From positions 1-48,131 of the forward strand of contig MU619300.1 in NCBI GenBank assembly GCA_025201805.1: a stretch of 48,131 nt of DNA. The letters are read 5' to 3'. Made by a program: the position numbers and the translations under genes. Below the pieces are notes generated by a model, which had not been told where the DNA came from, ran no database searches, and saw only the letters and a list, made by a program, of their open reading frames with translations. Shown here one piece after another: positions 1 through 48,131 of the stretch (position 1 is its first letter; every line of letters starts with the position of its first letter). The stretch comes from Parasitella parasitica NRRL 2501. Taxonomy: Eukaryota; Fungi; Mucoromycota.

Positions 1-23
1 AAAATTAAAACTCTCTAAACAAA

Positions 24-1117
24 GTGAATAATGTCGAAATTCGGGCGAAAAAGCTTGAATCTTTCGAAATTGGACATGGTCTAACCAGCAAAGGCGACTT
101 TTTAAGCTGTACACTCTGTTTTATTAAATACAAATATGTTGACACTTTTTATTACTACAAACACAGAGTGCCTGCTATTAGAATCTGCTCAAGCTGTGGT
201 CAAGAAGGCCATTCGCGTTCTACAAGCAGGCTTTGCCTCAATAACACCTGTGCTAATACTAACACTTGCGGGAGCTGTGGTGTTATAGGCCATCATCGAT
301 CTTCTTATCGTCATTGCGCTAACAACATTGCTAACCGTATGACACAATTTGTTTTCACTTTACAATCATACTCGAACTCTTTGTATCAACTGGGATCTCA
401 ACCTGAAACTATGAAAGTAGATCAGCAAACAGAAACAATCAGCGTTAATGATGCAACAACCAGCAGACGTATTTGTTCAAGCTGTGGACAAGAAAGCCAT
501 TTGCGATCCACCAGTAGATTGGGTGCCAAATTAATACACAACAATACTCATAACATGGCTAGAAGAAGTACACCCTCTTTCACCAAACGCCATGATCTTG
601 GTGGAAAGAACAGCATCTGTCGCCATTGTCAAGCGCGCATGTGGACATAGAGAAAAATGGAGGCACCAGTGCAAACCCCGATTTCTCTTTGTACTGTCCT
701 GAGTTGATTGCTAATTTTCTGTTAGACCGGTATTCACCATGACCATCAAGGCTCAACACTCGACTTTCTTGGTCTTTTTCTCACATGGCCAGTTATATGC
801 TGCCTTCTCGCGCATTAAGCAGCTATCTTCAATCAAAATTCTTCTGCATAGAAATACCTCAACTACCAAAAACTATACTGGATCATACACCGATAATATT
901 GTATTCCATGAAGTATTTAAATAACTCTACTGATTTTTACGTTTTTTTCCTATTGTGCGTTACTACATCTATATTTTTATTTCTGTCTAACAATATATTT
1001 TAAGTTATAGATAAACAACAATAAAAGAGCATTGACTATCTGATTAGCACTTATCAAAAGATTGAGCTCCCGGAGGGCGACGATGGCCGTCGTGAGCGAA
1101 GCGAGCAGGTCAGCTAG
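24..1117 (+). mobile_element. Internally deleted (non-autonomous) Helitron; the 5' end is not identified and may lie at or before the window start
   Basis: ORF 24-650 has three CxxCGxxGHxR zinc-knuckle-like repeats and ends in RHDLG..CRHCQARMW, which resembles the RepHel N-terminal Zn module. It joins within ~100 bp to FSHGQLYAAFSR...TDNIVFHEVF (739-924), the last Pif1 helicase motif and C-terminus of RepHel. The 3' terminus shows a CGACG/CGTCG stem (1078-1092), a GCGAAGC mini-hairpin (1096-1102) and CTAG (1114-1117) followed by T. Confidence 0.8.
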
Positions 1118-1122
1118 TTCAG

Positions 1123-1638
1123 ATGAAAACTTCCAAGCCCAAAGAAAATACTCAAATTAAAATTAGTAACAAGTACTCTCAATGTGCTGTATCGAGCTCA
1201 GGGAATGCCAGCCTTGTTCTTAATTCACTAGCGTCAAACAAGAATTCAGGTAAATGGCAAATCTGAGACACTGGTGTGAGACCTTGCCACGTTATTGATA
1301 TAACATTGACAACTAAAAGTCTTCTAAAACACCCGGAAGTATAAGACATTGTAACCAAGGTAGTCGCAGGTGTTGAGGGCGATGCCTACATTATCGGAGA
1401 TTCTGAATGGGCGGACGGCACACAATCTGACGTACTATACGCTCCCAAGGATGAATCGCTTGGGCATGCCCCTATTATCGTTGAAGTACAGCATTCAGTG
1501 AACTTTGCCTTTATCAAGCGATCAATCAGGTATTGTAGCTTGGCTTATCAGAAGTTCAAAACATCACCTGTGTTGGTCGTTTTCTGTATCAATGCAACAA
1601 GTGGCATCCCAATCAAGCTCATTAGTTCCAGTGGATGA
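1123..1638 (+). pseudogene. PD-(D/E)xK restriction-endonuclease-fold protein pseudogene (multicopy Mucorales family)
   Basis: A single frame from ATG 1123 has in-frame stops at 1264 (TGA) and 1342 (TAA). It reads ...KSLLKHPEV*DIV...EWADGTQSDVLYAP...PIIVEVQHSVNFAFIKRSIRYC..., with D and ExQ spaced as in a PD-(D/E)xK core. Confidence 0.6.
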
Positions 1639-1899
1639 CATGACAAGATTGAAAAAGAAAAAAAGAGATGCAAGCAACCACAAAGATGGATGACTGACCA
1701 CAAAAACTGCATTAATTCCAAAGCTGAATTGCTCGAACATGGCTTGTATTTATTTTAGGTTGAATCTTATTCTACAAAAATACTTGATAACGCTACGATT
1801 CCTTGTTTATAATGCAGGAGAAATATGGACAAGGCAACAAGCTCATCCAACTTTTCATCCTCTTGGATACATTTTCCGATTTTTTGATTCGGTATTAAT

Positions 1900-2215
1900 G
1901 GGCATTTGCGCTCCCACAAGGTGTTCGGTAAATAATACAGGGATAAATAAATTCAAAATCGATGGTGGGAACTGACTACATTGTTGGTAAAGCTGAACAC
2001 GACATTTAATAATGTTTGCCATGATTTGTTGATCAGCATGCGTATAATTTGCATAATAATTGAAGGGAGTGGAAACGACATATTGGACTGGGATTCGTAC
2101 GTCACAACAAGTCTATCATCATTGATCCGAGCAGAAGCGAAAGTGTACGAATCTTTATGGACGTTTAATAAAAACCTCGCAACAATATCGATTATTTCTT
2201 GATGCTCTGACCAGA
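1900..2215 (-). pseudogene. Second, more diverged copy of the same PD-(D/E)xK-like family, frameshifted
   Basis: The minus strand reads EHQEIIDIVARFLLNVHKDSY...LVVTYESQ...PLPSIIMQII / HADQQIMANIIKCRVQLYQQCSQFP. This is collinear with the 1123-1638 protein but the acidic catalytic residues are lost. Confidence 0.4.
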
Positions 2216-2316
2216 TTTAAACGTGAACGTAAACGAATCCATTTCAATAAGTCGGGAGGGGGGGGGGGGTTTCTTAAAGAAACAGACGCCCTGATTTCTG
2301 TAGAAAGAAGGCTTCT

Positions 2317-3129
2317 TCAGAGTGCTTGCCCATTACGACACTTGTCCAAACATTTATAAGAATGCTTACCAATTCCTTTAAAATCACTTCATTTCAAGCT
2401 ACTAAAAGCTTCACTGATCTGTGTCATCAACGGCTATTTCTCGTGAAATCCATGTCTGTTTTTTCCCTTTCACGAACCCAATCCAAGCGCTCTTGAATCT
2501 TATCTTCGCTATTGCGGTCTATGGGCAGAAGCCGAGCTTTTTTGAGAGACAGATTGCAATGTTGCTTTACAAAATCGAACAAGATAGTTTTGGGTACTTT
2601 TAATTCTGTAAAGATTTGTTTCAACTTCTTCATTACTTCGTCTAGGACGACGGAAGGATTGTCATCAATGCACTCAAAGGATAGCGTTTTTGTGTTCCTC
2701 ATGGAGAATACGAGGACGACCAGTCTTTCTCCGTTTTTTAAAGATGATGTCGTACTGTTTAGCCCATTTCTGTGCTATGCAAACGTGAATCCCATGTTGT
2801 TTTGCAGCAGCGGCCGCACTCAGACACTTCTCAAACAACAATTTAAAGAACCTCACTTTGTCCTGATCACAGTAGCGTGTATAATTTCGCTTTACTGATG
2901 TTTCCCTCACAATAACGTCGCTACAAGGCTTTACCACTTCCTTTTCCTCCTGCATTGTCTCTATTTCTTTCTCGCCTTTTAGAGCCAATTGAGCTAAATA
3001 TTGTGTATGAGAGCTCAACGTTTCAAAACGAAACTGCTCCTCATCAACAATATAATCCATTGGTTCAGGTTGACCATATTCGTCGACAACCGAGCCTTTC
3101 CCATTTTCAAACATGAATTGAGTGTTCAT
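2317..3129 (-). mobile_element. Tc1/mariner (IS630-like) transposase relic with the DDE domain deleted
   Basis: It reads MNTQFMFENGKG...YTRY.DQDKVRFFKL..EKCLSAAAAAKQ.GI..AQKW, then GRPRIL and a second HTH (DDNPSVVLDEV...LSLKKA...RNSEDKIQERLDWV), with a frameshift at ~2690. It then jumps directly to the family C-terminus (LMTQISEAF...HSYKCLDKCRNGQAL*). Confidence 0.8.
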
Positions 3130-3526
3130 AATCTGTAATTTCTGATTCAATTGTGAAAAAGAAATAAAACAAAGACGAGCATTTGGTATGCTCTCAAATA
3201 TCCTAAGATTCAGCCAGGACGAATTTACATTTCGCACGACATTCTCCCGTCAGGGATTTTCCATCAGGGCGAATTTACTTTCCGGAAATAGTATACCATT
3301 CCCTCGAATAATTGCAGATGCTAGTAACCAAGCTACCCAGTCATCATTTAAAGGGTTTGCACGCTATTCTACCAGACGTTTTGATGACTGCCTTGCAGGC
3401 CAACCTATTTAATATAGATGATTGCGAAGAGAATTAAAATTTTATTTGATCTAATTACTGTGCCCTATTTCCCTCGATAGGTCTTTTACAAATTTATCCC
3501 CTTTTTACCCATTCCATTGAATAAGC

Positions 3527-3623
3527 CCAAGTATCCCGCTGAGTATCCTTGAATATCTCATTGAGTAGCCTTAGAATCCACTGAGTATGCACTGAGCATC
3601 TACTGAGCATCCCTGAGTATCCC
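3527..3623 (+). repeat. Degenerate tandem array of a ~10-12 bp unit (CTGAGTATCC-like), possibly a transposon subterminal repeat
   Basis: aagtatcc, ctgagtatcc, ttgaatatct, ttgagtagcc, ctgagtatgc, ctgagcatct, ctgagcatcc and ctgagtatcc occur in succession. Confidence 0.6.
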
Positions 3624-3933
3624 AACAACCCAAGAAAAGAAAAAAGTTGTCTGAGATTGAGGCCGACTAATCGATTCCATTTACAAACAGATCATCAGAA
3701 ATAGCTGCGTGTGAGAGTTATTTCAATGACTTTCATCAATGCACAGGCGTGCTTATGATAAAAGTACTAGTGCTATTGTCTCTCGATATTTGATTATTCA
3801 TATCTTGATAATGGTCCCTAAAACATAAGAAACTTGAGAAACACAGATTTGCACAAGATTTCTGGCCTGAAAAGTATATTTCAAGCTAATACTGTAATTA
3901 TGTAAAATAGGCTTTTCTAGAATAAAAACGATA

Positions 3934-5040
3934 TTATATGCTAGTTTTTATGATTGTAATAATAGTATATCTACAGTGGTATTTAACGAAATCCTTGCCT
4001 AAACCAAGATCCACAACAAGCTTGTCTTCGTGGTTCTTGTGATGTGGATGAATTTTAAAACTGAATTCGTACTCTGGGGTATTTCTCAACATATCAAGCA
4101 CAGCCATGTGTTTTGTCAAGTAGGTAGCAATATTACAGCTTAGACGATCCATCTTGATCTCAACCTTTTTAATTTTTTCAAATTTTTTTAACGAGTACTC
4201 AAGACAATGAGGATAATCTCCAAAGTTTTCAGCTTTAAAAAGATCCAGCGATGTTAGTTTTCTATATTCATCGTTTCCTGTAAACCGCTTTTCAATACTG
4301 TAGTCATCGTCATTGGCTGCAAAACATTTAAAATTCAAGGTGCTGAAGTTTAGCTGTGTGTCCAGCAAATTATTTAAATCGGTTAAACTGTAATCCACAA
4401 ATAGTGGTTGTTTTCAGCTTTTTGAATTTACCAAAATGGTCAATAAGATTGGTATTAGGGTTTTCATCACTGGTATCTGATTCATCGCAGGGATAAGTAA
4501 AATCCACATATATTTTTTCCAAAAAGTCAGTGAGATTGAGCACAAGCCTGTTGTAGAGAGGAGAAACCCCATCAGGAATTGGAACATATTTCAACTTGTC
4601 AAACTTGGCGTCAGAGCTTTCAACTATTTCGATCAGCACCTTGTAAAAGTCTTCATTTTCAAAGAATCCCTCAACCGTAGTCAAATTAGGGGTGAAAGCT
4701 AGACCCATTACCATATTATACAGCTCTAAATTGAAACCATTTACGAGATTCTCGTTGTTGCAAATGCGTAATTGCTTGAAGCATCTAACATATGGACGAT
4801 CTTTGAAGGCATCTTTGAACTTGTGAAAGTTTGCAGTTGACATCAAAGAAGCCTTTCCAAGAAGATCTGATTCGAGTATACAGTTCCATAGTTGACAAAC
4901 TTGTCTGCATTCGCTTAATGTTTTAATATTCGGGTTATTATGGTCATCATGGCTGAGATTTTGGAATATAGCAATCCAAATCTCTATTGGTAATTTGCAG
5001 AGTATTTCGTTTTTTTTAGAGCTGATAGTTCCATTGAGCT
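3934..5040 (-). pseudogene. F-box protein gene (Mucorales expanded family) with a frameshift at ~4385
   Basis: In frame upstream of ORF 4370-4846 is the F-box motif LCKLPIEIWIAIFQNL...LSECRQVCQLWN. ORFs 4370-4846 and 3934-4398 overlap in different frames. The start is uncertain (possible splice acceptor at ~5040, or a homopolymer slip). Confidence 0.6.
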
Positions 5041-6151
5041 GAAATCAGGGTATAACATAAAAAAAAAAAGGATGCATAAAAAGATATTCATTTATATGTT
5101 AACTGCTTGACTGATCATGAGATTTGTATTCACAACATATAGTGCTCGAACGTATATATCAGAATATACAAAGGCTACAAGCAATACAATTTACTGAACC
5201 ATCATATAATGAGCTTGCTGAATGTGTGCATGTGCATTGGATCCCCCAATCAGTGCAAATAAGTATACCGTCTTAGTTCTCGAGTGTACAGTTCAAGGGC
5301 ACCGAAACGAGTTTTGTTATTTACCTAAACTAGATAAACATGGGAGACTCTACAAAGATTTAGAACGATGGTTTTTCATAATGGCTGGGTGTCATACGAT
5401 ACAGTCCCATGTCAAGTGATGTACAAGCAAAGCTGTGTGTTTACACCAAGCATATAAATAAATTGCAGAAACATTTATACATTGCATTTGTAATGGTTTG
5501 GATGCGTAAAGATGTTTGGACAATGAGAAATATTTGCTTGAGTGCTTATTGTTACAGCATTGTAATTCTTTCAAATGGGCATTGTCCATATCTGTATTTA
5601 GTCAAGTGAGCTTTTCGTTCCAGGCAGTCAGCCAAGCTTCGATTAAAAGGGGGGGGAGGGACCAACACTTGCATGGAAATTATTAATTAAGGATAAGAAA
5701 TATTGTTTTCTTGAATGTAACACTGTTCGATTTATTGAGTATAAACTGCTAACAAAGTACAAAGCGACAAAAGGGATCGAGTCAAAGCACCAGGCCTTGT
5801 GTGCTTTGTTTCATTTATCCTTCTCAATGCAATATTTTCCATCACCATGAGGTCATTTTAAAAGACTGATAGTATCGAGCGAAAGACCTTCATTTGTGCT
5901 GTTGCCATCTTCAGTGACATGGAATAGCGCATTACTATTTACTGCTGCTTGGTGAAACCCCGTCATGAGAACACGCTTTACAAACCATTTTAAGACATGC
6001 ATGTTACGCAAAGACCAAAAAAAAAAATCTTAATAAATTCACCTCGTTCGATAACCTCTTATCTTTTCCTTTTCTCCACACATTTTGTGCTCACAAAATA
6101 ATCTTTGGCTGACAGTGGATCATTTTCATGTTTGCTTGCTAGAACATACCA

Positions 6152-6825
6152 ATGCAAAGAATTTCAAGGGCAATGAATTGGCTCCACAGAGCAAAGAAAG
6201 GTGATTTGACTGATGACGGCAATGCATCACCAAACCAACGGGATCAAATCTACGAGGAGATACAGCAGAAATCACAAGCATCGTTCAAGAGCCCTAGTCT
6301 GCATTCATCGCAGTATGGAGATCATGAGCACGACCCGCAGCGCAGACCTTCAATCCAGCGAACACAGACAACTGTCAAACTACGAAAGATCAGCAGTAAT
6401 GATGGACGCAGAGTGTTTGTCAACCTCCCTCTGCCTCGTTATGAATTAACAAGTAAAGGCAGACCAAAGACCACATATGCCACCAACAAAATCAGAACAT
6501 CCAAGTATACGATCGTATCCTTTATCCCAAAGAACTTTTTTGAGCAGTTTCGCAGGCCAGCCAACATGTATTTCTTGGCCATGGCTATCATTCAGATGCT
6601 GCCCATATTTGGTGTCAAATCGCCTGCTTTGACTCTTTTGCCCATCTGTACTGTGGTATTCATCACTGCACTCAAAGATGCCATTGAAGACTTTCAAAGA
6701 CACAAAGTGGACGAGCAATACAATCAAAACATCACTCACACTCTGAACGGCTATCAGAATGTAAACTACCCCGAACCGAAAAGCAGCCATAGTGGGCTAT
6801 TTTCTTCATGCTTCAGAGCATCAGA

Positions 6826-6863
<38 letters not shown>

Positions 6864-9800
6864 TATCAAATCAACCTAACGGAAAGAACCACGTTGAATA
6901 CCATGAAGACACATCTGAATCAACACAGGCGCCAGTGACATCTAAAGCCGATGTGTTTGCCAAATCATTGTCCAAAGATGTGCGAGTGGGCGATTTCATT
7001 CTATTGCGAAACGGAGACAGTCTACCAGCAGATGCCGTCTTGCTCTCCACGTCTGACAAAGAAGGCGTTTGCTTTGTAGAAACCAAAGACCTGGATGGCG
7101 AGACAAATTTAAAGCCTCGTACAAGCATTCCTCAATTGAAGCACATCCAGTCTGGTGCCGATTGTCTGAATCAGTGCCATTTTTATTTGGAAGCCGGCTC
7201 CCCCTCGCCAGATCTATACAAGTTTGAAGGAACTTTGGTCACATTAGAGAAAGCTCAAGGCTCGTCAGAGAAATGGGTCAAAAAGAGCAAGACGCCCATC
7301 GAAATTGACAATATTCTGCTTCGTGGCCATGTAGTGCGAAACACAAAGTGGGCTATAGCCCTCGTCTTGTTTACAGGCACAGACACAAAGATCATGCTGA
7401 ATTCTGGAGAAACACCAAGCAAGCAAAGTCGAGTTGACAAAGACATGAACAAAGAGGTAGCAGGGCATATATTGCAACAACGACTGTTTGCTACTGACTA
7501 AACATGACCCTAGATCTTTGTAGCGTTTGCTGTGCTGTTCTTACTTTGCTTGGTCTGTGCCATTATGGGCGGTGTCATGCGTTATCGTGCCATGTCTAGC
7601 GACGCAGCAGAACTATTTACAGCACAAACAGGCTCACCTGCCTATGTTGGCTTTGTCAATTTCTGGTCCAGTCTTATCATTTTCCAGAATATCATACCAA
7701 TCTCACTCTACGTGTCTATTGAATTTGTAAAAACTTTCCAGGTAATACCTATAATGGCTTGTTCTGTTGGCATGCTCATGCATTTTATCTAGGCATTTTT
7801 TATATGGAACGACTTGGACATGTGGGATGAAGACTCAAAAAAGTCCTGCGTTCCGAAAACTGTAAGTATCTCTAGAGCAGGAGCATATGGTATATTGAAT
7901 TGAACGCTGATTTGCATATCTCAAGTGGACTTTGTCCGATGACCTTGGTCAAGTAGAGTACATCTTTTCCGACAAGACCGGCACGCTTACTCGGAACATT
8001 ATGGAGTTCAGAGAATGCACCATTGGAGGCATCCGCTACGGCGATAACGGGTTCTCCCCCGAATCAGAAGGTGCTCGCGGTGCTCGTCTTCGCAAGGAGA
8101 AAGAGAACGCTCAATACAGACCCAGCGATGAAGAAAGCTCCTCTCGTCCTGTAGACCAGACTGCGCAAAGAAGTGGAGCTCCATCATCCGCACCAGAGAT
8201 GGTGGACGTCGAGGAGGATCCTTTTAATAACAGCAATGAAAAGGAGGCCGACGAAAGCAATAAGCAAAAGCGACAGGAAATCATCAAAGACTACGAGTCG
8301 GCGTTAAAGGAGGTTTTCGAGCCCATTTACTCATCGCTCAACCCTGATAAGCTTTCGTTTGCTGATCCGCAGATATTCAAAGATATCGAATCATCAGATA
8401 TGCGCAAAGATGCCCATAGCGACGATCAGTCTACTCGGATTAAAGAGTTTTTCATGCTGCTGGCACTATGTCACACCGTTGTGATTGAAAAGTTTGGAAA
8501 AGACGGCAAGGTCATCGAAGACGAGGAAGACGAGGATCAAGACGAAGAAGCTGGTAAAGAGCAGCCCAAGATTGATGAGCGCAGCATCGCCAGTGCCAAA
8601 GACAAGAAGAAGGGAAGATATCGATACAAGCAAGAAATTGAGCAAGTTGAACATGTGGATTCAAGCGAGCCGTCTGTAGATCTTCAAAAGAAGGCTGAAA
8701 GACGAGGGTTAGGATTCAAGGTGAGAGTAGGCGGTACCAAATTGCTACAGGTGCCTGGGCTGCGACATCTGAAGAAAAACAAAGACGCCAAAGACGGTCT
8801 CACGCGTTCTCGCAGTCGAGGTGAAGAATTCAGCTCTCTTACGCAAGACAACCAACATTTGGACCGCGTAGACGATACTATCATGACGCTAATCGATTAC
8901 AAGGCGGAATCCCCTGACGAAGCAGCACTCGTTAACGCAGCGAAAAATTCTGGCTTTGCATTTATCAGGCGGAAAGGACCAGTGCTCACTGTGGATATCC
9001 TCGGAACGGAGTATGACTTTCAGCTACTCGACACTCTTGAATTTAATTCTGACAGGAAGCGTATGAGCGTTATTCTACGCCGGCCAGCTCCATGGAATGA
9101 TATCATCCTGTACTGCAAGGGCGCTGACAATGTCATTGGAGACCGTTTAGATAAAGATCAGCAAAAGGAGGATATCGTAGAAAAGACATTTGATGATATT
9201 GACATCTTTTCGGAAAACGGTCTGCGGACGTTGCTACTGTCTTTTCGTATTGTGGACGAGAACGAGTATAATGAATGGAAGAAGGAGATGGACGAAGCCA
9301 GTACGGCGACTGAGAAACGCTCGGAAAAAATCGCAGACGTACAGGCAAAGATGGAAGTTAATCTCCAACTGCTGGGCGCTACGGGTATTGAAGATAAGCT
9401 ACAGGATGGCGTTCCACAATGCATCGAAGATCTTCGTAAAGCCGGTATCAAAGTGTGGGTTCTTACAGGCGATAAATTGGAGACAGCCATCAATATCGGA
9501 TATGCAAGCAACCTGTTGGATGGTGACATGAGGCTGTGGAAAGTGCGTGGCGAGGACGACACTGACAAAGTGACGCAAAGTTTGGTGGACACTAGCAACC
9601 AAATCGACCAAATTGAAGCGGACTATGAAAAGGAAGGAAACTTTGATGTTCCAATGAAGGAGAATGCGCTTGTTATTGAAGGCTCTGCTCTTGTGCATGT
9701 ATTCGAGTCGCCAGAGGCAAAAGAACAGTTGCTGGGTATTGCTATCCGCTGTAAAAGCGTCGTCTGCTGCCGTGTCAGTCCTCTTCAAAAGGCCCTGGTC

Positions 9801-10790
9801 GTCCAGCTTGTACGTAAATACCATAATGTCGTGACACTTGCTGTGGGCGATGGAGCCAACGATGTCAGCATGATCCAAGTCGCCAATGTTGGTGTTGGTA
9901 TCGCTGGTCAAGAAGGAGTACAGGCTTCAATGGCTGCCGACTATGCTATTTCGCAGTTTCGTTTTCTCCACAAGCTGCTACTCGTACAAGGCCACTGGAG
10001 TTACTCTCGTGTGTCTGAGATGATTTTGACCTTCTTTTTCAAGAACGTGTTTTGGGTGTTTCCGTCTTTATGGTACCAGATATACAGTGCTTGGTCTGGT
10101 AACATCTTTTACGATTACTCTTTTCTTCAATTGTACAACATTATCTTTACTGTTGCGCCAGTTGTCATTATTGGTGCTACGGATCAAGATCTCACCTCGC
10201 CGTATTTGAAGCATTTACCTGGTGTTTACAGTGTTCGAGGAAAGCTCTACACTAAATTTAAATTCTGGCTCTATTTTTTCGATGGCATATGGCAGTCTGT
10301 CGTTGTCTTTTACGCATTTTATTTCCTTTGGATAGGTGGAAACCCTAACGCTAATGGTCGATCTGAATCCATGCTGCAATTGTCCACCTCTGTTGCAGTC
10401 ACTGCTATTGTTTTGGCCAACATTATGCCTGGCTTTAATACGTATTACTGGACTTGGTGGCAGTTTACGTTTATTGGCATTGAAATCTTGCTTACATTTC
10501 TGTGGGTAGTTATATATGGTGCATTCCCTTCTGTTTCTCTGTACGGTATGGCTCAAATGGTGTTTGGTTCATGGTCGTTTTGGATGACCTTCTTTTTGGC
10601 CATCGTAGTCGCCTTCTTGCCTCGGTATTTAATTACATTCATCTGTGAATGGTGGTTTCCTAACGTAGTGGCAAGAGGAAGACACCTTGAGTTGTACGAA
10701 AAAAAGGTTAAAAGAAAACAAGAAACGGAGGAATCTTCATCTTCGTTTTGTGGACATTGCTTTGGCCATAAAAACATAAGAAATGTATAA
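6152..10790 (+). CDS. DNF1: P4-ATPase phospholipid flippase, Dnf1/Dnf2-like; introns at about 7457-7513, 7742-7792 and 7862-7925
   Basis: Motifs NKIRTSKY, LDGETNLK, PISLY, SDDLGQVEYIFSDKTGTLT, AESPDEAALV, FNSDRKRMS, TGDKLETA and GDGAND are present. GT-AG introns join the three ORFs in frame. Confidence 0.93.
6830..6862 (+). repeat. (CAG)11 microsatellite encoding polyQ in the flippase
   Basis: Direct reading of the sequence. Confidence 0.95.
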
Positions 10791-11289
10791 TAATTGTATT
10801 CATATTTGTAAGAGCCTAAAAATAAATATTCCAATGATATAACCAGTATTTGAAAGGCATATAGAGCCACGAGCTCAAAAACAAGTTCAAGATAATTTTT
10901 GATATAGTAATCATATTGAGCTTTCATACAGTTTAGATTTGGTTGTAACTCATGATTGGATAATATATAAAGTGTATCAAGAATAAAGATGCTCTCATCT
11001 TGACAATCTTTTCTAAAAACATACGACACCGTTTTTTGATTCATGATCAAAGGTATATGCAGTAGTTGCTATTGATGAATTGTGGCGTTTAAAAAGAACA
11101 AGCCATCCGGGAAAAAAAAAAAAAAAAAGATTTTTTCAAAACCACAGCGAGAAGCCAGAGTGTATGGAACTTCCTCCTTTTTCACCTGGACTTATTTGGC
11201 CTTCTTATAAACCTTATAAACCCTTCTGCACCTTAACTTTTGCCAGAAAACTAACGATAGCCGTCCGCTTGAAAATAATCATTTGAAAA

Positions 11290-12238
11290 ATGTCTAAAGT
11301 CCCTGCTAGTAAGCTGTTGGTCATGTAGAACGCAGGAAATTTAGACTAACAACAATCTGCAGTTTTGAACGCTACTGAAGAAGACATCCAACTCTTGTTG
11401 GCTGCTCAAGTCCACATTGGCACCAAGAATGCTAATACCCGTATGGCTCCTTATGTCCATAAACGTCGCGCTGATGGTATGTTTTTCAATGAGTATAATG
11501 ATTGCAAGAGGTATATACTCACGGAGCATTGTAGGCATTAACTTGATCAACATTGGCAAGACCTGGGAGAAGCTTATCTTGGCTGCTCGTGTCATTGCTG
11601 CTATTGAGAACCCCCAAGATATCGTTGTCGTATCCGCTCGTCCCTATGGCCACCGTGCTGCCCTCAAGTTTGCTCGCTATATCGGTGCCGAGGCTATTGT
11701 TGGTCGTTACACTCCCGGTACCTTTACCAATTACATTACTCGCTCTTTCCGCGAGCCTCGTTTGGTTATCTGTACTGATCCTCGCTCTGATTACCAAGCC
11801 ATTCTTGAGGCATCTTACGTCAATGTACCTGTCATCTCTCTTGCTGACACTGATGCTAACCTCAAGTTTGTTGATGTTGCCATCCCTACCAACAACAAGG
11901 GTAAGCACGCCATTGGTTTGATCTACTGGCTTTTGGCCCGTTCTGTCCTCCGTCTTCGTGGTACTTTGGATTACTCTACTCCTTGGGATGTCATGGTTGA
12001 CATGTTCTTTTACCGTGATCCTGAAGAGATTGAGAAGGAGAACGAGGATAATGCTGCTGTTGAGGAATCCAACGTGGAGTGGGGAGCCACTACTGAAGCC
12101 GAAGTTGATTGGACGATTGAAGGCTCTGCTGCTGATGGTGTTGCTGGTGCCGCTCTCCAAGGTGAATGGTCTGCCGAGGCTGTCAATACTGACTGGGCTG
12201 ACGATGTTAACCCTGCTCCCGCTTCTTCTTGGGACTAA
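11290..12238 (+). CDS. RPS0: 40S ribosomal protein uS2 (S0/SA); introns 11309-11362 and 11477-11534
   Basis: The spliced product reads [29 protein letters not shown]...[11 protein letters not shown]...[21 protein letters not shown]...[10 protein letters not shown], with strong codon bias and an acidic W-rich tail. Confidence 0.97.
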
Positions 12239-12389
12239 GCATTTTTTAATCAATAGCTTGTTTTTTTTTTTCGCCTTCCCAGGGCAAAAATTTCAATTTC
12301 CAATAAACAATAATAAAAAAAGCCTTTTTTTCTTTTGTTCTACATTTCTCTCTCTCTCTCTCTTTCTTCCTCACATTGTTATAGAAGAC

Positions 12390-14032
12390 ATGCCCAAGGA
12401 CCCCATTGAGAAAAGAAGCAAAAAGATCGAGCAGCTCGTTCCTATTCCACCTGTGCCCTCAAGACCACAACAATGTTTGTTCGTAATTGATGTTTTCATG
12501 TGATAAAACTCGACTGACAAGTTTTCAGGTCATTTTTTCATGCCTAGAAAAAGGAGGTATTGTGGCTTACGAACTGGAAAAGACATGAAGTATTGCGGCG
12601 AGCATTCTGTAGGGATACCAGACTGTGAAGGGAAGCCAAAGCGAATCCCATGCCCTTATGATCCATCACAGTAAGTCGCCTTTTTTTTTCGGGGGGATGC
12701 ATGTCTAAATGTATTCGCATTACATACCCAAAGCTCTATTTTCGAAAAGGATCTCGAAAAGCACATGAAATCAAAATGCAATGCCCGGCCCAAAGAATTG
12801 CCTGCCTGCCATTCACTCAATGTCAATTGCACTCTCCCCCTGTCAAGTGAAGAATTGGAATTCCAAAAGAACATTTATTCGCATCAGAATATGTTTGTTC
12901 AGCCGTGGCTGGCCAGGGTTCAGCTACAGGCACTATCCACAGAGGACTTGGATTCACTTGTAGACAAGGTTTCTGCTGCGTACGATGCAAATGTAGCGCC
13001 TATTCCTATGGAGCAGCTTACGCATCCCTCATCCGAGAAAAAAAGGTAGGTGCGGCCATATTGTATCGCTCAACCAAACGCTCAATGCTGTTCAGAACGG
13101 CCGTTTCCAACACCAAACATCTGGATCAGCTCTCCTCTTTGATGGGACACATGGAGAAAAGCGGCATGCTTCGAGATAAAACAGCGTGCTTTGTTGAATT
13201 CGGTGCTGGAAAAGCTGATCTGTCGCTGCATGTCAAGAAAGCCGCTGCGGAAGAGGACGGGGAAGCCACGTATTTGTTACTGGACAGAAAGAACGTACGT
13301 AACAAGGCTGATCAAGCACTGCTGGGACAGTCTCAGAACAAATCAAGAGTGCAGCGCCAGTTGATTGATATCAAAGACCTCGATCTATCAAAGGTAGAGT
13401 GTATTGCTGACAACAACAAGAAAGTGGTTGCCATTTCAAAGCATCTGTGTGGCTGCGCAACTGACATTTCGCTCAAATGCTTGATGAACTATGTGGTAGG
13501 CGAGAAATCCAAAGGACACAAAGAACCCATCCAGGGCATCATCATTGCGCTTTGCTGCCATCAAATTTGCCGCTACGAAATGTATCCCAATCAAGAATAT
13601 TTAGAGTCTATCCACATGTCCAAGACTGAATTTGAGAGAATGTGCAAAATGTCAAGCTGGGCGACATGCCACAGTGGCGGTAACAGCACCAACGCAACAA
13701 TAGGCGCCAACGAAAAGGAGGACGAACACGCAGACACAGACACATGTGATGCAGATGACAATTCGGATAAAACCAGGCAAGCATCATGATGTGTGGCATT
13801 TACAACGACCCTGCTGACCCCCCCCCCCACCCCCCTCTGTAGAAACCATTTCTCGGGAAGAGATCATGTTGAAAGGGAAAACATTGGCTACAAATGCAAG
13901 CGTGTCATTGATGCTGGCCGTGCTAAATATCTTGAGCAATTTGGTTTCGATGTCAGGCTTGTTTACTATGTTGATTCTGCTGCGAGTTTGGAGAACTGTG
14001 CTTTGATTGCTACCCCCAAGCGTTTGCAATGA
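12390..14032 (+). CDS. TRM13: tRNA position-4 2'-O-methyltransferase Trm13; four introns, the last being GC-AG (13777-13842)
   Basis: N-terminal CCCH (C.FFMPRKRRYC...CGEH) and CHHC (CPYDPSH...H..KC) zinc fingers are followed by VEFGAGKADLS, AISKHLCGCATD, IALCCH and a C-terminal YYVD..SLEN. Confidence 0.9.
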
Positions 14033-14818
14033 ACTTGTCTGCTAGCACATACTTTAGGAGTAATAAACAGCATGGGTTGTTATCAGATTCTTTGATTTGG
14101 AAGCGGTCCTTGGATTATTAAAGGATTAATCAATGGGACACAGATGAATCGTATACATCTGATCCGAAAAAGCGCGAGATACATAAGGTGGTCTTTGCAC
14201 TGCATAAGCTCAGATAATTATCTGGCATTGTTAAATAGACGCAGGAGGAAAAACAATCCGATCCAACTTTTTATATTTGCTTTGAGACTTTTTTTTCGTT
14301 GCAATGAATAATATGATTTTGTGAGGGTATGCGGTGGATTTCATCGTTATTCACTTTGAAATGATGCTCGACGATTAATTTATGGTAGCGAATGAAAATG
14401 GTATTACAATTGTACGTTTGTGCACCATCAACATATTTGATCCGCTTAAACGGTTCTCTCTTGTCAAAACTATTGGTTGCCCAGTCATCGTGTGGAGGAC
14501 AGACTTTACACACGCAATAAAAAAGACGGATAAAATCAGGCCGAGATCGTAAAAGATTCATCAGACTAAAGTAATGTTTAGACTGTAAAAAAAAAACTAG
14601 CTATAACATGATTTTTTATAAGCGAGAGCAATTCATCTCCTGTATATTTTAACAGCAATTCAAGACGGATTTCGACCAAGCTAGGAAGCTCCTTTTGCAC
14701 GGCACGGATAATTTGCTCGGCTTCACCAGCTGCTGCAACGCTTTTGATGTCCGACAGTGCCGATCTCTTATAAAAGGCAAGGCTTGTCAAGTGAATTTTG
14801 TGATCTCCCAAGATCACC

Positions 14819-16829
14819 ATGGATTACCAAGTCAAAGAACAGCGTAATTTACACCTGATACTTTTATCGCCAATTCTTCAAAACTAAAATAATGTTTTCT
14901 AGGAAACTCGGTTGCAAGCAGTGGTAACACTGCTCTAGCAAATTATGATCAACAGGATGTAGAGAAAACGGAATCTTGCATTGAAGAAATCAAAGTATAC
15001 AATCCCAAAGACGACCCAGACCATCCTGTTGTAAGTCCAAATTATGAAAGAACACCATTGACAACCTAACACTTATTTTTCTTTCAACAGAACTGGCCCC
15101 AAAAAAAGAAGTATCTTGCTCTATTTGCCATCTCTCTTGACTCATTTATAGGATACTTTACATCCGCAATTTACGTAAGATGCATTCATTGAGCATGCTC
15201 TAGTAAAGCTTATCATTATAACCGTTTGTATTTACATCATGTAGATGCCCGCCGTCCACAATATCATGGTTTATTTCAACACCGATCTTACAGTAAGTAA
15301 AACACAAAGATGTAATTTTTATATATTAAAGCAGTGCACACTATCTTTAGACAATCGACGCCACCATTGCTCTTTATTTGGCTTTCAGTGCCATTGCTGT
15401 AAGCGCAACTAACAGATGTTATCATACCTTTCTTTGGAACTAACTAAATATCATATAGCCTCTCTTCTGGGCGCCTTTAAGTGAGCGTTTAGGCAGAAGA
15501 TGGATTTATATCGTTTGCCTGATCCTCTACTGTGTTTGTACTATCGTCTGCGGTGTCTCTACAAACCTTGGCCTTTTCTTTGCATTCAGATTATTACAGA
15601 GTGTTTTTGCCAGTGCGGGTCAAGCCGTAGGTGGCGGCAGTATCTCTGACATGTTTGAGCCTCGTGAACGTGGAAAGGCAATGGGTCTCTATATGCTCGG
15701 AACTATCCTTGGCCCATCCATTGCCCCGGTCTGTGGAGGCTTTATTAATCAGAACCTGGGCTGGAGATGGATCTTCTACATCAAGACCATCATTGGCGGT
15801 GCCTTTGCTATCTTGAGCTTCTTTTTGGTTCCTGAGTCGCTTTACGTCCCAGCCGAAAAGCGAGTTGCTCCTCCTACCAACCTGAAGGAAAGACTAAATA
15901 GACTCAAGTTTAATCCCGTAAAAACCTAATCAACTAATTCATCAAAGATTAATAAGTCTAAAAAAAAAAAATTGCATAGTTTACCAGCTTGCTTCTTTTA
16001 TCAAGAAAAGAAACTGCCGTCATCTGTATCCCTGTCAGCATTGCGTTCGGCTGGTTCTACTATCTGGTTACTATTCTCTCCCCCACTTTTGGCGAAATTT
16101 ACGGATTCTCGTCTGGAGCCATTGGCCTTTGCTTCTTGGCAAGCGCTGTCGGTAACATATTGGGCGCCATATGCTCTGGAGTCCTGGCTGACAAAATCAA
16201 CAACTACTGTATCGCAAGGAATGGCGGTGTGGCTGTCAAAGAGTTCCGTATCAGGCCAATTTATGTTGGCTTACCATTTATGGTTGTAGGCTCTCTTCTG
16301 TACGGATGGCTTCTTCATGCCCGCGTGAATTTTATGGGCCCTCTTGTTGGTTTCGCCATGTGTAAGCGCTAACAAGTGTTGATCGATATTGGATTGTTAT
16401 ACTAAATATGCGCACAACGTAACGTTTATAGTTTGCTTTGGCCTCATGTTGAGTATTGCAGCGACAAACACCTATTTGGTTGAAGCCAATACTTCCAGAG
16501 CGGCTTCTGGTAAGTCATATGCAAGTTTTGTTGGCGATCGAAAAGTGCTGATATTATGCAAAATATAGCTGTTTCTCTGAACAATTTTACTCGAAACATG
16601 TGCGGTATGATCTTTTCATTGACTGGAGTCCAGATCAGGGAATCTCTTGGTGATGGATGGTCATAGTAAGCCATTTATTGTGTAAGCTTGGTAGTAGAAT
16701 TCAACCACTAACATTGCAAACCATAGCACTTTAGCCTCTTTGATGTGTCTGGCTGCATTCTCTATCTGTGTTCCGCTTGTTCAAATATTCGGTGCAAAAT
16801 GGAGACGAGAAAGGGAGCAACAAGACTGA
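14819..16829 (+). CDS. MFS drug:H+ antiporter (DHA1 family), copy 1, 9 introns
   Basis: The spliced product has DPDHPVNWPQKKK, PLFWAPLSERLGRR (motif A), FRLLQ, D.FEPRERGKAMG, GP.IAPVCGG (motif C) and KEFRI. TATAAAA lies ~50 bp upstream. Confidence 0.9.
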
Positions 16830-17560
16830 TTCGTATTATTTGAACCGTAATTACAAAACATAGACTGTACCATACCTTATACTGCTCCTTTACCTTATAC
16901 TTCATTGCTACATTAAACAAGGTCTCTGGGCATTATTTTTTTAAACATATGACTATGAAATGTCAAAATCATTTGTCATAACCAGTCGAGATTTGAATTT
17001 AGTCCTTCTGATTCTTTCAAATGATATGTGATGATCCCAGTAGAATTGGACTTTATTGTAAGGAGGTCGCTTCTTAAACGGTCAATGGGCAGTTGGGTTG
17101 TGATTTCACTTGATCAAGTGGTCTGTGTAATCCTCAAGTTGGTTTCCCGAAAAAAGACTTCTTCATTACTAAGTTGATATTCTTCAAGCTTAAAGTCTGA
17201 GAAAAATGCTTGATCTCGACTTTTCTCAGGCATGTTTTTTTTTTGGCATTAAATCAACTGCTCAACTTTCTCCATACATTTAGCAGAGTCGTGAATACAA
17301 ATAGAAGGCTGGACAGAGATTCACATTGGATCTGATACACGTAGGCTTTCTATGTGGCGAACAAATAGACATTGATAACACCATCTTCTCTGGGTTAAAA
17401 CATTCATGTTACATAAAATCTTGGACGGAAAAACAATAAAACCATACTAAATCTGCTTTGCTGCGAGATCATTTGTCATTGGGAGTATAAAAGAGCTCTT
17501 ATGTTTTGTGATTTTCTGTCTTTTTTTTTTTTTTTCTTTTTTTGATCTCTAATAGACAAC

Positions 17561-19631
17561 ATGAGTGAGACACATTCAAAAACATGTAACTTTCGATTGA
17601 TCTAGTATATAATGCGAATGTAAAGCTAATGGTTTTGTGCGCGGTATATAGCGCCTTCAATAAGTAGCGATAACAGTGATACAGTACCTACCAATTTCCA
17701 GGATAAAGACATTGCAGAAATTGAATCGTATAATGAAGGGGCTGCTGCACAGTACAACTATAAAGAGGATCCTAACAACCCAATGGTGAGTGGCCTCATT
17801 GTTCTTGATCTGTCAATTTTGTCTGACAAATGCCGTCTACTATATATGACAGAACTGGCCCAAAGGCAAGAAAACGAGCCTGCTGCTTGTTGTATCCATA
17901 AATTCGTTTATGGGATACTTTTCTTCTGCAGTCTATGTAAGTTACCATTTAACAGCCTGCTTGAACGTCGAACAATTGACATGACAGATACATAGATGCC
18001 AGCCACGCACGATATTATGGTCTACTTTAACACAAATCTCACTGTAAATTTTGTATCCCCATCACACGTACTAACTCATACTGACATTGGCGATTTTATT
18101 CGTGTAGCTGATCAATTCTACTATTGCATTGTTTCTGCTGATGAATGCATTAGCGGTAAGTTTAAGCACAGCTGTCATGATTTTTTTTTTTTTCCTAAAC
18201 TGTATTGACTACATGTAGCCGCTTTTTTGGGCCCCATTAAGTGAAAGAGTAGGCAGAAGATGGATTTACATTGTCGCAATTATTCTTTATACTGTGTGCA
18301 CAATCATTTGTGGCATTTCTACAAATCTGGGTCTATTCATTGCTTTTCGATTACTGCAAGGTATATTTGCCTGCGCGGGTCAAGCTGTGGGTGGTGGCAG
18401 CGTCTCTGACATTTTTGAGCCACACGAACGTGGAAAGGCAATGTCTATTTACATTTTAGGGTAACTGGAGCATGTATATTTCTCTGAAAATTTATGAATA
18501 TTAACCTCTATACTATAGCACTATCTTAGGTCCTGCCATTGCACCTATTGTCGGCGGGTACATTGATCAATACCTAGGATGGCGTTGGATTTTCTACATC
18601 AAAACTATCATGGGAGGTGTTCTGATCATCCTCAATTTTATATTCCTCAAAGAAACTTTGTACACTCCCAATTCAAAGGCATTGCCGCCTCCTGCAAACT
18701 TTAGAGAACGTTTGCAAAGGCTTCGATTTAACCCAGTGAGTGTGAAAAAAAAAAAGACCGCATAAATCTGACGGTAGCCAGCTAACAACAACACTTGTAA
18801 GTTCGGCAGTCTTGAGCTGCTACTGAAGAAAGAAATTGCCCTGGTGTGTTTCCCCGTCAGCATTGCATTCGGATGGTTCTACTTTTTAGTGACAATCCTT
18901 CCTCAAACCTTCAGTTCTGTGTATCAGTTTCCAACAGGCTCTATTGGCCTTTGCTATCTAGCAGGTGGCCTCGGCAATACCTCTGGCTCTATCTTTGCAG
19001 GCGCCATTTCTGATAGACTCTATCACAAAGCCATTGCAAAGAACAATGGCGAAACGGTAAAAGAATTTCGACTAAGACCCATCTATATTGGTGTCCCATT
19101 GATTGCACTTGGCTCAGTCATGTATGGATGGTTTTTACAAGTACCGACACATTGGATGGGACCATTGGCATCGTATACTATCAGTAAGTGTTCCATCTGT
19201 ATACGGCCGCTTGGCTACTAACTTGTTTCTCGTTTTTGAATAGCTACATTTGGCATCATGTTTACAATCACAGTTGCAAATACATATCTGGTAGATTCCA
19301 ATCATACCAAAGCTGCCTCAGGTACATAGACATGTACAGTATCTATAATTTAGCTAACACGTCTGATTTAATTCAGTTGTTTCTGCCAATAACTTTACCA
19401 GAAACATTTGTGGTATGATCTTTTCATTAACTGCTGTACAAATAAGATCATCCCTTGGTGATGGCTGGGCATAGTAAGTTATCTATTGTAAAGATGGGGT
19501 ATAAATTTTTTTTTAACCAAGTCGTTCTGTACAGCACTCTTATGGCCATTATGTGCGTCATTTCTTATATAATTTGCATTCCCCTAGTCCAGAAATTCGG
19601 TCAAAAATGGCGTGAATCTTCTTCCAAATAA
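17561..19631 (+). CDS. MFS drug:H+ antiporter (DHA1 family), copy 2 (tandem paralog), 10 introns
   Basis: Motifs EDPNNPMNWP, PLFWAPLSERVGRR, FRLLQG, EPHERGKA and GPAIAPIVGG are present. Intron positions match copy 1, plus one extra intron at 18461-18518. Confidence 0.9.
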
Positions 19632-20458
19632 AAAGCACACGAAATTACAGATTTTGAACATTCAATTTTTGATTGAAATTGTAAAGGTCCTTTCATCGAC
19701 GAATATTGTCGACCTAAACCAATAGATTAGATTCATGATGAGGAGCAGTTTCGTCTTGAAACATTGAGCTCTCACATCTAACCCGCCTCGAAAAAGTGAG
19801 AAAGAAATGGAGGCAATTATATGGGAAACTTTGGATCCTGACAGTATCTTTGAGAAACGGAGAGAACCTGGTTTTCCACGTATTCTCCATTATTCTTCGA
19901 GTACATCGATGAGAACCCTTGTATCGTTTTGGACAAAGTTAAAGTAAACATTGACAGAATTAGCAGCATCCAAAAGCACTTGGTTTGATTTTGTAAAACA
20001 ACTGCAGATAGTCTCTCGAAAAAGCTCAGCTTCAACCTATAGATTGAAAACACACTAGCATTATGGTTGTTTAGTACGGTACCTCCCCAGCTAAATGTAA
20101 AAGGATAAGCAGTATCTTGATTGTACATACAGTTGCTTATATGTCTGCTTGCTATAAGCTGACAGCGACATATTCATTCGAACATTAAGAGCGCATTCGA
20201 TTACATGCAGACGTATGGTTTTCAACAAAGGCCAAATCTTTGGTTTATTACAAGTTGAATTCGATACGTACCATGACATGTGGCAATAAGGTGCCTGAGA
20301 AAGTTTTCATCTTGATTGATTGGCTTGAACTTTTGACACATTTGAAAGACTTTCCCGGAGATGCAAAAAAAAATGCAAGCTTGCTGTAAATGTAAGAAAA
20401 CTTTTTTTCAATTTTAGAGATCTTGCAGTCTTTTTCTCTTCTACGTTAAACATATATC

Positions 20459-21470
20459 ATGGCAGGAAAACCAGATTCTAAGCCTGCAGCTAAAAAACCT
20501 ACTGCTGGCGCAAAAAAATCTGCCGCACAATCAACTACAAAACGATCCGCCCCAATCGATGCCACCACCGAAAACGAAAAGCCCAAATTAACACAAGGAC
20601 AGAAACTACTCAAGTCCATGACTGCACAAAAAGCGGCCAAGAAGGCTCTTATGAAAGGTGTGGCAGTGACTCATGTCTCTTTTGACGATGATGGAAATAA
20701 GGCCCATGTGGAAACTGTGATTCAAAAGACAGCGCCACCGCCTGCCAAGATCGTAAATCCGAAAAAGCCAAACAAGAATCGACCTGCTGTAAAGAAGCCT
20801 GAGCCTATAAAGAAAAAGAAGCGTACTGCCGACGAAATGGAGCAAGATCCGGTAGAAGAGGAAAAAGGAAAGGAGGAGGAGGATGACAGTGAGAAGAAGG
20901 ACAACAAAAAGCCACCCAAAAGAGCCAAAAAGCCCAAGAAGAGTAAGATTGAAATCGAAGAATCAAGAAAGGATGGCAAGCAAGAAGAAGCGCTTGCTTA
21001 TGTTCGCTTATTTATTAATGATCGTGAGGCGTGGAAGTTTAAAAAGGTGCAACAAATCTGGTTGCTGTCAAATCTGTATGAAATTCCGGAAGACGAGTTT
21101 GACGACGTATTGGAATATCTAAAGGATCTCCAAGGTTCAGCTCGCGAGGTATATTTTGCGATTCTTATCAGACCAAAAAGAAAAAAAGACAATGTTTTGA
21201 CCATGACTTAAATAGAAAACTAAACAAGAAGCAAAAGACAAGATCCCCATGAAAAAGGCACAAGCACCCGCTGCTGTTAGTCATACTTTGACAGGATACG
21301 CAAATGTAGATGCCGGAAATGATGATGATTTTGATGCTGAGAAGCTGCTAGCACGAGCAACTACTGCACCAGTTCACCAAAAAGAAGCGATAGAACAAGA
21401 AAACGAGGAAGAGGAGGAAGACTCGGATGAAATCAAGAGAGCTAAATCAATCATAGAAGTGCTTTCGTAA
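20459..21470 (+). CDS. Lys/Glu-rich WKF-domain (DUF2373, YCR016W/C7orf50-like) protein, probably nucleolar; intron ~21149-21215
   Basis: ALAYVRLF..DREAWKFKKVQQIWLL...YLKDLQGSARE is the WKF signature. Confidence 0.8.
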
Positions 21471-21756
21471 ATAAACCATTTTTTGTATATAACCGCATGT
21501 CAACAAAACTTGGCATATCTGGTGCGAGCATATGATACACACACAAACTGTTGCCAAACACAGCAGCATTTCATCAACATATGCAATTTTTTTTTGTCAA
21601 TATGATCGAAATATCTTCCGGCTCTTGGAGAATGCCTAAATTCCAAGCTTATTTACTTTTTAACCATCAAAATACAAGAATAAAATCCTTGTTATAAGAC
21701 GTAACACTGGCAGTTGTTTTGTTATTTTTTTTTTTCCTATTGCCTGCTTCCCCAAA

Positions 21757-23022
21757 ATGACAAGATTAAGATATGGAGTGCTCTTATTAATTGGTTAGGA
21801 ATACCGATAATCCAACTGTTCATTCGTCTAACATAGAGTTTCAACACGTAGCATCATTAATTGCATATACTAATGTAGCAAATGCGTTGGAAGAAGGTGG
21901 GTTTATGGGAACATTTCATCAATTGAATTCGACATTTACATCTATTGTTAGGTACTATGCTTTTGCCTGTTTGGAATCATCCCACCGAAGTTGTAGATGG
22001 TGCTCCCGCTCCTCAAGCTACTGCTTGTGCTAATTCTGGACAAATTGCCTTGACCTATGTAAGTGGAAGTCCATCACCAGAAAATTCTCCTGCATAACAT
22101 GTGTAAAATCAGAATGAAGGGCCTAGTGATGTTACCGCAAAGGTGCTTAACGGATTGAAGGCTGCTCAAGCTAAAGCCAACTTTTTCGTAAACGCCACAT
22201 GGTAAATAGCCAAATGTTTGCCATCCCTAGTTCAAATCACTGAAATTTATATGTAGGTTGTACACTCAGCAGTATGCCATGATCTTGCAGCGTGCCTATA
22301 ATGATGGCCATTTCATTGGTATGACCTATCGTGCTCCTGGAGACACTTCAGAAGGTCTGACGGACGAGCAAATCAGGACCGATGTAACAAACACTGCTAA
22401 AATCATTGAAACTTTGATTGGTGTCGCACCCAAGTATGTTCGCCTTCATTACTCACAACCTGAAGATATTCGCCTTGAAAATATCATCCGCAACATGGGT
22501 TACACATTGGTTTCTTATAATCTGGATACCATGGACTATAATTACAAGAACAACCCAGAAGGCATTTCAGACTTGTACAAGGAAATATTTGCCAAGCAAA
22601 TCGATACCTATGATTCAAAGGGCTCTTTCATCTCTGTTCAATACGATATTCCCGACACTGGTTCATGGCAAGCTATATATGATGTCGTAAGAACAATCAA
22701 TGAAGCTGGTTATACAATGGTTCGTTTAGATGGCTGTTTAAATGATAAACAGCCTTACAAAGAACATGCAGGCTCGACAAAGTTTGTAAGCGACAAACAT
22801 TCTTTGGGTCAGGCAGATTACAAATCTGGTCAAGTAACACCGGAGAAACCAGCAAACACTAGCTCTGCTTCTACAGGTGTTTCTGCAGATGCTGCCGCTG
22901 CAGCAGCAGAGGAAGAAGAGGCCATTAAAAAGGCCAATAGCGCTGCTGCCATTCTGCAAAGATTTGAATGGTCAAATATCGTGTTTGCTGTGGTTGCTCT
23001 CTTTTGCACTTGGGCATTCTAA
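21757..23022 (+). CDS. CE4/NodB polysaccharide (chitin) deacetylase-like protein, predicted secreted and GPI-anchored, with degenerate catalytic motifs; 5' exons approximate
   Basis: The spliced product reads ACANSGQIALTY|NEGPS...KANFFVN...RAYNDGHFIG...GVAPKYVRLHY...NLDTMDY...GSFISVQYD. It has a Ser/Ala-rich linker and a hydrophobic C-terminus. Introns are at ~22059-22112 and ~22202-22256. Confidence 0.8.
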
Positions 23023-23151
23023 GTGCTATATATTTTTTATATAATTTATTCCCAATTAAAATGGTACATTTGAATGTCTATTCACTGCTTGATCTATGTG
23101 GACAAAACATGTAAACATATAAACATATAAACATAAAATAACATTGATAGG

Positions 23152-24703
23152 CTACTGAGAACTAGCTAATGCTCCCATGGGATCATAAGCAGGCAGAACA
23201 ATAGGCGTTGTATCCAACAGGTTTGTCAGTTTGCGTGGTACATCGCTCTTTTCGAGAACAAGCTATATTACATAACGATAATGTTAGTATTTACAGCAGG
23301 GAAATTCGCACATGATAGTATATACATACCTGGTAAACAAAAGAAGAAAACCAATCGTCAGACATGACCCAGAAACCCTTATCGCCTGTTGTATCTGCAC
23401 CCCATGAGTTTTCAACTCGCCAACGCACAGGTTTGCCTTCCTTATCAAGATGAACGCCAGTGAAAACCATTGCATGAGTCATCATGCTTTCCTTATACAA
23501 CAGTCTCTCCTCCTTGGTTAGCCCAAATTCAACATTATATGCCAAGCTGTAGTCATAAATCTTGGTATCCATGGCACCGATCTTGTTGTTACTGAACTGG
23601 CCTACATCACAGCCAAACCACACGGGACGACCTGATTTCAAGACGTTGATAGCCAGTTGCTTTTGTGCTTCGGACGTAGTGTTGACGTAGCGGATAGGTT
23701 TTCCTCCTACAATGTTGCCGAGACGATCTACTGTGTACAACCTATTGATAGGGTTGCGAGGATCATTGATAAGAGACATGGTCTCTGAGATATTATATCC
23801 AACAACTTCACGAAAGAACTTTTTGGGAGTCAGATTGTGCAGGCCAACATACTTGCCAGCTTTGTCAGTAGTTTCCCAATCAAACTGAGAGGGAGGTTCA
23901 CCAAGAGAAATAACCAAAATGCGGTAAATGTCCTCCATCATCTGTTCCTTGAAAAATCGGACTATTTCTACGGTAGCACCACGATCAACAGCGCTGCGAA
24001 TTTGGGTGGCAAACTCACGCAATTTGACTGTGACCAACCAGTTGAGACGGCGAGAGTTACTACTTGCATAAGTCTCTGGGAATACGCTTTTTGGTACGAC
24101 GCCATATTTCTCCACTAAATTGATAAGCATATCAAATTGACCGCCATCGCCCACAGGATCAGTTAAAAGATACTGAACTACACGGTCATCGATGTCTTCT
24201 TTAGCCAAGTCAATCATATTCTCCAGGAACCAGTTTGCTTTTTCAAGCTTGTCGTAAAAGAACAAGTAGCTTTGGGAGAGCTCAAAGTCATCAGCTAGCT
24301 TATACTTTTGGATGACGGACAAGCGCATGATGTTGGTACCGGCAAAGAGCCAACAGCGACCGCTGGACTTTTGGTTCGTCGCGCTTCCCTCCAAATCCAA
24401 TTTGACATTAAAGACATGCTTGTCTTGCAATGCAGCCTTGGGGTTCAGCATGACTTGAGTAGGATCTGTACCAACAATAGCATTTCTTGCCAGCAAGTTT
24501 TTATCGTCCTCATAGAAACGCTTGGAGAATCTAGCGAGCGCATCACTAGAGATAGTAGCAGTGGAATAACGGCTGGCTTCAGCTTCATCTAACTTGAGTT
24601 GAGCATATTGATGCGAAAGCATAGATACGGACGAGGATTCAGTGCATTTTTCATATTCCTTGTATTCTTTTTCTTTTTCTTCTTTTGATGATTGAGCGCC
24701 CAT
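23152..24703 (-). CDS. LAP3: Bleomycin hydrolase / cysteine aminopeptidase C1B; intron 23263-23329
   Basis: NQKSSGRCWLFA (catalytic Cys), MTHAMVFTGV (His) and WRVENSWG (Asn) are present. The spliced C-terminus is LPAYDPMGALASSQ*. Confidence 0.95.
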
Positions 24704-26699
24704 TTTTTGTGTCTTTATTGATGAAAAGAGAAATGAAGAGACGCCATCAGTTTTTTGATTTAAAAAGGTACGGCATTGCTTTTCACACACACATTAGAGT
24801 CATGAGTGTTGCAAAAAAACGTGACAATGATAACATCCAAATAACGTAATTGATTAGAACCGATGCATAATGTTTATAATACTTCATAAAGGTACTATTT
24901 AGATTTGCACATCTTGAAACACGTATCATAACTTTATTTTCTCATGCATTTTCGGATATACGTTTGAATTTGTACCTTGTTAAAACAATCAAATCTACGG
25001 AATTTGGTGTTTTCTCAAAAACAGTTGTCAAATCAACTTTATACATCGTATATAATTCTGGAAGAGCATATTTTTATTATATTAGTTAATTCACCAAGAG
25101 CTCTTTAGGTGAAAATGCCCAGGCTACGGCCAAGCTAGACGATCTGAGATGAATGACAAGAAAAGAAAAAAAAGTCAAGGCAGACGTAGAATGCATCCAT
25201 TATGGTTGCGAGAGTACAATGGAATGGAAAGAACGTGGGGTAATGGTACTCTGTTCAAGGCCCAAATGGAAATACATGTACCATGAGCCATGCGGTTGGA
25301 GGAAAAGACGGTGTGGCTCGTCATTCGCTTGGAACATACCTTCTTTATCTCTTCGGCTGGCGAAATTATTGATGGTGTTTCTTATTCTTAGCAACGAGGA
25401 TCGGGCAAGGGGAGTCTCGAATCCATCAGTGCTTAAAATCATGTTTCTACCGGTGAATTGATTAAATTCCAAATAAAATAATTGTGACCATAGTGTGGGT
25501 AATCAGATTGAACTTTTCTTTTATCAATTGGATATATGGACAAACCAATTGATGATCAAGCTTCAGAATTTAAATTATCTAGAAGATTTGCGATGTCGCT
25601 AGACTTTGTTTTTGGTGATTTTGATATGACTTTGGATGATGGTGAAATAGTTGCAGAACCCACAAAAATGGCGCAACAGCAAAGTGTACAAACATATTCC
25701 AAGTTTTAGTACGTGGAGGTTATACATTTCAAACAAAAAAAAATATCGAGTGATCTGTAACTAGAGATCGTATTTTGGAGACATTTTACATAATTTATAT
25801 GCCCAAGCTGGTACTTCTGTATCAAAATCAAGTGGCATGGAGCGTTTTAGACTTATGAAGTCAAACATGGCACGACTCTGATTCTCTCAAAAACCACACC
25901 AGAGCTCTTATTTAGACAACATGTATTTTACAATTTTTTTTTTTGAACAATAATGTGTATATCTTTATGGATCCACACAAAAAGATGATATAGGAGCTGG
26001 TCATCCATTTTGGCTTTGTTACCAAAAATGCATTCTATAATTTTGTGGATGTTTGAAGGTACTGTATGATAAAAGATGCGTGCATATCTTATCGAGCTGT
26101 CATATGGTATCTTTGGAACATTTCGAATTATAATTCAAACGGTTGTTATACCGTAGAATACAGTGAACCTTGTGAAGAGATGGATTTATGCTGTCCTCTG
26201 GACTTGAATACCAATAAAATATTTGCTCTGTTGATAAGGGGAGTCGGAACAGCTCTTCTTCCAATAAGCACTACAAAATGGACAGCAAAATGTATAGTAA
26301 TTGTTTGAAATTGAACTAATTACGCAGTGATTAACAAAATACACAGATTCATTGAAATACCTTTTCCAAACGAACGCTTTGCATCGATTGCTCAACAAGT
26401 GATGAATGTTGATGAAGAGTTGAAGAGCGATCAAGTAAAGAGAACGATTACATGCAAGGATAATCTACTGCATGTGTAAGTTGGAAAACCAAATGTGCGT
26501 GTACCATAGCTAATCATCTCATGATATGCCCTTAGGCAGTTTGAATGTTATAATACCAAGATGCTTCGTGTAGCAGTTAGTTCATTTTTAGAATACTTGA
26601 CCATGGTGACGCGAACTATAGAAGAAGATTTCAACAATTGACAGCTTTTGTACATACGATGTTCTGATTCTTCTATAATTATATACTGATCCCACTCGC

Positions 26700-26755
26700 C
26701 CACACATACACTTACACATACACATACACTTCCACTTCCACTTCCACTTCCACTT
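26700..26755. repeat. Compound microsatellite (CACATA)n/(CACTTC)n downstream of the Rap1 gene
   Basis: Direct reading of the sequence. Confidence 0.8.
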
Positions 26756-27064
26756 TCATTTTATCGATAAAAAGCACAAAAATTTCTTTGCTTGGTAAAA
26801 CAACAAAAAATCTGGACACTTGCAAAAATGGCACGAGTCATGTTAATTTGGGTCTCTTGAAGTTTATATATATTATAGATAGAGATATGTGTGTATCATG
26901 TTTTAATGTGGCATGTGGTAAAGAAGGGTAAAAACGACAATAGAAAGAGTATAGTAGTATTCGTAGAGTAAAGAATTATGATAATAGTTGATAAAGTAAT
27001 AATAATAAACTGTAGATGGGATATTGATAAGTGGAATAAACATAAGATATCATAAAAGAAAAGA

Positions 27065-27727
27065 TTACAAAATAAGACATTTAATCTTTTTCTTGCTCTT
27101 TTCTTTTAAAGGATTCTGCTTGTTAATCTGTCTAACTACATCGTAAAATACTTCATCGACATTGATTTTGAATCTTGCTGATGTTTCATAAAACGGCTTT
27201 CCTCCCCATTGCTGAGACAGAGCCATGCCCTTCTCTCTAGACACCACCCTTTCATTCTCTAGATCGCATTTGTTACCAACCAGCACCATGGGTACCTGTA
27301 ATTCTGTTTGAGCTGTCTTGCACAAAGAATTATGTCCACGTTCTCCTTACATTTTCAGTGCCTTTGACTCGTAATATTTGCTCCCTAATCTCATGAAGGT
27401 CGGTCAAGGTAATTTGGCTTGTAATAGAGAAGACAAGCACGAATCCCTGACCGTTTTTCATGTAAAGATCTCGCATAGCTGTAAACTGCTCTGTACCTGC
27501 TGTATCTAAAATTTCGAGCATACATTGTTGCCCATCTACTTCGACCTGTTTTCTATAGGAATCCTCGATAGTAGGGTCGTATTTTTCGACAAAAATCGAT
27601 TGAACAAATTGGACAGTCTACCGAAACATTTTAGTTCGGGATGCTTTGGTTACATATATGATTCTCTTACCAATGCGGATTTTCCAACACCCCCAGAACC
27701 TAAGACGACAAGTTTATATTCTCTCAT
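27065..27727 (-). CDS. RSR1: Rap1/Rsr1(Bud1) small GTPase; two introns
   Basis: It reads [19 protein letters not shown]|TVQFVQ...YDPTIEDSY...DTAGTEQF (Thr at Ras position 61, the Rap signature), then NKCD, ETSA and the CAAX box CLIL. Confidence 0.95.
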
Positions 27728-28156
27728 ATTTGAAGATATATAGTCCGAGAAAGAAAGAAAATAAGGAAAAAAATTTAAGAGAGAGTGAGAGAGAGAGAGG
27801 GAAAAAAGGGCCCAGATAGCCTCTACTACTCTATTATTTTTATAGGCGACCTATATTGTTACAAGCACAAAGACGCAGACACACTCAAAGCACCTTTATA
27901 AAAAGGGAGTACATTTGCCTGAAAAAGGAAGGCAGATATTTATTATTCAGACGGAGTCTTGGCCAAGATATGTAGAACGAGAGAGAAAAACTGTGGTATA
28001 TAAGGGCAGCAGTTACATGTCAATTGACAACATTTCACCCTCATTCCGCAGTTTCGGTCTATGGGAGCTACAGAGATTTCTCGACATGAAAAAGTGATCT
28101 ACATTGGCAAAAACTAAAACAAAACGATAGGACTTTTTTTTTTTTTTTTTTTTTTT

Positions 28157-29542
28157 TTAGTATGAGTAACACCAATATTTATTCATTGGAGAGAGAATTT
28201 GATTATCCAACATGAGCATTTTCTTGGAATAAATGTACTTTGGGTCAACAGAGTCTCTGCTATAATAGGTTCGTCTGCCCTGACTCGATAACCTCCATTC
28301 AGACAGCTGCATTGGGTAGCGTTTTGGTGTAAACGGACTGATTTCAATCACCTTAATGCCATTGCTTAATCTACTCAACACACGTGGTAAACAGCTTAAA
28401 TCAATCGTAAGGGGTGTGCGTGCTAGATTTAAATAAAATAGATTTGGCAAACCATCCAAGAACTTCTGTAAAACCTCCAAGCTAATGTTGCGACAGTAAG
28501 CGATGGAGAACCGTCTTAATTGGCTTGGATGATGCTGTTCGATCAGTTTGCTCAATACGTGGTCATCCAAGTTGATATGTCCTCCCATATCTAGCGATTG
28601 CAGTGCTGCATTGGTGGACTTTAGTATATTCATTATACAGTCATGACAGAATCGCGATCCACCAATTCCATTAAAATCCATGTTTAAATTCAGTTCGATC
28701 AATCTGGTGCAGTTGTTTTGGAGAAACAATATCAGTGGCGAACAGCATGACAGTGAATGACATCCTTGCAGGTTCAAGTGGGTGAGTGTTGTTGTATTCT
28801 GAAGATGTACGAATAACTCGCTTGTGATTTGTGTATATGCAAGATCAAGTCTTGTCAACTGATTTCCACTCGAGCGTATCTTATCAAAGAAAGGTATAAA
28901 GAAATGCTCCTGAGATAATGCCATGCACATGTAAAACGATATGTTGGTCAGCTTTTTCGGGACAGACCAATTGCTCAGTTCCAGCAGCTCTTGCTCTTGG
29001 CCTTCGTCTCCATCCTGACCTCCTTCCTCCAGCGCCAACCTTTCCAACTTACTCAATGTCGGTGGATTGAAGAAATCTGCCATCACAGTCGTGAAGCTTC
29101 TGTCGCAGAATCCAGTAAAGTCAACAGTTCGAAGCCTGTTTTGATGGTTGAAAATGGATCGAATAACTTTGGGTGATATAAAAGCATGCATCATTTCTTC
29201 GCCAACAAAAAGATCCTCCAACTGATCGCATCCACTAATCAAATCGGCCAACTCCTCTGCTACAATGATGGACCTTGCTTTTGCTTCCGTCCAACGCGAG
29301 CCCCGTGTTGTATAGCTGGAAAAATCTATCCTTCGAACAAAGCTGGCCAGATATCTGTTCTGTATAGATGCCTTCAGCAAAAGATACTGCCTAGGGTTAT
29401 TGATCATGATGTGTTTGAAAAGCAAGTGAGTAACTGCAGCGTAAAACTGGCTATTAACCTGGCAGAGATTTGCTTTATCTTTTGATGACAAACATTGATT
29501 TGCTGCTATCAGTTCAATCAATTCAAATGATAAACTCTTCAT
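28157..29542 (-). CDS. F-box/leucine-rich-repeat (RNI-like) protein, resembling the fungal YLR352W/Lug1 family
   Basis: An N-terminal F-box-like MKSLSFELIELIA...LCQVNSQFY is followed by VRRIDFS, VDFTGFC, repeated LxxLxL (LTRLDLAYTQIT, LTHLNLQGC, LFYLNLA) and a C-terminal GRRTYY. It is a single exon. Confidence 0.75.
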   Translation of the reverse strand: MKSLSFELIELIAANQCLSSKDKANLCQVNSQFYAAVTHLLFKHIMINNPRQYLLLKASIQNRYLASFVRRIDFSSYTTRGSRWTEAKARSIIVAEELADLISGCDQLEDLFVGEEMMHAFISPKVIRSIFNHQNRLRTVDFTGFCDRSFTTVMADFFNPPTLSKLERLALEEGGQDGDEGQEQELLELSNWSVPKKLTNISFYMCMALSQEHFFIPFFDKIRSSGNQLTRLDLAYTQITSELFVHLQNTTTLTHLNLQGCHSLSCCSPLILFLQNNCTRLIELNLNMDFNGIGGSRFCHDCIMNILKSTNAALQSLDMGGHINLDDHVLSKLIEQHHPSQLRRFSIAYCRNISLEVLQKFLDGLPNLFYLNLARTPLTIDLSCLPRVLSRLSNGIKVIEISPFTPKRYPMQLSEWRLSSQGRRTYYSRDSVDPKYIYSKKMLMLDNQILSPMNKYWCYSY

Positions 29543-30984
29543 TCTGATGTCTTTAAGAAGTAGAAAAAAAAAGAAAAAAAATGAGGAAATTGGATGGTGT
29601 AATCTAGAAATGTTCTTTAAAAAACGGGATGTTGGATCGTTGGAAAAAAAAAAAGGCTTCGAAATGAAAGAAAAGCTTTGTTTGCTATGACACAGAGAGG
29701 TCATGCCAACGGTAACTCAAATTTCTCACGATAAAAAGCATTATTGTCTAATTTGATTGGAGTATTTCATCAAATCTGATGACCTTGTGCGTCCTAAATC
29801 TTTCTTTGTTGAGTTGCTTTTGAAAGCCGTTTGTTGTGTAATCACCGATTCTTCTATTTTCATCATACTATAGCAGCAAGAAAAATTTAGTACACATTTT
29901 AGATATTCTTTTGTATTTATTGAGGCTAAAAAAAGATATTGCATGTCAAGTTTTTTTTTTTTTTTTCAGTAAAAAGCCTCAATATATTTGGTTGAGTAAC
30001 AATCATTTTTTTCTGATTGATCTAATGCAGCATTTATGCAGCAGCTGTCAAAGCTTAATTTTCAACTACCATGTTATTCAGTAACACGGCAAGACCTCAT
30101 ATCAGAGTTTCAAATTAATCCCAGGGTCTTAGGGTAAATCATGGGTAATCATGATTACATTATGTAGTTAGATAGTAAAACCCTAGTGTAAATGAAACGC
30201 GTAAATATAATACGTCGGGAGATCTCTTATATGTAAAGGTAGATTTATTTCATCATACTTTTGACATAAAATATTATTCTGAAACGATCAATTGTTTTAT
30301 TTGAAAGGTATCAATAAAAAGCGACCTGATAAGTGTTTATTTATAAATGTAAAGCGGCTGTGATCAATTGCCTACAAGTTCATGATGATCAACAATGATG
30401 ATTCACATCATATAACTTGAACCTCAGTAGTCTCAGAATAAAACTTTCTTATTATATACCTGTTGGAACAAGCTTTCTACGTTTTGAAATAACAACTTTC
30501 ATGCTTTATCCATATAAAAGCTACATTATGTTGAACCTAATATAGTTACATGTATGGATCATGATAATATTCATTGTTGTACGAGCTTATGCCGTATAAG
30601 ATCTATGTTTCAGATGTATATTCCTTGTTTCTAGATACTCACTACAAGACATATAAGTATATCCGTGGTACTAGCTATAGATACATTATGTACTACAGAC
30701 TTGTAAAATATGTGCGATACTATAGCTGTCCTTTACATGACATGCTTTCGACATGATACATACGCAGATATATGCCCAGAAGATGAATACCAAGTGATAT
30801 ACACTGAGACATTTTTTATTAATATAGACTAAATTGTTATGCCAGTGTAAAGGGCGCAGCGAAATGTTGTGTAAATGGTATGTAAAAAGTAATAAAGACT
30901 TTCTCTGAATAAAACCAGACACAAAACTGAAGACTTTTATTGTCGAAAGATATGATTTATTTATACTAAAATATATCCCAATCA

Positions 30985-32160
30985 ATGTATATCCATATAC
31001 TGTACAACCAGATCAAGTATGAAATGGAAGTCAATTCGATAGTGTTTGTAAGTGGTGCTGCTGGGATAGGTAAATCTTACGTGCTTAGAATGCTTGAGCG
31101 ATACTATCGTTTAAAAGGATACAAGGTATGTCATTTTGCATTGCAAAAATTGATTGCATTTGCCTTAAAACATAATATCGTGGTATGTAGGTCTTCAAGT
31201 GTCGCAGTTTATAGACGAATACTCCATGATTAGGGCTAGCGCAACACTCTCGAAGTCGATGAACGATGCATTAGTGAAAACAACAAATAGGCCAGTAATA
31301 ATGGGTGGCGTAAAAACTATTTTCTTTGGATACATTGCACAGCTCCTGCCAGTTCAAAAGAATGAGTCCTCGATATAGGCTATAAAAATCTACCATTCCG
31401 TAAACCGCTATATAGCGCTTCGGTCTACTTTGTCCTGTCAGGCAAAACGAGAAAGCGTTTATCGATACTTTAAACAAAATGCGTTTAATTTATTTTGATG
31501 AAGATGTTATTCATTTGATCAATCAATAAACAATTTACAAAAAAAACCTACCACTCAACTGTTTGCGTTTATATATAACGAGAGAAAGAGTCAAAAACGC
31601 AAATGAAGAAGACTTCAAAAAGTTTCCTGGCTATGAGATAAAATTCAAGACAAATGATACTTTTGTAGGCACTGCTGGCACTGCAAGAAAAGCCTTGAAA
31701 GAAACTCGCCTTCTAGAAGATTTATGCCTGAACTCGGTATGCCTTTAATGCTCTTACAGAATATATATGTTAGACTGGGATGGGTTAATGGGACAATTGC
31801 ATGCCTTGTCGAAGTAGATGAAGAAAACATTTGTTTGAGAAAGTTTACTGAGAATAATGAAGAGCATGGAGAAGAGTAATTATACTAGTTACAAAGGATT
31901 TCAAGACAAGAACCAGGTTCAAGCTATGTCAGATCGCAATTCTCTGTCATTCCTGCGTTTGCATCCATTTCACAAAGCGCAAAGTGCCGTCATTGACTGT
32001 GTTGGCACCTATCTCGACAACATGCTAACCCATGGCCAGAGTCAAACAAACTTCTGATCTATTTTTTTTGGTGCCTCTTTGCCTTTGGCTATCAAAAGAA
32101 AATTTGGTGTGGATGTTGATGCAATAACCATTTCAAGAAAAAAAGTTTGCAACGATGAAT
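30985..32160 (+). pseudogene. Decayed Pif1-family (SF1B) helicase, probably from a Helitron/Helentron-type or other Pif1-carrying transposon
   Basis: Collinear but broken motifs are visible: VSGAAGIGKS (Walker A), GGVKTIFFG.IAQLLPV (motif III), PVRQNE..FI..LNKMR, GMPLMLLQNI...GWVNGT, QF.VIPAFA..HKAQS and HGQ. There are many stops and frameshifts. Confidence 0.8.
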
Positions 32161-33667
32161 AAAATTTTATAATCTCGTGCGACTTCTCGAAAACTGAAAG
32201 CAACTAAAATGAAATTACCAAACCCAAACAAAGCCTCGTTTTACTATATTCTTGTCTTTGTTATATTTTATTCTGTATTTCATTTATATCTTATTACGAC
32301 GGGGAATGTCACGTTATATTGCTCATTTCATATTCACTCTTAAAAATGCAATTACTATATTAGGCAATTCTCCTACGCAGGATCATACCAATATTGTGCT
32401 CTGATTCAACGCTATGTTTTCCAAGTTTGATCTTGGTTCTTCAGTTGTTTTGACAGGAGTTATGATCAAATGTCTGTCATTCTTTAGTAAAATTAGTTGT
32501 TTTTTGCAGATAACTTTTGTTTTTCATGACATTTAATCACGTATATCGTTTAATTTATATTGCGCATACGTCAAATTAAAACTAGGATAATATATTGGTA
32601 TTATTATTTGTATTTTTTTTCAAAGATAGCTGTTTGCATCATCCTACTTATATTTAAAGTTATAAAGTTTATTAAGAGCATAAAAAATGAGAATTTGTTA
32701 GAGAAGATCAGACACTATGCATATATTGGTTTTGAGGAGCCGCAATTAAGTCAATATCTAGTGCAACCGAAGAGGACATTAAGTGTATAAGACACATCCA
32801 ATATACACATATCCCAATTTCCTTTCCTTTACCAATAATCGATACTTATTTGAATAACCAAAAAATTACCATTCTGACTTTGGTCGCATTTAAACATTTA
32901 CTATTTCTAATATCAATAAACAGCTTGTTTCGAGGAAGCGCAGATTTATACTAATCTTTCAATAATACGTTCCACAAAATCGAGATCAACATCTAATAGT
33001 ATAAATACATTAAAACCTCCCCACCCTAACCAAACTAATTTTCTTAACTTTACATTATATTTTATCAACATCGGCAACAATTATTTGGTATGGAATCATT
33101 ACAATTATATTATTAAGCTATTTAAATTAACAAACAATAAAGTTGATTCTTTTATATAACTAGTCTATTTTACGTCAAAAAGTATTCCCTCAATTAAGTT
33201 GGTTTTTATTTTGAAACACTTGAACCACAGAAAGCCTTGTAAAATAGTCCCTCAAATTAATATACACATTGTTCGAGCAAAAATGAGTTACAAAAGATTC
33301 AGGAATCATGAACAATGATTAATTAATTAATCATACTTTACGGTGTAACAACCGTAGTTGGATAGTAATCAACAAAAGAAACAAAAAGAATAACAAAAAA
33401 GCACGTCAAGTCTAAACATTGGCTATTCCTTCATCCTCTTCATATTGCGTCTTATCTCTAGTTAATACTCCATTGTAATCTGGTCATAGCCACAGTAATA
33501 ACCAGTGGTAAAGGAAATAGCTTTGAAAGACATATTACCACCTTCATCTAAAAAATAAATAACAGTGTCGAAGTTTTTTATTATTTTCACAACTCATTTT
33601 CACAAGAGGATGTTCCCAATTCGACGACATTTTAAATTTCAAAGATTTATTGCCTAAATGCTTCTAG

Positions 33668-34276
33668 TTAGTCTTTTTTATCCTTTTTATGGTGTTTCTT
33701 ATGCTTCTTATGATGCTTCTTATGCTTCTTATGGTGCTTTTTATGCTTCTTATGGTGCTTTTTATGCTTTTTATGATGTTTTTTATGTTTACGATCTTCA
33801 TCTTCGTCTTCATCTTCGTCTTCATCTTCATCTTCATCTTCATCTTCATCTTCATCTTCNNNNNNNNNNNNNNNNNNNNNNNNNNNNNNNNNNNNNNNNN
33901 NNNNNNNNNNNNNNTCTTCATCTTCATCTTCATCTTCATCTTCATCTTCATCCTCTTCATCATTTCTTTTACTTCTAGTCTTACTGTCAAATAATTGATA
34001 TGATTTTACTTGTTTAGCATGAACATCGAGTGGTTTATAATCAGTTGATTTTAACACCCCAGAAGGATCGACACATTCATTATCGCTAAAAATCTGAACA
34101 TTTCGGTTTGTATAGTTTTCTATTATCGAAGGGGGTTTGAGCAGATGATAGCAGCCATTTTCATCAGAAATCGATTGCTCTTTACGGTCAATAAGCAATT
34201 TTCCAAAGAGCGGCTTGGCAGAAACCAGGGAGATTGCAGCTAAAAGTAGTATTGCTGAGAAAGTCTTGCGCACCAT
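33668..34276 (-). CDS. Secreted protein: signal peptide, small 2-Cys domain, KR site, poly-(ED) tract, (HKKHHKK)x5 tail
   Basis: It is a single ORF with signal peptide MVRKTFSAILLLAAISLVSA. A TATA-like element lies ~65 bp upstream. An assembly gap (55 N, 33860-33914) falls inside the ED tract, so the tract length and frame continuity are unverified. Confidence 0.8.
   Translation of the reverse strand: MVRKTFSAILLLAAISLVSAKPLFGKLLIDRKEQSISDENGCYHLLKPPSIIENYTNRNVQIFSDNECVDPSGVLKSTDYKPLDVHAKQVKSYQLFDSKTRSKRNDEEDEDEDEDEDEDEXXXXXXXXXXXXXXXXXXXEDEDEDEDEDEDEDEDEDEDEDRKHKKHHKKHKKHHKKHKKHHKKHKKHHKKHKKHHKKDKKD
33683..33787 (-). repeat. 5 x 21-bp tandem repeat encoding HKKHHKK
   Basis: 105 bp = 5 units. 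Variation between units is synonymous (CAT/CAC, AAA/AAG). Confidence 0.9.
33794..33961 (-). repeat. (GAAGAT)n hexamer repeat encoding poly-(Glu-Asp), spanning an N gap
   Basis: Direct reading of the sequence. Confidence 0.9.
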
Positions 34277-35619
34277 TTTTGATATAATGCGATTTTTTAT
34301 AATATTTTTTTGTTCAACTTTATGTAGTCAAGGAAATACTTTTATATAATTTCTTGAAAATCGTGATTCTGGATTGTAGGTAGTCCCGTGAAATATATGA
34401 ATGAGCAAAAAGTAGTAGTTTTTAATCGAACAAAATGATTCATTGTCAATATACCATTGTTATCATTAGTGAAGTATAATGAGGATCCCATATTGCTACT
34501 GGAGCTTGCTAATAAAAAGTTGGATAGATAATTTATTCATTAGTTTAGCAGAATAAATGAATTAATCATATGTCAATTTGGAGTCTTTGCCGAAGGAGTA
34601 GGGAAAGCAGATCGGCATAATGATCTCCAACTGCGGCTTTGCAAGTTAAGCTTTAGCCCAAATCAATCAAGTAGTTCCGTTGCGCAACCCAAAAATCTCA
34701 GCCATCTTGCACCTGAAATATGCAAGTGTCTAATAACCTCAGCGTTTTAGAATCGAAATATCTTGAGCCCACTACATCCAAATAAGGAAAGATCAACTAC
34801 AAACTAATATCTCTTCTTTTCGAAATACAAACTTAATCATATCGTGTACATGCAGTTACTCGAAGGAAAAACAAAGCAAACCACAGCAAGCAGTTTATGT
34901 GAATGGATGTAGTGGCCCCTGATTTTATGTATCGGTTGCCACATTTCGAGCTGTTTTATAAAAGCGACAGCAACAGCGCATCGTGTTTACATTTGTTGTG
35001 AAAACTTGATTTAAATTTGTACAACACATTCTATAACTACAAGCGTGTGGCTGATATTTAAAACTTGCAAGAAGTGAAGAAATTATATGCTGCATCTACA
35101 GCATTAGCCCTGTAGCATATATCTCGGGAGAGCAAGGCTATTATACAGCCGGGTATGGAGTAGATAACCATACGATTAGGACCAAAAAGCGGGTGAGCCT
35201 TGTACACCGTCTCAATGCGGATGTTTAATGTTAATCGTAACATCACAAAAAAAATGAATGTAAATTGTTGAATGATCACCACTAACGCTGATGTAGTACG
35301 TGAAATATAGCGAATGTTTTACACAGAGTATATACAATATAACGACTTTAATGAAAAGGAGAGAAAATAGAATAGCAAAGACAAGGTCTGCAAACAGCCC
35401 TCGAAAAAAAGAGGATGGTGTTTGTAACTCACATGTATTTTTACATACAAACATATAAGCCCAATGAACGCTTTTGTCATATAGTGGGTGGATATTCTAT
35501 TTGACCACCTACATGGCAACTGCTAATTAAAGACTGAAAAAAAAACCCTTATCTTTTTCCTTTTACTTTCTTTCTTCTTTTTCTTACTCTTCACCTTTTA
35601 ATTTTTTCAGTTTCACAAC

Positions 35620-37515
35620 ATGGCTTCCAAAGAACAATATTCAGCCGATTACATTGAATTATCAATAAACGAAAACAATGACAACGATGAGCCACCAGAT
35701 ATCAATCAAAAAGAAGAGCAAGGCTGTCTTCCAACCACCGCTTTACTACTAACAGAGCAGGATAACAGCAGCGACGAGGATTTTGTCATTTTCGAGAATG
35801 AAAATAATAAAAAAGCTGTTCCACAACATGAAAATTCACTTGCCATCCAGGTAACAGCTACTCCTTTAATGCTCTATATCTACGGCGATTGATCTCCTTA
35901 CAACTCTTTAAGAATATTTCAATTGCTTGAATATGGATTTATGCATGCAAATATTGACTAATCAACCAATCTTGTCAACATTCAGGCACTTCCCTCGCTC
36001 ATTATCTCTGTCATTGGGCTTGTATTTGCTGGCAACCTAATGGATGAATTTCAAGTACGCAAAAGCAATGATTCTCATGCATTATATAGCTCATTGAACA
36101 TTCTGCTGTAGAAATCCGACGTTTTTTTGAATACAACAGAGCTGTTTATTCTTTTGCCTATTCTCCTCAATCTTAAAGGCAATTTAGAGATGAATTTAGC
36201 TGCTCGGCTTTCAACTTCTGTAAGTCATCGGGATCGTATCAGTTGACAGAACACACCATTCATAAGCGCATAGTCAAATTTAGGCGAGCTGGATTACGGG
36301 CCTACAAGACGATCACTCATCGTTGGCAATCTTGCGTTGCTTCAGGTACAGTCGCTAGTTGCGGGCGCGATTGCAGGTGTTTCATCGTTTGCTCTGGGGC
36401 TGATCACAAAACCCGGCAGCAGCACCAGTTATTATGAAATGATGTTTATGACATCCAGTGCTATGGTTTCAGCTTCCTTTTCTGCGGGCATTTTAGGAAT
36501 TTTCATGTGCGCACTAATCCTTATATGCAGAAGGTTTGATGTGGATCCAGACAATATTGCATGTCCTATGGCGTCTTCCACTGGAGATATTGTCACTCTG
36601 GTCCTGCTGGCTTCGTGTGCTACCATACTACAGCATCAAATGGGTTAGTGTAAAAGTGAGCGATGATTATAACTTGATAGGAAATAACGCAGATCTTGAT
36701 TCTGTTTGTAGAAAGCATTCTCAGCACAATCATCTTCCTGATCATGTTGTCAATGTTACCCATCTTTGGTTTTATTGTTTGGAGAAACAAGCATGTACAA
36801 AATTTGCTATTTTCAGGATGGACGCCTATTATTCTGGCTATGGTTATTTCCAGTTTGGCTGGTGTTTTGTTAGAAGCTTATGTGGAACAATACAAAGGCG
36901 TGGCATTACTCACGCCAGTTTTAATCGGGCTATCTGGCAATCTTGGCTCTATATACGCCTCACGTATTAGCACATGTCTGCATGCTGAAGTCAAAGAAAA
37001 GTACAAGGTGGTGGAATACACGTTACTGGCCATGAATATCCCTGTACAAGTAGTCTTCCTACTGATCATCTGGGGATTTGGAATGGGCCATTTGCGGTAC
37101 AATATTTGGTTCTTTCTCTCTTATTTCATTATCTCGATGATTTGCGTAGGTGTCTTCTTGCTAAAGTGCCTGCAATTGACTAAGCCCTATTCATTCATGT
37201 AGACCTGGATTTGTTTGAAAATTGGCAAATTAATGACGCTGGTATTTTGGAAGATGGGGTACGACCCAGATAATTACGTGATCCCTTATCTGTAAGTATG
37301 CTACAATTCAAGGGGGAGAAGAAAGAAAAGCATCGACAGGAGATGCTGATCGTTCAATTCATTATGTATTAATTATGCATCATAGGACTGCATCCATTGA
37401 TGTGATTGGAACTATTCTTTTGGTATCAACCTTCAAAGCATTGACCACCACAGGCGCAAATGATATGGCCTTAGAAGCAGCAACAGCAGCAGTAACTGCA
37501 CCATCAGCAAGATAA
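35620..37515 (+). CDS. SLC41/MgtE-domain divalent cation (Mg2+) transporter, multi-exon
   Basis: Two MgtE repeats are present: [20 protein letters not shown]...[13 protein letters not shown] and [20 protein letters not shown]...[14 protein letters not shown]. Confidence 0.92.
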
Positions 37516-38023
37516 TACCCCTTCCCTCTCTCTGAAATGAAAACGATTCACAATCAACAATGCAGTAGATTGTACTAGCTAATCTATGTAAAAATACCTA
37601 AACGCATATATCACACATCCCCATTTCATGCACTCTGTAGATATTTACTATCCCACTGGGTTAATTATTTTTATTTTCGGTCGATTACCATGAATAAAAG
37701 TATCCCGTAATTCGGCGGAGCAAAATTATTACCCTTCTTGTTATTGTTCCCTCTCTCTCTCTTCTTATCTTCGCATCTTCACATAATAATGCACGCCTGG
37801 ATAAAAAGGGATTATGGGTTTGTCTGAATCTATCATGCAAACTGTTCCCAACATCTTGGATTGAATCAAATAAATCATTGGCACATTACAGTCATGTTAA
37901 TACCGTATTAATTGTCTGCTGGTAGGTACAATGTTATGGGCACCCTGTTTTTCTCATGTCCATTTACTCTTTTTGTTTTTTTTCCTACAGAATAAAACGC
38001 TTTATTCGACTTCTTTTTGCTAG

Positions 38024-39787
38024 ATGAATCGTTTAGCATACAAATCATCAAGGACGGCGTACACTGCTTCGTCTCGGTTATCGCTTGTGAGCCGGTATAA
38101 TATCACCCCTATACATACCCGTTCAGTAAGTTGTTGGTTGCCATTATCGTCTCCGAGAAAGTAACAAATACACATATAGATTTCAACAGAGACTCATTTG
38201 CATTTTGAAGATGACTTACCAGAGGTATAAACTTTATAAGGGTACGACAGAGCAAGTTATTAACATAGCCATAGACTCATGTTTTGCATCGAAAGCTATC
38301 AGGTGCTCGCATGTTTATATTGAATAGGCCCGAGAAACTGAACGCTCTCAATTTGGGCATGATAAGGAACATTGGCCCGCAGCTCAAAGCATGGGATATA
38401 TCCAAATTGGCCAAGGTGATATTAATGAAGGGCGTAGGAAAAGGAAGATTCAGCGTTGGCGATGACATTTTAGGTATGATTTACATTGCATGCATGAAAT
38501 ACAGTATTGATTGATTTTTGGATATAGATGTGCTAACCCGAGCCAAAGCAAAAGATCCTGACGCATTATACTTTTTTCAAGACAAATTTCGTCTAGTACA
38601 AATGATAGCTACTCTGCAAACTCCCTATGTGGCGGTCCTGGACGGATATGCGTGTAAGTCTCTCATTTTTCCTTCTATTTTTTAATTTTTTTTTTTGGGG
38701 GGGGGGAAGAGGGGAAACAAACGTTTTATTGTTCTCATGCAATGTTTGTAGTAGGTGGTGCATTGGGATTATTTGTACACGGACCTTTTAGGATTGCTAC
38801 AGAAAAAACAATCTTTGCAACCCCAGAAGTTAGCCTGGGCGCATTTCTGAATTCAGGATCCAGCTTTTATTTATCGAGATTAGATGGGGAGATTGGACCT
38901 TATTTGGCGCTGACGGGACACAGACTAGAGGGAATTGATGCATTGTAAGCGTCGTGTATCGCAACATCGACTGTATTCTAACACTTGTTCAAATCAGCTT
39001 TGCAGGCATTGCTACTCATTATATTCCTTCGTCGAGACTGGCAGCGTTGGAGGACAGATTGATAGATTTAGAGACGTCAGAACATGAAATCATCCAAAGA
39101 GTCCTGGAAAAGTTCGTCGACAAGAAACCAGTGGATAGAATTGGATTTCCAAAAGAGATTAGAGAGTCCATCGATAAATGTTTTGCGTTTGATACCGTCG
39201 AGGAGATAGTCGCCGCATTGGACAAAGAGAAATCATCCAAATGGACTAGAGAAACTAAGCAAAGATTGACCACCTTTTCTCCCACCAGCCTCAAAGTGAC
39301 GCTAAAAGCACTTCGAAAAGCCAAAAACATGTCTCTTGTTCAGTGCCTCAACATGGAATTTGATTTAATTCAGAAATTCCTAGTGACAAAAGATTTTCAT
39401 GAAGGTGTGGAGGCTGTGTTCACGAGTAAACCCAGAAGAAAACCGCAATGGCAGCCGCCTCAGTTAGCAGGTATATCTGAGGATGACATTGATCAATTGT
39501 ATTTTTCCGATGCGTCGCCTAATGATTTGTCTTTGTCATCTAAAATGGACTTGAAAAGCTATCCATACTCAAGATTTGCATTACCGAGTGAGGAAGAAGT
39601 GCGATTGGCAATCACAGGCAAGGGCCCTGAGTTCCAGATGGAGGGAAGGCTAAAAGACGAGGACGAAGTCATTGCATGGTTTGTAAATGGACATAGAGGA
39701 AAATGGGGTGTTCGTGAAAAGATCTTGGACATTATTGATCGGAAAACTGTTGGCACTGAAGAAGAAGGTTTGGTCTGGTTGCCATGA
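38024..39787 (+). CDS. EHD3: 3-hydroxyisobutyryl-CoA hydrolase-like (Ehd3/mS47, crotonase fold), with a mitochondrial presequence; active-site motifs diverged
   Basis: It has an Arg/Ser-rich N-terminus, LNRPEKLNALN, GGALGL.VHGPFRIATEKT.FA.PE, YLALTG.RL.G, GIATHYIPS, SPTSLKVT, DFHEGV and a fungal C-terminal extension (ALPSEEEV). Confidence 0.85.
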
Positions 39788-39909
39788 TTTGTTTCCGAAA
39801 CAAAATATATAGCGTCTTGTAGATATAAAAAGCCACTCGTTGGGATGCTTTAAGCCTTATTTTTTATTTTACTTTTTCCAGTTCATGTAATTTTGTAACA
39901 ATACATATC

Positions 39910-40446
39910 ATGTCCACTTATTACGAAACACTACAAGTGAGCGAAACAGCCTCTTCAGATATTATTAAACAAAGATTTCAGCAATTGATTTTAAAAGTAA
40001 CGTACTTTGTTGAATCAAATCAAAAAAAACAAAAAAAAACTGAATTTCTTCTAGCACCATCCTGACAAATGCACAGACAACAACGATGAAGCTTTAACAC
40101 ACAACATCCTAAAAGCCTGGGAGATTTTAAGAGACCCTATAAGTCGTAAAGATTATGATATTGAACTACAATGTAAACTCTATATCGGTATAGAGCATGT
40201 AACCATGACAGCTAAAAATTTAATCCAGGTCAGAGAAATAAAAAAGATCTTGCCATTGGAGCCGAAGTTGATTTGGATGACATGGAATACAGTATAGCCG
40301 AGGGATCATACTCACTGGTGTGTCGTTGTTCTGGAGATTATGTGATCACTGAGGACGAACTAGAGACGGGAATCGATGTTGTTGGGTGTAATAATTGCTC
40401 ACTGAGAATTCGAGTATTGTATGATGTTGTAGACGATGATGAGTAA
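39910..40446 (+). CDS. DPH4: Diphthamide biosynthesis J-protein Dph4 (J domain plus CSL zinc finger); two introns
   Basis: MSTYYETLQV...|HHPDK...AWEILRDP.SRKDYD is followed by EVDLDDM and CRCSG...GCNNCSL. It is missed by the ORF track because the exons are short. Confidence 0.9.
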
Positions 40447-40557
40447 AGAAAGAACTTTCGACGTCATGGTAGATAAAAAAAAATATATATATATATTTCC
40501 ATAAACATAGCCCTTACGCCGTTTTTCGTCTCAAACCTCCCATACCGCATAAACTTA

Positions 40558-41091
40558 ATGTTACTGAATCTATCTCTTCGTTTCCGACAAATACCATCTC
40601 TAAGAGCATTTACAACAAATAAACCTCCTCTGGTTGTGAGACAAAAGATTGTTTTGAAAGATGAAGAGTTAGTTGAAACATTTGTTAAAGGCTCTGGTCC
40701 TGGAGGCCAATGTATAAATAAGCGATCTAGTTGTGTTGATTTAAGACATATACCTACTGGAATTAGAGTGCAGGTTAGCATAAACCCTATAAATTACTTG
40801 AAACTGTCAAATTTAATATAATTAATCTAGTGTCAGCAATCAAGATCATTAGCAGATAATCGAGGTATTGCTAGAAAGCTATTGCGAGAGAAATTAGATG
40901 ACTTGATCAATGGAAAACAAAGTAAAAATGGACAAAAGGCAGCTAAAGTAGCCAAGCAAAAGGCACGAAGAGCTAAACGAGCCAAGCAAAAGTACGGAGA
41001 TCCACAGGACGATACGTTGCCAACTACTACCAATTCTTTAACAGAACAAGCAAAAAGTGGCTCGCAGATTCATGTCGATACGGATAAATAG
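40558..41091 (+). CDS. Mitochondrial class-I release-factor family rescue factor (C12orf65/MTRFR-like); intron 40774-40830
   Basis: [33 protein letters not shown]|CQQSRS..DNR.IARK is followed by a basic helical tail. Confidence 0.88.
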
Positions 41092-42255
41092 AGCGAACAT
41101 TATCATTAAATTGTTTTTAAAAAAAAAGAGTCTTAAAGTGAACGTGGAGATGCTTTAAGCTGAACTATCCAAGAGGACAGACGTCCTTGCTAGGATAAAT
41201 GTAACAAAGCCGTAAATATGCTTCTCCAACGAGGGAAAACATTGTACATTGCAGTTGATAGTAAAGGTTTTCATGTCATCATACTTTATCCATTAACCTT
41301 GCTAATCTCTGAGACTACTTTTACCCATCCACAGTTCCAATTCTTTGCACGAACAGTAAGAGTTGGACATGTCAGCTGAACAGATACATTGTTTGACAAA
41401 GATATTCGCAGCGCGAGGTAGATCGCAAGGCTCTTCATTCTGGTATCTGAAAGATAATATCAAGCTCAATGCAACAAATAAAATAATGCAGTATTTAGAT
41501 ATTCTCTCAGTTGTAGCAGGAGCAGCAATGGTACCAAATAGGTCATGAGAAAGGGCCATCATAGAAGAGTCACCAAGAGCAGTTTTAACACAACCGTATA
41601 ACGGTAGTGCACACAATATAAATTATGATATATTTTACTATGAAAAAAACCTAATTTCAAGTATATTAAAAGCTTCTTTCGTAATTTGAAGATGAACGAT
41701 AATCTCCAAGATTTGGGTCCTGACATACAAAATGCATGGCTGAACGTTCTAATATGTTTGTAAACTGTATGAAACTACAGTCAGACCAGTACCAGCAACT
41801 ATGAACATTAACAGAAAATAGTGATATAGCTATATTTGAAAAGAAAAGAAAAGAATTAATGAATTTATAAACAAAACCAATGAAGAATACAAGAGGATCC
41901 ACCTGAAATCACTCCAACTACCAGTTCTTTTATAGAGGAAGGGAGTAGCCTGTAAACCTGAAAAAAAAAGGGGGGAGGAGAGAGAGGAAGATGCCCAAAC
42001 GAAGGTGAAAGAAGGAAAAAGGGCACAATGGCTTAAAACTATTTCAATAAACAAGCTTAAAAATCAAGTATTTTTTTCCAACAGAATAGCCATTTTGATT
42101 TGAATCCAAATGAACTCCTTGAAACACTGTATTGTATTAAGAACAAAAGCCTGTTTACATGTAAATTTATGTATATCATGTACATAGTCAACAGGGGAGA
42201 TTAACAGTGTTTATGTATGATAGCGAATTAAAAAAAAAGCAAACATTCATAGTTG

Positions 42256-42263
42256 GTTGTTGT

Positions 42264-42297
<34 letters not shown>
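42256..42297. repeat. (GTT)n microsatellite
   Basis: Direct reading of the sequence. Confidence 0.9.
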
Positions 42298-43308
42298 AAG
42301 AGTGAAAGGAGGTAGAAGAAAAGTCGTCAATATTGCATGTAATGAAATGCTGCTGTACATTGCGTGCATTGAACTATTTCTATTAAGAAGGTGCACGGGC
42401 TAAAGAACCAATAGTTCAATTTAATTGAATTTTTACCTTGGCTTTTTATCTGGATCTTCCATTGTTACCATTAGAAAACACTCCTTCCATCTCTCTTTCT
42501 CTTTGTCTTGCTTAATGGTACATGCCTCCCTCTTTTTGCTCTGTTCCTATTAAAATTCAAAAAAAAAAAAAAAAAAAAAAAAAAGCATCCCTCTCTTTGA
42601 GTCGACCTACACAGTAAAAGATATAGATGCTATGCATTTCTCGCAAATAAGCAATGACACATCAGCCCTTTTTCTCGATCGATTTGCTCATCTATTCCAG
42701 GGATTTGTTATTGTTGAAGACTGCTCGTGAGCTATGATAAATATACCTTTTATAATATTATTTGTTTACATCGTGTGTATTATTTTATTATGTACATATG
42801 CAGGTCCTGATAGACCGATATTGCATATAAATTTAGTTAGATTGGTAAATCATTGACAGTTTAAATTGTGTAATGTGTAAAGTCGCGGAGCAATGTATAC
42901 ATTTACTCCTTGATGATGACCGATGTACAGTATGGAAAATCCTTGTAGATAGGCGAAATGTCATTTTGCCAAGGAGAAAAAGTTAAATCATGGTAAATTT
43001 TAGTTTCTTCTCCAACAGTATGAAATGTCTTCCAAACATTTGTTACAAAGTTAAGGGGGATCAAATCCATTTTACTATGATGATGGTTGGGGGAAAAGGG
43101 GGGGGGGTGACTCATGCAGGAGTCCTTGTGTCTATTTTCTTTTCTTCTTACGGGCAAATGCGTATATATAAACCAAATAAATATGTTAATGAAATTTGTA
43201 GTGTTCATCATTTTTATTCAAGGAGATAAACTAAACTATTCATGTATTAAACCGATTTTCATCTCTTTCTTTTGTTTATCCATTTTCTTTATACATACAT
43301 ATAAAATA

Positions 43309-44760
43309 ATGTCAAACACTATCAGTTGTAAAAAGTCGTCTTCACTAAAAAAGAAAGCATCCCATGGAGACAAACTCAATGACCCTTTCAACCGTACCTG
43401 GTCAGCCTCGACATCTCGAAATCAATTGCGACAGCAGCAATGCACGTTCGATGTAACAAATTATATTATATCAACGCTGCCCATTGAGGCTCGTATAGAT
43501 TTCTATGAGAAAAAGTACCAACTTGTCATGGAATCAAAAACACAGCTATCGTCTTGGATCAAATCAACAAGAGAAAATGCTTCTCCTCCTCCGAGGCCAT
43601 GCTTTTCGCCTACGCCATCATCAACTAGATCAAGGCTACCCGATTTCTTGTTCTCGTCTCTATCAACAAGACCAAAAAGAAAGAGCCAAGTGGATATTGA
43701 TTCATCACAATCGCCCACCCCAAAATCCTCCATCAGTACATTTTTGAAAAAAGCAAGCGGTACTCTCACGCCATCCTATAGTAAGCAGCCATCGAAGCGC
43801 CTTCAAACAAATACAATGTTACAACAAGACTACACCACTCGTCGGTTCTCATTAGCCTCCTCGCTAAACCGACTCTCCTTATCAAGAAATGCTTCTAGCA
43901 GTGCAGTTCACTCGGAAGAGCCACCAAGCCTTGCAAACAATGAAAAGAAAATTAATACTACTATTACCACGAAATCGAAATACAAAAGATTCTCAACACC
44001 TCATCGACAGAGTCCTTCACCCCCTCTACTTCAAAAAGAACAAAAAAAAGCGACTCCAACCTACTCTACGGAAACGAAAAGAGGATTGAAAAGCGTTGCC
44101 AGCACCAAAGTGCGGCCTCAATCTAATATTCTTCCGCAATCTTCTTCCTCAATCTTCCTTGAAAGACTTCGTTCGAGATCTCCCATATCTGAAACCTCGC
44201 CCAAATCGAGTCAGCAAGTAATCCAGCCCAACATTAAACCTTCTCAATCAAATACTTTTAACAGCAATTCCTCCATTGGCACAATGGACGAAGATACTCC
44301 TCCCGCCTCTCCTTCATCCAGTGATTCATATTCAACGCCCCCTCTTTCTCCTCATCATTATGGTGGCCACCAGCTATACTTCACACACCGAAGTAAGAGA
44401 CGAAGCCAAGAACTATTTTTTCAATATCATGCCACAGTAAAACCTTCTTTGACGATGATGGCAAACATCACTGAGAATAGAATACTAGAGCAGCAAGAAG
44501 AAAAATCCGTACTGCCAAATCAAACAAACAATACTAGTAACATTAATAATAATTATAACAAATGTGTTCCTGCAGCTGCACTACCATTGAATGGTGGCGA
44601 CTATTCTGTAATGAATACTACTGCCATAACGACAACGGCTACACAGACACAACAAACGAAAAAGAAACGTGCATCCATATTAACCACTCCTTCTTTTTCA
44701 ACAATACGCCTAATATCCCAAAAATCACAGTTTTTAAAACGACAAAGTATGTTGGCCTAA
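43309..44760 (+). CDS. Ser/Thr/Pro-rich, largely disordered hypothetical protein with a short N-terminal helical segment
   Basis: It is a long uninterrupted ORF (~480 aa from the ATG at 43309). PIEARIDFYEKKYQLVMESKTQLSSWI is the only segment that looks folded. Confidence 0.7.
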   Translation: MSNTISCKKSSSLKKKASHGDKLNDPFNRTWSASTSRNQLRQQQCTFDVTNYIISTLPIEARIDFYEKKYQLVMESKTQLSSWIKSTRENASPPPRPCFSPTPSSTRSRLPDFLFSSLSTRPKRKSQVDIDSSQSPTPKSSISTFLKKASGTLTPSYSKQPSKRLQTNTMLQQDYTTRRFSLASSLNRLSLSRNASSSAVHSEEPPSLANNEKKINTTITTKSKYKRFSTPHRQSPSPPLLQKEQKKATPTYSTETKRGLKSVASTKVRPQSNILPQSSSSIFLERLRSRSPISETSPKSSQQVIQPNIKPSQSNTFNSNSSIGTMDEDTPPASPSSSDSYSTPPLSPHHYGGHQLYFTHRSKRRSQELFFQYHATVKPSLTMMANITENRILEQQEEKSVLPNQTNNTSNINNNYNKCVPAAALPLNGGDYSVMNTTAITTTATQTQQTKKKRASILTTPSFSTIRLISQKSQFLKRQSMLA

Positions 44761-46560
44761 CTACAATTTCTATAGTATATACCTGTAAATGTATATATGT
44801 GAATACACAGATTTAATTCAACAGGGCCATGTAATTATTGCTACTACTACAATGTAATATGCTTGTTTAAATCAATAAAAATAAATTTTATGTACATATC
44901 ATAGATCAACCAGTTTTTTTGGTACCTGGTTGCCACGGTTGAATTAAGGCAGCGGCTTCATATGGTTTGATTTTAGTTGTCTAATCCAGGTTTCTTGCAA
45001 TGAATCATTATCGAAAGAAAGTTATAGATTAACTCTCGATCTCAAAAACTTATTCAAACGATAAAGCACTTTTAAGTCTTTGATGTATCGCCTACTTACT
45101 TGAAAAGATTTAAAATCCACGGCATTATTTAAACTGAATGAATGGCTCGACTCTCTTGTGAACCAGGAAATCAACATTAGCCCCTTAAACTAGTTTTGTG
45201 GCAAAATCAATTTGATGTGGAGTATTATCCATTTATTGCGCTAGTTGATGCGATTTAGAGATACAAACATTTTTCAAATGAATAGTCAACCGTTAACTGA
45301 CTGAAAAACTAGACCAATTTATTTCATATCTGTATACGACCATGCTTCTATTAATTCTTCAAGATTACGTGAATATTAGAGTCTCGTAGAGGACTCAGCT
45401 CTTTGTTGACATGTTGAAAATTTGCAAGCTTTGGTGTCAGATTTACTAGGCTTTAGATGTCGTTAAAGTTGGCCTTCATGTTAAGAAAGCTGTCAGTTTC
45501 ATGATATCAGCCGTAATTTCACATATATTAGCTAGTAGAATAGGCCAAGCAATGATCATAAACGTCTACAACTCATAATTTGTTTGGAGCAATTTAACCT
45601 CTATTCAACACAATCAATATTCCCACTTTTACTTTTGTTATTTACAACATGAAATTCAACAGTACAAAAACGTTAACTTTGAAATAGAATAGTTCTTTTT
45701 TTTTTGCAAAACAAAAATACCGCAGTTGCTCATCCAGCAAGTATGAGACAAATTCTGTAAAGACTCAAAGGGAGGTCGATGTTACTATAGATTTATTGAT
45801 CGATTTAGAGATGGATGAGCATACATGTTCAATGATATGTCCTTTTAGTAGAAAAATACAGTTGCTGCTTATGTAGAATGCCCTTTGTTTACGATGGCGA
45901 GTATCACTCTAGACTCATCATTCGATATTAAACGTTGTGCAATATACAAATCCTTAAGCTCTTAATACCTGCTGATAATGTAGTTGACCTGAACAAATAA
46001 TGGCCTTGTAAATCAACGAAATAATCCATAGCCGTCTATTAGGAAGATTTAGCTATATACTTCTCTACCATCTTCATGAGACTAGCTCATGTCGAAACAC
46101 AATTGGTACGGCGATAGCATTAGAAAGTCTATCATTTTTAAAAAGAGTAACTTGAGATTACAAGCAAAAATACAGCCTCCTATCCCCTAATTAGATCATA
46201 ATACTTTTATGGTCAATCACCGAGACTAATATGCTTAATTTGAAACGACTGATTTGAGCTTGTATACTGATATCCCAGGCTTGCAGTATCTGCCTATTCG
46301 TATTTTTATGTAAAGATGCGATACAATACCAAAAATGTGTTCAGTTCTAGTAGAGGTCATGCAAGGGCAAATTATTAGTACCCTCATCACCGAATACAGA
46401 GCTGTTTACATTTAATATTTGAATATTCTCCTAAAAGTTAAGGAATACCCCTGTTTTTATAAACTATACAGTTGATCCAATAAATTATGTTGTCCGGGCC
46501 GAATAAACTGTCGCCCAATCAGAAATAAGTTTTCGCTGTTACAGTCGACGAAACTAGGTT

Positions 46561-46745
46561 GGGCCAGTAAGAAAAAATTTGGGTCATCTTAAAATTGAAT
46601 TTGGACGTCGCAATGAAAGTGGGACACCAGTATGAAAATGGGACAGCAATATGAAATTGGGACACCAGTATGAAATTGGGACACGATTATAAAAATGAGA
46701 CGCCAGTATGGAAATGATACATCAAGATGAAAGTAGAATATATTG
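46561..46745 (+). repeat. Tandem array of ~7-9 copies of a 19-bp unit (consensus GGGACACCAGTATGAAATT), probably a transposon subterminal repeat
   Basis: Units start at 46602, 46621, 46640, 46659, 46678, 46697 and 46716, with weaker copies at 46561 and 46581. Confidence 0.85.
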
Positions 46746-47122
46746 AGACACGCCTAGTTTTGGCCAAATGCGTGAACAAGAGGGTATAGTCCTCTTATAC
46801 CTAGCATGAAAAGTAATAAATAGGCTATCAGAATACTATGCTATGATACTACAGAGAACTCAGGGCTTTTATCAATTCTAAAAAAGATGAGGTCATTAGG
46901 TCTTTGTTGTAGTCATTGCTTAAACTCTGTAATAGTAGGCTTATAATTCAGTACAAGTGCCAATGTTGCGAAAATAATGCATCAGAAAAGCTGATAATTT
47001 CATATGAATTTGTTCAGTCATATAATAAGCAGCGTTTGATGTATATAAAGGACATGATCTTGGATCTAAAGATTTATTCAGTTAGATGGAACTTAATAAA
47101 AGCTCACACAAAGCGTACTGAA

Positions 47123-48131
47123 ATGCCTCCAAAAAGAAAGCCAGGTAAAGTATTTAGTTTAAAGTCTAACTGTATATCATATGTCTTACTGTATACTTTT
47201 GGATTCTTCTGGAAACAAAGGTGCTGGAGATTCTGGACCAAGAAAAAAGAAGGGAAAAGAGAAAGGTATGCTAAATATTTATATAACTGAAAAAGACACT
47301 AATAAAACTAATAATACCAACGTTGCTTTAGCCAAGGATGTTGCTTCAAGTATTCCTGCTGACTTTTTTGAAGATGAAGAATATGAAGACTTTCAAGTTC
47401 CAATCGGTCTCCGTCCTCCTCCTTCCACAATAGCCAGAGAACAGCGCGATATCGAAGAAGCAACAAGATTGTCTTTACAAAGACAGGGTGTCGCTGAGTC
47501 CGGTGAATCTAGTTCTTCTACCAACGTACGCCAAACCCCTCAAATTGCTCGTTCCACTGTTATTGCTGATTTCGAAGAAGATGATGACTTTCAAAAGCCT
47601 ATTGTTATTCGACCTCGTACTACTCGCGCAACAACCTCAGTTACTACTCCTGTACAAGCTTCCACTCAATCTACAGGTATGCCAATACCTAAAATGAACT
47701 ATACTTTTGAGTTTTTACTAAATACTCTTTTAAATTTAATACAGGAATGTCACAAGAGTTTAAAAAGGCTGTCAGTCTCACTCCAAGTACACCTAGTCAA
47801 TCCTCTAGTACCCCAGTGTACCTATCCGAGAAAGTCAAAATGAAACAAGCGCGTTCTGAAGCCAAGAGGAAAGCTCGACAAAAATCTTCCACTACTAAAT
47901 CTAAAAGAAATCCCAATGTTGCAACAGAAGAACCTGAAGTCGTTGGTCCAAGAACTAGGAGAACAAAGTTTGTAATCAAAACGAAACTGGAAGCTATGCT
48001 AAGGGCTGAAGACTTCAATCAAGACCAAAGAACTGGCTTTATAACAGAAGTACATCGCGTTGTTCGTCATCTCAGTGATGTTACTTATGCAGCTTCATTA
48101 TTTCTGAACTGGTTCTGTCTGAGGCTCTTGA
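47123..48131 (+). CDS. Fanzor1-like (TnpB-derived) RNA-guided nuclease candidate, 5' part only; introns ~47145-47202/47220, 47266-47331 and 47677-47744
   Basis: It starts MPPKRKP. The last exon stays open to the window edge and ends TKFVIKTKLEAML...FITEVHRVVRHLSDVTYAASLFLNWFCLRLL, which resembles the first WED strand plus the long REC helix of Fanzor1 proteins. The RuvC domain is not in the window. Confidence 0.55.

What the first reader, a model, noticed from the sequence alone, without database searches (positions are those of the whole stretch)
47123..48131. Intron-containing Fanzor1-like RNA-guided nuclease gene missed by the ORF track
Seen: three introns with canonical GT donors splice MPPKRKP... 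into a frame that runs open from 47745 to the window end. It finishes TKFVIKTKLEAMLRAEDFNQDQRTGFITEVHRVVRHLSDVTYAASLFLNWFCLRLL. Established: Fanzor1 proteins are eukaryotic TnpB descendants, are common in Mucorales transposons, often acquire introns and an N-terminal NLS, and begin their folded part with a beta strand (hhKxxL) followed by a long helix ending in an A-S-x-h-h-N/K-x-aromatic pattern. Inference: this is the 5' third of a Fanzor1 gene. The RuvC D-E-D, zinc finger and omegaRNA overlapping the right end should follow just beyond the window.
Basis: partly seen in the sequence, partly recalled or inferred. Interest (0 to 1): 0.85.

Follow-up and report, generated by a model that had tools for sequence, protein, structure and literature searches.

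The report
Decayed Fanzor1 gene in mariner transposon
The last kilobase of the window is the intron-bearing start of a Fanzor1 RNA-guided nuclease gene riding in a mariner-type transposon, a known kind of element and here a broken copy, but its family has an intron that cuts the transposon's end repeats out of the likely guide-RNA precursor and is shared almost unchanged with a Mucor fungus.

Summary
Window 47123-48131 is the 5' third of a Fanzor1 (eukaryotic TnpB) gene.

Evidence:
- Beyond a withheld gap, the same copy encodes IDEYLTSQ-CPRC...CNTC-NRD (Pfam TNB domain, 40.5 bits).
- Sister copies supply DPG.
- A family profile hits solved Fanzor1 (SpuFz1, E 7.6e-13).
- A modelled relative matches Fanzor1 structures at Z 22.5-25.5, starting at the strand that equals the window's TKFVIKTKL.
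- RNA confirms introns 2 and 3. Intron 1 is unproven.

The gene is the only cargo of a 3,831-bp non-autonomous Tc1/mariner-type element (46542-50372, ~112-nt TIRs, TA duplication). This architecture was described in 2013, and the genome is Parasitella parasitica, a species with a solved Fanzor1. So it is a new member of a known kind. This copy is decayed: it has a net 149-nt loss that shifts the frame.

Extras found here:
- Left flank T|TA in 28/28 elements, a TAM-like footprint.
- A spliced intron that removes the right TIR's repeats and joins a covarying hairpin to the 12-nt tip plus host flank. This may be how the omegaRNA is made. An unchecked scan note on another copy (s1-688513) proposes the same.
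- 96-98% DNA identity to a Mucor circinelloides copy, against 82% for a housekeeping gene.

The parts
46538..46541 (+). Left flank GT + TA target-site duplication (TAM-like position)
   Evidence: TA flanks both ends in 28/28 left and 30/30 right ends of family members. The base just 5' of the left TA is T in 28/28 gene-oriented elements. The mirror position after the right TA is unbiased.
46542..46651 (+). Left terminal inverted repeat, terminus CAGTCGACGAAACTAGG
   Evidence: Inverted repeat with contig positions 50264-50372: 93 nt at 98% plus the outer arm. Homology to copies C56 and C9 begins exactly here. The 24-nt terminus occurs 78 times in the genome and 0 times in the reversed control.
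46598..46730 (+). Subterminal 19-nt tandem repeats (GAAAnTGGGACAsC), probable transposase-binding sites
   Evidence: Six copies at 19-nt spacing (family D1). The same kind of repeat (TGGGTCA) occurs in the TIRs of a DDE_3 transposase element on contig C74.
47087..47100 (+). Junction of a copy-specific deletion about 20 nt upstream of the ATG
   Evidence: Copies C56, C9, C12 and the Mucor copy carry 445-744 bp here that this copy lacks.
47123..47144 (+). Exon 1 (MPPKRKP, NLS-like)
   Evidence: The same N-terminus is in gene models P0001 and P0101 of relatives.
47145..47220 (+). Proposed intron 1 (76 nt, GT..AG), unconfirmed
   Evidence: No RNA joint found. The ancestral acceptor is mutated in this copy. 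Copy C9 and an RNA contig carry a 19-nt deletion that makes this stretch an in-frame exon. An alternative ATG lies at 47181.
47221..47265 (+). Exon 2 (AGDSGPRKKKGKEK, second basic cluster)
47266..47331 (+). Intron 2 (66 nt), confirmed by RNA
   Evidence: Joint 1263->1330 (+2) GT..AG in runs X22, X23 and a contig of X1.
47332..47676 (+). Exon 3: disordered N-terminal extension with a duplicated acidic DDDFQ-type motif (47376-47423 and 47574-47621)
   Evidence: Direct repeat D6. The motif recurs in distant relatives P0045 and P0013.
47677..47744 (+). Intron 3 (68 nt), confirmed by RNA
   Evidence: Joint 1671->1740 (+5) GT..AG in X22, X23 and X1.
47745..48131 (+). Start of exon 4. The folded Fanzor1 core begins at 47963 (TKFVIKTKL strand, then the helix with DVTYAASLFLNWF). 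The gene continues past the window. Contig coordinates, which equal window coordinates: withheld 48132-49536; C-terminal RuvC-II/zinc finger/RuvC-III 49539-50073; intron 4 50074-50149; hairpin exon 50150-50199; intron 5 50200-50360; 12-nt TIR tip 50361-50372; TA 50373-50374.

Best explanation
Window 47123-48131 is the 5' third of a Fanzor1 gene, a eukaryotic TnpB-type omegaRNA-guided RuvC nuclease. The gene is the sole cargo of a 3,831-bp non-autonomous Tc1/mariner-type transposon (46542-50372) with ~112-nt TIRs carrying 19-nt repeats and a TA duplication. The genome is Parasitella parasitica (Mucorales).

Shown here: the gene structure (introns 2, 3, 4 and 5 by RNA), Fanzor1 family membership by sequence profile and by fold, the element's ends and TA duplication, a family of at least 35 elements in two subfamilies, and the decay of this copy (a net 149-nt loss that puts the catalytic C-terminus out of frame, plus about 0.5 kb missing just upstream of the ATG).

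Inferred from the published behaviour of Fanzor1/TnpB: an intact family member would be imported into the nucleus through its basic N-terminus. It would bind an omegaRNA made from the 3' end of its own transcript, with a guide read from the host DNA right of the element. It would cut sites with a 5' TTTA-type motif (TAM = flank T + the TA duplication) that lack the element, which favours retention or copying of the transposon. Movement itself would depend on a DDE_3 transposase supplied in trans.
For: Same-copy C-terminus with IDEYLTSQ, CPRC...CNTC and NRD. Pfam PF07282 at 40.5 bits against a cut-off of 26.3. DPG in copies C9, C12 and Mucor. The N-terminal piece has 99 relatives, and P0045 joins it to a TNB domain in one protein. 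Family profile against the PDB: SpuFz1 7.6e-13, GtFz1 3.2e-8, TnpB 1.4e-4. Model of relative P0103 (pLDDT 80.5): Foldseek's top 7 are all Fanzor1 at 8e-19 to 1e-14, then Cas12f at 5e-6. VIA-align gives Z 22.5-25.5 over 500-546 residues starting at the strand aligned to the window's TKFVIKTKL, with the next best at Z 14. TIRs, TA duplication and copies. RNA joints. Frame arithmetic. Literature: Fanzor1-only elements with Mariner TIRs and TA duplications (PMC3627910); introns, NLS and a rearranged RuvC site (PMC10530073); the 5' TSD is part of the TAM (PMC13565253).
Against: The 1,405 nt after the window are withheld, so RuvC-I and the lesion in this copy were not read directly. The decay is deduced from coordinates. 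Intron 1 and the true start codon are unproven. No small-RNA data exist, so no omegaRNA has been shown. No copy that I could read in this genome is intact, so current activity of the family is unproven. The structure and profile rest on relatives that are 28-57% identical (P0103) or on paralogues, not on this copy's own full protein.
Confidence: 0.9

Rival explanations
1. This copy is an intact, active Fanzor1 gene, as the first reader implicitly assumed.
For: Both readable parts of the copy are open and keep all visible catalytic residues. Contigs of run X1 match parts of it with no differences.
Against: The N-terminal and C-terminal frames are out of register. The span between two conserved codons is 1,471 nt, against 1,620 nt in the Mucor copy (one continuous frame) and 1,621 nt in C12. 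About 0.5 kb just upstream of the ATG is missing.
Confidence: 0.06
2. The protein belongs to another TnpB-derived group (Fanzor2, prokaryote-like TnpB or a Cas12-like protein) rather than Fanzor1.
For: It shares the TNB domain and the RuvC core. TnpB and Cas12f are also hit.
Against: Fanzor1 structures score 10 or more orders of magnitude better in Foldseek, and Z 22-25 against 11.6 (Fanzor2) and 12.0 (TnpB), with full-length alignment. The element is a DDE-type TIR transposon, not IS607-like.
Confidence: 0.03
3. The two 3' introns are ordinary 3'UTR processing of a read-through mRNA and have nothing to do with guide-RNA formation. The omegaRNA, if there is one, is a contiguous transcript as in SpuFz1.
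For: The spliced contig runs at least 255 nt into the flank, like an mRNA. The spliced 3' end folds only modestly better than shuffles, z about -2.2. In subfamily B no matching hairpin lies upstream of the donor. The Helicostylum relative has no such donor.
Against: The donor and the tip-proximal acceptor are kept in two subfamilies whose 3' regions are otherwise unalignable, and also in the distant P0103 locus. Unspliced, the scaffold and guide would be separated by about 160 nt of transposase-binding repeats. In published Fanzor1 omegaRNAs the scaffold abuts the TIR, TSD and guide (PMC10432273, PMC10711439).
Confidence: 0.5
4. The 96-98% identity with the Mucor circinelloides copy reflects contamination, mislabelling or vertical descent under constraint, not horizontal transfer.
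For: Only one control gene was compared. The organism's identity rests on one annotated protein and a matching contig length.
Against: Both copies sit inside long contigs with species-typical neighbours. The adjacent chitin-synthase coding sequence is only 82% identical to its best match here, and the Mucor non-coding flank has no match. Introns and dead coding sequence are as conserved as the rest, so selection cannot explain it.
Confidence: 0.1

Closest known systems
Fanzor1-only Mariner-type elements (e.g. PUl-4) and the Mucor circinelloides MCi Fanzor1 families of Bao & Jurka 2013 (PMC3627910)
   Same: A Fanzor1 gene as the only ORF, Mariner-type TIRs, TA target-site duplication, no transposase of its own, multiple copies, a Mucorales host.
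   Different: Long (~112 nt) TIRs packed with 19-nt repeats. Two subfamilies whose Fanzor C-terminal regions are only ~40% identical share the same termini. Introns lie at the stop codon and across the right TIR.
SpuFz1, Spizellomyces punctatus Fanzor1 (PDB 8GKH; PMC10432273)
   Same: Best sequence-profile match (E 7.6e-13) and a top fold match (Z up to 25.5, on a par with PpFz1), over the full length. DPG...DEYxTS-CxxC...CxxC...NRD layout with the glutamate next to the zinc finger. AT-rich TAM containing TA (CATA).
   Different: About 14-18% sequence identity. SpuFz1 sits between 30-nt IRs and makes a contiguous ~75-nt omegaRNA scaffold. Here the stop codon and the tip are about 290 nt apart unless two introns are removed. 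This family also has a ~200-residue disordered N-terminal extension.
PpFz1, Parasitella parasitica Fanzor1 (PDB 9CF0/9CF1; PMC11423790)
   Same: Same host species, same fold (Z 25.5), TAM 5'-ATN.
   Different: A different lineage. The family profile does not reach it at E<=0.01, and single-sequence E is 0.56. The abundant subfamily B is not PpFz1 either. I did not test whether this family has PpFz1's FRI domain.
IS200/IS605 TnpB-omegaRNA (ISDra2) and IStrons
   Same: RuvC/TNB core. The guide is read from the right flank and the TAM from the left flank. IStrons also combine splicing and guide RNA in one transcript (bioRxiv 10.1101/2023.11.20.567912).
   Different: The glutamate sits at DPY->DEY next to the zinc finger. 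The host is a eukaryote and the element is a DDE transposon. [quoted passage not shown] Here spliceosomal splicing would build it.

Membership tests
Fanzor1 | RuvC-I aspartate (DPG-type motif) | tested here: met
   IWGLDPGIRD is present in copies C9 and C12 and in the Mucor copy, and it aligns to IDPNKRD of SpuFz1. In the window's own copy this part is withheld and was not read.
Fanzor1 | Catalytic glutamate relocated next to the zinc finger (DE-x-x-[TS][TS]), with none at the canonical RuvC-II site | tested here: met
   The own copy reads VVMIDEYLTSQICPRC. It aligns with LLDEYKTSSVCPRC of SpuFz1 and with DPYLTSQ of a TnpB. The upstream strand VVAFGSALFGG has no glutamate. The feature is described in PMC10530073 and PMC13565253.
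Fanzor1 | C4 zinc finger followed by RuvC-III RD, i.e. the Bao-Jurka motif D-X(125,275)-[TS][TS]-X-X-C4-X(5,50)-RD | tested here: met
   CPRC...CNTC-HTRWN-RD in the own copy. The D-to-TS distance is about 200 residues in relative P0103. Pfam PF07282 scores 40.5 bits against a cut-off of 26.3.
Fanzor1 | Overall fold closer to solved Fanzor1 than to Fanzor2, TnpB or Cas12 | tested here: met
   Model of relative P0103. Fanzor1 entries score Z 22.5-25.5 with 500-546 residues aligned. Next come CasPhi/Cas12f at about 14, TnpB at 12.0 and Fanzor2 at 11.6.
Fanzor1 | The N-terminal strand and REC helix encoded in the window belong to the fold | tested here: met
   The alignments to SpuFz1, PpFz1 and GtFz1 start at model residues 85-88. 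Residue 89 onward (SKFTIKTSL) aligns with the window's TKFVIKTKL.
Fanzor1 | omegaRNA from the right end with a flank-derived guide | tested here: inconclusive
   Transcripts cross the right end into the flank. A hairpin with an invariant AUAACA loop covaries: 4 of 8 pairs are compensatory, and 0/500 shuffles reach the score. There are no small-RNA or RNP data, and Rfam has no match.
Fanzor1 | RNA-guided DNA cleavage | not testable with these tools
   This needs expression of an intact family member with its 3' region, plus a TAM/cleavage assay.
Fanzor1 | Intact reading frame in this copy | tested here: not met
   Net loss of 149 nt, so the N- and C-terminal parts lie in different frames. This affects activity, not family membership.
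Tc1/mariner (non-autonomous) | TA target-site duplication | tested here: met
   TA at 28/28 left ends and 30/30 right ends.
Tc1/mariner (non-autonomous) | TIRs with a CAGT terminus and internal repeated binding sites | tested here: met
   TA|CAGTCGACG...CGTCGACTG|TA and 19-nt repeats.
Tc1/mariner (non-autonomous) | A DDE transposase with matching ends exists in the genome | tested here: inconclusive
   More than 170 DDE_3 matches. The C74 element (415-aa DDE_3 ORF, 102.9 bits) shares the terminal CAGTCGACGAAA (32/37 nt) and TGGGTCA repeats, but its own right tip is truncated.
Fanzor2 / IS607-type | Serine-recombinase transposon context and close similarity to TnpB | tested here: not met
   The element has TIRs and a TA duplication. 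The Fanzor2 structure scores only Z 11.6.

The most novel reading that the evidence does not exclude
In this Fanzor1 family the guide RNA is assembled by the spliceosome. One intron at the stop codon and a second spanning the right TIR's transposase-binding repeats (donor GTAAGT, acceptor the CTAG 12 nt from the tip) are removed. That leaves a short covarying hairpin exon directly abutting the 12-nt tip, the TA and the host-derived guide. This would let an RNA-guided nuclease coexist with long, repeat-laden mariner TIRs. The same element moved recently between Mucor and its fusion parasite Parasitella.
Probability: 0.35. Interest if true: 0.8.

Novelty: new member of a known kind. Interest (0 to 1): 0.5.

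Why it matters
As a gene call it fills a gap: an unannotated Fanzor1 pseudogene and its transposon in a species whose Fanzor is already a structural model.

The family-level observations matter more.
1. A 28/28 orientation-specific T next to the left TA predicts the TAM (TTTA for this subfamily, ATTA for the abundant one) from genome data alone.
2. An RNA-supported intron that excises the TIR repeats from the 3' transcript offers a testable answer to how Fanzor omegaRNAs work inside transposons with long, structured ends. It would also matter to anyone who designs guides for such enzymes.
3. Near-identity between a Parasitella and a Mucor copy, against 82% for a housekeeping gene, is direct evidence for the transposon exchange between a mycoparasite and the Mucor lineage that the PpFz1 authors only speculated about.

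Tried and rejected
- Single-sequence searches of the C-terminal piece and of relatives P0045 and P0059 against the PDB gave only weak hits or none. A family profile was needed.
- Pfam finds nothing in the N-terminal and middle pieces.
- The unspliced 3' region does not fold better than shuffles, z -0.98. Rfam has no match.
- I tested whether the abundant subfamily B encodes the solved PpFz1. It does not.
- I tried to read other copies for an intact gene, but most interiors are withheld as N.
- Looking up P0101's contig returned nothing.
- A 3-bp TTA duplication was considered as the cause of the left-flank T. I rejected it because the right flank is TA+N without bias.
- An Introner-like element (a transposon spliced out whole) was considered. 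I rejected it because the donor is internal and only the right TIR is removed.
Exons and frame pieces were searched separately by reference. The only joined sequence built was the 64-104-nt spliced 3' RNA, made from stored loci inside a script for folding.
- The withheld 48132-49536 was not reconstructed.

Full report
WHAT IS THERE. The window is contig C64:1-48131 of a 32.8-Mb, 450-contig genome. From the ATG at 47123 the + strand reads MPPKRKP. With GT..AG introns at 47145-47220, 47266-47331 and 47677-47744 (all phase 1) it continues into a frame that is open from 47745 to the window's end. It finishes ...TKFVIKTKLEAMLRAEDFNQDQRTGFITEVHRVVRHLSDVTYAASLFLNWFCLRLL. The mechanical ORF list misses it because the ORF runs off the window.

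WHAT FOLLOWS THE WINDOW. The contig goes on, but 48132-49536 is withheld and reads N. After the gap the same strand encodes 182 residues...PTVVAFGSALFGGLRGN...RKYVVMIDEYLTSQICPRCHLRSTTNERDNANFKIHPVLSCNTCHTRWNRDHMASLNIRSIF...EEFQRGMLS*. This piece passes Pfam's curated cut-off for PF07282, the TnpB/Cas12f TNB domain (40.5 bits against 26.3). Three further copies were found with the window's DNA: C56 at 98%, C9 at 96% and C12 at 77%. The readable part of C9 and the whole of C12 supply the middle of the protein, including IWGLDPGIRD.

FAMILY. The N-terminal piece was taken from the C9 copy, which is 96% identical to the window in DNA. It has 99 relatives among 1.84 billion representative proteins. 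One of them, P0045 (863 aa), joins this N-terminal domain to a TNB domain in a single protein. A search with P0059 returned full-length Mucorales proteins. A profile of 15 relatives hits the solved Spizellomyces Fanzor1 at E 7.6e-13, across WED/RuvC-I and the C-terminus. It hits Guillardia Fanzor1 at 3.2e-8 and a bacterial TnpB at 1.4e-4. The glutamate lies in DEYLTSQ directly before the zinc finger, where TnpB has DPY. That is the rearranged RuvC site described for Fanzors (PMC10530073, PMC13565253).

An AlphaFold model of the complete relative P0103 (pLDDT 80.5, pTM 0.73) finds seven Fanzor1 entries first in Foldseek (8e-19 to 1e-14), then Cas12f at 5e-6. VIA-align gives Z 22.5-25.5 over 500-546 residues for Fanzor1. 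The next best are CasPhi/Cas12f at about 14, TnpB at 12.0 and Fanzor2 at 11.6. The alignments begin at model residues 85-88. Residue 89 starts the strand SKFTIKTSL, which aligns with the window's TKFVIKTKL (47963 onward), followed by the long helix carrying DVTYAASLFLNWF.

THE ELEMENT. The gene lies between ~112-nt terminal inverted repeats at 46542-46651 and 50264-50372 (93 nt at 98%). Their outer ends read TA|CAGTCGACG...CGTCGACTG|TA. Homology between copies starts exactly there. The TIRs contain 19-nt tandem repeats. The element is 3,831 bp long and has no room for a transposase.

The 24-nt terminus occurs 78 times in the genome and never in the reversed control, mostly as convergent pairs 3.4-4.4 kb apart. 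There are two end variants. CAGTCGACG marks this subfamily A, with about nine copies. CAGTTGACG marks subfamily B, with about 25 copies, whose readable C-termini are Fanzor-like but only 37-46% identical.

All 28 left and 30 right ends examined are flanked by TA. The genome has more than 170 DDE_3 matches. One element on C74 encodes a 415-aa DDE_3 protein, shares the terminal CAGTCGACGAAA (32/37 nt) and has TGGGTCA repeats like the Fanzor TIRs. It is a candidate relative of the mobilising transposase, no more.

Fanzor1-only elements with Mariner TIRs and TA duplications were described in 2013, along with ten Fanzor1 families in Mucor circinelloides (PMC3627910).

ORGANISM. P0101 is annotated as a Parasitella parasitica protein. 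Its contig length (366,059) equals that of C12, and it maps to the C12 copy at 95-100%. The genome is therefore Parasitella parasitica, the source of the solved PpFz1 (PMC11423790). PpFz1 is a different lineage: the profile does not reach it at 0.01, and subfamily B is not PpFz1 either.

RNA. One read-laying run was available. Introns 2 and 3 are confirmed at the exact borders. A fourth intron (50074-50149) sits at the stop codon. Unspliced, the protein ends EEFQRGMLS*. Spliced, it ends EEFQRA*.

The raw-read runs X22 and X23 carry reads that continue into the host flank of the Mucor circinelloides 1006PhL copy. So those runs come from a Mucor strain, and their reads are mostly 95-99% identical to the window. 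Run X1 (contigs) is from this organism. Its loose ends match the flank of the C61 copy, the C12 copy's spliced form and a locus on C9. It holds the spliced forms of introns 2, 3 and 4.

Intron 1 is unproven. The ancestral acceptor TTTTAG, kept in C12, is TTTTGG here. Copy C9 and an X1 contig carry a 19-nt deletion that makes the stretch an in-frame exon. ATG 47181 is an alternative start.

THIS COPY IS BROKEN. In the Mucor copy the stretch from HLSDVTYAASLF to KLKYH is one frame of 1,620 nt. In C12 it is 1,621 nt (its known frameshift). In the window's copy it is 1,471 nt, so 149 nt are missing and the catalytic C-terminus is out of frame. The copy also lacks 445-744 bp that the other copies keep about 20 nt upstream of the ATG.

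The other readable copies are also damaged:
- C56 has a frameshift in CPRC and a ~1.4-kb insertion.
- C9 has two frameshifts.
- C39 has a C-terminal frameshift.
- C12 has a frameshift, a stop and a duplication.
- The Mucor copy has two frameshifts and a stop.

TAM-LIKE FOOTPRINT. With elements oriented by their gene, the base 5' of the left TA is T in 28/28 (background T is 0.34). The base before that is A in 18/23 of subfamily B (ATTA) and T in 4/5 of subfamily A (TTTA; this copy has GTTA). The mirror position after the right TA is A8 C9 G4 T9. A symmetric transposase alone should not produce this. It fits the published rule that Fanzor1 TAMs are 4-5 nt, AT-rich and include the 5' duplication (PMC13565253; SpuFz1 CATA, GtFz1 TTAA, PpFz1 ATN).

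A SPLICED 3' END. An X1 contig leaves the element at 50199 and continues TTTCGTCGACTG-TA, followed by the C61 flank. Eleven Mucor reads show the same donor joined to the sequence after the TIR's CTAG. This defines intron 5 (50200-50360), which removes the right TIR's repeats and keeps only its last 12 nt. The donor (TGG|GTAAGT in A, CAG|GTAAGA in 22/25 of B) and the acceptor are kept in both subfamilies, with hardly any AG between them.

The 50-nt exon between introns 4 and 5 holds an 8-bp hairpin with an invariant AUAACA loop. Across four lineages, 90% of cells pair and four pairs change on both sides. The covariation score is 0.462, against 0.279 +/- 0.058 in shuffles (0/500) and at most 0.14 when slid. 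The distant P0103 locus has the same order: stop-codon intron, hairpin, ACGG|GTAAGC.

After splicing, 50 + 12 nt precede the TA, close to the ~75-nt SpuFz1 scaffold (PMC10432273). This stretch folds into two hairpins at z about -2.2. None of the Fanzor papers read here mentions a spliced omegaRNA. An unchecked note of this scan (s1-688513) proposes the same idea on another copy. Whether this RNA is the guide remains untested.

HORIZONTAL TRANSFER. The Mucor circinelloides 1006PhL copy (protein P0100) is 96-98% identical in DNA to the window's copy over the leader, introns, coding sequence and 3' region. The neighbouring chitin-synthase coding sequence is 82% identical to its best match here, and the Mucor non-coding flank has no match. 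Both copies are dead, so constraint cannot explain the identity. Parasitella is a parasite of other Mucorales (PMC11423790), so recent transposon transfer is the simplest reading. The direction is unknown.

VERDICT. The finding is real and correctly interpreted, but the gene is a decayed member of a known class in a species where Fanzor1 is already well studied. The family-level observations (TAM-like footprint, TIR-spanning intron, cross-genus identity) are what deserve follow-up.

Noticed in passing
L027:2645-7385 (Mucor circinelloides 1006PhL, KE123922.1) compared with window 46542 to contig 50372: The same element is 96-98% identical in DNA across genera, introns and dead coding sequence included. 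A neighbouring housekeeping coding sequence is 82% identical and the non-coding flank has no match. This points to likely recent horizontal transposon transfer between the Mucor lineage and Parasitella.
   Followed up: partly
window 46538-46541 and the left flanks of 27 other elements (L009-L055): An orientation-specific T lies immediately 5' of the left TA in 28/28 elements (ATTA in subfamily B, TTTA in A). The mirror position at the right end shows no bias. This looks like a TAM footprint.
   Followed up: yes
contig C64 50200-50360 (L005:4200-4360): An RNA-supported intron runs from GTAAGT just after a conserved hairpin to the CTAG 12 nt from the element's tip. It removes the right TIR's repeats from transcripts that continue into host DNA.
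   Followed up: yes
L036:6692-8370 (contig C74:100191-101870): A Tc1/mariner-type element with a 415-aa DDE_3 ORF, the same terminal CAGTCGACGAAA and TGGGTCA subterminal repeats. It is a candidate relative of the transposase that moves the Fanzor elements. Its right tip looks truncated.
   Followed up: partly
L023:201-379 (contig C6:288608-288786): A 179-bp element consisting of the two TIR ends alone, flanked by TA. This is a MITE-like derivative of the family.
   Followed up: no
L005:870 joined to 3782: Seven RNA reads from the Mucor runs join these two points (2,911 nt skipped, AT..TG ends). This is probably an internally deleted copy that is transcribed, not an intron.
   Followed up: no
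window 47376-47423 and 47574-47621: A duplicated acidic motif (EDEEYEDFQVP / EEDDDFQKP) lies in the disordered N-terminal extension. Similar D-D-D-F-Q motifs occur twice in the distant relative P0045 and at least once in P0013, which suggests a conserved short linear motif of unknown partner.
   Followed up: partly
window 47087-47100: This copy lacks 445-744 bp that C56, C9, C12 and the Mucor copy keep about 20 nt upstream of the ATG, so it may have lost its promoter-proximal region.
   Followed up: partly
L056:1439-4040 (metagenome contig encoding P0103): An apparently intact relative with no detectable TIRs of its own. It lies between the ends of two other CAGT-type elements yet keeps the stop-codon intron, the hairpin and the GTAAGC donor.
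   Followed up: no
whole genome G000: More than 170 DDE_3 transposase matches in a 32.8-Mb genome. DDE_3 fragments lie directly beside the right ends of the C39 and C68 Fanzor elements, so some elements may be nested in Tc1-type transposons.
   Followed up: no
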